The notes beneath the pieces are model-generated. The model saw nothing but the letters and a program-made list of their open reading frames with translations, had not been told where the DNA came from and ran no database searches. Both the position numbers and the translations under genes were made by a program. From positions 72,416,001 through 72,480,000 of the forward strand of contig NC_059432.1 of the NCBI RefSeq assembly GCF_021028975.2: a stretch of 64,000 nucleotides of DNA, in the 5' to 3' direction. Below, in pieces: positions 1-64,000 of this stretch (within the stretch, counting starts at the first letter, position 1; each line of letters opens with the position of its first letter). The stretch comes from Sphaerodactylus townsendi (taxonomy: Eukaryota).

Positions 1-628
1 CATTTTATTTCATTTTTATCCAGAAAATCAGATACTGAGTTATCTGAAAAAGGAGACATGCAATGAACCAATGGAACGTGCCAATTCACAAAAGGACTTG
101 ATTGATTATCAAGGGGATAAATAAACTAATTTGAACAGTTAGGCAAATTCATTGCATGTGCATCTTCCTTAGCCACTGTTTTCTTTCTGCCTGGCTGTTG
201 TAGGATAGACTTATTTTGTTAAGGTGCTGAGAATTCTGGTCATTAATAGGCAGAGGGGGAATTACTGTGCTGCTGTAGCTGCCACATGGTGCCCAGAAGG
301 GCAGGCCATCACAGGCCAGCAGGCATGGACCAATGAGGAGGCTGAGGTGGGCGGAACCAGTGGCACACGGCCATCTATGGCCATGCAAGGCAGACCTCTG
401 CCTTTTTGCTCAGCCTACCTTGCATCTTCATGGATGTTCGCCTGCTAGGCTTGAGGGCCACGGAAAGACTTGGAGAGACTCGGAAGCCTCCTCCACTCAG
501 ATCTTTCCATCAGCATTCAGCTGGCTCTTGAGTCTTTGCAGCACCAATCAGAGGGACAACCAGGCTGCTGGGTGGCAGTGGCACACTCCAACAGGTATAT
601 ATACTCCACTTGCTTTCCTACTATCAGA

Positions 629-671
629 TCCTCTGAAGATGCCAGCCACAGATGCAGGCGAAACGTCAGGA
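629..671 (+). ncRNA. Minimal type I hammerhead ribozyme within a Penelope-like retroelement end (~530-725)
   Basis: tcct-CTGAAGA-t-gcc...ggc-GAAA-c-GTC-agga: both conserved core boxes, stem I, stem II, palindromic ACGT in place of stem III, GUC triplet. Confidence 0.75.
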
Positions 672-2060
672 GAGAATGCTACTAGAACACAGCCATACAG
701 CCCGGAAACCACACAGCACCCCAGTATAAGGCAAACCCTTCATACTTGTACATAAAACTGCTTCTTTCTTTATTACCGATATTAACTTCTATCCTATTAC
801 TCCAGTAATCTATTACTTGTTTTACAACCAGTAATCAAAAGTGTCAAGAGGAAAACAATATTGCAACTAACACTTGGCAGTTGGTTTATACAGATCTTAC
901 TTTAAAATACTCACCCCTGTCCTATTTTTTCATATCTGGTATATTTTTTCTTGGGATCTCCTATACTTACAATAGTTCCTAAAAAAATCCATATACAATA
1001 TTAAAAACCAACCAAGATAATCAGCACACAGTTGCCACTGATTTGGGAAGCTGCATTACCAACTTTAATGGAAAAGAAATTCATAATTGTTACCCAACAT
1101 CATATTTATTTTTCAGTACTGAGAAACTGATCTAACCATTTCTAAAGGCCACGAATCACTAATTCAGTCCTTGCAATGCTTAAAAAACTTCACATATTTT
1201 ATGACAGTAATCCATGTAACACCTCTGAATGGTAGGTTAATATTATACCCATATTGCAGATGAAGTCTGAGCCTGAGAGGTAGGCAAATCACTCTCAGCT
1301 TCAGAACCCCCACCCCACCCCACTGTGAATTTGTTGTTGCGTTAAGATTTGAAACAGTAGTCTTCTAGAACACTCTTAGCCACTATACTATTAAACTTCA
1401 CCAGCTCTTGTAAGAATCTCCATTTACTTGTACTTTACGTCACAATATGATTTGTAGACATATAACCACTGTAGCATTCTGAAGATAGCTTTTGCCTATA
1501 GGACATGTTCCAATTTTAAGCCTATAGGCACTTTTGGAATTCTGAAAAAGGGTGATGGTTACTACTATAAAATGGCTGTCATCATCAGCAATAGCCTCCC
1601 TCATATTTTTAAATTAACTACCAACTGCATAAAAAACAAAAGATTGCATATTTTTGTAGCAGTCTAAGAAAAAATTCAGATAATAACGTAATTGGCCAAG
1701 CTTCCCAACATTTAAATAAATAGGTGGCCCTTAATTACCACCTATAAGTACATATGAAATCAGGAGACATAATCGAGGAATTCAATGGAGGCTAATACTG
1801 AGCCTGTGGACTACAGATGTTATGAATGTATTATGAAAGTATTTTGGATATGGCAGGTACTAGAAGGGTAGACTGTGTTTGCCTGGCTAAATCTGGCACC
1901 AGAGAAGTGCTTACAATTACTATGAAGAAAACATGGAGCAAAGAATTTAACTAGAAAGGTCAAGTGACGATTCATCACCCAGAATTCTCAGAACATACAA
2001 CTCCAGGCTGATCAAGGTCTCTATCTCCATTTAAATTGTTTGTTTAAAATTTCAACTTAC

Positions 2061-2190
2061 TTAGCTTTTCCATGATCTCTTCATCTGACATTTTAGTTTT
2101 CTTTTTCTGCTTATCAGCTAATTTTGCAGCATTGTCACCTGAGTCACCAGATGGTGCTGGGATGGGATCGATTACTGACCGTGTGTAAAT
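2061..2190 (-). CDS. PAK2: PAK2 exon 7; gene continues beyond window start (kinase exons absent)
   Basis: IYTRSVIDPIPAPSGDSGDNAAKLADKQKKKTKMSDEEIMEKL; AG/GTAAG boundaries, 130 nt. Confidence 0.97.
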
Positions 2191-2819
2191 CTGTAGAAAA
2201 AGATAATTATTAGCTATCCCAAATTGTTAAGGCTTCTGGGAACAGGCTTATCTTTTTTGGTCAACATGTACCAAACACTAGTAGATTTTGTTGACTAATG
2301 TGGGACTATCATGAGTTTTGCAAGTGTTAGGATTTTTTTCAAAGACAATTGACCTTACAAAACTCCTTTATTTTTTGCTGTGCTACAAATTCTATCAAGA
2401 CTTGAGGTTTCCCATGAATAGGGTAAAAAAGAGTTTCCTAAATTATTGTGGCCGTTTGCAGATTTCACAGCACACAGAACAACACAAGTACAACAATGTT
2501 ATATCCAGTACAATACTACATTAGCACTTTTTTGTTCCAAATTAACAAAAAATTGTCCAGTATTTCCAAATTCTAGAAACAAGTACTCAGGACAGGCTCT
2601 GTCCCTAGCGCTCAGAAAATGCCACAAATACATGATCAGGTAGGTCAGTAGCCAATGTAAAATCTGGAGATTGAGACAGAAAAGTAAGCAGCTTAAGGTC
2701 ACTGAGGAAATTCTGGCAAAACTGAGATCTGAACTAGATGCTTGCTAATTTATAGGATATCTGCAAGAGAGCTACACAATGATCAGAGCAGTAAGAGAAA
2801 TGATAAAACTGCAACTAAC

Positions 2820-2921
2820 TGATTTTGTATGATCTGGCCGTGGAGCAATAACTGGAGGGGCAGCTTCATCATCCTCTTCTTCTTCAGTTGTTGTGGAAGG
2901 CTCTGATCCTTTTGCATTCGG
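2820..2921 (-). CDS. PAK2: PAK2 exon 6 (acidic stretch and PIX-binding motif)
   Basis: PNAKGSEPSTTTEEEEDDEAAPPVIAPRPDHTKS; AG/GT boundaries, 102 nt. Confidence 0.96.
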
Positions 2922-3289
2922 CTGTAAGAATTTTTAATAAGAAGAAAATAAAATAAATTAAGCGCTGTTATTGAGTTCATAGAAAATTCGCCATAAAATA
3001 TATGCTAAAACAGTAACACTGCACACTACAACGGAGTTCAGAATACTGTATGCCATTTCAGTTGTTAGCAGCCCTAAACTGACATTTGGGATGCCTGCAC
3101 CAGTGTTGCCCGAGCCATCCATTTTTAATGTGTTGAATCTTAAGGTTGCATAGGGCCTATATTAGTAGAGTTCTGGGTACACAAGTAAAAATCACAGAAA
3201 CTGTGCAACACAAAATAGAGGCATACGTTTTGAGCTTGTACATCCTCTGTTCTGTGCATGCAGACCCCTTTGCAACCATGAAACCCATG

Positions 3290-3551
3290 GCATAAGAAAG
3301 AGCCTGCTGGATCCATCTAGTCCAGCACTCTGCTACTCGCAGCGGCCCACCAGATGCCTTTGGGAGCTCACATGCAGGACGTGAAAGCAATGGCCTTCTG
3401 CTGCTGCTGCTCCCGAGCACCTGGTCTGCTAAGGCATTTCCAATCTCAAATCAAGGAGGATCAAGATTGGTAGCCATAGATCGACTTCTCCGCCATAAAT
3501 CTATCCACGCCCAATTTAAAGCTATCCAGGTTAGTGGCCATCACCACCTCA
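3290..3551 (-). mobile_element. CR1 3'UTR fragment
   Basis: Close match to 47430-47690. Confidence 0.85.
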
Positions 3552-4348
3552 TATGATGGCATAAATGGGAATCAATAAATAATAAATACAAAATGGGGCA
3601 ATCACAATTACACGCCTTGCACACATTTTGACTAACTACACAAGACTAATATTATGTTCATTTAAAAAAATCAAGAACGTCCAATAGTCCGAATTTTTAA
3701 ACAATTTGTTTGGACATCAAATATTTACGAACATTGGTATGCATATAACTATAAGCTCTGATCACCGCTGATACCTCTAATACTAGAAGTGTGGCCTAGA
3801 AAGAATAACGGTTTAACTATAATTAAGTACATTCACTCCTGTCTTTTCAGTGACGTGCACCTGCTTTGAGACTTGCATACAGAAAAGGCCTTCACCATCT
3901 TTCCAGGTGACATCCCTGAGTCATCAGGGAAGGTCATCACATGTACTAGGGTACTTACTGCATGATGCCAAGCTGCAGACTAGCAAAACTGATCTCATAG
4001 CAGACACAGTTTCAAATAAATGAGTACCACAAAGCAATTCAACACCACAGAAATTACCTGTGTATTGTAAAATGCCACACATACATCTATATAATGGGCC
4101 CACTCTCTACCTTATATGTTCTTTAGGTAACTGTCAAAGATGTTCTCGTCATAACTAACCATTCAATCCTATCTGCTATTGAGCTCCAGATAAGATGTGG
4201 CTGTGAATTAGTTTACAATGTAATGCTTAGCATTACATGTTTGATGAACTACAGCAATATTGTCTGTGCCAAGTTGCTACTATAGAGGAATGTTATGGGA
4301 CTGCGTCAAGCAAAAGAGTACTCATTAAGGAATAATGAGTCCACTTAC

Positions 4349-4380
4349 CGCAGGCACTCCTGATGGGAAGCCATCTTTGT
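4349..4380 (-). CDS. PAK2: PAK2 exon 5 (32-nt micro-exon)
   Basis: (D)KDGFPSGVPA; ctctctcctag acceptor and GTAAG donor; phase 1 to 0. Confidence 0.95.
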
Positions 4381-5439
4381 CTAGGAGAGAGAGAGATTTC
4401 AAAATTATGTCAAACATTCCCATCAAGATATTTTAAACTGTCTGTTATATGGGAACATTGAAATATCTGAAAAGTGTTGAGACCAGAGCACACTTACTGC
4501 AGAGGTGTTCCTGAAGACTCTTACTCCAAAGGTGGGGGTTAAATTGAAATGAAGCTATGGATACTCTAGCCTTCTTTCACAAGCTAAGTTCAATGTGTCA
4601 GCTTTCATCTCAAATTACTATACAACTATACTACATTGTCTCAGTTTTTCTGCATACAACTTCTGCATCAAAACTATGAGCTGATGCTAGAAAGTAAAAT
4701 GGTCTTATAACATGAAGTAAAATCGATATAAAATATTTCATCTGTGGGAATTTAAAATAAAAGAAAGACACCTGCCTTATCATTTATCAATATTTAGAAC
4801 AAGAATGGACCCTGAATTTTAATTTGCATGACTGCATCTGGGGCCAAATGTCAGTGCTTTTTTTTGACAGCATGCTGAGTGAGATTTGCAGATTAAAAAC
4901 TCAATTGAAATGTAGGATGATTTCAGGACTCTAAAGTTCCTTGCATCCTACATCAGAAATTACTGATGTATATCTTTCTGAACACCAAGGTAATTTAGGA
5001 AATATTTAGGATTCCATATGCTTTACATGGGTAAGAAATTGCACAGTCCTATTATCAACAGCAGCACACTAGGTTTCAGAGACATTAAAATGTATTTACG
5101 CTGCTTCAAGTATCTTTACACTGGGCATTTATCCATCCAGTAAACAAGGGAAACCAAAGTAATGTATCAGCATTTATAAATGCAACTCACACTGAGCTAA
5201 ATTTAGTTTGATCGCAAAAAAATCTAAAGAGCAAAACAACATATAGTTCTTCAAATGGATAAATCTTCACATTCATATCTAACTACTTAACACCTTGCCA
5301 AAGCTGCTAAACTCTTGTAAGTCAGATCACAGCACACAAACCTTTTCTCAAACCTCAAGAAAGCATATAATTAATAAATGATCTGTGCTCAAGGAAAGCC
5401 AGAGTAAATAGAGTTTAGTGGTTGAAGGTATAAAAACAG

Positions 5440-5735
5440 ACAGAAGGCTGAATAGAGGATAGAAGGGCATTCCATACTAGTGAATTGCAAGGGGAAAGGA
5501 TCACAGAGAGTACAAGGGTATCAACTTCCATTGAAATTGATGGGCAGTAGGATTGACAAAAAGAAATACTGAACTTCTTTACTTAAAATGTGGAATCTGC
5601 TACCACAGGGTGTAGGGGTGGGATCGGTGGGATTAGACAGATTCATAAAGATCTATCAGTGACTACTAGCCATGGTGACTCAAGAGGCAGTAAACCTTTA
5701 AATATCAGTCCCAGCAACATGAGGGAAAGGCCTTT
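5440..5735 (+). mobile_element. Old CR1 3' fragment
   Basis: Degenerate CR1 ORF2 end and 3'UTR (ggattagacagattcat...ggactactagccatggtgac). Confidence 0.6.
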
Positions 5736-7088
5736 ATGCCTTGTTGGCCCTCCAAAGTAACTGGTTATTGAGTTGCACAAGAGTCAGGTTCGGCTGGCCG
5801 CCACTAGGGCCAGGGCTTTTTCGGCCCTGGCCACCTGATGGAATGAGTTTCCAGCTGAGATCAGGGCCCTGCAGGACATTTGTGAGTTCCGCAGGGCCTG
5901 TAAGACTGAGCTTTTCCGCCAGGCTTTTATATCGTGCCAGCCGGCCTGACTGAAACATCGCTGCCTCCCATGAGTGTCTGGTTAGGGTTTTATCGCCATT
6001 TGTCTTTTTATTGTTATTGTGAATGTTTTTAAATTAAACTGTTTGGCCCAGGCACCAGAACTCCAGAAGTTTGAAAGTATCTGAGGGAATAAACAGTTTT
6101 AAGAACCTTTCCTGATTATCCAAATAGCACTGTTTGCATGCTGAGGCCCATGGGCCAATGGCAGCTTTCTTTTTCCTTTCCATCTCTCTGCAATGGTGCA
6201 AAAAACTCCCCCTGCAGAAATGCATGCCAGACACTGGCTGGGAGAGAATCTCCAGATAGATCTCCCATTTGTTGCCCTGGAAACCAACCCACAGGGCATG
6301 TAGAGCAGACTTCCAAGGCAGGAAGACTGCAGCCAGACCTGCTTCAGTAATGCAGGAAAGGTGGGCTTTAAGTAGCCTGACCCCCAGAAAGCTCACAAGA
6401 GACACCCTGAAAAGGGAAGGGGGGATTCTCTGATTTGAAAAAAAAAACCAAGCCTGTTTAAAGGGACTCAAAGCAGCTAGCCATTGTGGAAGAGTTGCTT
6501 TAAATTTTAACTGGTCAAAACATGATAACCTGAATAGCAGTTCAGGTTATTGTGTTTTTAAAGTATTTGGCTCTGGAGGTTTTGCGCGCCTTAGTATTTG
6601 GAGCAGATTTAAACCTGGAAAATGCTGAATAGGGCTTTTTTCAAAAAAATTTCCCCAGATTCAGCATTACTGAATCAGCAAGCCTAGTATGCAGTCCTTT
6701 GGATCAGGGTTCAGACTAGAGTGCTACCTCTTGGCCACAGATCCCCTTGATACCTTCTTAACTTCCACCTGGGTACTCTTAACATAACAGGCCCAGTTTT
6801 CCAGCTCTTTTTCCCATGGGCTGTGATGGGTTTTCCAGGCTGTGCGGCCATGGCCTAGCAATTTTTGATCCTAACGTTCGCCATGTATCTATGGCAGGCA
6901 ATTTCTGTGTCTCTTTTTCACATATTTATATCATATCAATTATCAGCAGTTTTTTTCAGTTTTCCATACACACCTGACTTTGCAGAACTTCATTACGTGT
7001 TACGCATCACATTTAGAGGGTTTTTACCACTGATCAAAAGCAGTCTGAATTTTCCCATGAATTTGCCCCTAGTATACTCAAGTCGCAC

Positions 7089-7239
7089 CTGTAGCAGATA
7101 AGCTGAGATACTTCTGTTTTGCTGTGTCTTTAGAATCATAGAACTTCAACACATCTAATACGGCCTGAGGGTTCTTCTTTTGTTCTAGCTTGGTGATATT
7201 TGAGGTTTGTAGCAGCCGAGCCCACTGCTCTGGCATTCC
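7089..7239 (-). CDS. PAK2: PAK2 exon 4 (autoinhibitory domain)
   Basis: [50 protein letters not shown]; AG/GT boundaries, 151 nt. Confidence 0.97.
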
Positions 7240-7573
7240 CTGAAAACAAAAGAAAAAATGTACAATATGTTACTTCTGAATTTATGATAGTTTATAATCA
7301 CAGGTTAAGAGTTCAATCACTGGCTCAAATGCCAATATGTGATGCAAAAAAAGACAAAATAATCAGTTTCTTCTTGATGTTCACTCTGTTGGTACGCTGA
7401 AGAAAGCAGCATTGGGCATCCTCCACCCCACAGCATTGAGATTTTGTACAGAGTCTATTTTAATTTTTAAATTTAATCAACTACAAACAGGGCTTTGATT
7501 TTTCTGCAAATATCCTATACAAGTAATTGGGAGAAATTTTTGTGTTTCAGTGGCGAAAAATGAAAACCTTCTA

Positions 7574-7825
<252 letters not shown>

Positions 7826-10165
7826 CTACATAGTCCCTTGATAAATCTTGACAGATTAGACATAATGGGCTCCCTTACAAGCAAAAAACCTTAAGATTTT
7901 CAGATATGTACTTTTACTTTCGATTGGGTTTTTTAAACAACGTTATTTTTTCTTCATATCTGGCATAAGAGTACCTTCAAAAGGAATGGAAATAGTTTTT
8001 CTAACCTTTATGACATGTGTTGATATTTCGCTGGACTATCTGTCTCCATACTTGCATTTCAAACCAGAAAGTGACCATCTGAAACTGGTTTCTACACGTC
8101 AGCTCACATAAATATAATGTTTTGAAAGCAAGTATATTTGAAACCTATACTTTTCAGCTCAGGTCTAAGCTTACAATTAAGTGAGCAGCTAAAGACTATA
8201 ATGATACATATAAAGCAGGGTAAAAAGGTAAATACTCTTCCTTTTTCTTGGTCATTTTCTTCAAAACATTTAGCTAATTTTCGCAAATCCCTTTCATATC
8301 CACCAACCCTCAAAATAACCCTACACGCTTCAAATAGCACAGACTAGTAACACAATTACACTAATCTTACTCAAAAGTTTAGAAACATTGAGTTTAGAAA
8401 CATTTAGTAATACAAAAGTTTGTGCATCTGATCTGTAGCAATGGCTCCTATTTCTTCTGGAGGGCCCCTTAAAGATCACTGACATTGCAACTGCTTTTTA
8501 CGCACAACATGCTAGATTCAATCTCCAGCATCTCCTGTTAAAGGATCTGTGACGGCAGAGCTGACAAGTACCCCTGATCTGAGATTTCCATTAGAAGTTG
8601 CTAGTCAAATGCTAAATCATTCTTAGTATAAGGTGCCTTCATATGTTACAACTCTTGTTTTAACAATCCTGGCAGAATGTATCCAAACCTGTTGTGCTCA
8701 GCTGCCCTTTAATTCCATAAGCAGTGCGTGGAGCGACTTCTCTTTCCAACCTCAGCTGGAAAAGAGAAACTTGCTGCAGATATCCTGCAGATTCAGAATC
8801 CACTATTACAGACGTGCAAATTACACCATCCATCTCCTCCTTCATGGACAGATAGTCAGTCCCAAAGTGCTGTGTCCAGAGGAGATCTTCAAAGAGGGGC
8901 AAATTACTGCCCCCAGTCTTTTGAGCGCAGGAAAATGGTAAAGAGGCAACTTCCCCCCCATACCATTATTCCAAACTCAGTCAGGCTTCTGGAGTTCTAA
9001 AAATGCCTTTTCCCACAGCTGCTCTGTGACTGCTGGTCTGGAGAACCCAGATCAACCAAGTAAAAAATGTAACATGTAGTTTGGCCTTGGGCTACAGGGT
9101 TCCACATGAAAGGATGTCCACTGACTGGCTAGACTGATCCTCCAGTTATTTAAAAGACTGCTATGCCATCTTTCCATCAAATTCAGGTTCACCAGGGCAG
9201 TAAACTTTAAAATAAAACATTAAAACTTTTGAGACATTAAAAAGGCCTTTAAAATAAAAATACATAAGATAGTTAAGCAATCAAATAAACACAAAACAAA
9301 TAAATACACCAACACACAAAGACCTAATGAGCAGCCAGAGGCAGAAAAGCCTGAATGTTAATTCCTCACAGAGCCTGGGTGTATGAGTGACAGGCTGGAA
9401 GTAGGTGGAGTTTTAGAAGAAGTTAGAGCTTCTGACAGGATTAGAAAGAATTCAACTCTGGGTTCCAGAGAGAATCATTTTTAGTGTCTGTGAAAGACCT
9501 GTAGTGTTGGTGAGAAGAGAGTCCTGGGGGAAAGTGTCCCTACTCTAGCCAAGGAGGGAATTTACTTCTAGGGAGAAAAAAATTCTAGCACAGGTTCACA
9601 GAGCAAAGCTAGTTCATTCACTTGACAGAACTGAATGAACTGAAAGTGAAAGAGTTGGTATCACAGGAGTATTAACTAGTCAGAAGGAAAATTTACACCC
9701 CAGGTGAGAAAAGAATTCCCTCCCCTAATTCTTTAGAAGGATTTACTTCCAATGCTGTGAAGTGACTCTAAGGTTTGGGATGACTGAAGAGAAAGGGAGC
9801 TGGGAGAATACTCCTTCCTATATAGTTCATATGGCACCAGAGTTAACACATGAACACTGAGTGCTACCTTGGGTTAAATCTGTGAAATATCTTGAAAGTC
9901 TTATCATATTTTAAAGCAACTGCGATCAACTGAAATCTTAGCAATCTGCCAAGGACCATTTGTGCTGAACTATGAAAAAAACCCTTCATACTTGTATATA
10001 AATCTGCTTCTTTCTTTATTACCAATATTCCTTCCTATCCTATTAACCTGAAGTGTTTAATAAAATTCTACTATTTATTTGTGAAACTTTAAAAAGCTTC
10101 TTGTGTGGGTATGTGAGGTAAAAAACAGAGAAAGTGTTCCATAAACTGGTTCATTTATTTTAAAG

Positions 10166-10400
10166 NNNNNNNNNNNNNNNNNNNNNNNNNNNNNNNNNNN
10201 NNNNNNNNNNNNNNNNNNNNNNNNNNNNNNNNNNNNNNNNNNNNNNNNNNNNNNNNNNNNNNNNNNNNNNNNNNNNNNNNNNNNNNNNNNNNNNNNNNNN
10301 NNNNNNNNNNNNNNNNNNNNNNNNNNNNNNNNNNNNNNNNNNNNNNNNNNNNNNNNNNNNNNNNNNNNNNNNNNNNNNNNNNNNNNNNNNNNNNNNNNNN
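10166..10400. other. Assembly gap (235 N)
   Basis: Run of N. Confidence 1.
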
Positions 10401-11438
10401 CAGATCAGAAGAAAAGAAGATCTTAGGAGAATTAGGGAACATTCTTTGCCTCTGGATACAAGAGCATGGGAATTCTATCCCTCGTGATCTCCTGCCTTTA
10501 CAAGGGCTAGTAAGAATTAGTGAGGGAATGCCAAGCAAAACAAAAAAGTCTTCGTCCACTGGCGAGAAGACAATGATAGAGGGAAATAGACAAATACCCC
10601 TGGGGAGGGAGTTCCAAAGTTTTGTTGTCATGACCAAGAAGGGCCTTTCTTAAGTTACCATCTATCTAGCCTCAGATGGTGGGGCACCTAAAGCCAGGCA
10701 TCTGAAGATGACGTGAATGGTCAGGTAAGTTCAGGAAATAGGCAGCTTTTCAAGTATACTGATCCCAAACAATATAAGGCTTTACAGGTTTATTCCAGAA
10801 CCCTGAATTGGTCCCGGAAACAAACTGGAGCCAGTGTAGATAGAACATGGCAGGAATAATGTGGTCCCTTTCCAGCCTAGGAATGGCCATAGCTGGATCA
10901 GCAGCTGAAGCAGATAAAAAGAGCCGCTCACCACCTGTTTATCAAACACAACACCCGGGCCCAGCAGCAACCTCAAGCTACAAACTTGTTTCTTTGGGGG
11001 ACACAAGATAGAGCTAAGTGTCATCTGCAATTCAGCCCAAATCTCTGGATGACCTCTCCCTCACAGAGAAGCAGGAAGTAGCTCTGCTTTGTTCATCTAC
11101 TCAGGCATATTCAGCAGAGTTCCTTCCCCCCAATTCCTGAGACACACAAAAAGCAGACACATACCAAAACGTTTCCGATGCATTCGCCCTGCTGAGGGAA
11201 CCATGATGGAGCTGGCTGTCACTTCTCTCTTTCAGTCCCTCTCTGTGCTATACGGAAAGCACACAAAGACAGAAGCAGCCAGCCCACCATCGCATATGCA
11301 ACACAGGAAGTCAACTTCCCAGACTTCAGTGTTGAATTTCAATGCAAGAAAAAAGACACGGCCATCACAAGCATTAGGCAACTTTTCTTCCTGGCAAAAA
11401 GGAACCGTGTCTCGAAGCCACAAAACACTCCATCTTAC

Positions 11439-11625
11439 CTTTCTCAGTGCCGGAGAAAATAGAGATGATTTTGTTCCTAGGTTTCTTCTCTTCGGGCACA
11501 GAAGGCAGGGGTTTCAAGCTATGATTAGCACACAACGGGTCTTTGCCTCCTGAACTGAAAATAGTACTGCTCATCCGAACAGGTGGTGCTGGGGGCTTGT
11601 CTTCAAGTTCTCCGTTGTCAGACAT
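11439..11625 (-). CDS. PAK2: PAK2 first coding exon (exon 2; whole exon 11439-11649 including 5'UTR)
   Basis: Translates MSDNGELEDKPPAPPVRMSSTIFSSGGKDPL...IISIFSGTEK, the PAK2 N-terminus; polypyrimidine+AG acceptor at 11650-11651, GTAAG donor at 11434-11438; 187 coding nt, phase 1. Confidence 0.98.
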
Positions 11626-13819
11626 GATACTTAATGGCTAGACAACACACTGAAATGAAAAAGAAACACATTTAGTCTGTACAAATACATCAGTGTAATA
11701 CAACCATCTTACATCTTGTTTTCTCTCCTCTCCTCTTCAATCTCTATGCCAGAGTCAATGCTTTGCCATCTAAAATTTTCTATGGAAGATATCAAGATGT
11801 TGCATATTCAGACAGGCACTGTCCTTGCATATTCAGACAGGCACTGAAACTATTCTGCATGCTTTGTTTTACTGTCCCTTTTATTTGGAAATTCAAACAA
11901 ATACTTATTTCTTTTAGTAAACAGGACAGGGCTTTACGATTCTGCAAAGCTGTTTCTTCTCTGGAATAATTCCAATCTTGAAATGAGTGGGAAAGCAGTG
12001 AAGGTTTTGCAAGACACTATAAAGCTGCATCAAGATAAGACTGGGAGATAAATTGTTGTTTATTTTATCTGTAATGTGTGATTATGGCTTACTCTTAATT
12101 TTGCTTATAGTTTGATCATAATTATTTAGTATGTTGTATATGCCAATAAAAGTTTTCAGTCTTTTCTGTCAATCTGTGTCTTACACCTCTAAAATTATTC
12201 TAGGGGAAACAGACTTGAACAAGCTCAAGGACACTGTGAGCACATAAGATGAAGAACTTAGGGGTCCCAGACTTGGATGATATGTGTTTCCCTTCTCCAG
12301 AGTTATGTATATGCAATCTTTCCATTATTCTACAAGACATCATTGGATGGACACACAAGATTTTTCTCACCCTACTGCAAAATGAAAGGCAGCAGCCTTG
12401 TGAGGGTCCTTTGAAAAAAATGAACTGAAGACTGAGGGATACCTTGCAGTTTAGTATCTTAATTTCCGTGTTAACATTTTTTTACAACCGGCAGGGGGCT
12501 AAAAGCTGATTTATTCCCCAAGGCTTACAAAGTCTTGTAGCCAAAGCAAACTTTTTAATCACACTTCCAATTGCCAATCAGTAGCCCTGCTGGGCCAAAG
12601 CCCCACCCAGCCCCATCATTTTCTAAAAGCACTTGGTAGTCTCCAGGAAAGATGTTGGTAGGGGCTATAGTATCCATATGCATCACATTGGGGGCCCTGA
12701 ATAAAACAAAGGGCATATTCTAAGCTCAGTAGGGATACCATTTTTTCTGGTATTTTTTGGATTTTAGCCTGAAAGTTTCCAGAAAAGCCAAAAAAAGCCA
12801 AATAGCCTTACCAATAAATGGGGTTTTCTTGCTTTTTTTCCCAGATATCCAAAAATGTCCAGCTCCATTAAAAACCATGGGCTCTGGGGACAGTTCTGGG
12901 CTTTGGGGACAGTTTTCAAGGTAGAGGGACCAAATATGCAGCATTGTTGCAGGTGAGTCTCCTTAGAACCCCCAAGTTTGGTAAAGGAGATGCCCCATCT
13001 ATCCAATGAAGTTTTCAATTGATTCTGAAAGATTAATGATACCCCATTCTGAATGCATTTTCTCAATGGACCAGAAAGACTGAAATAACATTTGCTGTTC
13101 CTTAACTTGTTTCTTGTTTTGGTACGCAAGGTCTGTCTAGTTCTTGCATATGAAGGAATGTGAAGCAGAAGATTTATAAATTATACTGGAATTCTAATTA
13201 ACTAATACTGCAGATTGCCTAAAAGGTACCTAAAATAATATTTCAAAATGTTGCCTTGAAAACATTGTAAGATAGAATAGTTTAGATGACTGTTCATTTT
13301 CTTAAACTGTTCAACTTTCCCATCCAAAAAACTAAAAATGATAGAAAGTTTCCTGTATCCCTCCTAATCATTCACCTGAGAATCTGTCTTTCCTCCCTTT
13401 AATGAACACTTTCTCCCTGCAAACTCATTCATAATTCCCCTGATCCCATCTCACCCAAATCAGTACAAAACCAGGATTAAAAGTTATTTAATACAGGATA
13501 CTGAAATACATTTTAAAAGGCACTTAAGCTCAGAGCAGGAAAATATTGCACTAAATAATAATCTCTCTCCAGTGATTTTAAACTGAACCAATTTGCATTT
13601 TATTCAATCCAGCTGCCATGTTGTATTGAGTACATTCAAACCAGATCATTTCTTCAGAGAGAAGCGATTTAATAATTCCAAAACTCTAGTTCCTTTCCAC
13701 CTAATATTCACTATCAATAAGATGAATACAACCTGTATTTGGTCATGCACCAAAAACAGATTCTGAACTTGCAAAATTCAAAGTAAACTATTTGGTACAA
13801 GAACCCTCAAGGATCTCAT

Positions 13820-14340
13820 TCCATAGAGTGAGAATGACAAAGAAGGCATGGGCTCTGGTTGACACTAGCTGGGCTAGAGTAAGTGAGGGAACCACCATGA
13901 AGCGGCAGCCCGAGGGCCACAGCTGGGGCATGGAAATATGGGGGAGGAGGTGGTCCTTTGATAGGTGACTTTTAGATTGCGGACTTTAAAGGTCACAACC
14001 AGCCCCTTGGACACTGAAACAAGCTATTTTAAGATACAAAAGAGATGTGCCTAACAGCTAGGCCCTGACAATAATCGGGATGTTTTCAAGGGCAATCCAA
14101 CACAGAGTGCATTAAAGTAGTCCAAATGCAAAGTTACAAAAGCATAGGCCAGTATGGCTAGACCAGTTGTGTCTAAGAAAGGAGAGGTGAACCAATGAAA
14201 AGGATAGAAAGCACTCTTGGCAACTATCCCAGCATGCTTGTCAAACAATGAAGGATTCATGAGTATCCCCAAGCTCTTAAACTTGGGCCCTTTCTGAAAT
14301 GAAGCACTACAAAAAAAAGAGGCTGCACCATCCCTCAACT
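13820..14340 (-). mobile_element. L2-type LINE fragment
   Basis: LAILAYAFVTLHLDYFNALCVGLPLK, typical L2 ORF2 C-terminal motif; related fragments at ~10480-11050, 25680-25915 (LDPFQSDFRSGYGMEMAL) and ~46360-46620. Confidence 0.7.
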
Positions 14341-15700
14341 AAGTTCCCCAGCTATCACTAGAAAGGCTAGGCTGCTGACATTGAAGCCAACATTTTACAC
14401 TTTGACTTAATGTTAATGCTGGAGTTTAGGTGAATAGCTGATATCCTACTATGACAACAGCAGTCACATACTTTAGATTAAAAGCATTTATATTCACACA
14501 TTTTAAAGTGCAGGTTGAAACTTCCCCATCAAGAAAGGATGCACAGGTGAGAGAACATCCTTGATTTCTGAAACAGTGAGCACTATAATTAGAAGGGCAC
14601 AAATCAGAGAGCTGACCTTTAATCGAGCAACAATTGCTCTGCGCTGTTTAATGTGAGAGACAGAATCAGTTTCTGCCCAGTTTTCTTAGAGGGGCAGGAA
14701 AGCTTTGGCCTGTGTCTAGACAGCTGGCCCTCCAAGGTAACTTACTTGGCTGCTGTATGAAACCAGAAACAAGACTAGATGGACCACTGGTTTGATCCAG
14801 CAAGACTCTTCTTGTGTTTTCAATACACACAAGTTAAAAGTTTGATACTTCCATCTCTCATACAAAAAAAGCACTTTTCTTTTTGAACTGCCGGCATCCA
14901 GATTTCAAATACTTGTATACTGCCAGCCAGCCAGGCTGCCTTATGCTTTGTCTTTTTTCAACTACAGAGAACTCTCGCCTGTGTCTCAGTGTTTGACAAA
15001 ACTGACCTCTTTCTTTATTGAAGTACCACTGAAAAAGTCTTTTACCAAGACTGCTCATGGTGTAAGAGGAAATCCTCTTATGTATAGTCTTCTTAAAAAC
15101 AGGAAGTGAATTACAGCAAGCCATTTCCAAACACCAAATTAAAATTATGTACAAGATGTAAGAGAATAATGCATAAAAACACAAAATATATCCTTCCTTC
15201 TACATAGCGGCAATGGAATATCTGATTGATTAAGTACTGTCTGACATCCGAACACGCACTTTACATCAGGCAACACAAATGTGTTGAAACAAAACTACAA
15301 ACTAACTATATTAAGAACAGCATTTCTCTAATAGTAGAGAACTTTAGGGCTAGACCAGATTGTCTTAATATCATGGTAAGAATTTAACTGTCTGGATTAC
15401 TAACTATAGCTTTTACTGCCCCCTTCCCCAATTAGTCACTCAATTTCCTGAAGTTCCTAAGCTTCATTCCATTTGTGAAAGGGCATTTTTGCATGCATGA
15501 CATGTCCACAGATTCCTCTTATCCACTGCAGACCCCCATTTTGTAGCCCACACTGCTCCGAAATATCCACCAACCCACAGGAGCTATCTTTCAAGGCACA
15601 CAGCAGATTGCACTAGGAAGGCAGAAATGGTACACACGATGCATAAGATCTACAGTGCTTTTTAGGCTTTCCCGAAACCTTTTCACTGTCTCTGCAGACA

Positions 15701-15925
15701 GACAGTGTGGTGTAGTGGTGAAGTGCAGTGGACTCTAATTTAGAGAACTGGGTTTGATTCCCCATTCTTCCATTTGCATGGTGTCTGGTAGGAATCTGGT
15801 AAACTGATTTGTTTCCCGGCTCCATGCAGAACTCTCTCAGCTCCATCTACCTCACAAGGTAGCTGTTGTGGGGAGAGGAAGCAAAAGGAGCTTGTAAGCC
15901 CCCTTGAGTCTCCTTAAAGCTCCCC
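15701..15925 (+). mobile_element. tRNA-derived SINE (Squam3-like)
   Basis: A-box/B-box head (gtggtgtagtgg...ggtttgattccc), ctacctcacaagg core, gtaagcccccttgagtctcc tail. Confidence 0.75.
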
Positions 15926-16684
15926 AAGAGAAAAACTGAAATATATTTATGTTCACTTCCCTATCAAGCAAACTTATTTTACTGATTTGACATAAAATAT
16001 CGCATTTAGTTAACACATAAAATGTGTTATGTGGGGTATTTATGGAATTTAAAAGTATAAATATCTTCATTATCTATATAAAAACCTGTAAGCATATCCA
16101 GGCCTTGAGAGTTGCAAACGGCACCCTATGGTCCCACAGCACATGTATCTTAATTTTTGCCATCTGACAGGTAGAAAAAGAAATGTTAAAAGTAGAAAAT
16201 TCTGTAGTTAACAAATTATTTGGACACAAACACTCATTATGGGCATGAATATCAGTGTGCAAGCAGATATTTTGCATTCTCTTCTCAAGCCTTCACATCT
16301 CAGGGTAGGCTGAAAATGTGTGAACACAGCATCCTGTTCCCTCACATCTGCAGTCCCTCAGCAACTAGCAGTTAGAGACGAATTCCGTGTGGCAAAGTAG
16401 GAAGGAGAGCTCAGTGGTTCCCAATCTTTTAAGTATGGTGAGCCACAAATCAAACTTACTGGGAGCAGTGGCTCACTTTAAACAATCCTACACCATGCAC
16501 AAATCAATAACACTGAAAAAGCCTGGGACCCACTTTCACAGACTTCACAGTCCACTTTTAGGCCAGGACCCACAGGCTAGGAAACACTCATCTGGCAGAT
16601 AGCTAGGGCTGCCAGACTAATCTTCCTTTACCCATGGCAGTTCCCTTACCTAGTGAGAAGTACATCAATTAGGGAATGCTCATT

Positions 16685-18800
16685 GGTACTTACCTGTAAA
16701 GGGTTCTTCTCATCTGAGCAGAAGAGGACATCTGGGTGTTTTCCAGTAATCAGTCAGGGAGGCAGGAATAAATTGTTCTTTTGCCTCCTAGGTCTGCTGG
16801 AACACACCCACTTCTCCTCCAGTTCTGGAAACTCCAACAAGCAGTCTCATGCTGCAAATTGGAAAACCAGTGCTCTCTCCCTGAAATTAGCACTTAGAGA
16901 GGACTAGCGAGAAAAAATAAGGAAACACAAAATACAAAACACGAACAGAAGAAGCAGAAGCAGAAGAAGAGTTGGATTTATATCCCCCTTTCTCTCCTGT
17001 AAGGAGACTCAAAGGGGCTTACAATCTCCTTTCCCTTCCCCCCCTCACAACAAGCACCCTCTGAGGTAGGTGGGGCTGAGAGAGCTCAGAAGAACTGTGA
17101 CTAGCCCAAGGTCACCCAGCTGGCATGTTTTAGAGTGTACAGGCTAATCTGAATTCCCCAGATAAGCCTTGTGCCAGTATAACTACTCTTTGGGGTGCTG
17201 TGGATTTGGACAAAAAAGAAAGAAGAAAAAAATTCTTGTTGCCTATGAAAGGCTTAATTAATCTTAGGCACGAAGGTGGGATCAGTTCTGAGAACCACCT
17301 TATCCTTGTGGAAGATGCATAAGGACGGTTTAACAGACAGAGCACTCAATTTGGAAACTTGTCAAGCCGATGTAACTACTATTAGAAAGATGGTCCTCAT
17401 CCTAAGATGTTTTAGGGAAATGCCTGTCATTTGCTCAAATGGGGAAGTAATGTCTGGTGGGCTTGTCTTTGAGATGAGACACCTTTTGATATGAGAATGT
17501 AATGTACTCCAACTGTCTAGAATAGATCATGGACCACAGAAGCTATGACTGCCACCTGCCTGTGAAGTGTGACAAAGCAGAGACCAGAATCAAATTCATC
17601 CTGAAGGAAGCCTAAGACGTCCCTAATGTCAGGAGCAATGGGATCTACCTTTTTTCTCCAACACTACCTAATGATGGCCTTCCAGGGGGTGTTATAGCTT
17701 CTCCTTGTAGATGCTCTTCTGGAGTTGAAAATCAAGTTGGTAATCTCCCAACTGTTATTTCTTGCGAACAAGATCCCCCATTCAATCTCCACATGGTCAA
17801 GCTCTACCACTCTGGCTCTGTGTGACATATAGGTCCTCGATGTAGATCTTTGGTCTGAGGAAAGAATGTTGAAAAAACTATGGACATTGTGGCCACCAAG
17901 GAAGTACCAGGATCACCTCCACCTTCTCCTCTTGAATTTCTTTAGGAGTCTGGGAATAACCTGAAGTGGAGGAAAGGCATACAGAAGTCCTAGATAGATA
18001 ATGCAGCCATTGCTTCCGCCTCTCAATGATGAAACTGCAAAAGAAATCCAGGTGCTTGGTTGTTCAGACTGTATGCAAAAAGATTTAGGACTGGTGTTCC
18101 CGTTTGTTGTGAAATCTGAAGGAAGGCCTCCCTCTTAGAAACCATCCTTCGGAGAAAGCTGTTGTCAACTCAGCCAGTATGCCTGGATGTTGTGTTTCCC
18201 CTGAATAAGCTCTGCAAGTATGGGCAACAGGTGTTAGTTCTACCCAGGAAGAGATCTACCCCACTTCCTTTGAGAGCATTGAGGATTTGGACGTAAGAGT
18301 CATCCAGCTGGGGTTGGAAGTACTAAAGCACTAAATAGATGGCGCTCAGTTCCAGAAGACTGAGTGGTAGACTGGTCTTGAGAGACGACCAGACACCCCA
18401 GACTGGAAGATCCTCCAACATTGTCCCCCAGCCTAAAAGGCAAGAATCCATGAAAATCTGTTTGGTGGGGCTGATCTAAAATGATTTCCCTTGATTCAGA
18501 CTGAATCACTTGATCCAGGAAAGGAGGCTGACCTTGACTGGACAAGGCATCACCAACGACAAGTGAAGTTTGTTGATAATCTGAAATTGGAAAGGGCTGA
18601 TGAACCGCTGAAGGGATCTGGAATGGAAGCGTCCACATTAAACCACTTCTGAGCAAGCAATAAGAAGTCCCATCAGGCTGCAGGATAGGCGGGAGCTCTT
18701 CCTGCTGTTTATGACAGCTAGCATCTGCTCTTCAGCTTTAGCTGCTTCTTGGCTGGAACAAACAGTTTGCACACTGATGCATCCGACAGAAGCCCCAAAT
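16685..18800 (-). mobile_element. Decayed DIRS1-like (tyrosine recombinase) retrotransposon, interrupted by a SINE
   Basis: Minus-strand translation near 17900-18100 gives P.LNLFA and GLLYAFPPLQVIPRLLKK..VILVLPWWP, motifs typical of the DIRS RNaseH/MT region; multiple frameshifts; boundaries approximate. Confidence 0.7.
16950..17168 (-). mobile_element. Squam3-like SINE (3' part) inserted in the DIRS remnant
   Basis: (GAA)n tail + gagttggatttatatcccc...; matches other copies. Confidence 0.85.
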
Positions 18801-18940
18801 GCTTGAATGTTTGGACTCTCCATGCAATTTATCAGGAGTCCATGTTACTCCAAAAGGATTGTCGAAGGCTTTCACAGCCAGAGTCAACTGGTTCTGGTGG
18901 GTTTTCTGGGCTGTGTGGCCATGGTCTGGTGGATCTTGCT

Positions 18941-18981
18941 CCTAACGTTTCGCCTGCATCTGTGGCTGGCATCTTCAGAGG
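18941..18981 (-). ncRNA. Minimal hammerhead ribozyme in Penelope-like fragment (~18860-19170)
   Basis: Reverse complement cctCTGAAGAtgccagccacagatgcaggcGAAAcGTTagg. Confidence 0.7.
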
Positions 18982-20262
18982 TGAATAACAGAGGGAAGTC
19001 TGTTACACACTGTGTAATCACTCCCTGGACTGATAAGCCCCACCCACAATACAATACTATCAACCACATCTTTGCATAACAAGTTCCACCCAAATACTTA
19101 CTGATTGGTTCCCCTCCCTGGGGCATGGATAATATATATCCCAAACATTTCCTTTCTCTGGACAGTGTGTAAATTGCCCTGCGTGTTTTCAATGTGACCT
19201 TTCACTATCACAAAAAGACTGGCATGATCTTAAGGATTTGACTAAATAAAGGTTTGGGATAGACAGTAAAATCCAAGTCAGCAGCTCCAATCTGGACAAG
19301 AGTGAAAGGTAACAGAGAAAAAGTTTCCCTTCACACTTTGATATTTTTCATAACTCAGTGCATCTTAGCCTCATTCACAAAAACACACCTGACACCTGTA
19401 CAGACCATACACAGCAACAGCACAAAAACACACAGTGCTCCCTTACATTATACTAAGCTAAACCTTGAGTCTACCAAAGTCAATGCTCTGACAGGTGGCA
19501 GCTTTCCATAATCTCAGGTTGAGATCATTTATATCACCTTATCATTTTAGGTGAAGATTCTGAGAACTAAGCCTGGGTGTATACAGAGCAGGTACTTTAT
19601 TAACAAGCAATAGCCCCTCCCCTAATAGCAGTCCTTCAATACGGTACACATTCTACAGGGAAAAAATAATTAGGTCAGCCATGAAAAGTATCTGCCCTTT
19701 CTCAAGCAACCAAACACAATATAGTGATTTCAGAGATGCAAGGAAGTATCTTGTGACACCTTACGGACCAATATATTTATTGTGGTGCGTATTTTTCTGG
19801 TTTATATACCACTTTGCTAGATGTAAGAAGAATGTCTACAGTTGGCTGATGCTCTCATATATATAGTCACAGAAAAAAATTGGGAAAAATATGAAAAATC
19901 AGTAGTGCCTTCACCTTCAAAACGTTCTAAGGTTTCAACCAACATATGGTACCTACACCATTATGAATCTGCCTGACCAATATAGTCATCTTCAGATGCT
20001 CTGCTTCAGATGACCCCACCTACTGAGGTTAGGCAGGTGTCATTCCCATGTACAGGTGTGAAAACTGGTCAGTGAACAAAGCTGACAGGAAGAAAGCTGA
20101 TTCATTTGAAATGTGGGAGTGAAGAAGAGATTTATGATACCATGGACCACCAAAAAAGACAAATAAGCGGAATCCAGCTCAGAACAAGCTGGAACTCTCC
20201 CCTTAGAAGATAAAATGACTACACTGAAGCTATCAAACTCTGGTCACATTATGAGAAGACTG

Positions 20263-20535
20263 AAGGAGGAAGAGGAAGAAGAGTTGAATTTATATCCCCC
20301 TTTCTCTCCTGTAAGGAGACTCAAAGGGGCTGACAATCTCCTTGCCCTTCCCCTCTCACAACAAGCACCCTGCTGTGACTAGCCCAAGGTCACCCAGCTG
20401 GCATGTGTGGGAGTGCATAGGCTAATCTGAATTCCCCAGATAAGCCTCCACAGCTCAAGCAGCAGAGCAGGGAATCAAACCCGGTTTCTCCAGATTAGAG
20501 TACACCTGCTCTTAACCACTACGCCACTGCTGCTC
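20263..20535 (-). mobile_element. Squam3-like SINE, near full length, inserted in an RTE/BovB-like LINE fragment (~20040-20690)
   Basis: Complete tRNA head on minus (gcagtggcgtagtggttaagagc) and GAA tail; flanks join into RTE-type sequence. Confidence 0.85.
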
Positions 20536-23500
20536 CACTGGAGAAGACAATAATGCTAGGAAAAGTAAAAAGCAGTAGGAAAAGAGGAAGACCCAACATA
20601 AGATGGATTAAATCAATCAAAGAAGCCACAGTCTCCAGTTTGTAAAACCTGGACACTGTTGTTAATGATAGGACATTCTGGAAATCATGGGTGAGGGCCT
20701 TCTACGTCACTGCACCAAAGCACTCCCCGCAGGGAGACAATGCCCCCTCCTATTGCCATCTTCCGCCAGCAGGTTTATTTGGCATTCTCTCAGCGATTCC
20801 TCCTTCCTGACAAATGTTTTCAATGCCCTTTTTATTTCTGTATGTATTTTAACTCCATTTTTAATTTGTTTTAATTATGTGTTTTGAAGAGGCCGATTTT
20901 AACGGCTTAAATTTTTTATTTTTATCTTTTATGTCTCAAATTGCTGGGCTTCTTGAAGACCCTTGTAAGGCCAGAAAAGCAGGAGACAGATTTTGTAAAA
21001 TAAATATAACACAATTTAATCATGCCAATTTAACACTGATAGCAAGAGAGAGATTTGTGGTCTTAGAACCTAGGCGAACAGAAACAAATCTGCTGTTCAT
21101 CAACTGCATGTTTGAATAATTTTGAAATTTGTGCTTATTGTTGAAAAAGAACGGTGACATACAGGTCAGCATCAGCAGTATCTGCGAGACTTAAAAGTTC
21201 TCCTATCGCTTTCTGATTGCTGACTTTTTATCGTTCCATTTAAGACCTCATGAACAGATCTCAGCTTGTTCATGACAGGTTAATCACCAGGCTTAAGTAT
21301 TCCCTTCCTCCCTCTTTCCAACAGCAAATAATAATCTTGACATGAGCTTACTGTGAGCGCTTTCAGTAACTGAGGCCTGTTTCCATACCAGTAAACAGGA
21401 TTTTAAACTGTAGTTTAATCCTGGTTAAGAATCAAAGTTAATGGGACAGAAACAATCCCTCAGAGAAGGTACTCAGACATAGTGACTAATTATAGCTGGT
21501 TGAGATATGAATTTCACTTTGGCCTAAAGCACACAGAAGAGAAGTTAGTTGCTCTCAAGCACTTGTGTTTTGCTGATGACTCTCTCAAGCATGCAGTACT
21601 CTACTTAAGGCTTGGTATATGAATGCTTCTAGGTAGCAGAGAACAATCAAAGTGACTGCCATGAATGTGACACCTAGGAGAGGAAAGAGACTTGGTGATG
21701 CCACATGCTATAATAGATGTGTCTCTTCCTGATAAGGATAGGAAAAAAGGAGTGACAGGGACAGAGGTGTTAAATTCCTTGGAAACTAGGTTTATTTTTG
21801 CAGGCTGCTTTTGTAGGGTCCCTCTTGGCTGAATGCATCTTGGGGGTTGCTATCACCATATGAAACTAACAAAGTGCAGACAGCCGGGACAAACACTCAG
21901 GGTAATAAATAACTGATATAAAGCTACAACTTTCAGAGTAAAGATCTTACCCTGCAACAGTGAGGATATGTCTAGTCAAGGGAGAGAGGAATGCATATAT
22001 GCCCCTTTACCTTGTCAATCTGATGCCATGCATGAAATATATGTGGACATTTTATTTTTAAAACATGTCTTTTTTATTTTGAATACTGGAAGTTTGTTGT
22101 CTGCTAACCTCACCTGAACACCACTAAAATGGCAACAAAGGGGGTTTGTCAGTAGACTGCTAGATCCCTGGGAATGTGCAAGCGTGGTAAAGCTAGTAGA
22201 GTGAAAGGAGATGTGAGTACCAAGTGGAGTCCATAAAAGGCAACATAGATGGAGAGAACTAGCCTTCTTAGCAAGAAATACTCTTAACTGCCCAGCTAGC
22301 AACAGAAAAGATACCCAAAGAGCAGGAAGGAACCCTTCTGGGAGTCCAATGAGCTCAGGAAAGTGATGTACCACTGGACAGAGAACCAGGACAGCTGCTC
22401 AGCATCTCAACCTCTTGGAGGGCCCAAACTGTAACAGCAGTCGAGTGTCAGCAGAAGACTCTGCAATATTTACCATGCAGGGATTATGATGACTGGCAAT
22501 TCTCTACCGAGTGTACACTCAATGGTAAACTTGATTGTATTTGTGTAATGTATGCAACAGTCTTACTCACAAAAGGATGCCGTCAATGAATTCTAAGCCA
22601 AAAGCTGGATCAAATGAATTTGTAACGTTAGTTTTTCAAGCACTAATTTAGAACATTTTAATTTCCCTCTGAAATGAAAAACATTTGATGCTAACATATT
22701 CTAAGTGCCAAATGTACCAACAAAATGTTCTCGGTTGCATATCGTTGTATTATGACTTAGAATGAAAAACAAAACAAAGCACAAGCATTTCACTTATAGA
22801 GACCCTATAATACTAGGTTCTATAGATACATACATATGAATTCAGGAATTTCTGCAACACAGAACATACAGTCTAACTTTCCTTCATTATTGAAAAGGCA
22901 TTCAGAGATGCACAAGGCAGCTTGCCCAGCAAACACCGGAAAATGAAAGACAGACCATGGAATTAGGCCCAAATCTCCTAAATCCTAGTGTATTCACCAT
23001 GGGCTTCCTCTGGGACAATACTGCTTTACAGATTCTGAACCAACTCCAACAACTATTAGATCATTTGCATTTTAATATTTCAAAACATTATCCGCCTGGG
23101 CACCTGCAAAAAGAATACAAAAGATTTCATTAATACACACACCGCTGGCCATTTCTAGCCTGCAGGATGGTTAAAGTAAACCATCAGCCTAAGACCTTTT
23201 GATACAGATAACTATCTAGCTTCCATGAGAAAATGTCTATGTGCCTTTTGTTGTATAAACTACCAATAATGGCATTAACAGAAATCTAAAGCATGAAATA
23301 ACCTTCCAGAATACATGATCTATTACTATTACTTTTGACCAGCACTTTTACCGGCAAGTTCTTCCTATTTTGAACAATATTTGCATTTGTTAACTGAAAG
23401 GGAAAAAACCTGGAAGAGGACGGCATTTATTATTTGCTCCTCTCCCCCAAAACAAGATAATACTCCCCAGTTGGCTCTCATTGACTCTTTACCTGTTTCA

Positions 23501-24639
23501 GCTACGAAAAATCTCCAGCATTATAATTAAAACAACTGCCACATTTTTCTCAGCCTTTTCTAGGATCTGTCCAATGATTTTTTTAACCAACTCCTTCTTG
23601 AGTTTAACAAGATGTTTCCATTTTTTGTTCTTTCCAGAGGGGAACCTGACACCAGCAGCATTTTAAATCGGCATATCTGCTCAACATTCTACACAGGATG
23701 CTTACAAGACAAGGTTCCAAGACAAGGTTGCAACACATACACACATTTTAAACAATAACTCTGTTGAAGGCTTCTAGAGACTCAAAAGTTTGCCCACTGT
23801 TTTCATTATTTTGTTTGGTCCAATAAAACATCTTACATGGCTTTTATTCAACTACATTCTTTAAGAAAACCAAATCTTCAACCACTTTCAATCAAACGTC
23901 TCGACTCCAGTATTTCCCAGTATAAAGTAAGTGAACCAGTTATGCATGATCTGACTGCTCTTCCTTCTGACAACGACTTCCATTTTATGGTCTTCAGAAT
24001 GGGTCACTCATCTTCACATATTACAGCTGCATTCTGATGCCACAACACAATGCAACAAAACTGTGTTTGCTATGTTTGTGAGTGCTCTTTGTTCCTCCCA
24101 CCTCCTTTGTGCACAGAACTTGATCCAAAACTTCAGGCTGACCAAACTCCAGCTCACAAGAAAACTTAATAAAGGCTCCTTGGTAAACTATCAGCATTCA
24201 TTTGAAAACAAACCAGGACTCTGAACCTCATTTTAAATGCAGGAGTTGTACCATTGTCTGAATGCAACTTACACCCATACAAGAGGTAGCTGTAGATCTC
24301 TACTAAAGAGTTTCTTACTTATGCTTGAAAATGCACCATATTTAGAATACTAAAGATAAATATGAGTAAGTTACAATGGCTCCAGACACTAGATAATTAG
24401 TACTTAACGTGTATACAGTAACATGACCAATGTTTTGATATGACTGCTTCAAACTGAGAAAACCATTATCTATAGGTAAAAGAGGGCCAAGAATGGTTTT
24501 GAAAAGATGTAACATACACACATTTTCTTCCCTGCTTAAAAAGCCAGCACATTCTCTAGAAATAGAGTGGATGCAAAATGTTCAAAGATCACTAGCAAGA
24601 CAAAGAACTTCTACCAATCCTATAAATTAATAGGATTTG

Positions 24640-24942
24640 ATTCCCAGCTCTGCCGGAATCAACCTGGTTTGATTCTCCGCTCTGCCGGAATCAACCGGGT
24701 TTGAGTCTCCGCTCTGCCGCCTGAGCTGTGGAGGCTTATCTGGGGAATTCAGATTAGCCTGTACACTCCCACACATGCCAGCTGGGTGACCTTGGGATAG
24801 TCACAGCTTTTCGGAGCTCTCTCAGCCCCACCTACCTCACAGGGTGTTTGTTGTGAGGGGGGAAGAGCAAGGAGATTGTAAGCCCCTTTGAGTCTCCTGA
24901 AGGAGAGAAAGGTGGGATATAAATCCAAACTCCTCTTCTTCT
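24640..24942 (+). mobile_element. Squam3-like SINE with tandemly repeated B-box region
   Basis: Family core and tail; ~32-bp unit containing ggtttgattctccgctctgcc repeated at 24632-24720. Confidence 0.85.
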
Positions 24943-25447
24943 AATAAGCAAATAATTAATAACCATTTCATTTCTTCTTACTCTAAAGGGTTGCAGGTTG
25001 ACCTAATTAACAAAACACTACTTTCGATCAGAATTTACTGAGCAGGGACATACTTTCAAAGCCTCACTTCCTTACCTACATGCCCACATTCCTTTTGTCT
25101 TATGATACCGTTGTGCCTAATGCCAATGTGGACAAAGGATCCAGTTAACTGATTCTGTCTGCCAAGCTTTACCCTCACATGGCAAAAAAAAACCCCTACC
25201 ATATCTCATGAAATATTATTTGACAAATGCTAAAGGCCTAAAAAGGAAAAAAAATCTTAAACAATCAGCACCCTACTGTAACAATCTGCACTCACAATTA
25301 AATTTTTAAAATTATTTTTGTTAGGGAGAAGCTTCCAGTCAGAAACCAGATTCAGACAAGCTGATAGAATGAAGAACTGTAACCTGGAGATAAATGGGAT
25401 TCCCCCAATTATGGGAACTGGCTTGCATCTCTGGGGTTCTCCTAGGT

Positions 25448-25580
25448 CAGTGGTGGCGAACCTATGGCACTCCAGATGTTCGTGGACTACAGTTCCCATA
25501 ATCCCCTGCCAGCATGGCCAAATGGTTAATGGGAATTGTAGTCCATGAACATCTGGAGTGCCATAGGTTCGCCACCATGG
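25448..25580. mobile_element. hAT MITE
   Basis: Long TIRs CAGTGGTGGCGAACCTATGGCACTCCAGATGTTC; 8-bp TSD TCCTAGGT at 25440-25447 and 25581-25588. Confidence 0.9.
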
Positions 25581-27400
25581 TCCTAGGTTCAGTGGTAAGT
25601 ATGGAAAAAACCAGGAATATTTTCCGCTAGCTACACTTGACAAGACAACTGAGGCCTCATCCCAAAAGAAGCCTACCTTGGACTCATAAGATTTCAGTAA
25701 CTATCAACAAGCTTCATGTTGCATCCTTGAGCAAGGTGATCAACTGGGAGATGGTTGGACAACTTCAATCATTTCTGGATAAAGTGGATTGTTTGGATCC
25801 TTTCCAATCTGACTTCAGGTCTGGTTATGGGATGGAAATGGCCTTGATCACTCTGGTGGATGACCTGTGCCAGGAGATTAACAGAGGGGAATATGACCCT
25901 GCTGATTTTCCTTGAAAATCGATATTTTTTCAGGTTCAGGTTTATCAAACCTGGAAATTTTCAAAAAAATGAAAAAAGTTGATATTACATCATGGCTTTT
26001 TGGAATTTTTTGAACATTTTCACATTATTAAACACAAACCCAAAAAATATGCTTGCCTCCAGATTCCACATGGGTCTGGGAGGCAGTAGGAGGTGCAGAG
26101 TTGAACCTGTGCTGCCTGCTGCCTCCGAGGCCATGGGGAGAGGCAGGCAGAGTTGAATGCTAGGTTCAGTTTTATACTGCTGGCTCCACCTCCAAAGCTC
26201 CGCCTCCGACCATGATACTTAAAGCTGTTGAATCCCAGGCAACGAATAACTGTTGTCATTCTCTGTTCCACCCACCCTCTCCCTGCTGCTGGGCATATGT
26301 ACAACATCCCTGTTTTGAAAACAGATTTGTGGCACAGGACATGCTTGCCTCTTACAAGCCCTGGGTCCTCTGATTTGCTCAAAAGGACACGCCCCCCCCC
26401 CCCCCCGCAATCACCTCTGTAGAGAGACTAAATCATGTGTTTAATCTGTCTACCACTAATGCAGCCTCAGTTCCAAGGCCCCCAGAGCCCCTTCTTGATT
26501 TTAACTTGACACTTTTGATCAGTCCTGTAGGTCTTTCCCCATTTGAACCCATCCTCCCTAACAGCAACATGTTATGGAACCCCTTGGCTTAGTGCTGTCT
26601 CTCCCTTAACTGTATCTGAACTTGACTTCCAATCTCTTCCTGCCTGACTTGATGCCCTCCTGACCTCCTACCTTGTCAAAAGGCCTCTGAATTTTTTTTC
26701 TCATTTCTTTGTTTAATAGGTACGTTCTTTGGGGGGGGGAGGGGAATCCATGTCTTTCATTTTTCTTTTCTGTGCCAAATGCAAAAATTACTTAATGGGA
26801 TTTTATTTAAGGAACAGACTACAAAACTACATTGTTAATGGAAAATTTAAACAGAGTGAATAAATAGCAATAGCAAAATAAACCAGCATTGTTTCAGTTT
26901 TGTGTCCAATAGCTGCAATTTTAAAAGTAAACCTACAGCAGGTAGTTGTTAAATAGCCTTCCTGGTTTCAGGTTTCATCTTGGTTTTGTGGTTTTGAAGT
27001 AGATACCAGCAGCTATGCTTGAAAGAAATGCATGTGGCTAAGCTAGTATTGACCATTGAATTACTGTTTGTTCTTATGTGAAATTAAGTTCTTAAAGGAT
27101 TGTGTCACCCCTCCCCCATGTACAGAAGCCCCAAGATGATCTTATAACTGCAGCAATGATGCACAGTAAAAACCATTTAAATTAAATTATGCAGAAACCA
27201 TGCTGTTCAGAGTATTATGTAGCTTACTTAGGTTACACCAATGCAACAGTGGTAGCTGTTATTTATGGTTACACCAATGACTAAAGGCATTCCTTTTCAC
27301 ATCTTCACCCAGCAGACAACCCATTACCTCTTACAGGAGATAAGAGCTAGCAGGTGTGTACTGAGCAAACATCCAGCCTCAGTGTCTGGTAATCACTCTC

Positions 27401-27680
27401 TTAAAGGTAAAGGTAGTCCCCTGTGCATGTACTGGGTCATTGCTGACACATGGAGTGACGTCATATCACAATGTTTACTAGGCAGCTGGTTTGCCTAGTT
27501 TACAGGTGGCTTGCCATTGCCTTCCCCAGCAAGCTCATACTCATTTTATCAACCCTGGAAGGATGGAAAGTCAAGTCAACCTTGAGTCAGGTACCTGAAA
27601 CTGACTACCATTGGGACTGTACTGAAGTCGTGAGCAGAGCTTTGACTGCAGTACTGCAGCTTACAACTCTGTGCTACCTG
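27401..27680 (-). mobile_element. Sauria SINE (Squam1-like)
   Basis: taaaggtaaaggtagtcccctg tail and tactcattttatcaaccctggaaggatggaa core. Confidence 0.75.
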
Positions 27681-29011
27681 CCTCTACACAGCTAACCTGG
27701 ACTTCCTTGATGGTCTCCAAGCTGGTTTAAGTTACCAGATGAAGAAATGGTCTCATATTCCACTATGGCAACTGAAATTGTCAGCATCTGGGAGAAGAGG
27801 ATTTGGGGTAAGGTACCCTAAATTTGCAAATTATACCCCATTCCAGCATCTTGAGCAGGTTTCTGGCAAGTTAGCATATAAATTCCCTAATAAAACTGCT
27901 TTCACTACCATTTCAATGAAGCTCTGGAGTAACTTCCTGAGTGAGGTCAGAAACTGTTTCCCATCATTAGCATCTGAGACTCAGAATTGCCAACAACCTG
28001 CAATGTCCTGCCTGCTGCCGTAAGAGCTTATGGGCTGTTTTCACAAGGCCCTGTTACTGATCTCCATGCCTTGAAAAGCTTCCCCAGCCTATTTTCATAC
28101 ATTAAGCTTACATTAGCAATCATTACGTTGTCGGCTGTGGGGAAAATTTGTACCTCAATGCATGTGCCCAGAGATCTGAAAGCAGTTTTTGGAAAAAAGA
28201 TCCCCCTCCCAAGTCAGCACTGGGAGAATGGGAGCAGCCAAGTCCCCTTTGATCATGCCAACAACTAGCATAATTGACAATTCTATCCGAAAGGAACATT
28301 TTGTATCATAATCATAATTTGAGCTAGATTCTGATATCTACGAGCTCCTTTGGGAGCTAGAGTACCACAGAAAAGCAGGGTTAAAATCAAATAAGTATCC
28401 ACCAATTGTCATGTCAAGAACTGAAAACTCATTGTTTGTCCAAATGAATTCCCACTAACAGCTAACTGTGTTGGCAAAGGAGACTCTACCTATACAAACA
28501 TATCAAGCTTTCTTATGCCATGCTGAATTATTACCCTTCAACCAGACTTCCAATCTCTGAAAGCTGCATAACAGCAACATCTTATTAAATGACTTAGTAT
28601 AATAAATAAGCAACCATAGCTTATTCTGGTGACTTAACAAATAATACGTCTTGCGCACACACATATTCAAAAGTGTTTCTGAATGTATAAGAGCTTTCGG
28701 TCATTTTTTTCCCAATAACAGATCCCAACAGTACAACTGCTATCACTGAGGGAGGTGGAGCATGAAAAAGGGGAAGGTTGGGAACCAGTGCTTTAGAAGA
28801 CATGTTTTCAGATCTTGCACCATAAAGCAGCCAGCAGTGTACAAGCAGAGCTCATAATAAGAGGAAGTTGGGGTTAGAATAGAACAGGACAGCTAGTTTC
28901 AAATCCTTAAGTTGTCGTGACAATCACAGGATGGCTTTAGTTCCCTCTTTCTCAGTCTAACCTACCTCACAGGTTTGTTGTGAGGATAAAATGGAAAGGA
29001 GAAACAAGTAC

Positions 29012-29285
29012 AAGTACACTCTAATCTGGAGAACCGGGTTTGATTCTCCGCTCTGCCACTTGAGCTGTGGAGGCTTATCTGGGGAACCAGATTGGCTTGT
29101 GTACTCCAACACATGCCAGCTAGGTGACCTTAGGCAAGTCACAGCTCTATGAAGTTCTCTCAGCCCCACCCACCTCACAAGGCATTTGTTGTGGGGGAAG
29201 GGGAGGGGAAGGAGCTTGTAAGCCCCTTTGAGTCTCCTTACAGGAGAGAAAGGGGGGATATAAATCCAAACTCCTCTTCTTCTTC
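29012..29285 (+). mobile_element. Squam3-like SINE
   Basis: Matches the other four copies. Confidence 0.85.
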
Positions 29286-31821
29286 CACATTGCCCTTAGC
29301 TCATTTGAGGATGAAAGGAATAAACTGACAAACAAAAATGTTTTAGTGGTATAACAGAATCTGATAATTCCGTGCTCCCATGAGTCCAAACACTCAGAAA
29401 GTTACCTATGGCAACTGTTCGAGAATATTTTTTTTCCAAACTGGATAGCTGTTCTGAGAAATCTGCAATTTTCTTCTAATGGTAAGTAAAGTACAAAATT
29501 GAGCAGAAAAAACAGTATTTTCCTTAAAAGATTCTGTATCATAGTAAATCAAAACAAACAATCTTATTCAAAATGAATTTTGCATGAAATTGCCTATGTA
29601 TTTAGAAAATTTGTGGCGAGTTATCTTTTTGTGACTCAAATGTCTTGACTTCTGGGCAGCCCATGCAAATAATGCAACATCTGCGGCTTTCAGTTTTACA
29701 CCTCTGCAAAAATATTCACACAGAGGCAAAGCTGTTTATTTCTTATCACAAACATCTAAAACTGTGCAACAGTTGGCATATTCTATACAACTTGAATAGA
29801 TCTCAGAATCAAATTTTCCAAGTTTTTCCAATCTTCTGTTTTGAAATTAAATTTTAAAAATTCATTCTAAACTGTTTCATTGCAAATATATTTCAGGGCA
29901 ATGAAGATATGTTTAAATACTGTAGCCTTGAGAAGAACATGGTCATTTCACAGCTTGCTCTTACCACAGGCATTCTGCTTTAAAATCTGCATTCTAGAGG
30001 TCAATTCAGTTTCTGTCTACACTATTCTTCCTACATGCCAAGAAGGGCAGAGAGAGATTCCCGAACCACTCCCAGCCATTACCTGAAGAACTGTGTGAAA
30101 TGCAGTCTAGATCATGACCCTATCTTTGCAAATAGAAATGTATATTATATCAAAGCACAATTGACCACGTAGGTAGGAGTAATGCCTTCTCAACATAGTT
30201 ATGAAAAGCTGAATAATTAACCCACAAATATCCAAGACTCAGTCCTATATCCTTTTCCATAAACCACAGGAGCAATTCGGAAGGTCAAGTATAGTTTTAA
30301 ATCAGTTTTAAGGTTCATCAGATCTTGTGAACTTACACTTCCTGCTAGCTCACACAGACAAACAGAACGTGGAAAAACAGCTTGAAGTTAAGCAAAAAGT
30401 CCAGTGCTTCTGCTTCATCAGCTGGCAATAAACACATTCTATCTGTACACAATACTCCCTAAGAAATAGAAATTTATATTATATCAAAGCACATATACAC
30501 ACTAGAAGGAGCCTTCAATCCCCTACTATATTTCAAAGCTTAAATAATAACCTACCATAGAACTACAATTACTTTAGATTCTACCGTAAGAACTCTCCCT
30601 AGCACAGTAAAGTTAAACATATTATTAGTGTTAAATTATAAGACTGGAGGGGGGACACATTACCAATAGCTCCAGTAACCCTGTGCAAAACTGCCAATGC
30701 ATGTGGCTACCCCCTGGAGAAACCAACAGTTATGCTACCTGCTCACCTTCTCAAGGACCTGAGGAATGGATGCAACATTTTCAACTGCGCCCAGCAAAAT
30801 GGAAGAGTGATGGGGGTAAAAAATTCCCTTCTTTCTCTTCACAGAAGGTGATCAGGATCCAGGCAATACTTTCCTATTATTAGAGAATACGAGTAGATCT
30901 GGCAAAGTGAAGGGCTCAAAATGCTGGTGACAGAACATTTTCACCAAACCCAAACCACAAGCAACTGGGGTTCGAGGAAAAATCCCCACTTGACAACACC
31001 ATTTCTGCTTCATGATCCAATTAACAAAAGGGGGAGAGAGGGGACACAGGCAGCGCCATATCACCACCTGCACCAGCATCTCCCTCCCTACCATGTAATA
31101 CTTAGTAATAGCAACAACTATATTTGGGTTGGGTAGATCTGCACTTGAACCCTCCCTCATCAGGAAGCTCCTCTCAGGACCCTAAACTACTCATACACAC
31201 CTTAACCTCCCTCGCTGAGATCCCTGGGGGGAAAAAAAAGCATAAGGCATCCAGGAGAAAAAAGAAAGAAAGAACATTAACACCAGGACCCGGAGTTCAC
31301 AGCAACAACGGCAACTTATCTTACCGGTAGTAATAATAACGTCTTTAGAAACTTCCCCCAAACCTCGCCACTTCTGAAATGGGACGGTGAGGATTTCTTG
31401 CTCCACTTGTGAGCAGGAGAAGGCGCCGTTACCCCAACGAGACTGCGATGAGGAAAAGTATCCGGGTGCAAATGGGGGGGGGGGGTGTCCCTAGAGCTGG
31501 AGGTGCGACCTGAGCCCCTGGGTGCCCCTCCAGTTCCAGGTAACCCCAAGCCTCGGGCAGACACAGCGGCGGCCAGGCGGCCGCACTTGCCTCCACACGT
31601 CCTCAAGCCACCTGCCCGCAACCCACCCGTCAGGGTAGCCACACCTTCTCCTCCCTTCCCTTCAGAGGCCCTGCAGTCTCCTTCCGAGACCTCCTCGGCC
31701 GCTCGACTCTGCAGAGAGCCCGACTGTCGGGGCCCCGGCAGCGCCCTCTCCCGCCCTCCCATCAGCGCCTCTGGGTCCGACCCTCCTCCAGCCAGGCCCC
31801 CTCGAAGCCCCCCCTGCTCAC

Positions 31822-32030
31822 CAAGCACCGGCCCGACTTCTCGCCGCCGGCCTGAGCACCGCTTGAGGGCAGGGCGCGGCCTCCTATAATGGCGGGGAGG
31901 AGGACCCACCGGGCGGCCTGAGGGTGAAGCGGAACCGCCGCGCGTGGCCCAGCCCGGGAAAGGAAGAGGTGGAGCCGGGCAGGCGGCTCCTGGTGCAGAC
32001 AGCGGCGCCGAAGAGAGGGGGAAGGGAGAG
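31822..32030 (-). other. PAK2: Probable PAK2 non-coding exon 1 (5' end approximate)
   Basis: Inside the CpG island ~20 kb upstream of exon 2; TTG|GTGAG donor at 31817-31821 on minus; PAK2 normally has a non-coding first exon. Confidence 0.65.
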
Positions 32031-32435
32031 AGGCGCGAAGACTACAGTCCCCGTCATGCATCTGGAGCGCTGCGGCGCAAGGCTTCCCCGAGAAGGGATC
32101 GCCGCCGCAGGTCTTTCCCGGAAGAGAAAATGTGGCTGTGTGTAGTTGGGCATTTGATCACACGCGCGCGCCGCTCCCCCGCTTTATTAGGATAATGTGC
32201 AGATTCTCTCGTTTTCTTATGACTACTGTTGTTAATTATTCTCCGCTGGATCATGTCCCCATTCCTTATCTCTTACAATTTAGGCATCCTTAGGACTGTT
32301 TAGCAACCATGTTGACATATTTATTGTTGCACCGACCAAAGTCAAGGAAAACCCAAGAAACAACTTCAATAAACATAGCGGTTCGCTGAAAACTTGCGGT
32401 TTTAAAACCGAGGCTACCTTTTCCCGCGGAAAAAA

Positions 32436-32490
32436 ATGGCTGACGGAGCAGGAGCAGGCTGCTCGAACGAGACAGAGAGCGCTTCGAAAG
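32436..32490 (+). CDS. Exon 1 of transposase-derived gene (MADGAGAGCSNETESASK)
   Basis: aaaATGG strong Kozak context; 55 nt ending AAG|GTGAGA, a consensus donor; phase 1 matches the acceptor at 33360-33361 and reads in frame into the 450-aa ORF. Confidence 0.8.
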
Positions 32491-33361
32491 GTGAGAAACA
32501 AGGGGGGGGGGGGGGAAATGCTATAGGGGCTATTTTGGAAGTGAAATATAGTGGAGGGAGGGGAGAGAGGGGAAGATGAGAAGCCTCCCCCCTCTATCAG
32601 CCCTTACCAGTACTTCGCTTGTGTATGTGTGTATGAAGAAGAGAATCATGTACGCTGCTTAATGTTTGCCTGGAGTGGCTAACTGTTTGAAGAAGACTCC
32701 TTTTACAGCTGCAAAGACATGAAGTCCGGGGGGGGGGGGGTCATATTGTATTTCCTTCCTTAGGAATTAAGGGTGGAAAAAAAATTGCAGACTACTGAAC
32801 ATCTTTAGCCTGTCAGTCATGCTGATCCTGTGGCACAAAGGCAAGGCATTGCATCCCCTGAGGTTCTACCCTGCCAAATCTCCAAAATCTACATTCCCAA
32901 ATCTCCAGGAGATCGGATTTGATCTCTCAGATTTGATTTCGTTTTAAGACAGTTGAGAACTGTCTTCAACTGATTCAAGGCGGCAATTGAAAGTTTCTCA
33001 TACCCACTCTTGTCAGGGAACCTTGCTGAGTGACATACTCAGCATGGCCTATTTCATTTGTTTCTCCTTCAGACTTAATGATTACTTTCATGTTATTAAT
33101 TGAGTCAATAGAGATAAGTGTTGGAACACACTATTTTCATTGCCCAGCAGCAGAACCTTTTGTAATCTATACAGGTTCATAAATTAGCCTCTTAGACTAA
33201 ACTTCCTTTGGCTTGGTTCTGGTATTATGTTCCCTAATCTTATATTCTTAATGGGAAAGGCAATGTGTGTGTGTATGCATGTGCGAAGCTCAAACAGAAA
33301 CAGATTGGCTATTATGGCCACCATAGTGTTGAATAATAATTTCTTTTCAAATGATTTTCAG

Positions 33362-34749
33362 ATGCTGCAGAGACCTCTCCTCGCTGTTACTTCAAATTGA
33401 ATCGCAGAGGTCGGACAATTCGAAGCCAGACTCAGCAAGTAATCATGAATGTGTATTCGCGCATTAGGGAAGAGCACCCAAGCCTTACTGTCGAGGAATG
33501 TGTAGAAGAAACCTCGAGATTAACTGGCATGTCTTCTGCACCCATCTACAGGGCAAAGAAGCTGTGGCACACAACAGGTGGAGTTCTTCAGACGCCAGGC
33601 AAGAAACGTCCTCGCAAATCCGGGACAAAGAGAAGAGATGTGAAGTGTGACAGTTTTTCTCGCTGCGCAATTAGAGGTATTGTACATAAGTATTTCTTCA
33701 GAAACGAGCCACCAACACTGAAGAAAATACTCAATGATGTCAACAGCGACCAGGATCTACCTTGCATTTCCCAAACAACACTGCACAGCATTTTGAAAGA
33801 CATTGGCTTTGCCTACAATCGCAGGCATAAGGATTGCACTTTGACTGACAAGCCTGAAATTATAGCTTGGAGGCACCAATACCTGAGAAAGATTCGACAG
33901 TTCCGTTCAGAGGGAAGGAGCATTTTTTTTCTGGATGAGACATGGGTGAACACAGGACACACAGTCCCAAAATGTTGGCAAGATCATGCTGTGAAGTCAG
34001 CGAAGGGTGCATTCCATAGGGGCTTGTCTACAAGACTCAAAGATCCACCTGGCAAGGCCAGTCGCTTGATTTGTGCTCACTGTGGGAGCGAGGAAGGCTT
34101 TGTGGAGGATGCATTGCTTCTGTTTAAGTCGAAAACAACAAGCGATTACCATCAGGAAATGAATGTGGACAACTTTGAGAAATGGTTTGCCGAGTTGCTG
34201 CCTAAGCTGCCTCCAGAAAGTGTAATTGTGATGGATGACGCCTTTTATCACTCAGTGAGGTCCGAGACGATCCCAACAACTAAATCTGGAAAGGAAACCA
34301 TTAGGACATGGCTAACAGAGAAGGGCATCTCTTGGGACCACGAGCAAGTGAAGCCTGAGCTACTGCTTCTGGTGCAAAGGGAAAAGCACAGATTTGTTCG
34401 GTATAAAACAGACGAGATGGCTGTTGCTGCTGGGCATAAAGTGCTTCGCCTCCCTCCCTACCACACGGAACTGAACCCCATAGAATTGGCATGGCGTTAC
34501 ATAAAAGGACATGTGGCACTTAACAATAACACCTTTAAACTGGATGACGTGAAGAATTTATTCGTGGAAGGAGTACGTGCAGTGACCCCAGAGATGTGGA
34601 GCAGTTTCATCCAGCACGTGATGGAGAAGGAGAAGCAGTTCTGGGATCTTGATTTTCTCCAGGAAAACAATGAAACTTCCTCAATAAAGATCTCTCTGGG
34701 GTCAGATTCTGAGAGTGATTCCTATGAGAGTGAGGATATTTATGAATAA
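33362..34749 (+). CDS. Exon 2: intact IS630-Tc1-mariner DDE transposase with DD82E spacing (Sailor-like); spliced product 480 aa
   Basis: Uninterrupted ORF; HTH-like N-terminus, NLS-like PGKKRPRK, motifs FLDETW (D 33934), VMDDAFYHS (D 34234), LPPYHTELNPIELAW (E 34483); 82 residues between second D and E; acidic Ser-rich tail; ttttcAG acceptor; AATAAA at 34745, 34791 and 34810. Confidence 0.92.
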
Positions 34750-37716
34750 ACACAAGTAATTTCTGTTAATAAGTGAATGAACATTTAATTAATAAATCTG
34801 CCTGTTTTGAATAAAAAGTGTTGTTTAAACCTATTTTAGTTGATTAATCTCATTTAGCTTAACCCCATTTCCTAATTCCTACACATCCAGTCCCAGCAAG
34901 AACCTTTCTGTTGCTTCGTACTGTCCATATTCCATACTCTCACTCTCTGCTCCTTAGAGTTCAGTTCAGCATTTTCTTTTTTTATTCACCGGAGGGGGTG
35001 GGGGTGCAGAATCCCACTTGCTATGAGGGCAGGTTCCTTTTATGGCTCAGCCTGGTTTGGCTGGGGACCCCTGGGAGGAAGACTCAGATGGAGAGGTGGG
35101 GACAGTTTTGGTTCCAGATTCTCAGGCAGAGCAGTCAGTAATTCCTGCAGGACCAGAGGCTCAGGCAGAGCATTCAGGCTGGGATCCATAGCCAGGTCCA
35201 AGCTCTGAGATTTTCCAGCCAGGATCTAGTTCTGAGACTCTTCAGTCTCTTGATACTAAGCCAGAGGGGCCCCTGCTAGCTCTGTCCCTCCCCCCTCCTC
35301 CCAGTCTCCAGAGCCCCAGGAGCAATGCAGGAGGAGACTGCATGTTAGCAGCTATGGGGCAAGCTGAATTGCAGGAGCCAGACTAAACTAAGCCAGATAC
35401 AAGAGGTTATTGCACTATTGAATTGTTAGGCTGGATCTAACCAAGAGGTTGCAGCTGAGCTAGCTTGTAGCAGCAACATTGTGGTTCAGTTTTCAGGTCA
35501 CTGTTTCTGTTTCTAGCCTTGTCTTGGTTCTAGACTCTGTGTACTCATTAAATGACTAAACCCGCTAAGAACTGTGTCTTTGGATGCTGAGGACCTATCT
35601 AAAACAGTTCCCTTTGACATCTACCATCCCTCAACGCAGTAGCCACATAACCATCTTCTGGTAGGGTGGGAGGAAGATGATGGTGAGAATACAGCAAAAT
35701 GGTGTATTTGGAAATATGAAAAATTCACCAAACCCCCACCCACCACCCCAAGAAGCCTCTGTTTTTTTATGCTGACCCCTGTCCAATTAGATCCAGTTAC
35801 AGTTCAAAACACCATCCGCCCCAGTGCCTGTGCTCTGAAAAATGTAGGTTTCTGCCTGGTTCTCCTCACAGTGCCATTGTATGGATAATATTGGGAAGAC
35901 AGAACTATGTATATGGCCCGGAGTTCCTTAGATGGAATAAAAAACCAGTAGATTTGCAGTTGGCACCTGGAGTTCAAACACATATGGCCCTTGCATATAA
36001 CAGGGCACTTAAATGGTAAAGTGCAAAGTTTTCAAATAGCATTTTATGCTAATTTTAATAACAGTTTACTGCTGAAAAGGTGGGATGGGGAGGGAAGGAA
36101 GAGTAGAATTATGATCAAAATGATTTAACAGCCAGATCAAAAATGAAAGGCCCCAACTCCCAAATTTCTGATGTCAAATTGCTTTTGCCAAAGCAAAAGT
36201 TTGTGCCAAAGCCCTGTTGGAATAAAAAGTAGGATGCTGTTTCTGTGGGACTGACTAACACAAACAAGTTGCATCTTCTCAGAAGGATCCTGTTACTATT
36301 TGACAGCTGATCCCTCCTTTTGAGGTTTCACAGAGCTGCCAGGGACAGGTCACGGATAAACCTTTTCTTCTGGTGACGTTCTTTAGGAAGGGCTTCAAAG
36401 ACTCAGCCGCTTTCATCCAAGTGGCTGCCTTGTTAAAGATAAAAACAAAAAAAGGCAAGTGCCCAGTTTTATTGGTTAATAATACAACCACAAAGGCCAA
36501 AATGTATCTCTGACCAGGATTTTGTGCACTCTGGGCTTCAATTTTCTACCTTACCGGCTTTTAATAGTCATACAGGACTACCATGAGCTTAAGACAGTGA
36601 ACCTACATCCTTCAGCTACTGGAAATTCAGCTGTTCTATTTTTCAGCAGCTTATTGCCCATGTAACTATATAAACCTCACAAGGGCTAAAAACTTTTCCT
36701 TTTATGAAATGGAAGCTGAGAATTCAAGGAAGGTTAAATCTGTACCTAACACCATTTCAACTATTATTCTTTTTTGCAGTCCTGCAGGCTCACAGCTCTG
36801 AATCTGGTATTTGCAATTCACCCATCCCATTATCTGTGTCAATGCATTTAAAGTAATGATTCCCAAAACTTTTTGAATTGTAACCCCCTTGGCTCCCAGG
36901 CTACATACCTCCCCACCCCCCACCCCCCCCACACACATGAACACACCTCTTCATTTAGCATTTGTGACAGCAAATTGATTTCTGTTCTAATTGATACCTG
37001 CCAGGCCATATTGACAAAAGTTAGGTCTACACTCAAGTGAAAGTAATGGGTAGACCTGGCCTCCACAGAGGACAGATCTACCCAATGCTCCTTAATGGGG
37101 GATAACCAGCCCTCCAAGCGACTGCAGTTCTCTTTGTGATTCTTCAGAGATGTCATATTGAAAAGGAAAAAGACATGTGCGTGGTATTGCCACGAAAAAC
37201 AAAGTTTATTGATTTAATTTTTATATTGTTTGGACCATCAGCTGAATTGCAAGCACAGGAAACTCCTGGTAACATTCAGCAAATGGCTCTGGAGGCTACT
37301 GAAGCAGACATAAAATGGTGGGTGCTAGAAACACTAGGACCCGCAGAGCACTGCTCTATAAAGAAGGTCCAGAAGGAAGTAGTAGCATGTTAATTGATAG
37401 TCGCCCTTGGATTTTTTTGTTGTTGAAAATGGTATAGTCAAGGTGAAGAAAATAAAGGCCTGAAGCAAATTACTCATTCCACATTAGATATGTTCCACTG
37501 CATACAAGATTGTATTCACTGGCCTCTGCGAACCAAATATAATTGATTCAACATCCATGAGTCATTGCTAACATAGAGAAAGCAGTACACACTTTTCTTC
37601 AATGATAATCAATGACCAAAAAGCATGTAAACATTTAAAACCGCCCTTATAGATACAGTTGCATAGGTCCAATATTTGAGGGAGGAGTCCCCAAAATTCC
37701 TGTAAGATAAACTCTA

Positions 37717-38478
37717 TAAGAACATAAGAACAAGCCAGCTGGATCAGACCAGAGTCCATCTAGTCCAGCACTCTGCTACTCGCAGTGGCTCACCAGGTGC
37801 CTTTGGGATCTCACATGCAGGATGTGAAAGCAATGGCCTTCTGCAGCTGTTGCTCCTGTACCTGGTCTGTTAAGGCATTTGCAATTTCAGATCAAGGAGG
37901 ATGAAGATTGGTCCAAGCCCTTTTTAAAACTATCTAGGTTAGTGGCCATCACCACCTCCTGCGGCAGCATATTCCAAACACCAATCACACGTTGCGTGAA
38001 GAAGTGTTTCCTTTTATTAGTCCTTATTCTTCCCCCCAGCATTTTCAATGTATGCCCCCTGGTTCTAGTATTGTGAGAAAGAGAGAAAAATTTCTGTCGA
38101 CATTTCCTACCCCATGCATAATTTTATAGACTTCAATCATATCCCCCCTCAGACGTCTCCTCTCCAAACTAAAGAGTCCCAAACACTGCAGCCTCTCTTC
38201 ATAAGGAAGGTGCTCCAGTCCCTCAATCATCCTTGTTGCCCTTCTCTGCACTTTTTCTATCTCTTCAATATCCTTTTTGAGATGTGGCGACCCAGAGACT
38301 GAACACACAGTACTCCAAGTGCGTGTCAGCATTCCACTGCTTTATACTAAGTGGGCATGACAGGGTTCTTTTCTGCAGTTTTATTATCAATTCCTTTCCT
38401 AATTATCCCCAGCATAGAGTTTGCCTTTTTCACAGCTGCCATGCACTGAGTTGACATTCCCATGGAACTATCAACTAA
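37717..38478 (-). mobile_element. CR1 LINE 3' fragment, same family as 47397-49895
   Basis: IEKVQRRATRMIEGLEHLPYEERL..RRLRGDMIEVYKI; near-identical 3'UTR and AAGAACAT tail. Confidence 0.92.
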
Positions 38479-39326
38479 CTCTAGTTTATGTGCCCAGTTA
38501 CAAAGCAAAACAGATAGCCTTCAGGTTATTCCTCAAGGAACCTGTCCCCCAGGAATAGTATTTTATCAGTGGGCTGCAATGAAAACAAGAAAGTTCCATT
38601 CCATTATTGGAAGAATTGGTCTGGATCCAATCTTGTATGATATTTTTCTGTAAATTCATGGATCCAACAGATACTTATGTGCTCACATTGAGGAAAACAG
38701 TAGCATTGAACTTTTGACAATACAATAAATGTCCAATTCTATTTCAAAACTACTCTCTTGTGTAAGACATCATCTAGAATTAGAATTCTGAAATTATCTC
38801 CGCTAGTAGAAATAATGCAAATTCTAACATATGTTATTAGTTACATATATACATCCATGTTTCCAAACTATTCAGAAAATATTTTTTCTTACCACACCTA
38901 TTACTATCCCCTGCTTCCCCTCCCTTTGTGTCTATGTGAACATTTTTCTCATTTGTCATATGAAATGGCATCACTTCCTTTTTGTCATCCATTCATCTAC
39001 TTAATTATTTGGGGCTTGCAATTCAAAAATCATGTGTATCTAATATGCTTTTGATGAAATCTTACCACAAGGTAGTATATTTAACTTGAGACTGGTTGAG
39101 GACATGATCTTAAAGACTTTCAATGCTTATGCAGGTATAGATACAAAAAGAACACAAAGATCTCTGAAGGTTCTTGGGGGTGGGTTTTTAGCTTGGTTGG
39201 TTTTTCTACTATACAATCTCCCCATGTTGGAAAACTTAATTGGAAATTTTACTGGTGCTTTTCCATTTCTATGTTAAAAGTTGGTTTTAATTGTTATTGG
39301 GTTGAATGTTATTGTATATTCATGGA

Positions 39327-39760
39327 ATCATAGAGTTGGAAGAGATCTCAAGGGCCATCAAGTCCAACCCCCTGCAATGCAGGAACACACAATCAAAGCA
39401 CTCCTGACAGATGGCCATCAAGCCTCTCTTTAAAAACCTCCAAAGAAGGAAACTCCACCGCACTCTGAGGTAGTGCATTCCACAGCCGAACAGCCCTTAC
39501 TGTCAGGATTTTTTTCATGTTTCTTTTCCTTCACTTTGAACCCATTACTCCTGCTCCTAGTCTCTGGAGCAGCAAAAAACAAGCTTGCTCCCTCACTTCC
39601 ATGACAGCCCTTCAAATATCTAAACATGGCTATCATGTCACCTCTTACCTTCTCTTCACCAAACTAAACATCCCTAAGTCTCTCCTCGTAAGGCATGGAT
39701 TTCAGATCTTTTACCATTTTGGTAAAAGGTTCCTCTGAACCCATTCCAGCTTGTCAATAC
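39327..39760 (-). mobile_element. CR1 3' fragment (ATAGAATC-tail family)
   Basis: atcatagagttggaag end; MIAMFRYLKGCH..RSRSNGFK; related to 53520-53672 (+) and 61530-61955 (-). Confidence 0.85.
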
Positions 39761-41511
39761 CCATATTGTTTGTATGGGAGCGACCTGGAGAATAGCCTTT
39801 GGCTGAGATACAACAGGATGTAAGCCAAAAATAAAATCCAGTAAAAGTAAAAGAAGCCAAAGGATAAGGAACACAAAAGCTTACAGCTGAGCTGTCATCA
39901 CGTGTCATTGCTGTTCATGTAAGGATAATGAGGAACAAAAATAACCCCTCTGCAATTGTTTTAAAGGCCCCCTTTCCCCAGCAGATACAGAGAAGGCTTC
40001 CCACTAAGGTAGTCATTAGTTAAAGCACTGTCACAGCTATCATCACACAGCCCATTGTTCAAGGAACGCAAAAAACCAGTGTCTCATCCGCCAGCAGTGA
40101 AGGAAGTCACAAAACATACTTTATAATGAACTTTTAATGAAAACACAGACAAAATACCAAAACAGACAAGAATTGTACAACTGAGATATAGCCTCTCTTG
40201 TTGAATTCAGTAGTACAGACCAAAAATAAGATTTAAGTATTGCCTACCTTTAATCTATGGATAAATATTTTGTGCCCTCCTATACGTAAGAGAGATAGAC
40301 ACATCTTTCTTTATGAACATTATTTTACATGCTAGCAGCCACTTAATGTCCCCTAATGACTCATGAAACTTGTTGAGCATAGAAAAATATGTAATCTTTG
40401 GCACTGCTTAGTTTTCCCATTAGCGAAGCAATTTCCTTTCTGTATTTCCTTGTATTTTCAAAACTAATGATTTTCCAAGTGTTCTTGCAGCATTTGGAAT
40501 AATTCCATTAGCTCTATCATCCTCCAGGATTCAAATTAATACAACATATGGTTTACCAAGTGAGCATCTGAAATTTGTTTCAGAAGTGTTATTTCCATTT
40601 AGAATTCAGTTTTGCTCATGTAATTGATTTTTATTAACATTCATAAATTTAACATCAGTTCATTTTTCGGATGTTCACAGAAATTCCCCCATCCTGCATA
40701 ATGTAGAACTGCTTATAAGGCAAAATTAAACAGAAACGTGGCACTTTAAAGACCTACACCCCTCCCCCCAGCATATGATTTTATTCTTTTAGCAGAATAA
40801 CCTGTGTTATCTCCCCAGGTAGCTAAAGAAGCAAGTGTTTTCATGAACTATGACCTGCTTATTCAGGTCCTACAGTTTTTTGTAGGAGGCAGTTGGTTCA
40901 AAGAAGACAAATAAATAGATATTCAAGAAGGAATGTAGGAAGTACAGAGCAAAATGTAATAACAATGGAATATTCAACTTTAATAACACAAAATTAAAAT
41001 CTACAGGAACTACAGAAACCATTTTCTTGTTATGCTAATTAACACTTGTAATGGGGGCAGGGAATCACAGGTTATTAGTTTCAGATTAGGAGCCATATTA
41101 GTCCATAACAAAAAAATAAAAGTAGTCCTGTGACACCTAGGAAATCAACGGAATTTATTCCAGCATAAATGTTTATGAGTCAGAGCTCACTTTATCAACT
41201 GGTTCAACCCAGGCGACAGATTTCTCTTTAACAGAATTGAAGTACGCAGCAGTTTTACAGTTGTCTGATAACCAAATCAGACTATTCAAAAAGATTGTAG
41301 AAAACTGTAGAAAACACAGGTGAGAACCAATACAATCAGGCAAATGTAACACCAACAGTCAAGTATGAGGCATTGGGCCTGCTCCCAAACACTGATGCTG
41401 TGCCAATCATAACAAGTCTGTTCTTCATTTTCCATATCTTGTTTGATCAGTCTGTTTAGGCAATTTGACAGTCTTTCCATGATGATTAAAATAATAAAGT
41501 CTTGTTTCATT

Positions 41512-41670
41512 TCACAATGAGCTCTGAACAAACAAGAAGTCTCCATGCTTGAATAAAGCAAATAGAATGAGGCCAGAGCAAAATATAGTGGTAACAAGAG
41601 TCCCTGTGCATACGAAGGTAAGATGATGTTTGAGCCCAACTGGTATCTGCAATTTCAGTTCTTGGTTTAT
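41512..41670 (-). CDS. PIGX: PIGX last coding exon (TM helix, stop)
   Basis: INQELKLQIPVGLKHHLTFVCTGTLVTTIFCSGLILFALFKHGDFLFVQSSL*; six coding exons total 762 nt = 253 aa + stop. Confidence 0.95.
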   Translation of the reverse strand: MNQELKLQIPVGLKHHLTFVCTGTLVTTIFCSGLILFALFKHGDFLFVQSSL

Positions 41671-42801
41671 CTAAAAGAAAAATACAAATTAAAAGACAAA
41701 CTCTTAATTGCAATGTTTATTTTATATAACTCACATTTGAATACTATTTCTTTTTCATGTGATTTTTATTGAGCCTTACTACTGCAGCCTATCCATCTGT
41801 TTCAGCCCTTTCTATTTTAAAAGGTTCCCTGTTATCAACCTCCATCAATATTCAGATCTTGCATCACTGAAATCAGAATATGGAAGAGAAACATCTTCCA
41901 TAAATCAGGTTTTCCATGTGGTAACCCGAGCTACAATCTTAAAAATCAATGTGAAACAAACTAACTGATGCACAGTTAGTACCCTTGGCTTGGACCCTAA
42001 ACTTCTGTCCCAAGCACATTTATATCTGGGTGCTGCAGAGGCAGACTTCCATTGTGGTATTTGTCACCTCTGTGCTAGGCACTTGGGACTCACAGAAAAA
42101 CATCACATCTTGATTAATGGGTGTCAGCTCTGTGTACCTCACACATACTGGCTATGCTGGTCTTGATTAACTGTTACTAGATTATTGGATTTTATTTGAA
42201 GGTACTGGTTTCTGTGCTCTATGTCAATATGAAATCAGATTTTCTATAGTTGCCTGAGCTTTGTATTCATGGGAGACATGCCTTTAGAGCACGAACTCCG
42301 TGCTTTGTTGGATTCTTTTCTGTACAGAAAAGAACGCTTTGATATTTTCCCTACTGAGGTTTGAGTTTTTTGTTCATACCTGGGCAAAGAGACTTAAAGA
42401 TAGATTATCAAGCTATAAGAACTGTGCAAACGTAAGTGCCTGAAACCAGAGAAAGCAAGCACCACAGGGGACTACCTCTACAGTGCCCAAAGAAAAGTGA
42501 ATGCAGAGCAAAAGTACACAGTCTACACCCAAATTACCTCAGGATTGGATCCAAACTAGATTTTTCAAAGACAGAATGGAATTTTCCCCCTCCCCATCCC
42601 ACTATATTCCACTGACCTACACAACATGCTGCTCCTGCGAGATGAGTGATTCTGATTAATTACATGAGGGATGAGTATAAGAGGAAGCAGTGGAAATTAC
42701 CAATTTGGTCTGGATCTAATCTATTCTCAAGGGACTGAACTAAACTACTTTCACAACTGTTAGGACAATGCACAAATATATTTTGGGAATAATCAACGCA
42801 C

Positions 42802-42902
42802 AGCTTGGAACCTCACGCTATCCCAGTGGCAGTTTTGCTTATTCTTCAGGGAACATGGTCTTTCTATTTTGGTTTCTTTCAAACATTCTGTTGATAGGAA
42901 GG
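42802..42902 (-). CDS. PIGX: PIGX coding exon 5
   Basis: (S)FLSTECLKETKIERPCSLKNKQNCHWDSVRFQA; conserved C..PC...C.W pattern; 101 nt, AG/GT. Confidence 0.92.
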
Positions 42903-43165
42903 CTAGGAAAAAAAGAAAGGAAAAAAACACACAAAAATCAGACTCTGGAGATATTGAAAATAGTTTAACTTTAAATTTTAAGTACTACTTTCCTCGATTC
43001 AGATTGCCTGCTTAGGTCTCTCCCTCATAATTCTACCAAAATATATGATTCTTCCCCTCCCCCATACACGCACACACAGATTTATAATTATAAGGTGTCT
43101 TTTTAACTCTTGTTCCAGTTGAAACCCCTTCCTCATCCTCAAAGCAGAAGGTTAGTGATTCTTAC

Positions 43166-43379
43166 ATTTCTGACAATGGATCAATATTTCTGGACTCCTC
43201 AGTATGGCAGAGATTTTTTCATCAACCTCTGCTGGCTGGTGATACCTGCAGTGAATAGGTAATATTGCTCTAAAACAGGAATAGCATTCAGGATCAGGTT
43301 TCATGTAAATGAGAACATCAATTTCAGTGGCTAAATACTCAGGAAGTTCCAAATCTACATAATCAGCAGTCACCAAAGC
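43166..43379 (-). CDS. PIGX: PIGX coding exon 4
   Basis: ALVTADYVDLELPEYLATE...LPIHCRYHQP...PEILIHCQK; 214 nt, AG/GTAAG. Confidence 0.95.
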
Positions 43380-43628
43380 CTAAACACAAAGAACAAAAAC
43401 ATTATTAGAAGCACAATTCGTACCAGCTTTCATCTATCTCACTGAAAAGCCCCATGGCTGATTCCACTGTCATATTCTGTATTTGTGCCTTAACAATATA
43501 AATAGAGGTGTAGTAAATGAAAAATGTATTTTCTACTAGGAATGAGGGAATAGGTCATAGGGGAGGATGTTTGTGGCAGGACAAGATAAGAACCGGCTGA
43601 AGCTAGTTAGAGGTTTGTAACTCCCAGT

Positions 43629-43729
43629 CAGTGGTGGGATTCAAATAATTTAACAACTGTTTGTTTACAAGCACCATTTTAACAACCGGTTCTGCCAAAG
43701 TGGTGCAAACCTGCTGAATCTCACCACTG
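43629..43729. mobile_element. hAT MITE
   Basis: TIRs CAGTGGTGGGATTCA / TGAATCTCACCACTG; imperfect 8-bp TSD ctcccagt/ctgccagc. Confidence 0.75.
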
Positions 43730-44195
43730 CTGCCAGCCCATTTCACTTATTCATTTTGGCTAAAGGGGGAGTAGCAATTGGAGTTCTATGTCAGAAATGG
43801 GCTGGGAGTTACAAACCTGTTGCTTATTTATCTAACGTACTAGACATAGGGGAGGACTATTTCTTCCCTCCGCAAATCGAAGTTGCTCACATACTTGTGA
43901 AAGATGATAAATATTTCAAATATTAAGGTTACTTGAGCCTCAGTAACTTACACATTCAAAATAAGTTTTCTTCAAGCAAAGAAAAAGATCAAATACATAA
44001 ACTTCCACTGGATTAAATCCAGTTTAGGCTACTTACAAATTGATGGTACGGCACAAATCTATCTGCTTCCAACAAAAATTAAGTGCTAGCATGCCATCGG
44101 AAACATAACGGTGTATATAACCATTGGAAGATGTTTCGTGTCTTTTTTCAAATTACATGCTCTTGGCTGAACATCAATCCAAAGTCATGCATATG

Positions 44196-44385
44196 CATAA
44201 AGTGCTGTAAAGCTACAGCTGACTTTTGGCAATCCCAGCAAGGGACTTTCAAGGCAAGTACTTAAGCAGAGGTGGTTTCCCATTGCCTTCATCTGCAGAG
44301 TCTTCTTTGGAGGCCTCCCTTCCATGTACTGACCCTACTTAGCTTCTGAGATCTGACAAGATCGGGCTATGCCATGCCATCTTCT
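44196..44385 (-). mobile_element. 5S rRNA-derived SINE-like repeat
   Basis: cttagcttctgagatctgacaagatcgggct resembles the 5S internal promoter region; related pieces at ~60160-60210 and ~61985-62082. Confidence 0.55.
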
Positions 44386-44404
44386 CTCCCACCCAAAATC
44401 ATAC

Positions 44405-44546
44405 CTCAGTGATATTGTGTTTATTTAAAGATGCAAGTTCATAAGGGTCCACATATAAGCCTCTTGGAAGATCAATTTTAACAGCCACCATGCAGTTTCT
44501 CATGCCTTCATCAACTGTACCAAGTGTTACCCTAGTCACAAGATCC
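44405..44546 (-). CDS. PIGX: PIGX coding exon 3
   Basis: DLVTRVTLG...DLPRGLYVDPYELASLNKHNITE; 142 nt, AG/GT. Confidence 0.95.
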
Positions 44547-44641
44547 CTAACATTAAAAAAATAAAGACAAATGAAAAGCTGTTTCAATGCCTGATAAATT
44601 CATACCAAAGATTTCAAGTAAACAGTCTCAAAAGAATAATA

Positions 44642-44782
44642 GGCTCATTCCACACATGCAGAATAATGCACTTTCAATCTGCTTTCAGTGCTCTTTGAAG
44701 CTGTGCGGAATGGCAAAATCCACTTGCAAACAGTTGTGAAAGTGGTTTGAAAACGCATTATTTTGCGTGTGCGGAAGGGGCC
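44642..44782 (+). mobile_element. MITE (PIF/Harbinger-like), copy 1
   Basis: Imperfect TIRs GGCTCATTCCACAC / GTGCGGAAGGGGCC, ATA flanks; second copy inverted at 60819-60959. Confidence 0.75.
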
Positions 44783-45932
44783 ATAGTTTCTCCGTTAGTT
44801 TTAAGAGTCTGAATTTTACACTTCTTCTGCTAGTTGTATTCTAGGGCTACAGTCCTCTCCACTGAACTCATTTCAGAACATGCACTTATAAAGTCAGACT
44901 TTATGTTCTAGTTTCATCCCTGCTCACACTCTCACAATAAACTACTGTTATCCTCTCTGTAGTGGAGGACTAAAAGTCAGAAGTTGTCCCCATCAGTTCA
45001 GAATGTTCAGTAGCTGTACAGTGCACAACTTGAACAAAACTAAGGGATGGACTGAACAACTTATAAAGCTCGTTGTGCTAAACAACACAGAAGGTGCTAA
45101 ACAGTTATTGGTGGCAGGTGCAGCAGTGAGGCAGGAACTGCAGATCTTGAGAAGCAAGGGGGTGGCGGAAAGGGCAGCCCAATCCTGGGTACTGGACAGT
45201 TTTCCTTTTTTTTTAGATGACGTGTCTTTGAAGCTTCATAGACTCGATATGATAATCCATGCTGATTTCAAAAAACAGGAAAACTATTCAGCACCCAGGA
45301 TTGGACTCTCTTTCCACTCCACCTAGCTTCCCAAAGCCCGCTAGTCTTGGGAAGCGAGGTGGAGGGAACAATCCCTCATGCTGTACTTAGTGCGCTCAGT
45401 CCACGTGCAGGATCAGGCTCTCCTCCCCCACACCTCACTTCCCAAGGCCCACTTCCCAGTTCTTCATGTAGGATTGCTCCTTCCACCCTGCTTCCCCAAG
45501 GTCTGTGGACAGCAAGATGGGGGTGGGGTGGGGGGAGACCAGCCCAAAAGGACTGAGGGTGTTTCTGCTGTCCCAGCCTGAAAGGAGGAGGAGAGAGAAG
45601 CTTAGTATACAAGATGTTGCCTGCTCCCCCGCCCCACCTCTCCTGTCCCAGATGGAACATGTGGCAATTGGTTGGAAGTGAGTGGTTGCCCCGCGTTCCA
45701 TCCTTAGGCAATTATGTCCTAGGATATGGCCAAGCACATCCTGGAACTTATATTGACAATTATATACTAGTGTTATCCACGGTCACATTTTATTTAGCAT
45801 AAATCATCAGTTCTCTTGTTCATCAGACCGCATACATAGTGACTGGCTAGATGGGTGCAAACGTTTCAAGTATTTGAATCTTAATAGCCACTAGAAAAGC
45901 CACCATATAACACCTGGTTGTCCTGAACCCAC

Positions 45933-45990
45933 CTGTGAAAGCCATCTTTCAAGAGCCATTGTGTGACCTCTGGACAAGAATTCTGTGCAC
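45933..45990 (-). CDS. PIGX: PIGX coding exon 2
   Basis: (C)AQNSCPEVTQWLLKDGFHR with the conserved LKDGFHR motif; AG/GT boundaries, 58 nt. Confidence 0.92.
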
Positions 45991-47396
45991 CTATAAGATG
46001 AAGTAAAAAGTACGAATTATCTTCTATTATCTATTATCATCAGATATATTTTGTAATAACAGAAAACATATAAAGTTTGGATATTCTATAAATGTGACTA
46101 CAGTGTCCTTTATGAAATAGATTAAATAGTAAACTGCTATCAGTATAAATGAAATTACCTCCTGAAGTGATGGCAGACAATAGATCTTTAAATGCAACCT
46201 TACAATTTATTACTTTCTGTTTGCAAAGGTAATCAAGAGGCAAAACCTGCCCACAACCACTCAGATATTTATTTCCAGCAGCCACAACAGTTCTATCATA
46301 TTTTTCTACACCAGGGGAGTAATAATGAGGTGATGTTGCTTACTTTGACAGCAGCTGCCAGTTTGTTTTAAAGTTCAATTTAAAGTGCTGATTATGACCT
46401 TTAAAGTCCTTCACAGTCTGCAGCCCACATGTCTGAAGATCGGTCTCCTCCAGTATATTCCTGTGCCTCAACTAAACTCTTCAGACTGGCACCTTCTGGC
46501 TGTTCCCCAAATTAGGGAGCCTGGCTTCAGTCAAAGCCTGGCCTTTTCCATCAGGGGCCTGTCTCGAAGGTATGAAGGGGACCCCCTCAAAGGAGATCTT
46601 CAGGTGGCATGTAAGGTTTGTTTGTTTGGCAGTAGTCATATTTGTTGGAGAGGGTTTATTTTTAATTCATTTGGCTTTAATTTGAAATCTGTATATCAAC
46701 TATTGAGCCAAGAAGTAAGGCAGCGTATTGTGTGTGTGTGTGTGTACATATATATATACACATATAAAGACAGAGGAGGAAAAAAGATTAGAAGCAGCTA
46801 AAAAACTTTCAATCTGCCTTCTTCAACAAGAAAATATAATAAGGCTCTCTAGTTGCTGACTGCACTTTTTCCTTCTCTGACCAGAGAGAATAATCTCATA
46901 GCCAGTGAGAGCCACTGTTGTCCAGTGGTTAGCGTGTCAGACTAGGATCTGGATCCCAGATTCTGGGAGACCAGGCTTTGAATCTACACTCTTCCTTGTA
47001 AGTTTGCTGGATAATCTTGGGCCCATGACACATTCTCAGCCTAACTTCACAGGACTGTTGTGAGGACAAAATGAAGAACAGGTCTTGAACAATAAAACCA
47101 TAAACTTAAATAAGACCCATATGAAAAAAAACACCTCCTTTCAACTCTTCTCTGAAGTCTTTAAGAAATGAGCTACAAACCAAATACGATGAGAAAATCT
47201 AAACTGTTTGCTCTACAGTTGCTGAGAAAGCATGGACCATTGAATAAAATATGGTACAATCCATTTCAGCCTCAGTTGGGCACATATGGGCATTGTAAAA
47301 GGATATGTATCAAGGCACCCACTGACTGAAGGGAGCAGGGACATAGCCTGTCTGAAAAAGGAAACTTCAGCAGAGAAGTCAACAAAACCATTAAAG

Positions 47397-49895
47397 AAGA
47401 ACATAAGAACATAAGAACATAAGAACAAGCCAGCTGGATCAGACCAGAGTCCATCTAGTCCAGCTCTCTGCTACTCGCAGTGGCCCACCAGGTGCCTTTG
47501 GGAGTTCACATGTAGGATGTGAAAGCAATGGCCTTCTGCGGCTGTTGCTCCCGAGCACCTGGACTGTTAAGGCATTTGCAATCTCAGATCAAAGAGGGAT
47601 CAAGATTGGTAGCCATAAAATTGACTTCTCCTCCATAAATCTGTCCAAGCCCCTTTTAAAGCTATCCAGGTTAGTGGCCATCACCACCTCCTGTGGCAGC
47701 ATATTCCAAACACCAATCACACGTTGCGTGAAGAAGTGTTTCCTTTTATTAGTTCTAATTCTTCCCCCCAGCATTTTCAATGAATGCCCCCTGGTTCTAG
47801 TATTGTGAGAAAGAGAGAAAAATTTCTCTCTGTCAACATTTTCTACCCCATGCATAATTTTATAGACTTCAATCATTGTATCCCCCCTCAGGCGCCTCTC
47901 CTCTCTCCAAACTAAAGGAGTCCCAAAGCGCTGCAGCCTTTCCTCATAAGGAAGGTGCTCCAGATCCCTCAATCATCCTCAAGTTGCCCTTCTCTGCACT
48001 TTTTTTTCTATCTCTTTCAATATCCTTTTTGAGATGTGGTGACCAGAACTGAACACAGTACTCCAAGTGTGTCTAAGTGCGCACCACAGCTTTTATATAA
48101 GGGCATGACAATCTTTGCAGATTTTATTATCAATTCCTTTCCTGAGTTATCCCCAGCATAGAGTTTGCCTTTTTTCACAGCTGCCATACATTGAGTTGAC
48201 ATTCCCATGGAACTATCAATTAAGACTTCAAATCCAACTTCTTTCCTGGTCTGTGACTGATAGCACTGACCCCTGTAAGCGTGTATGTCTTGACGTTTGG
48301 GATTTTTTTGCCCCTATGTGCATCATCACTTTTACATTTTGCTACATTGAACTGCATTTGCCATTTCTTAGCCCACTCACCTAATCCTCTATCAAGGTCC
48401 CGCTTGGAGCTCCTCACAATCCTTTGTGGTTCTCACCACCCTACATAATTTGGTATATCATCTGCCAAACTTGGCCCACCACACTACCCACCCCTACTTC
48501 CAGGTCATTTATGAATAGGTTAAAGAGCACTGGTCCCAAAGAAGCGAGGATCCTTGGGGGACACCACTCCCCACATCTACTCCATTGTGAGAATTTCCCA
48601 TTTACACCCACTCTTTTGCTTCCTGTTTCTCCAACCAGTTTTTAATCCATAGGGAGTGACTTCCCCTCTTATTCCCTTCATTGCTGAGTTTTTTTCTCAA
48701 TAGTCTCTGGTGAGGAACTTTTGTCAAAAGCCTTTTTGGAAATCCAAGTAGAACCAATGTCCACTGGTTCCCCCTTATCCACATGCCTATTTACATCCCT
48801 CAAAGAACTCTAGTAAGTTTTGTAAGACAGGATTGCTGCCTCTGCAAAAGCCATGCTTGACTCTTTCTCAGCAGGTTTTGCTTTTTGTACATGTTTCTTT
48901 ATAATTTTTTATCTTTAATGACAGATTCTACTAATTCTACCAGGAACGAGATGTCAAACTGACTGGCCTTGTAATTTCCCGGGTCCCCCCCCTAGATCCC
49001 CTTTCTTAAAGATTGGTGTGACATTGGCCATCTTCCAGTCTTCAGGGGATGGAGCCTGATTTCAAGGATAAGTTGCATATTAAAGGGTGAGAACATCAGC
49101 AATTTCATGCTTGCAGGCTCTTGGTTAAGAACTCTTGGGTGAATGCCAATCTGGGCCAGGGGATTTGGTAGCATTTAGTTTATCAATGGCTGCCAGAACT
49201 TCTTCCCTTGTCTACCACTATCTTCGTTAGTTCCCTCCCGGATTCGCCTCCTAAGAAGCTTGGTTCAGGTGCAGGAATTTTCCTCACCTCCCTCTTGGGT
49301 GAAGACAGATGCAAAGAATTCATTCAGCTTCTTCTGCAATCTCCCTGTCATCTTTTAGCACACCCTTTGTTTCCTTTGTCATCCTAACTGGCCTATTGCT
49401 TCCCTTTGCTGGCTTCCTGCTTTTGATGTACTTGAAGAACTGTTTGTTGCTGGTTTTGATGTTCCACAGCCAATGCGTTCCTCATAATCCTTTTTTGCCT
49501 CCACTTACAGCTAACTTGCTTCTCTTTTTGCCACCATTTGTGTTTCTCTCTGGTATTCTTTATCAGTTAAGTTGGAGCCTTCCATTTTCTAAAAAAAGAC
49601 ATCTTTTTTTCCCTAATAATTTCCTCAAACGTCCCTATTGTGTTAACCATGGTGGCTTTCTTTTGGACTGGGCGCTGCCTTTCCTAACCTGTGGAACACA
49701 TTCCAGTTGAGCTTTTAAGACTGTGTTTTTAAATAACCTCCAAGCATCTTGGACATTTTTGACTCTCTTGATTTTCCCTTTCACCTTCCTGCGCACTATC
49801 CCCCTCATCTTTGAGAAATTTCCCTTTCTGAAGGCGAATGTAACTACATTAGTAGTTGTCACTTGTTCGCATGCAGAGATACTGAATCTAAAGGG
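47397..49895 (-). mobile_element. CR1 LINE, 5'-truncated, ~2.5 kb, in PIGX intron
   Basis: ORF2 fragments (FRKGNFSKMRGIV, KVPHQRLL, KKWQMQFNVAKCK, TRGHSLK..KRKHFFTQRV..WNMLP); (AAGAACAT)n tail at 47397-47427. Confidence 0.93.
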
Positions 49896-50713
49896 CAATT
49901 AAATCTTGCATACATAAAGGTTCTACATAATTTTAAACTAACCAGAGAGTCCAAACAGGGAGGAAGTAGACAACTCTTAGACAGAAGGTCCAGGGCAAGC
50001 AGAGAACATGTCCTCTGAGCATCAAAGCAAGCGTAACTATCTTTAAAGTAGATTAATTTGGCTACATATTTTTTACATTGATCTACAAAAAAAGAGAAAA
50101 GGTCCTACACCTTCAGATTTACAAGTGATAACTTGTGTTCAAAACACTGGAGACAGGGAGCCTTATAACAGCTCCATCCAAACCCAGAAGCAGTAGGCCA
50201 CAGCACCGATGCAGCACCATCCCACCATTTCCAGAAGGACTTTTTGGTGACACAGGGAGCAGGGAAGAGCCCTGAACCTCCCCATCATCGCAAAGCCCCA
50301 CAGGGCTGAATGGACATACTCCACTACTGGTCCTCAATCTTGGTAGGAAGCCAATTAAAGTCAGCTCTGCTCCCAAGGAACGCCCCAGCCTGCCTCCTCC
50401 CACACTGGAGTCTGAGTGGGATGCTAGAGCAGCCCCACCACAGCCTATACGTTGAGGTTCTGTGGCAGTGGAGCTGTGGTGCAGCCTGCTGTTGACACCC
50501 CTTGTGCTCTACCAGGGTAAGTGCCCTGGAGAGAGCAAACGCATCACTGTGAGGGTTTGCCACTCCCACTAGCCCTTTTGGGACACACACACACACACCC
50601 CCGATGGTGCTATAAGAATCCCTGAGGGTTAAGCTCACCAAGCTTCTCTCCAGGACCTCAGAATAGATGGAACCAGAATTTAAAGACATGTACCAAGGAT
50701 GAACAAAAAACAG

Positions 50714-51162
50714 TGATGTAGGGATGAGCCCCGTGAACCCAGCAGAACCTCAGAAAGAGCGCATGGAATGCCTGTGCCATCTGTGTCCTTCTGGGCGCAC
50801 ACGCTCACCCATCCCCCAGACCCCCCGTGAGTCACAGGTCATGAACTACCTGACTCACGGTCACCAGGTGTCCCAGACAAAGGGACAAAGGGGCTCTTGC
50901 CCCCAGGTATGGATTAGACCCAGACGCGAACGTTTCCTCTCGCACGTAGACAACCCCATGATGTCATGTATCATATGATATTCTTCCGCTCTCCCGCCTC
51001 CCATACACGCCCCTATTGTAAACCCTAATAAAAGGTGCCAGGGACTAGCACACGGGAGAGTTGCCAGATCCACGGATCGCGCTTCCTGCCGCTGGCTCTC
51101 TCCACCGGATGATATCACTGCGTCTCACCTCTTCCTTGCGACCCCTGCGGGCCGACTTCACA
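50714..51162 (+). mobile_element. Candidate solo LTR
   Basis: ~450 bp CpG-rich block starting TG and ending CA, internal AATAAA at ~51027 followed by U5-like sequence; TSD ambiguous. Confidence 0.55.
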
Positions 51163-51345
51163 GTATAAGCCATTTTTTATCTCCACTGGGATAAATAAAT
51201 CAGCAGATGAAAGTCTGGAGTGTCAGAGTAGGAGATAAGTGTCCACACCTATGATACTTATTATCTGAGGCTATTTTACTCTATGCATAGAATCTAATAA
51301 CAGACTTCATTGGGACCGCTCCACAGCACAAAACACTTATATGTG

Positions 51346-51445
51346 TTGTATACCGCCCTACCCCCGGAGGGATCTGGGCGGTGCACAACATAACTTTACA
51401 TGTCGTGCACTGCCCAGATCCCTCCGGGGGTAGGGCGGTATACAA
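51346..51445. repeat. 46-bp-arm inverted repeat built from LINE/SINE-tail sequence, followed by (TCAA)n
   Basis: 51346-51391 pairs with 51400-51445 with two mismatches and an 8-nt loop. Confidence 0.9.
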
Positions 51446-51698
51446 AACCCAATCAATCAATCAATCAATATACACATACATCTTAATGCAAACAAACTGA
51501 CTGAATATGCAATGCAAGTTAGAAAACAGTTAAAGTTAATGACATCAATACAGAGCACGAATGTAAACACATTAAATCAAAATTACAGTATTTATACCAC
51601 TACTCAGCATTGTACAACAATGCATTCCAGACTCTAACAAATTAGTGCTTCATGCAGTCTGCTTATTAGCTATAGAAAAAAAGGAGATTTTAACTTAC

Positions 51699-51786
51699 AT
51701 ACGTGCTCTGGCATGCAAATTAAGAACATAATCCAAAATGAGAAGACACTAAGCCAAAGGAGCACATTGTTCTTCCACTGAGACAT
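51699..51786 (-). CDS. PIGX: PIGX first coding exon (signal peptide; exon 51699-51798)
   Basis: MSQWKNNVLLWLSVFSFWIMFLICMPEHV hydrophobic leader; ttttttccttgcag acceptor and GTAAGT donor; phase 1 matches next exon. Confidence 0.82.
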
Positions 51787-52290
51787 TTCAAAATAAAGCT
51801 GCAAGGAAAAAAATCGCATTATATGCCTAGCAGTTATTGCCTCAAAGGATAAAGCTCTTTTTGTCAAAACTGCATTTTTATAATTTAGATCAACCCTCCA
51901 CTGTTTGACTCCCATGAGCAGAAGAGATTAAGCACAACTATCACTTTGTTTTGATCCGGCACATACCTTCAGCCCATGATTATATCAGTAGGCTTTTGTA
52001 CTAACTTGGAGACCCCACATTTCCGAATGGTGCTAGAATACTGAGAAATGTGGGAACTGTTCAGTGATCGAGAGATCAAATTCCCTGTTAAGAAGCCCCT
52101 TGAAATACAATTCTCAATTAATTCAGGATTGGTGCTTTCAAATAGCCACAGAGGTGCATTCAGACATGCTTTATCCGAACAAGATTAGTCAAGGCATATT
52201 TAGGGTGTTGAGCCCAACAAAGACAGCTTGCAATCTTAAAAAAAAACCCAGCTTGAGTGAAACGAAGTGCACTGAAACCTACACAAGTTT

Positions 52291-52489
52291 TGTCGAAGGT
52301 TTTCACAGCCAGATTCAACTGGTTCTGGTGGGTTTCCTGGGCTGTGTGGCCATGGTCTGGTGGATCTTGTTCCTAACGTTTCGCCTGCATTTGTGGCTGG
52401 CATCTTCAGAGGTGTATCACTGAGGGAAGTCTGTTAAACAAGATCCACCAGACCACGGCCACACAGCCCAGGAAACCCACCAGAACCAA
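52291..52489 (-). mobile_element. Short Penelope-like insertion with hammerhead (52372-52412), inverted arm and 12-bp target duplication
   Basis: Same core as 18941-18981; 52437-52488 is the reverse complement of 52320-52371; CTACACAAGTTT at 52279-52290 and 52490-52501. Confidence 0.8.
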
Positions 52490-52559
52490 CTACACAAGTT
52501 TCTTCCTCATGGTGGAAGCAGGTTATATTCTATCAAACAAACCTTCTCTCCTAAATGCT

Positions 52560-53300
52560 CACAGCAAACTAATCTGAAAGCGGAGACAGTCAGAGCATCT
52601 TTCCACCACGAGAAGCGGCTCTAAACAAGACCTCCAGGCGTCTCCCTCGCTGCACCAGGTTAACCAGATGGAAGCACCTTCCCGGCGTAGCAACTGTCCG
52701 GTGTAGCAACTGTCACTTCCCACAAAGAGATTCGACCTTACCTCATACACGCGCCGCCTTTTCCGCGCACGTCTAAGGCCCCCGTTTGGGACTGTTCAAC
52801 GCATGCCTGCTTGGAAAGACCTTGCCGGTAAGTGAGAGATTTTCTATAGCAACCCCCATCTGATTTTAATAAGATGTCAAACAAGGTAAATAACAGACGA
52901 TATTTAAAATCTTCGTAAGATCTTTTTATATCTTGTGGGCATTTGTGTAGTGGGATTACTGAGGGGCCTGACAGGGCGACGGCGCAGAACAGTTGCTATG
53001 GTGATGAGTCCAAGGAGGCAGAGGCAGTTTCCGGCGTAGACGTTTGTGAGGAAGATGCAGGTCTTGTTATCTCAGGTTAGTTAGTGTGTGTCTCTTATTT
53101 GTTGTAGCGTCTACTGTACGAGCGAACACAGTCAAATTACTAGGCCGGAGCTGTGACTTTGGCCTCTTCTACACCCCCCTCCTGCCCCGTTTCGGAGCGC
53201 AAATCCAAGATATAGGTAAACAAGGGAGTGCATAGTCTAAAACTCTTACGCTCTTTAGATAGAGCGAGCAACCTGATCGGCTCACCCCGCTTCAGAAATA
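52560..53300. promoter_or_regulatory. CpG-enriched bidirectional promoter PIGX/CEP19 with candidate non-coding first exons
   Basis: Local CpG enrichment between divergent genes; minus-strand donors at 52737-52741 (GAG|GTAAG) and 52558-52562; plus-strand donors at 52828 (GTAAGT) and 53076 (GTTAGT). Confidence 0.75.
52992..53005 (+). promoter_or_regulatory. RFX X-box (GTTGCTATGGTGAT) upstream of ciliary gene CEP19
   Basis: Close match to X-box consensus GTTGCCATGGCAAC; further TAGCAAC half-sites near 52687, 52704 and 52847. Confidence 0.7.
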
Positions 53301-53519
53301 AACTTCACTAAAGCGGAGAAATCTCTGGAATAAACTACTGCGTGAAAATGAGTTCTGTAGATGATACGGTAGGGGCTTTGTTCGTAGTTAAGTGTTGGGT
53401 TTGCAACCTCCAGGTGGTGACTGGAGATCTCCTGGCATTACATCTCACCTGGAGGAAATGGTCACTTTGCAAAGTGGACTCTATGGCATTATATCCCATT
53501 GACATGTCTCCTGTCCCCA

Positions 53520-53672
53520 AACTACCTCGGAGTGTGGTGGAGTCTCCTTCTTTGGAGGTTTTTAAAGAGAGGCTGGATGGCAATCTGACAGGAGTGCTTT
53601 GATTGTGTGTTTCTGCATTGCAGGGGGTTGGACTTGATGATCCTTGAGGTCTCTTCCAACTCTATGATTCTA
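53520..53672 (+). mobile_element. CR1 3' end
   Basis: LPRSVVESPSLEVFKERLD then ttccaactctatgattcta tail. Confidence 0.85.
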
Positions 53673-53889
53673 GCATTTAAGCATGCCTTATTGTGATTAA
53701 GGTGGCATTTAAAAATTATTGGGTTTTGGAGCCTTTTTAAATTATGCTTTTTACATAAATCATTAGGTATTTTTTGATCCTTTTAATTTTTGCCCTATTT
53801 TTCCTCTTTTCAACAAATGTATTTCAGATGACTACATGAGCATGCATGTGAGTGATATTTTTTGGATTAAATCTATAGCAGGCGCTGGG

Positions 53890-54019
53890 ATGTCTTTCAT
53901 TGCAAAGAAGTGTGGCATTCAGTTGCAGCCTCCATCTATTATTTTAATCTATGAAGACCAGCTCAAGAATAATATACGGAAGCGCATCATGCCTGTTCGG
54001 AATTTCTCCAAATACTCAG
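53890..54019 (+). CDS. CEP19: CEP19 first coding exon (exon starts 53828)
   Basis: [23 protein letters not shown]...[14 protein letters not shown]; tttcag acceptor, CAG|GTATGG donor; 130 nt. Confidence 0.96.
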
Positions 54020-54399
54020 GTATGGCATATTTATTCTGCTAGTTTGTAATTGGTCCCTTTCCAAAATGGGTATCTGTAATCATTTTTGCTACAGCAGTTT
54101 GCCTAGGTGATCAAATATGTAGAAATTAGACTGGACATTTAAAAGAAGAGAAAAAGAATTCTTTAAGCATAGGCAGTTTACAAACATTATATTTACTGAT
54201 ACTACACTTTACATTTATTTAATATTTACCATATATTATGACAGACAGCGCCTGTACTGATTTGTATGTTTGGAAAAAATGTTTCTTCACCCATTCAGTT
54301 CCCATTTTGAATGTTTTTCTGAGAAAAAGATAAGGACTAAAACATACAGAGAAGTGGGTCAATCTGGAAGCATTCTTGCCTTCATTGTGATCATATATA

Positions 54400-54688
54400 T
54401 TCCTTTCTAAGGTTCAGTTCTATCTGTCATAGTTTTGCAAGATTGCAGAAGAAGTTGTTCAGTAATGGTGCTAGTTGGCTGTTCCCCAGTGATGACACCA
54501 AGAAACTGCTTCCAAAACTTCTCAGAGTAGCACTTTTTAAAATTGCCTTTTTATTACTAAAGTGATCAGAGCACAGACAAGTGAATAAAAGTTCAATTGA
54601 TGCAAGATTTTTAAAACGGTAAACAGCATTGGCTAGGCTAGAGGCAAGCAAAATTAACAACTGAACGTGTTTCACTATTATGCATTTC
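54400..54688 (+). repeat. Direct duplicate (copy A, CEP19 intron) of 56091-56376
   Basis: Colinear alignment by eye over ~290 bp with scattered substitutions and small indels. Confidence 0.92.
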
Positions 54689-55524
54689 CTCTTTATTTGT
54701 TGTCAATTGTACAGCTATTCAAACTTGCTGCAGTTATGCCTTTCCAGTATTGTGCTGTTCAGCTGTATAATTGTTTAGTTAATGTTAAGTGGAGGAGAGA
54801 GAAAGGATGTAAGCCACTTTGGGTTGTTATTGGACAGAAAAAGGGGGTATAAATGAAATAAATATATAAATAAGAATTTGATATTTTCTGAATAGGGAGG
54901 GGGAGGAAGAGGCTATAAAGATAGAAGGAAGAGTTTCAAATCTAGAAAGGAAATAGGCAGGGGACAATTAGGAACTACGATATTATTTGAGACGTGCAGG
55001 TACAAAGAGAAACTATAGATCTGAATTTCATGAGAAAGGAGACAGATTTCAGGAGAAAAGGAAAACATGCTGCATGATGCCAGCTCCCACACACAATGTA
55101 CAGTAGACAAAGCAGTGGCGAAGCTGCAATGGGGCCAAGGGGACAGTGTGCTCCAGGCATGCACAATTAGTGTCACATGGGGGTGAAAAATTGCCCTCAC
55201 AACCTCCCTCCCAGGATTGGGGCGAGGGTGCACTGGCAGGTCGTGCTCTGGGCACAGTTTCCTCTCCCTCTGTCCCTGAGACAAAGTATAATATAACCTT
55301 CAGCACATAAAATTTCATGTCCCACTGACTTTCAGTAGCAAATACATTTTGAAAACTGAAATCTTTTCTAGTGGTTGTGTGTCCCATCCGCAACAGAAGT
55401 GCTTCCTAGTATTCTGCCAGATCCACATCAGATTCATGTCCAATCAATTTGCAAATGACAGACGTGTCTGCAACCAAAGCTTCTGCGAGGTTTTGTTACT
55501 TGCTTTGCTTTTCCTTTGGTGCAG

Positions 55525-55886
55525 ATTGCAGCCGGGCAGCCGAACAGCTGAAAAATAACCCTCGACACAAGACTTATTTGGAAGGGATTTCAATGGAACA
55601 GTTACAAAAGTTACATAGTTTGCTCAAGGGCCATTTGGGAGGTCAAAGTTTGACTGAGAGCCTAAAGCAGCTAGAGCTGGAAGAAACAATTGACCCTGAG
55701 GAGAACCTGAACAAGCTTGATGACAAGGAGCTTGCGAAAAGGAAAAAAATAATGGATGAACTGTTTGAAAAGAACAGAAAAAAGAAGGACGATCCTGATT
55801 TTGTTTACAATGTAGAAGTGGATTTCCCACAAGATAAGGAGCTTGACTCCTGTAGCTGGGATGCAGAGTCAGATGATGAATTTTGA
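55525..55886 (+). CDS. CEP19: CEP19 last coding exon
   Basis: (D)[15 protein letters not shown]...[19 protein letters not shown]...[13 protein letters not shown]...[12 protein letters not shown]; total 163 aa. Confidence 0.97.
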
Positions 55887-56090
55887 ACTATAACCAGGTC
55901 CTTTGGATTCATGGAGTCTGCTGTCTCCAGACTGTCTACATATACTATAACAACAGAACTTGTCTAATATTACCATTCAGTTGCACAATTAACATAGATC
56001 AAAGTGTATGTCTTTCTGTTCACATCACAAGGTGAGACGAACTCTTCTGAGATTATCTGTGAAAAAGATATGACCAGACTCAAATAGCTG

Positions 56091-56376
56091 TTCCTTTCTA
56101 AGGTTCAGTTCTAGCTGTCATAATTTTGCAAGATTGCAGAAGAAGTTGTTCGGTAATGGTACTAGTTGCCTGGTCCCCAGTGATGACACCAAGAAACTGC
56201 TTCCAGAACTTCTCAGAGCAGTTGAGCACATTTTCAGATTGGCTTTTTATCACTAAAGTGATCAGAGCACAAAGTGAATAAAAGTTCATTTGATGCAAGA
56301 TTTTTAAAAAGGTAAACAGCATTGGCTAGAGGCAAGCAAAATGAACAGCTGAGTGTGTTTCACTATTATGCATTTC
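56091..56376 (+). repeat. Direct duplicate (copy B, CEP19 3'UTR) of 54400-54688
   Basis: See copy A. Confidence 0.92.
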
Positions 56377-57378
56377 AGTTGAAAATAATGCATCTTCCTT
56401 AATAAAACTTCTTTGTGAAGTTTTAACTTTTTAAAAACATGGAACAGTGGAAATAATGTTTAGTTTTATTTATTGTTTCACATGTTCCTTTTACTTTGCA
56501 AGGAAATTATATATTTTTTCAGTTGAACAAACACATCAGCTCCAAAATATTACACTTCTATTGTTCCCAACAAAATCATCCACCCTTTGCTGTATGGAAA
56601 ACCACCAGCATGGTCATGAGAAGGTTAGTGTTTAAATATATTGTGCTGAGTTGAAAATAATTACTTCCGGTGCATAGGATTTTTTGTTCCTGAGAAGTAA
56701 CTATTAAGAAGTCAAATTATTCTTGAATGTGCTTCTGACTTGAACATTTTATTTTTATGATTGCTAATATATTTTACAATGTTTAACAGATTTCCATTTA
56801 AGAATGTCAGGTACAGCAAGATGTGGTGACTGGTTGATGTTATTAAAGTGATTCCAGTTCCTTGAACATAAATACATTTAGTTTAAAGAACTTCACTGGA
56901 ACATATCTTCCAGAAAAATTATTTAAGATAGCACCACTGAACGGTACTATTTTTAGAAAGAATATTTCATAGGTTTGGAGCAAACTATGATATTCATCTG
57001 TATTGACTGCCTATTCATTTCCAGTCCCAAATAAAAGTACCAGTATTGATCACTGAGGCCCTAACAGTGTTTTCATTTGAGGCAATATGCATGTGCAAGG
57101 TTCTTGCCAGGAAAATTCATCCAATAGTGGTTAATCAAGCTAAGCCATGTAGGAGGGGCTGTGGCTTAGTAGTACATCTACTTGGCACGAAGAAAGTCCC
57201 AAATTAATTCCTTGCCATCTCCAATTAAAAGGATAAGTTTGTAGGTGATATGAAAGACATCTGCCTGAAACCCAGACAGCGGATTGCAACTGCTGGTCAG
57301 GAAAACAATATTTGACTTTTACGGACAAATGGTTTGATTCACTATAAGACCACCATAATAGTCTGATTCACTATAAGG

Positions 57379-57563
57379 CAGTGGTTCTCAACCTTCCTAA
57401 TGTCGCAACCCTTTAATACAGTTCCTCATGTTTGGTGACCCCCAACCCCAACATTTATCCATCTTACAGATAGGGAACACTGATGCAGAGAGTCTTAGGC
57501 GACCCCTGTGAAAGGGTCATTCGACCCCCAAAGGGGTCGCGAACCACAGGTTGCGAACCACTG
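57379..57563 (+). mobile_element. SPIN/URR1-type hAT MITE
   Basis: TIRs CAGTGGTTCTCAACCT; 8-bp TSD CTATAAGG (57371-57378, 57564-57571); both ends match the URR1/SPIN non-autonomous consensus as I recall it. Confidence 0.85.
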
Positions 57564-59489
57564 CTATAAGGTGTGTTAATTGTGGCTGCCATCTTCACCA
57601 CCAGGGGGCTTTTTCAGGCTCCCCAAAATTTTACATCAAACCAATTTGGGAAGTTAGCAGCAAAGCAGGAGAAAACCTGAAAAGGGGAATATTTAGAAAA
57701 CCTTGTCATGTGGATTCTAACCCCCCCGCCCCAAAAAAACCCCTCCACATTGTGTACCAAATTGGTACAAAACTCCAGTGCCATAGCAACTTGAAAGAAG
57801 CATTTGCAGTTGCTAAAAGAGGAAGCTTTTAAGTGATTGTGAAATCCTCACCACTGGAAGGGTTCTTAGAAATATAGCCTTAACAAAAGCTCTTAGAATT
57901 ATTTTAGGATAAATTAACCCTGTCCTTCTGCAGGGAATGGGAAGTGTGGTATACTTATCTATTTTTCATCATTTTGTTCCTGTGTTTTAAATGCTTGGGT
58001 TTTTGTTTAAAATACAAAAAGTCCATTTGGGGCAGTCAGATCAAGTCTTTGCCATGCCCGTTCCCCTTTGACAGCAGTCACTCTAGTATTCTAGAAATGT
58101 ACCACATAAAACAGTCAAAACTCTGAGATGGAGAAAGCACTAGAAGCAGGAGGAAAAAGCCACTGAGAAAGTGTGCAAAGAACCTTTGAGGTAAACACCA
58201 TTGGAGACAGCTCTCTGAGGTTAGCCATATATAAAGGTTTAAATTTATCTAAGTGAAAAGCATGTCTGTGCGAAGTAGAACTGTGCCTGAAACACAGGCC
58301 ACTGAAGGATGGCCTCAAGCTACCAGCATACTTGACATGCTGGTAAGTTTCCATTTTCATTTCCACTGCAAACTGCGGCTGGACAGAAAGTGTGTATGCA
58401 CACATACTCCATTAAATCAGAACAATGCTGGTTTTGGATGCATTGTCGTCTTTCCAAGTTGGCTTGTGAGCCCAAAAACCTTATATGTTGCTTCAAAAAG
58501 GTATCTCTGTGTCAGTGGTGATAAAGCAGACAGTTCCTGCCAGTGTTTGCATTTCAGTATGACTTGTTTCAGTTTTCTGCAGTCACAGTGGGGGGCTGTT
58601 CCACAGAACTACCTATGCTAGCGGTGTCCCTCTAAAAGGCAAGTATCTTTTGACCTGGACTTCCCACCCTCCCACTCACCAGTAGCTGTTAGTTAGGCAG
58701 TCTGTACAGCCCACACTATAGCCACATGGAAGTACCTTCCCATATACTGCCACTTGATGCCACACTCCTCAAGCGCACATGATAGCTCATAAAAACCAAG
58801 GCACCCAAAGGACATCTGGTCAATATCTGTGCCAAAGCCTGTCCCCACTAATCCCTCTGACAGAAATCTTCTGTTCAGACCACAATGAGCCATAACTGGA
58901 GAACATGTGCACCTCAGAAGGCATTTGGTTTCAAATGGTTTATGCGGCTGCTTTCTCAAGGCTTCTTTCACAGTTTGCACTGTGACTCATGTGGTTCTCT
59001 CGATTAGTGTACTCTCATCAGATAAAATGCAAAGTTCATTATTATTTCTCCTCAAACCCCTACTGGTTTTTCTGCTGGTAGCACCAGATGCCCATTCTCA
59101 TAACCACATCCTGAACAGAAGCTGCTTTTCCCCGAATAAAAGGAGAACCAGTTATCTTAGTAGCTCCTACATAGGGTAGAGGAAGCTAGCATGTCTGCCT
59201 AATAAGGGAGAAGAGGCACAGTCATTTCTGGCTTCTCAAGAACACTAGGTAGAACCGTGAAGCATATCTGAGAAATAGGGCAACTTGCACCCTCCCAACT
59301 AGTTTAGGGTCAGCAATAATCACAAAATTTGGAAGGAAAGATCTCAGCAGAGCCTGTTGAAGGACTTGAAGGACTGATTTAGTAGTGATTTACTAAGGCT
59401 ATACTTTTAAATAACCGAACAACAAAACTGCACTGTGCCCAGGCTGCTAAATGTAATGAACAATTTAATGTATGTGTATAGTGATTTAA

Positions 59490-59596
59490 ATTAGTGGATG
59501 AACAATCCAACACTTGGTGAATTCTGCTTCACAATGATAGGAAGAGCTGACATCTGACATCAAAAAGTAACATTGCCACGAATGCTTGGCCACCAA

Positions 59597-59630
<34 letters not shown>

Positions 59631-59710
59631 TTCCACCAAGGTGTCAGAAAAGTTACCATAGGGATAACTGGCTTGTGGCAGCCAAGTGTTCATAGCGATG
59701 TCATTTTTTT
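59490..59710. pseudogene. 28S rRNA pseudogene fragments in inverted (fold-back) arrangement
   Basis: 59490-59634 is the reverse complement and 59639-59710 the sense copy of the 28S segment GGTGTCAGAAAAGTTACCACAGGGATAACTGGCTTGTGGC...; differences mostly CpG transitions. Confidence 0.92.
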
Positions 59711-60818
59711 CATATACTATTCAGGTTATTGAAAAATCCATGGCATACAAAACAGCAGAGGAGTGTTAAGAGTTAAACAGAATAGAACAGAGCAGAACTG
59801 GGAAGAAGAACTCTGATTAGAAACTGATGATCAGGCTGTTCAAAGCATAGAATAGTGAAAGAGGTTTGGCATTAGTATCAATTTTAAAGCAGCTCTTCAT
59901 AACAATTTAGCACTCCTGGCTAAATCTAGATAAGTGAGTGATCACATGGTGGCAGCTCTCTCTTTGTGAAATTACTTTCCCAAGTAAGTACATCAGACTC
60001 ACTGCCTTATGATGTTGAAAACCCATGTTGATCTTCAAGATGTTGTGGGTATGGAGTAGTCTTAATTCTTTTCACATTTCTTTTGTTTTTACTGTTGTAT
60101 TTGTTTTACTGTTGCACATTTTAACTATTAGTACTGCATGTTTTAACTATTAGTACTCCAGGCTAGCCTGATTTCATCTGATCTTGGAAGCAGAATAGGG
60201 TCTGTCATGGATCTCTTTTACTTGTACTGCATCTTGGTTATTGCAGACTGGAGCTTGGGCTGGCCTGTCTTTCAAAGTTGAAATTACCTGCCCACATGCA
60301 TACTTCCGTAGAGTGTGTACGCATTTCAGAAAATGAGCTGAGGTTTCCTCAGAACGTGGTTTTCCTGCCTGTAAACCTCTACCACAGGGAGGCCTCAAGC
60401 ATTCAACAATAATCCACATATAGCAGGCTCACTGTTTGCAGGGTAATGTCAGCTTTCTATGACACAATCATAGCTCGGCTTCTGTAGCAGCTACCTTTAT
60501 GGAGAATTTACTACTGGCATGAAAGCGCTAAGCCCTAGGAAGAAAACTCTAATGTGTAACTATTAAGTACAAACTGGTCTTTTGGACTTTAACCTGTTTG
60601 CAAATTGCTAGATGTACCTCTGGCAAAATTGTATGACATGTTAACCCCACATAATTACTGGCATTTCTCGAAAGGAACCTTCCTATTTGATCTTATAAAA
60701 TGTATAGTTGCATTGGCCCCTCTTTATGATACAGCGTATGAGCTGAGGGATTTAAATTCTGTATAAGCTTATTTCTAATTATTTTCAGCCATCCAGTTGC
60801 TGCAGGAACTCAAACACA

Positions 60819-60959
60819 GGCCCCTTCCACACACGCAAAAGAATGTGTTTTCAAACCACTTTCACAACTGTTTGCAAGTGGATTTTGCTATTCCGCACAG
60901 CTTCAAAGAGCACTGAAAGCAGTTTGAAAGTGCATTATTCTGCATGTGCAGAATGAGCC
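60819..60959 (-). mobile_element. MITE (PIF/Harbinger-like), copy 2
   Basis: Reverse complement of 44642-44782 with few differences. Confidence 0.75.
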
Positions 60960-61529
60960 AAAGTGTATTCACAGATTTTCATTTTAAAACTCACATACTT
61001 TGAATAAGAAATTAAACTTGGACAACATATTGATAACCGTTGCCTATTGTTAGTAGGAAACAAACAGTTTATATACCAAAATTCCTTGTACTCTGAAGAC
61101 TTCAATTCCATATATGAGGAATAAATCTAATTAAACTGGCAGAAGCTGACTTTTGAATTTGGATAGAATCAGACAGCATAATTCATTCTCTGCTTAAAAT
61201 TCCAGAGTATTTTCTATCTACCAATTAAGCATGTCTAAAACCAATGTGGGGCTAGTTTTAGAATGCCTGTAAAGGGATTGTCTGCTGCTCTTTATTGTTA
61301 GGTTTGTAATGCTATAACAGTGAACTAAGCATTATTCTAAACAAGCCTTACCTAAAAGATCAAATCCTGATGACAGATGGACATAAAGATTCAGGCAAAC
61401 ATAGACAATACCAGTGGGTTAAAAAGACAGGATGTAATGGCACCAACTCATGGAGAAGAAACATGAATCTTTGCTGTAGTTGTGGATTTTCAATGAAACT
61501 CAACACAGTCTTATGGTATTTATGGTGGT

Positions 61530-61955
61530 TGAGATGTTTAGGTGGAATCTCGTTTCCTACACCTTGAACCCATTACTCCTGGTCCTGGTCTCTGGAGCAG
61601 CAGCAAACAAGCTTGCTCCCTCACCACCATGACATCCCTTCAAATATCTAAACATGGCTATCATGTCACCTCTTAACCTTTTCTTCACCAAATTAAAGAT
61701 ACCCAGCTCCCTCTCTCCTCATTTGACATGGATTCCACACCTTTTATCATTTTGGTTGCCCTCCTCTGGACCCGTTCCAGCTTGTCAATATCTTTCTTGA
61801 ATTGCGGTGCCCAGAATTGAACACAGTACTCTAGGTGAGGTCTGACCAATGTAGAATAGAGAAGTATAATTACATCCCTCTATCTAAACACTATACTCAA
61901 ATTGATACAGCCCAGAATCATATTGGCTTTCTTGGCCACCACATCACACTGCTGA
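61530..61955 (-). mobile_element. CR1 ORF2 fragment
   Basis: Similar to 39520-39760; gaattgaacacagtactc motif. Confidence 0.8.
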
Positions 61956-63647
61956 CGGCCAAGAAAGCCAGTGCAATTCTGGTCATAACCCTGGTATTCC
62001 TTGGATGCCTCCCATCCAAATATCCTGCTTAGCTTCTGAGATATGACAAAACAGGCTAGTCTGGGCCATCCAGGTCAGGCTATGGTATTCACTAACACCA
62101 AAAAAGTTTTAAAAAGTAACAGTGAAGATTAAAAATACCAAAACCAGCTTTTGTGTTCCTTATTAAAATCTCAAAGAAATCAAAGGAGAAGAATCTGTAT
62201 TCATCATGAAATACTCATATAGAGACAGCTCCTTCCACAGGAAGGTCCAAGACTGATTTTTTTAGTAAGACAAATATCTATATCTATATCTAAAGGATTG
62301 CACTTTAGTTCTTCCCATGAAAATCAGTGGGGTTTAACAGCACTTAACAGGGTTACCTACACATCATGCCCAGCAGCCCACCCCCCACATGATTAACTCT
62401 GTGCGCGCATGCCCACAGAGAGGGCTCTGAGTGCCACCTCTGGCACCTGTGCCATAGGTTCGCCACCACTGCTATAAGCTATTGAAGCAACTGCACACTA
62501 GTTTTATCTGACATAAAACTGTGTCATGCAATATCACACGCAGTCATCACGGGGATTTGCAGTCATACAACAGCTGCAAGGACTTGTGGGAACTAAATTT
62601 AGAGGCCCCATAAGGATCCAATTAGGATTGGAACTGTGGCATGGGGAGGGTTTCTGCCCTCCGCTCCCACACTATTTCCCCAGCCTGAAATGGGCCGAGG
62701 GAGTGTTATCTGTCCCATCAGAGATACTGCACATGCACTGGATGCTTCCATGTGCAGCCCCATGATGAAGCAAATAACACCTCCAGGGCCACTTCAGGTC
62801 ATGGAAATGGCAGCAAGCCCCTCCTTCCTCTGCACCGTAGTTCTGATCCAAATTGGGTCTCTACGACACTTATAAATTGAATTTGCATGGGAAACTCATT
62901 GTTTCCATCCTGCCACAATTTCCTGTAGAAATCAAGTAGTAGATGTAACATGTAGTTTTTGCCCTTGGGCTGTACTTTTTACATTTCACGGCCTTTTGAC
63001 CCCAGTGTTTACCATTTTTACATGTATCTGACAACTGAAGATATACTTCATCCACCTGATTACAGTTTATGCCATAATCAACGTGACCCATTGGAGAAAA
63101 CTGCCTGTGGTCATCAGTATAAGCAAACTTCTTTCCTCCTCCACAGTAAAGGAAAATGCATAAACCCAGGAATGTAAGAAGAAAAAACCCAGAAGCTCTA
63201 TAGTACATCCTCCAACATTAAGTCTCCTCCAAAGCCCTTCAGCTAATGTTTCAACAAGGCTACAAATGAAAACACTTTCTCATTTAGAATAAAAATATCT
63301 AAGAAGCAATATCTCCTTGGGAGCTGCATTTATTCATTCATACATTCTTCACCATAATTAATTCTCAGCATAAGGCTCCTACTCCTGTCTTTCTTATTTG
63401 TAAGGGCTTTCCTATTGTAAAATACTATACCATGTTCCCTTGTGCTGTATGTTCAGTGCACAAGACTGCTGGGATGTTGTACCATCTCTGCCAATAGTAA
63501 GAAATTATACTAGTAAGGCAGCTTCTTTCAAAACATCTCCACACACTGTGGTTAGAATCACATCAGTGGATAAGGGTCTGTAGCCTTCTGTGTCGGCTAT
63601 CCCCATTCCTGAGGCTCAGTGGCTTGCTTCTCTCCCCCACCCCCACA

Positions 63648-64000
63648 TTAATATGAGCTGGACGTTCTATACCTGTTCTTTACCATTCTCAGAATCCGTT
63701 GTCTGAAAGTCAAAAAAAAGATGCCAAAGGCAACCAGCAGAGCTAAGCAAGTGGGAAAAGCCAGAACTATGTAAAGCAACACTATATCTACTGTTAGCCA
63801 CATGCAACTCTGGAGGACTGATTCTGGTAGATTTGCTGCACTGATTAACATAGAGGAGGAGTTGCAAGTGACTTGACTCATATCTGCAATGTGTACAGTG
63901 TGGCATCTGCGAAGGCCATCCCACCACTCCAGACTGCAGCAGTCAAAGGGATTTTGGCTGAGGTAGATCACACGCAAACTCTTCCCAAGCTGATTTTGTG
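63648..64000 (-). CDS. NRROS: NRROS (LRRC33) 3' end of last coding exon, partial
   Basis: LRVIYLSQNPFDCC (LRRCT cap), VTC, TM LLYIVLAFPTCLALLVAFGIFFLTF, tail ending SSSY*; syntenic with CEP19-PIGX-PAK2. Confidence 0.93.
   Translation of the reverse strand, partial: QNQLGKSLRVIYLSQNPFDCCSLEWWDGLRRCHTVHIADMSQVTCNSSSMLISAANLPESVLQSCMWLTVDIVLLYIVLAFPTCLALLVAFGIFFLTFRQRILRMVKNRYRTSSSY

Follow-up and report, generated by a model that had tools for sequence, protein, structure and literature searches.

LOC125437708, a gene within the 64,000-nucleotide stretch of Sphaerodactylus townsendi DNA analysed here (the window), is probably an old, immobilised copy of a Sailor-type transposon that the host has kept as a co-opted gene. 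It is confirmed as a real, spliced and expressed gecko gene; as a gene used by the host, it is a reasonable but unproven candidate.

Gene model and expression

The exon-joined product is identical throughout its 480 aa to the RefSeq entry “uncharacterized protein LOC125437708” of Sphaerodactylus townsendi, which bears out the spliced model of the first-pass annotation, including its in-phase 55-nt exon and its ttttcAG acceptor. This database protein (P0001) was the query for every joined-product search, and exon-wise checks used references. In a tblastn search of the window, residues 1–18 aligned to 32436–32489 and residues 19–480 to 33361–34746, both at 100% identity. The first coding exon (32436–32490, plus strand; 55 nt, aaaATGG...AAAG/GTGAGA) runs from the ATG at 32436 to the donor AAAG/GTGAGA at 32490/32491. 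Exon 1 as transcribed covers at least 32100–32490 (plus). An 871-nt GT..AG intron (32491–33361, plus) with the acceptor ...ttttcAG at 33360–33361 separates it from the main coding exon (exon 2; 33362–34749, plus), which encodes the helix-turn-helix (HTH) region, a basic motif, the DDE_3 domain and an acidic, Ser-rich tail and ends in TAA. From 33355 onwards the main frame stays open as far as the TAA at 34747–34749, without the stops or frameshifts whose absence had been claimed. By our own estimate its 461 stop-free codons would arise by chance with a probability of about (61/64)^461, roughly 2e-10. As also stated earlier, the frame has no start codon of its own: the listed ORF begins at TTG, and the first in-frame ATG does not occur before 33445. 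Since the ATG at 33362 within exon 2 is out of frame, exon 1 is required for translation.

Transcript data agree closely with this model. An RNA-like contig from organism A (X4) joins 32488 to 33360 at a depth of 222; a cut shifted by +2 gives 32490/33362 with GT..AG borders, the junction that had been predicted. Depth in the same data falls to 6–19 (about 10) in the intron bins versus mostly 130–680 in the exon 2 bins. The X4 contig covers 32100–32488 with 0 differences and extends upstream past 32100 into a CpG island. Raw RNA reads from a second organism (X10) contribute one junction read with zero intron depth and likewise cover the 32100–32488 bins, and RNA of organism B spans the junction as well as the locus-specific 5′ part. 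Three AATAAA signals (34745, 34791 and 34810), the number noted earlier, lie in the 3′ UTR region (34745–34830, plus), and X4 transcript coverage ends at ~34829, inside the 34810–34835 interval foreseen for the 3′ end. The spliced contig, the junction read, the exon/intron depth contrast and the 3′ end after AATAAA are those of a processed mRNA. A minor alternative GT..AG intron of 113 nt inside exon 2 (33439–33551, plus), which is frameshifting, is seen in one X4 contig at a depth of 69.5. Runs of three further organisms contain 12–56% of the stretch’s words.

The CpG island (31536–32285; GC 0.55–0.74, CpG observed/expected 0.66–0.97 in 300-nt windows) marks the 5′ end of a PAK-family gene on the minus strand, whose CRIB motif exon was found at 7703–7744 (minus) by a regular-expression match in the six-frame translation. 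The 3′ part of PIGX lies at 41512–44749 (minus), convergent with the transposase gene; it was mapped to the window from a called gene with a PIG-X domain (PF08320) in locus L005. The CRIB exon and PIGX thus place the transposase gene between the PAK gene’s 5′ end and PIGX. The head-to-head position with PAK2 proposed earlier holds, with the name PAK2 resting on synteny. The island is likely a shared divergent promoter region, and use of the PAK2 promoter by LOC125437708 is plausible because the RNA contig extends from exon 1 beyond 32100 and into it.

A full-length Sailor-type transposase

From its sequence, the gene is predicted to encode a full-length transposase comprising an HTH, a motif resembling a nuclear-localisation signal (NLS), an intact catalytic triad and an acidic tail. 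The Pfam DDE_3 domain was matched at E=1.5e-8, above the Pfam cut-off. The triad spans 33934–34485 (plus) and comprises D210 (33934–36), D310 (34234–36) and E393 (34483–85, the E of an NPIE motif), all three invariant in the family protein alignment (A1). The 82 residues between D310 and E393 give DD82E spacing. In an Atlas comparison the N-terminal 200 aa grouped with IS630/Tc1 HTH domains, and the basic motif PGKKRPRK is nuclear-localisation-like. A sequence search of solved structures with LOC125437708 returned nothing at E<=1. We infer that the protein may have a sequence-specific DNA-binding or regulatory role and is possibly still catalytic. An intact triad and a full-length protein are also expected of a live transposase.

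Sailor (DD82E; spacer range DD78E–DD111E) is a superfamily within the IS630-Tc1-mariner group, usually has terminal inverted repeats (TIRs) of 18–57 bp starting with GT or CC, produces a TATA target-site duplication (TSD), and has been reported absent from vertebrates (Shi et al. 2021, PMC8533490). The gecko family resembles it in its DDE_3 domain with exactly 82 residues from the second D to the E, in its N-terminal paired-type HTH, in its length of ~460–480 aa and in its arthropod closest relatives (aphid, tick and spider). One paralogous locus (L002) is a 1.9-kb element with ~26-nt TIRs, and another (L001) has a 5′ end that begins with CC next to a flanking TATA, in keeping with PMC8533490. 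In contrast, the window copy, which lacks both TIRs and a TSD, is intron-bearing and gene-like in its behaviour, and its gecko host is at odds with a superfamily called absent from vertebrates. The Sailor-type assignment of LOC125437708 is made by DD82E spacing and DDE_3; in the tree the gecko copies nest among unnamed arthropod sequences with the same D-to-E spacer.

Paralogues and loss of mobility

The first-pass annotation had proposed a candidate new, lineage-specific host gene. LOC125437708 does not stand alone but is one of five intact copies among the genome’s RefSeq proteins (72–83% amino acid identity), all of which are already annotated there as uncharacterised. The gecko copies form one clade (100/100) and the intron-bearing ones a subclade (97/90), nested among arthropod sequences. 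The closest non-gecko relatives, the arthropod proteins, are 42–48% identical, and in a database protein search no other annotated vertebrate yielded a homologue exceeding 50% identity. At three of the five copies a CpG-island promoter of a divergent host gene adjoins. In the paralogue LOC125428705 (P0002, at L001), KRAB exons (E=2.9e-18) are spliced to the same acceptor as that of the window gene. A literature link between C21orf140 and transposases was not found.

The TIRs of L002 are 26 nt long, with a 14-nt perfect core, and delimit 1891 bp; among the 150 kb examined the core was found only there. An origin of L002 as a retrocopy was considered and rejected: it has TIRs, its 250-nt leader is homologous to sequence upstream of exon 1 at L003 (z=16.5), and no poly(A) follows its stop. 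L003 and L001 retain the 5′ terminus, which at L001 reads TATA/CC. At the window copy, inverted-repeat searches of 31500–36500 and 32000–35300 returned no TIR pair above shuffles, as the first reading had noted. Searched as far as 37500, the family termini gave no match, and the 5′ terminus is missing in the window. A single 1-mismatch match to the TIR core occurs at 55588, with no further similarity around it. Judged by these searches, the window copy has lost the TIR/TSD feature present in its family (the L002 TIRs and the L001 TATA/CC). DNA identity to the closest genomic copy is no higher than 86%, which argues against recent amplification of the subfamily and, with the missing TIRs and TSD, points to loss of mobility. 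A flank downstream of the gene (35607–36454, plus) is common only to the KRAB-fused paralogue locus L001, collinear and in pieces at 73–83% identity; no second copy was found in the window or in L002–L004.

Exon 1 and the intron belong to the transposon lineage

The earlier reading took the first exon and its start codon to come from the host locus. Local alignments contradict this, matching the exon 1 region to the starts of L002 (9959–10018, z=6.1), L003 (9986–10059, z=9.3) and L004 (z=6.7). The match to L002, an intronless, TIR-flanked paralogue, covers 32391–32453 and comprises the ATG, the first codons and ~45 nt of 5′ leader (also seen in alignment A4). L003 matches with exon 1 of a paralogue on another chromosome, and L004, also intronless, has the same start within a contiguous ORF. 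The segment 32391–32490 (plus) therefore holds a transposon-derived leader, the element’s native start codon and its first 18 codons. The same exon 1/intron/exon 2 layout recurs at LOC125438901 on another chromosome, and the homology of exon 1 to the three transposon starts assigns this layout to the transposon lineage rather than to the PAK2 locus. Transposon homology is not significant in 32100–32395 and none was found upstream of 32391, so the 5′ limit of transposon sequence is uncertain, between ~32180 and 32391.

The last ~195 nt of the intron (33166–33361), including the polypyrimidine tract and acceptor, are common to L003 and L001: 33166–34817 matches L003 11653–13281, and 33213–33332 matches L001 16588–16703. 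The acceptor at 33360–33361 is conserved in alignment A2, and homology continues past the stop until 34817 with L003 and until 34880 with L001. On this comparison the intron derives from an old insertion into the N-terminal coding region and marks a three-copy clade. A search of L001 for exon 1-like sequence found none. The intron end (33080–33365) was also compared, as a possible second copy of the transposon leader, with L002, L004 and the window exon 1 region, and was rejected as such (z −1.6 to 0.6).

Selection on the coding sequence

Pairwise dN/dS among the copies is 0.13–0.21 at dS 0.45–1.0. On the window copy’s own terminal branch omega is ~0.42 (30 of 59 changes synonymous vs 17.8 expected, p=6e-4), and all five terminal branches lie at 0.33–0.53. 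Noncoding parts common to L001 differ by about 25% vs dN=0.08. A 1083-nt contig from organism D, which ends within the transcript and so lacks flanks, covers 33711–34759 (1049 nt) with 59 differences and no gap (94.4% identical, 5.6% diverged). Among the 31 of these 59 differences that are listed, 15 are synonymous vs 9.7 expected (p=0.03). These patterns are signs of purifying selection on the predicted protein. Constraint among paralogues and on terminal branches could in part stem from still-mobile lineages, and at an omega of 0.4 about a third of the branch may have evolved neutrally. At some positions conserved in all paralogues and in relatives’ copies, such as S279 and T387 beside the catalytic motif, the window species’ copy also has derived replacements. 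Under neutral change the chance of no stop on the window branch is ~0.10; our product for five stop-free branches is ~3e-8, to which ascertainment applies.

Host gene or remnant

In the history we favour, a Sailor-type DD82E transposon of the IS630-Tc1-mariner group would have inserted at the border of the PAK2 CpG island in an ancestral lineage of several of Sphaerodactylus townsendi’s close relatives, and this copy would have lost its recognisable terminal repeats along with most of the 5′ leader. The insertion now spliced out as the 871-nt intron would already have split the N-terminal coding region, leaving exon 1 with the transposon’s own start codon and 18 codons and exon 2 with the remaining transposase. 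The start of transcription probably lies within or next to the PAK2 island, and the mRNA would end at ~34830. On the most likely reading the protein has been retained under purifying selection and the host keeps LOC125437708 as a co-opted gene. Host use is supported by the lack of TIRs, the dN/dS of 0.13–0.21, the own-branch omega of ~0.4, the gap-free relative in organism D and the three CpG-island copies. The earlier proposal of a domesticated transposase thus survives as an intact, spliced, expressed, transposase-derived gene with signs of purifying selection, and loses its host-exon route. That route, a start-less transposase ORF rescued as a single new gene by a host first exon and the antisense PAK2 promoter, fits the need for exon 1 and a 5′ UTR running toward the island. 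It is very improbable given the transposon homology of exon 1 and its leader, the same structure at LOC125438901 and the five paralogues.

A substantial minority chance attaches to an expressed relic, an immobile copy that owes its transcription and splicing only to a strong CpG-island promoter acting in both directions, and its intact ORF to luck and ascertainment. It is conceivable, to the same limited degree, that dN/dS below 1 records selection on the transposon lineage before insertion and that annotation picks intact, expressed copies. The family is indeed a true transposon family with a TIR-bearing member, the organism D test reaches only p=0.03, a neutral no-stop chance near 0.10 is not negligible, and conserved sites have been replaced in the Sphaerodactylus townsendi copy. 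Against a relic stand the window branch’s own omega and those of all five branches, the joint stop-free chance, the absence of indels in 1049 nt against organism D, and noncoding sequence common to L001 (including flank apparently outside the 1.9-kb element) that is ~3–4x more diverged than nonsynonymous sites. It is unlikely that the copy is a still-mobile, intron-containing autonomous transposon with ends further out than examined: an unbroken triad, HTH region and NLS-like motif would fit, as would the 5′ terminus preserved in two clade members and the 1.7 kb beyond the stop that the window shares with L001, perhaps a sign of a longer element, yet the searches for TIRs and family termini, the missing 5′ terminus, the L002-only TIR core and the 86% nearest copy all speak against mobility. 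An arthropod transposon misplaced in the gecko assembly, as arthropod relatives might suggest, is scarcely credible, since the stretch is present in nine runs from four studies, contigs (X8, 32249–32425; X4, 32100–32488) span the boundary between locus-specific and transposon sequence, and identity to arthropod proteins is only 42–48%.

Relation to known systems and implications

KRABINER-type host-transposase fusions (Cosby et al., bioRxiv 10.1101/2020.05.07.082677) share with LOC125437708 an acceptor just upstream of the transposase body and in-frame upstream exons, and the KRAB exons of LOC125428705 use the same acceptor. Unlike such fusions, the window gene has an upstream exon of the transposon’s own, without a host domain, and keeps the whole transposase and not the DNA-binding domain alone; a host-derived exon joined in frame was found only in P0002. 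SETMAR, the primate SET-mariner gene, likewise retains a Tc1/mariner-group transposase within a spliced transcript of the host and is under selection in its DNA-binding part, but it fuses a pre-existing host SET gene to a transposase with a degraded catalytic motif, whereas the window gene has no host domain and an intact triad. PGBD1-5 are several independent, intact, immobilised piggyBac-derived genes per genome, some spliced upstream and some with catalytic residues. Theirs is a different superfamily, with conservation across mammals or vertebrates, whereas the gecko family has so far been seen in a single group of genus level. Spliceosomal introns within Tc1-like elements have reportedly been described in molluscs, by Puzakov and colleagues in 2020. 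Both are transposase genes of the IS630-Tc1-mariner group with spliceosomal introns, but the mollusc elements are described as transposons, and the gecko intron marks a three-copy subclade without a complete end pair.

Taken as a family, it is possible, at somewhat less than even chances, that five Sailor-type transposases were co-opted in the dwarf-gecko lineage, each with a full triad and each differently plugged into host transcription. Three of them would use bidirectional CpG-island promoters, a fourth would follow KRAB exons and the fifth would still lie between terminal repeats. They may be young, still-diversifying regulators or nucleases at several stages of domestication. If the host truly maintains LOC125437708, these would be the first genes of Sailor origin in a vertebrate, and one genome would offer a rare side-by-side view of successive domestication stages (a copy that has its ends, immobile copies adjacent to promoters, and a KRAB fusion), making early steps testable by comparing close species. 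Even as only an expressed relic, the gene would still correct the published range of Sailor and show how insertions beside CpG islands become annotated genes.

Gene model and transcription of the window copy

In database searches, the open frame is matched best by the RefSeq "uncharacterized protein LOC125437708" (P0001; 480 aa, 100% identical, from a 114.9-Mb chromosome record), so the gene is already known as an uncharacterised locus. The frame runs on the + strand from 33355 to a TAA at 34747-34749, with its earliest in-frame ATG only at 33445, and carries a ttttcAG splice acceptor (33360-33361, +) near its beginning. An ATG-initiated first coding segment of 55 nt lies upstream (32436-32490, +) and ends in the donor AAAG/GTGAGA, and AATAAA signals are found at 34745, 34791 and 34810 (+). 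Mapped onto the window, residues 1-18 of P0001 correspond to 32436-32489 and residues 19-480 to 33361-34746, at 100% each; the joined product was taken solely as this database protein. The spliced model put forward in the first-pass annotation is exactly that of RefSeq, and the observations behind it (open frame, acceptor, 55-nt ATG exon) hold, with the junction now seen in an RNA contig.

The stretch is represented in nine sequencing runs from four studies. In run X4 (organism A, at least 99% identical), a contig of depth 222 spans 32100-32488 and resumes at 33360 with GT..AG ends, which with a +2 cut is the expected 32490/33362 junction. Depths of 6-19 across the intron bins, as compared to mostly 130-680 across the exon 2 bins, together with this splice junction, lead us to infer that X4 is RNA-derived. 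Its coverage stops near 34829, right past the third AATAAA and in line with the 3′ end anticipated from sequence. Raw RNA reads of run X10 (organism B) cover both exons at zero intron depth, and one of them crosses the same junction. Many X10 reads are 90-95% alike with loose ends that fit paralogues, and therefore the paralogues are expressed too.

At 1425 nt, the X4 contig with the junction extends about 1 kb upstream of 32100, representing either a 5′ UTR that reaches into the CpG island or transcript overlap with the PAK2 first exon; the contigs are unstranded. A minor, frameshifting GT..AG intron of 113 nt (33439-33551) lies within the main exon in one RNA contig at about one-quarter to one-half of the local depth. 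The shorter "isoform X2" proteins of two paralogues begin just 3′ of the equivalent place.

At window position 34529 the assembly has A (Asn408), whereas C (Thr) occurs in the paralogues and in the covering contigs or read of all four aligned runs, one of which is from the same organism (depth 322/322). The A is a private allele or an assembly error.

Five intact Sailor-type transposase genes in the gecko genome

A Pfam search recovered the DDE_3 catalytic domain above the family cut-off and a weak winged-HTH match. The catalytic triad (D210, D310, E393) is invariant in the family, and the 82 residues separating D310 and E393 are the DD82E signature of Sailor, a superfamily of IS630-Tc1-mariner (ITm) transposons reported by its describers to be absent from vertebrates (PMC8533490). 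The window gene is a preserved, ITm-derived transposase gene.

The first-pass annotation had proposed a single, lineage-specific new gene, a view that gives way to one of five intact paralogues, the other four being encoded on other chromosomes of the S. townsendi genome. These are P0002 at L001 (569 aa, 83% identity to the window protein), in which KRAB exons are spliced onto the transposase exon; the intronless P0003 at L002 (469 aa, 79%); the spliced P0121 at L003 (479 aa, about 80%); and P0122 at L004 (461 aa, about 73%), where a contiguous ORF is present. After the gecko copies, the best matches are arthropod proteins at 42-48% identity, with no other vertebrate protein among the matches listed. 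In a tree of the five gecko proteins and 27 arthropod relatives, the gecko proteins form a single clade (100/100) on a long stem, divided into L002 with L004 and the window copy with L001 and L003 (97/90). Among the apparent nearest neighbours of the five gecko proteins are those of ticks (Ixodes, Rhipicephalus) and a spider (Araneus) rather than of insects, which may hint at how the element was first transferred horizontally.

Precomputed Pfam annotation also assigns PF27940 ("C21orf140-like") to the N-terminal third of P0001 (window 33362-33900), of its gecko paralogues and of their arthropod relatives. A Sailor-type DNA-binding domain may therefore be the ancestor of the vertebrate C21orf140 family; our literature search found no paper connecting C21orf140 with Sailor-type transposases.

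Origin of exon 1 and the intron

The start codon had been attributed to a host first exon at the PAK2 promoter. Against this, window 32391-32453 (45 nt of leader followed by the initial 18 coding nt) can be aligned with the transposon leader and start in L002 (9959-10018, z=6.1), and also with the exon 1 region of L003 (z=9.3) and with L004 (z=6.7). At L002 the ORF is unbroken over 1410 nt, and its initial six residues are the same as those of the window protein. An inverted repeat of 26 nt, perfect over a 14-nt core, flanks this ORF (9752-9777 and 11617-11642; a core of this kind is estimated to arise by chance in 2.3 kb with a probability of about 0.01) and delimits an element of 1891 bp that has TA at its 3′ edge. 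The contiguous ORF of L004 has the same start as the window copy and L002, and its RefSeq isoform takes a different first exon. L003 is laid out like the window gene: its exon 1 is homologous, its intron measures 1.78 kb and its acceptor falls at the same codon; the transposon 5′ terminus is kept upstream of its exon 1 (L003 9667-9852 against L002 9753-9943, z=16.5). Just within this intron of LOC125438901 there is a long (GTT)n microsatellite (L003:10125-10185). These homologies indicate that exon 1 is the transposon's own and that the exon architecture is older than the window locus.

The window, L001 and L003 share homology over the final 195 nt of the intron, which include the pyrimidine tract and CAG. 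Because of this shared tail, and because the arthropod relatives, L002 and L004 are intronless, the intron is a derived insertion marking one subclade, and the acceptor arrived with it. At the window copy, a search of 31500-36500 returned no terminal repeats, and we found no recognisable transposon sequence upstream of 32391; since both are missing, the copy is judged to be 5′-eroded and immobile.

The L001 product (L001:12841-18308, S. townsendi CM037616.2, LOC125428705) joins KRAB exons (12841-14575; KRAB box E=2.9e-18) in frame to the acceptor shared with the window gene. Its splicing skips a retained, TATA-flanked transposon 5′ terminus that begins CC (14747-14933), and no recognisable exon 1 was found in L001. 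This is a host-transposase fusion of the KRABINER type, here KRAB-Sailor.

A SINE-like repeat of about 270 bp occurs once in the window (29020-29285) and three to six times in each 20-28-kb paralogue locus, L001-L004 (74-95% identity); one copy directly follows the L001 stop codon (18313-18604).

Selection on the window copy and its paralogues

Pairwise dN/dS among the paralogues (NG86, 442 ungapped codons) is 0.13-0.21, at dS 0.45-1.0. With terminal-branch changes assigned by parsimony and the neutral expectation conditioned on the mutation spectrum, 30 of 59 changes on the window branch are synonymous, as compared to 17.8 expected (omega about 0.42, p=6e-4); omega on the four other terminal branches is 0.33-0.53. 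A 1083-nt contig from organism D covers 33711-34759 without any gap and departs from the window at 59 positions, and the 31 differences listed include 15 synonymous changes as compared to 9.7 expected (p=0.03). This contig has no flanks; its divergence of 5.6%, where the known paralogues are at 14% or more, is the basis on which orthology is inferred.

In the noncoding sequence that they share (intron tail, 3′ UTR and a downstream flank of 0.85 kb, 35607-36454), the window and L001 differ by about 25%, which is near dS (0.33-0.45) and far above dN (0.08). The downstream flank probably lies outside the element, because the L002 ends span just 1.9 kb and L003 similarity extends only 68 nt past the stop. 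If so, the two copies would stem from a segmental duplication, and their later constraint would be host-level. An omega near 0.4 would also be compatible with a recent neutral phase. At sites that are conserved elsewhere, S279 and T387 among them, the S. townsendi window copy has derived replacements.

Promoter proximity and possible domestication

The window gene lies between a PAK-family gene (CRIB exon near 7703-7744, −) and PIGX (from about 41512, −), with the CpG island of the PAK gene at about 31536-32285. The starts of the window copy, L003 and L004 are each 0.3-0.9 kb away from the CpG island of a divergently oriented host gene (L003:8801-9550 and L004:8646-9395 for the paralogues). 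The host neighbours of L003 and L004 are a CCDC90-like gene and an unnamed one, in the same arrangement as at PAK2. Such proximity is absent at L002, the copy with ends, and L001 uses borrowed KRAB exons. Promoter-proximal positions of this kind are roughly estimated at no more than about 1% of a genome, and their use by three of the five copies is far above chance. This excess may reflect preservation, or annotation, only of copies that gained expression, or else an insertion preference.

Of the domestication originally proposed, a real, expressed and constrained transposase-derived gene beside PAK2 survives, without the host-derived exon. Taken together, the window gene is a fair candidate for domestication, and the gecko family to which it belongs holds added interest in that Sailor elements had been thought absent from vertebrates.

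Follow-up and report, generated by a model that had tools for sequence, protein, structure and literature searches.

Gene structure and surroundings of the window locus

The window analysed here is a stretch of 64,000 nucleotides from the gecko Sphaerodactylus townsendi, in which 235 N were left as they stand. It carries LOC125437708, a two-exon gene (32436-34749, + strand) with the 480 aa product P0001. Inside exon 2 lies an intact open reading frame of 450 aa (33397-34749, + strand), which is 100% identical to the NCBI entry for LOC125437708 of S. townsendi. The 30 N-terminal residues beyond this ORF are contributed by exon 1 and by the 5′ extension of exon 2. For searches and folding the database protein P0001 was taken as the spliced product, and exon 1 and exon 2 were treated separately. 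A GT donor (gtgag) was found at 32491, directly 3′ of exon 1, and the acceptor at 33362 (ttttcag/ATGCTG) is the same splice acceptor as in the related proteins P0002 and P0121. The features of the locus are collected in Table 1.

Table 1. Features of LOC125437708 and of its product P0001, in window coordinates
Feature	Position	Strand	Details
CpG island	31500..32250	.	GC 0.66, CpG observed/expected 0.75; about 0.2-0.9 kb upstream of the start codon
Exon 1 (55 nt)	32436..32490	+	MADGAGAGCSNETESASK and first base of codon 19; P0001 residues 1-18 map at 100%
Intron (871 nt, gt...ttttcag)	32491..33361	+	3′-most ~150-200 nt conserved in two other intron-bearing paralogues
Exon 2	33362..34749	+	P0001 residues 19-480 and stop codon; tblastn 100% identity
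Bipartite helix-turn-helix region (predicted)	33424..33801	+	three-helix bundles at residues 40-89 and 116-165; basic linker TPGKKRPRKSGTKRR
First catalytic Asp, D210	33934..33936	+	motif IFFLDETW; nearly invariant column
Second catalytic Asp, D310	34234..34236	+	motif VIVMDDAFYHS; invariant column
Sailor-specific insert (predicted)	34291..34428	+	extra helices at residues 329-338, 349-362 and 367-374
Catalytic Glu, E393	34483..34485	+	motif LPPYHTELNPIELAW; nearly invariant column
Short 3′ UTR with three AATAAA	34745..34815	+	signals at 34745-34750 (overlaps the stop codon), 34791-34796 and 34810-34815

The first coding exon of PAK2 was found at 11377-11637 on the minus strand (match to PDB 9m41_A, E 7.8e-35), and the PIG-X gene lies downstream of LOC125437708 on the same 115-Mb scaffold of GCA_021028975.2. 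The position of LOC125437708 between PAK2 and PIG-X on a big scaffold places it in host DNA, in head-to-head orientation to PAK2. Upstream of exon 1, the CpG island is a putative bidirectional promoter region, which the two genes may share.

In total, nine sequencing runs from four organisms contained sequence of the locus. In run X1 (DNA of organism A, presumably the source species) the depth was about 50-80 in the intron and the flanks, which is roughly single-copy, and about 1.5-6 times that level in short conserved segments of the ORF. This depth pattern indicates a low-copy family. Of the 31-mers sampled from the locus, 12-56% were present in runs of three further organisms, together with some private intron and flank pieces, so that these organisms may share an orthologous locus. 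The sequence-only reading had placed the element in a vertebrate, and the chromosome-scale S. townsendi scaffold, the PAK2 and PIG-X neighbours and the DNA runs of four organisms all bear this out.

Transcription was followed in raw RNA of organism B, a related species (run X10, 6% of the run read). Reads were found on exon 1 and exon 2, and the depth was zero over the intron (32602-33271) and after 34746. Part of the depth on exon 2 comes from paralogues, as loose ends spell P0121 sequence. No read over the 32490^33362 junction was listed from these 6% of the run, at an exon 1 depth of about 1-2. The data support expression of the window gene, and its splicing is supported indirectly, by the annotation, by the restriction of the coverage to exons and by the conservation of the acceptor.

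A predicted transposase of the Sailor superfamily

From the letters of the DNA, the first reading had described a triad D(33934)-99 aa-D(34234)-82 aa-E(34483) with a long insert between the second and the third residue. A recount on P0001 gave exactly this arrangement (D210-99 residues-D310-82 residues-E393), and the structural model shows helices in the insert. Of the two D in 'MDD' the catalytic one, at 34234, comes first, and it pairs in the alignment with the D of 'MDN' found in three paralogues and in those arthropod relatives that were examined. The 82-residue spacing between D and E is common to most of the 124 fetched homologues, and it was present in 5/5 gecko copies and in the arthropod relatives that were checked. 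The DDE_3 profile, proposed earlier as a check, matched the protein with E 4.7e-9 and over the gathering score. In this match 84 profile positions are covered by 128 residues, reflecting the extra insert in the D-E spacer. The NCBIfam IS630 transposase family was also matched (E 1.4e-17), with a score under the family cut-off. Given these profile matches, the widely shared spacing and the fold matches described next, the triad is no coincidence.

An AlphaFold model built with 83 family members as input reached a pLDDT of 85.9. The helix-turn-helix region was placed on the basis of the secondary structure of this model, weak Pfam matches to HTH_29 and HTH_Tnp_Tc3_2, and a fold match to full-length Mos1. 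The predicted Sailor-specific insert is located between strands 4 and 5 of the RNase H-like fold, with a pLDDT mostly above 90 (DSSP). Among PDB structures, the best Foldseek matches were the full-length Mos1 mariner transposase, the Sleeping Beauty catalytic domain and the transposase domain of SETMAR. Judged by sequence and model, P0001 is a full-length Sailor transposase with a predicted paired-like double HTH, a basic linker, an RNase H-like domain, a helical insert and an acidic Ser/Asp/Glu tail.

Sailor transposases have been described with DD82E spacing (range 78-111), with two inserts (13 and 36 aa) in the D-E spacer and with the consensus motifs I/VVYLDET, VIIMDNA and HCELNPIEL, the Tc1/mariner equivalents being VLWSDES, IFQQDNA/D and SPDLNPIEN (PMC8533490). 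All three published Sailor motifs are present in the window protein, as IFFLDETW, VIVMDDA and YHTELNPIEL. In the paralogues, the second-D motif reads VIVMDNA in three cases and VIVLDSV in P0121. Outside this gecko, the closest of the 120 matches listed are arthropod proteins named 'Tc1-like DDE', with 40-49% identity over 90-100% of the length. These relatives have 420-530 aa and are collinear with the gecko protein over their full length (E about 1e-105 to 1e-130), and they come from Acyrthosiphon, Myzus, Ixodes, Rhipicephalus, Araneus and Diabrotica. The same species are listed as Sailor hosts in Table S6 of PMC8533490, with transposases of 420-460 aa. Among them, P0036 of the tick Rhipicephalus sanguineus (44% identity to the gecko protein, E 3.9e-114) equals almost residue for residue Ar-Rhimic, the Rhipicephalus microplus reference in Data S2 of PMC8533490. 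The profile of the family reached Sleeping Beauty at E 8.5e-5 only.

We accepted the window protein as a predicted Sailor member because of its spacing, the three motifs, the homology to the near-Ar-Rhimic protein P0036 and the poor E-value for Sleeping Beauty. It thereby shares with the described Sailor transposases the DD82E signature, the motifs, the two-part D-E insert and a paired-like DNA-binding domain (PMC8533490), and its length of 450-480 aa agrees with the roughly 440-470 aa of arthropod Sailors. The protein might instead belong to another ITm group (Tc1, mariner, pogo, Gambol, Zator or IS630 proper), its spacing of 82 having arisen by a lineage-specific insertion. The general Pfam label, which is just DDE_3, and the IS630 score under its cut-off would fit this, and the tree of 119 proteins covered homologues of the gecko protein. 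However, the full-length collinearity with proteins from Sailor-host species that agree in length (about 440-470 aa), spacing and motifs, one of them near-identical to a Sailor reference, together with the distance to Sleeping Beauty, makes such an assignment very improbable. The placement in Sailor made by the sequence-only reading was thus supported by the spacing, by all three motifs and by the homology (E about 1e-114) to the Ar-Rhimic-like tick protein.

Five old gecko copies and their flanks

We found five copies in S. townsendi on five scaffolds or chromosomes: P0001 (the window copy), P0002 (locus L001, LOC125428705), P0003 (L002), P0121 (L005) and P0122 (L006). The last two are long isoforms, which were used in place of the short isoforms P0004 and P0005. 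The copies share 70-83% amino-acid identity, 5/5 have kept the D, D, E triad, and the only NCBI label of all five is 'uncharacterized protein'.

By their structure the copies fall into two groups. In group A (the window copy, L001 and L005) the splice acceptor, the 3′-most 150-200 nt of the intron and a short AATAAA-rich 3′ UTR are shared. The conserved part of the window intron spans 33166-33361 in the comparison with L005 and 33213-33332 in that with L001, and conservation of the 3′ UTR among the intron-bearing paralogues was seen by alignment. The collinearity of L001 with the window copy goes on for about 1.7 kb downstream of the gene (70-83% identity). Group B (L002 and L006) is intronless, and here ATGGCTGATGGAG runs straight into the ORF. 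The first ~20 nt of exon 1 (AAAATGGCTGACGGAGCAGG) are found again at the start codons of L002 and L005. The 5′ UTR of TIR-bearing copies was considered as a source of the 3′ part of the group A intron, or of the sequence preceding exon 1, and rejected, as local alignments with L002 and L006 were no better than those of shuffled sequences (z <2). The ~20-nt block at the start codon is the sole similarity to those copies that was left standing after the shuffle test. Candidate origins of the intron are an insertion into the ORF or, alternatively, that the intronless copies are retrocopies which subsequently underwent in-frame deletions of 27-30 nt.

Typical Sailor transposons have TIRs of 23-57 bp and a TATA (or TA) target-site duplication (PMC8533490). 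We searched for inverted repeats bracketing the window gene in 31000-37000 (seed 9) and 32000-35200 (seed 8), and none were found among the pairs returned, which were just short and of low identity. The TIR motif of L002 is absent near the window gene; three loose matches lie far off and are not above chance. Moreover, the homology between the window copy and its paralogues stops at differing points in each flank. As no TIRs are present at the window gene, we classed it as a Sailor-derived gene and not as a Sailor transposon.

L002 carries an inverted repeat of 26 nt (9752-9777 and 11617-11642 in L002 coordinates), of which 23/26 positions are complementary and 14 nt are perfect. A TA adjoins the 3′ arm, and another TA lies two bases outside the 5′ arm. 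Its terminus, TA followed by CTCTGTTCC, resembles that of L004 (TATA followed by CTCTGTTCAGC), a TIR element of roughly 2.2 kb that encodes the closest non-gecko protein among the matches listed. From these ends, L002 looks like a gecko copy that still has the form of a complete Sailor transposon.

The annotation of P0002 shows a fusion: via the group A acceptor, the transposase exon is spliced to four exons upstream of it, among which a KRAB A box (Pfam KRAB) is encoded. A KRAB-like neighbour is also located downstream of the P0002 locus. The predicted fusion suggests that at least one copy is a sequence-specific repressor. A CpG island lies 0.5-1.25 kb upstream of the start codon in the window copy, L005 and L006; in the latter two, an adjacent gene on the other strand has its end no more than 1 kb away.

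Selection was studied on the five ORFs. The pairwise dN/dS values were 0.13-0.20, with bootstrap upper limits of at most 0.27 and a dS of 0.45-1.04. On the terminal branch of the window copy we counted 30 synonymous versus 15 non-synonymous changes (omega 0.12, P 9e-12), and omega on the terminal branches of all five copies was 0.11-0.21. The ORFs of the window copy and L001 are 86% identical, whereas their collinear non-coding flanks are 70-79% identical. In addition, a contig of organism D (run X9), a more distant relative, spans 33711-34759 with 59 differences in 1049 nt (5.6% divergence) and no gap, and isolated locus-specific intron pieces of this organism match as well. Among the 30 changed codons listed for organism D, 14 were synonymous, 16 non-synonymous and none a stop, a synonymous share above the neutral expectation. 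The five copies are old, and each has been maintained intact separately.

Purifying selection could also reflect competence for transposition rather than a host function, if the five copies were a still-active autonomous Sailor lineage of very low copy number. The triad and the full DNA-binding and catalytic architecture retained in all five would be in line with this, as would the intronless L002 with its TIR-like arms, nearby TA and L004-like terminus. Three copies also adjoin CpG-island promoters, and such promoters are a common landing zone for DNA transposons. However, an active family is expected to contain young, near-identical copies next to many decayed ones. Here each copy is unique and has no near-identical sibling, the flanking DNA has about single-copy depth and every terminal branch is long with a low omega. 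The window copy lacks TIRs, and its locus with the private intron is present in related organisms at a divergence of a few percent. We therefore regard an active lineage, the main rival reading, as unlikely. The TIR-bearing L002 and the intact triads indicate that the gecko family may not be wholly retired from transposition.

Proposed origin and host use of the gecko family

The survey of Sailor elements described the superfamily as 'absent in vertebrates' (PMC8533490; Shi et al. 2021). Among the 120 matches listed (scores down to 367 bits) we found no vertebrate protein besides those of the gecko, and no chordate cluster was among the ESM Atlas neighbours, which belong to arthropods, nematodes and rotifers. 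In the 119-protein tree, the five gecko copies form one clade (SH-aLRT 100) with a stem of 0.5 substitutions per site, which is nested in a clade (support 96) together with sequences of ticks, spiders and leafhoppers. Because a single vertebrate clade sits within arthropod diversity and no other vertebrate was matched, horizontal entry from an arthropod-type donor would be the most economical origin. The nearest outside relative is just 49% identical, and therefore no donor can be named and the entry is old. The earlier proposal of a horizontal transfer from an invertebrate is consistent with the nesting among arthropods and the lack of other vertebrates in the listed matches, but at this distance both the transfer and an arthropod donor stay presumptive.

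The ORF had also been thought to be richer in CpG than the flanking host DNA, as a sign of foreign origin or of protection from methylation. The observed/expected ratio of the ORF is indeed 0.52, and that of the paralogue ORFs 0.52-0.96, whereas the intron has 0.18, the following 2 kb have 0.11 and the remainder of the window has 0.21. The enrichment was thus confirmed, but a recent foreign origin does not agree with a dS of 0.45-1.0. Because the copies are this old, coding constraint and the nearness to an unmethylated CpG island explain the richness better.

The affinity to arthropod sequences, including those of ticks, and the CpG-rich ORF might likewise be taken as signs of a recent transfer from, or contamination of the assembly by, arthropod prey or an ectoparasite. 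This is extremely improbable in view of the 49% identity to the nearest non-gecko protein, the length of the gecko stem and the dS between the paralogues. The location between PAK2 and PIG-X on the 115-Mb scaffold, the vertebrate-style intron and the presence of the sequence in DNA runs of four organisms likewise argue against it. The dS of 0.45-1.0 between copies is hard to square with other geckos having no annotated homologue. This gap could be due to loss, to missing annotation or to a dS inflated by CpG.

Returning to an old horizontal entry, we consider that the window locus is probably a domesticated transposase that was retained by the host. One ancient Sailor element, presumably of an arthropod type, would have entered the Sphaerodactylus lineage, where five of its descendants survive, each on a different chromosome. 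The window copy would then have lost its TIRs and gained both a 5′ exon and an intron. It lies about 0.3 kb from the CpG island that precedes PAK2, appears to be transcribed and is kept intact by purifying selection. The domesticated protein may have retained DNA binding by its HTH domains, and perhaps DNA cutting, as the triad is conserved in the five copies. The picture of a transposon copy drawn by the sequence-only reading had to be given up for this locus, which is a gene predicted to be spliced, lacking TIRs, next to a putative promoter and one of five anciently diverged paralogues under purifying selection. Unlike the Sailor transposons described in PMC8533490, it resides in a vertebrate, has no TIRs and no TATA target-site duplication, and contains an intron and a 5′ exon. 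Furthermore, the window copy lies beside a putative CpG-island promoter of the host and evolves like a host gene, and its family comprises about five copies and not tens to hundreds.

A further reading, tentative and just short of an even chance, is that a single Sailor entry was followed by several co-options. In one lineage of copies, the gain of a splice acceptor at the 5′ edge would have made the ORF a cassette for host exons, with cassettes placed by the CpG-island promoters of PAK2 and of a CCDC90-like gene, and a third one downstream of KRAB exons. The gecko ORF resembles SETMAR/Metnase and KRAB-transposase fusions in being immobile and under purifying selection, with its expression presumably driven by host regulatory DNA. 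KRAB-transposase fusions such as KRABINER were reportedly described by Cosby et al. in 2021. Like these, P0002 contains KRAB exons, joined to the transposase ORF by way of an acceptor at its 5′ edge, and the predicted fold of P0001 matches the transposase domain of SETMAR. In contrast to SETMAR and KRABINER, the gecko source would be Sailor and not mariner, pogo or hAT, and the full DDE triad is present in all copies. The gecko genes also differ from both in forming a small multigene family, in one gecko lineage as far as searches show.

A possible link to a human protein was given by the precomputed Pfam annotation, in which PF27940 ('C21orf140-like') is assigned to the gecko and the arthropod Sailor proteins, a likeness to human C21orf140/FAM243A by label. 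For C21ORF140, a prediction as a DDE-superfamily endonuclease has been published (PMC11377751). If related, it would be far more distant than the arthropod Sailors, and no such protein was found among the 120 matches listed.

The five gecko genes are a counter-example to the only systematic Sailor survey (PMC8533490) and extend the host range of Sailor to vertebrates. The copies are gene-like and not decaying relics, being intact after a dS of 0.45-1.0, predicted to be spliced, located by putative promoters and, in one case, fused to KRAB by annotation. They offer a compact and datable case of transposase capture in a squamate, in which a single genome holds an intronless copy with TIRs, intron-bearing copies beside promoters and a KRAB fusion. 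If the multiple co-options are real, the copies would represent a young host gene family whose products bind DNA and are catalytically intact, and the first vertebrate genes derived from Sailor.

Paralogues of the window transposase gene

In S. townsendi, the intronless paralogue P0003 (L002:9750-11642, CM037628.2) lies between two TIR-like arms, inverted repeats of 26 nt with TA beside them, and their terminus is similar to that of L004, the closest non-gecko element. The ORF is intact (469 aa, CpG o/e 0.96), and the locus, 1.9 kb in length, has the appearance of a Sailor transposon with all its structural parts.

A second paralogue, LOC125428705 (P0002, 569 aa; L001:10001-18308, CM037616.2), is according to its annotation a KRAB-Sailor transposase fusion, in which splicing joins four upstream exons to the transposase exon. 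The adjoining gene, from L001:25107, contains KRAB-linker exons near-identical to those of P0002.

Annotated exons of the KRAB-fused paralogue P0002
Feature	Position
Upstream exon	L001:10001-10015
Upstream exon, KRAB A box	L001:12841-12972
Upstream exon	L001 ~13636-13743
Upstream exon	L001:14492-14575
Transposase exon	L001:16911-18308

The two remaining paralogues, P0121 and P0122, each have a neighbouring gene on the other strand whose 5' end is 0.7-0.9 kb (joint range for both) from their own start, with a CpG island in between (arrangement at L005:9000-10001 and L006:8750-10001, respectively). The neighbour is CCDC90-like for P0121 and an unnamed gene encoding 573 aa for P0122. As these copies also face an opposite-strand neighbour, a head-to-head arrangement with a host gene is seen in three of the five gecko copies.

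CpG-rich DNA and repeats in the window

PAK2 has its first coding exon (MSDNGELEDKPPAPP...) at window 11377-11637(-), and some 20 kb separate it from the CpG island (31.5-32.25 kb). This distance implies that the first intron of PAK2 is long and that its first exon, inside the island, is non-coding. A second CpG-rich stretch was observed at ~50800-53000 (CpG o/e 0.55-0.64 in 1.4-kb windows); it may serve as promoter for the gene that follows, in the PIG-X / CEP19 region.

Within the intron of the window gene, long poly-G runs are present at 32494-32512 and 32727-32738. In one same-species contig the run is one G longer at 32727, a difference that could reflect either polymorphism in length or slippage during sequencing.

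Downstream, window 35014-35549 is a very high-copy repeat. In the same-species DNA run its summed contig depth is ~10,000-65,000, compared to ~70 for the flanking DNA, and depth was high in three other organisms too. Because it contains many internal joints, this repeat is probably SINE-like or composite. Furthermore, a dispersed repeat of ~265 nt (window 29019-29285) recurs in both orientations, with 74-88% identity, at all four paralogue loci, one copy lying directly after the P0002 stop codon. Further copies of another dispersed repeat, window 37712-38478, were found in L002 and L006 (identity up to 97%).

Possible relation to C21orf140

In precomputed Pfam data, PF27940 'C21orf140-like' matches the window gene product P0001 and both gecko and arthropod Sailor transposases. 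Human C21ORF140/FAM243A is a predicted DDE endonuclease (PMC11377751). Possibly, C21ORF140/FAM243A of vertebrates is a Sailor-like derivative of older date.
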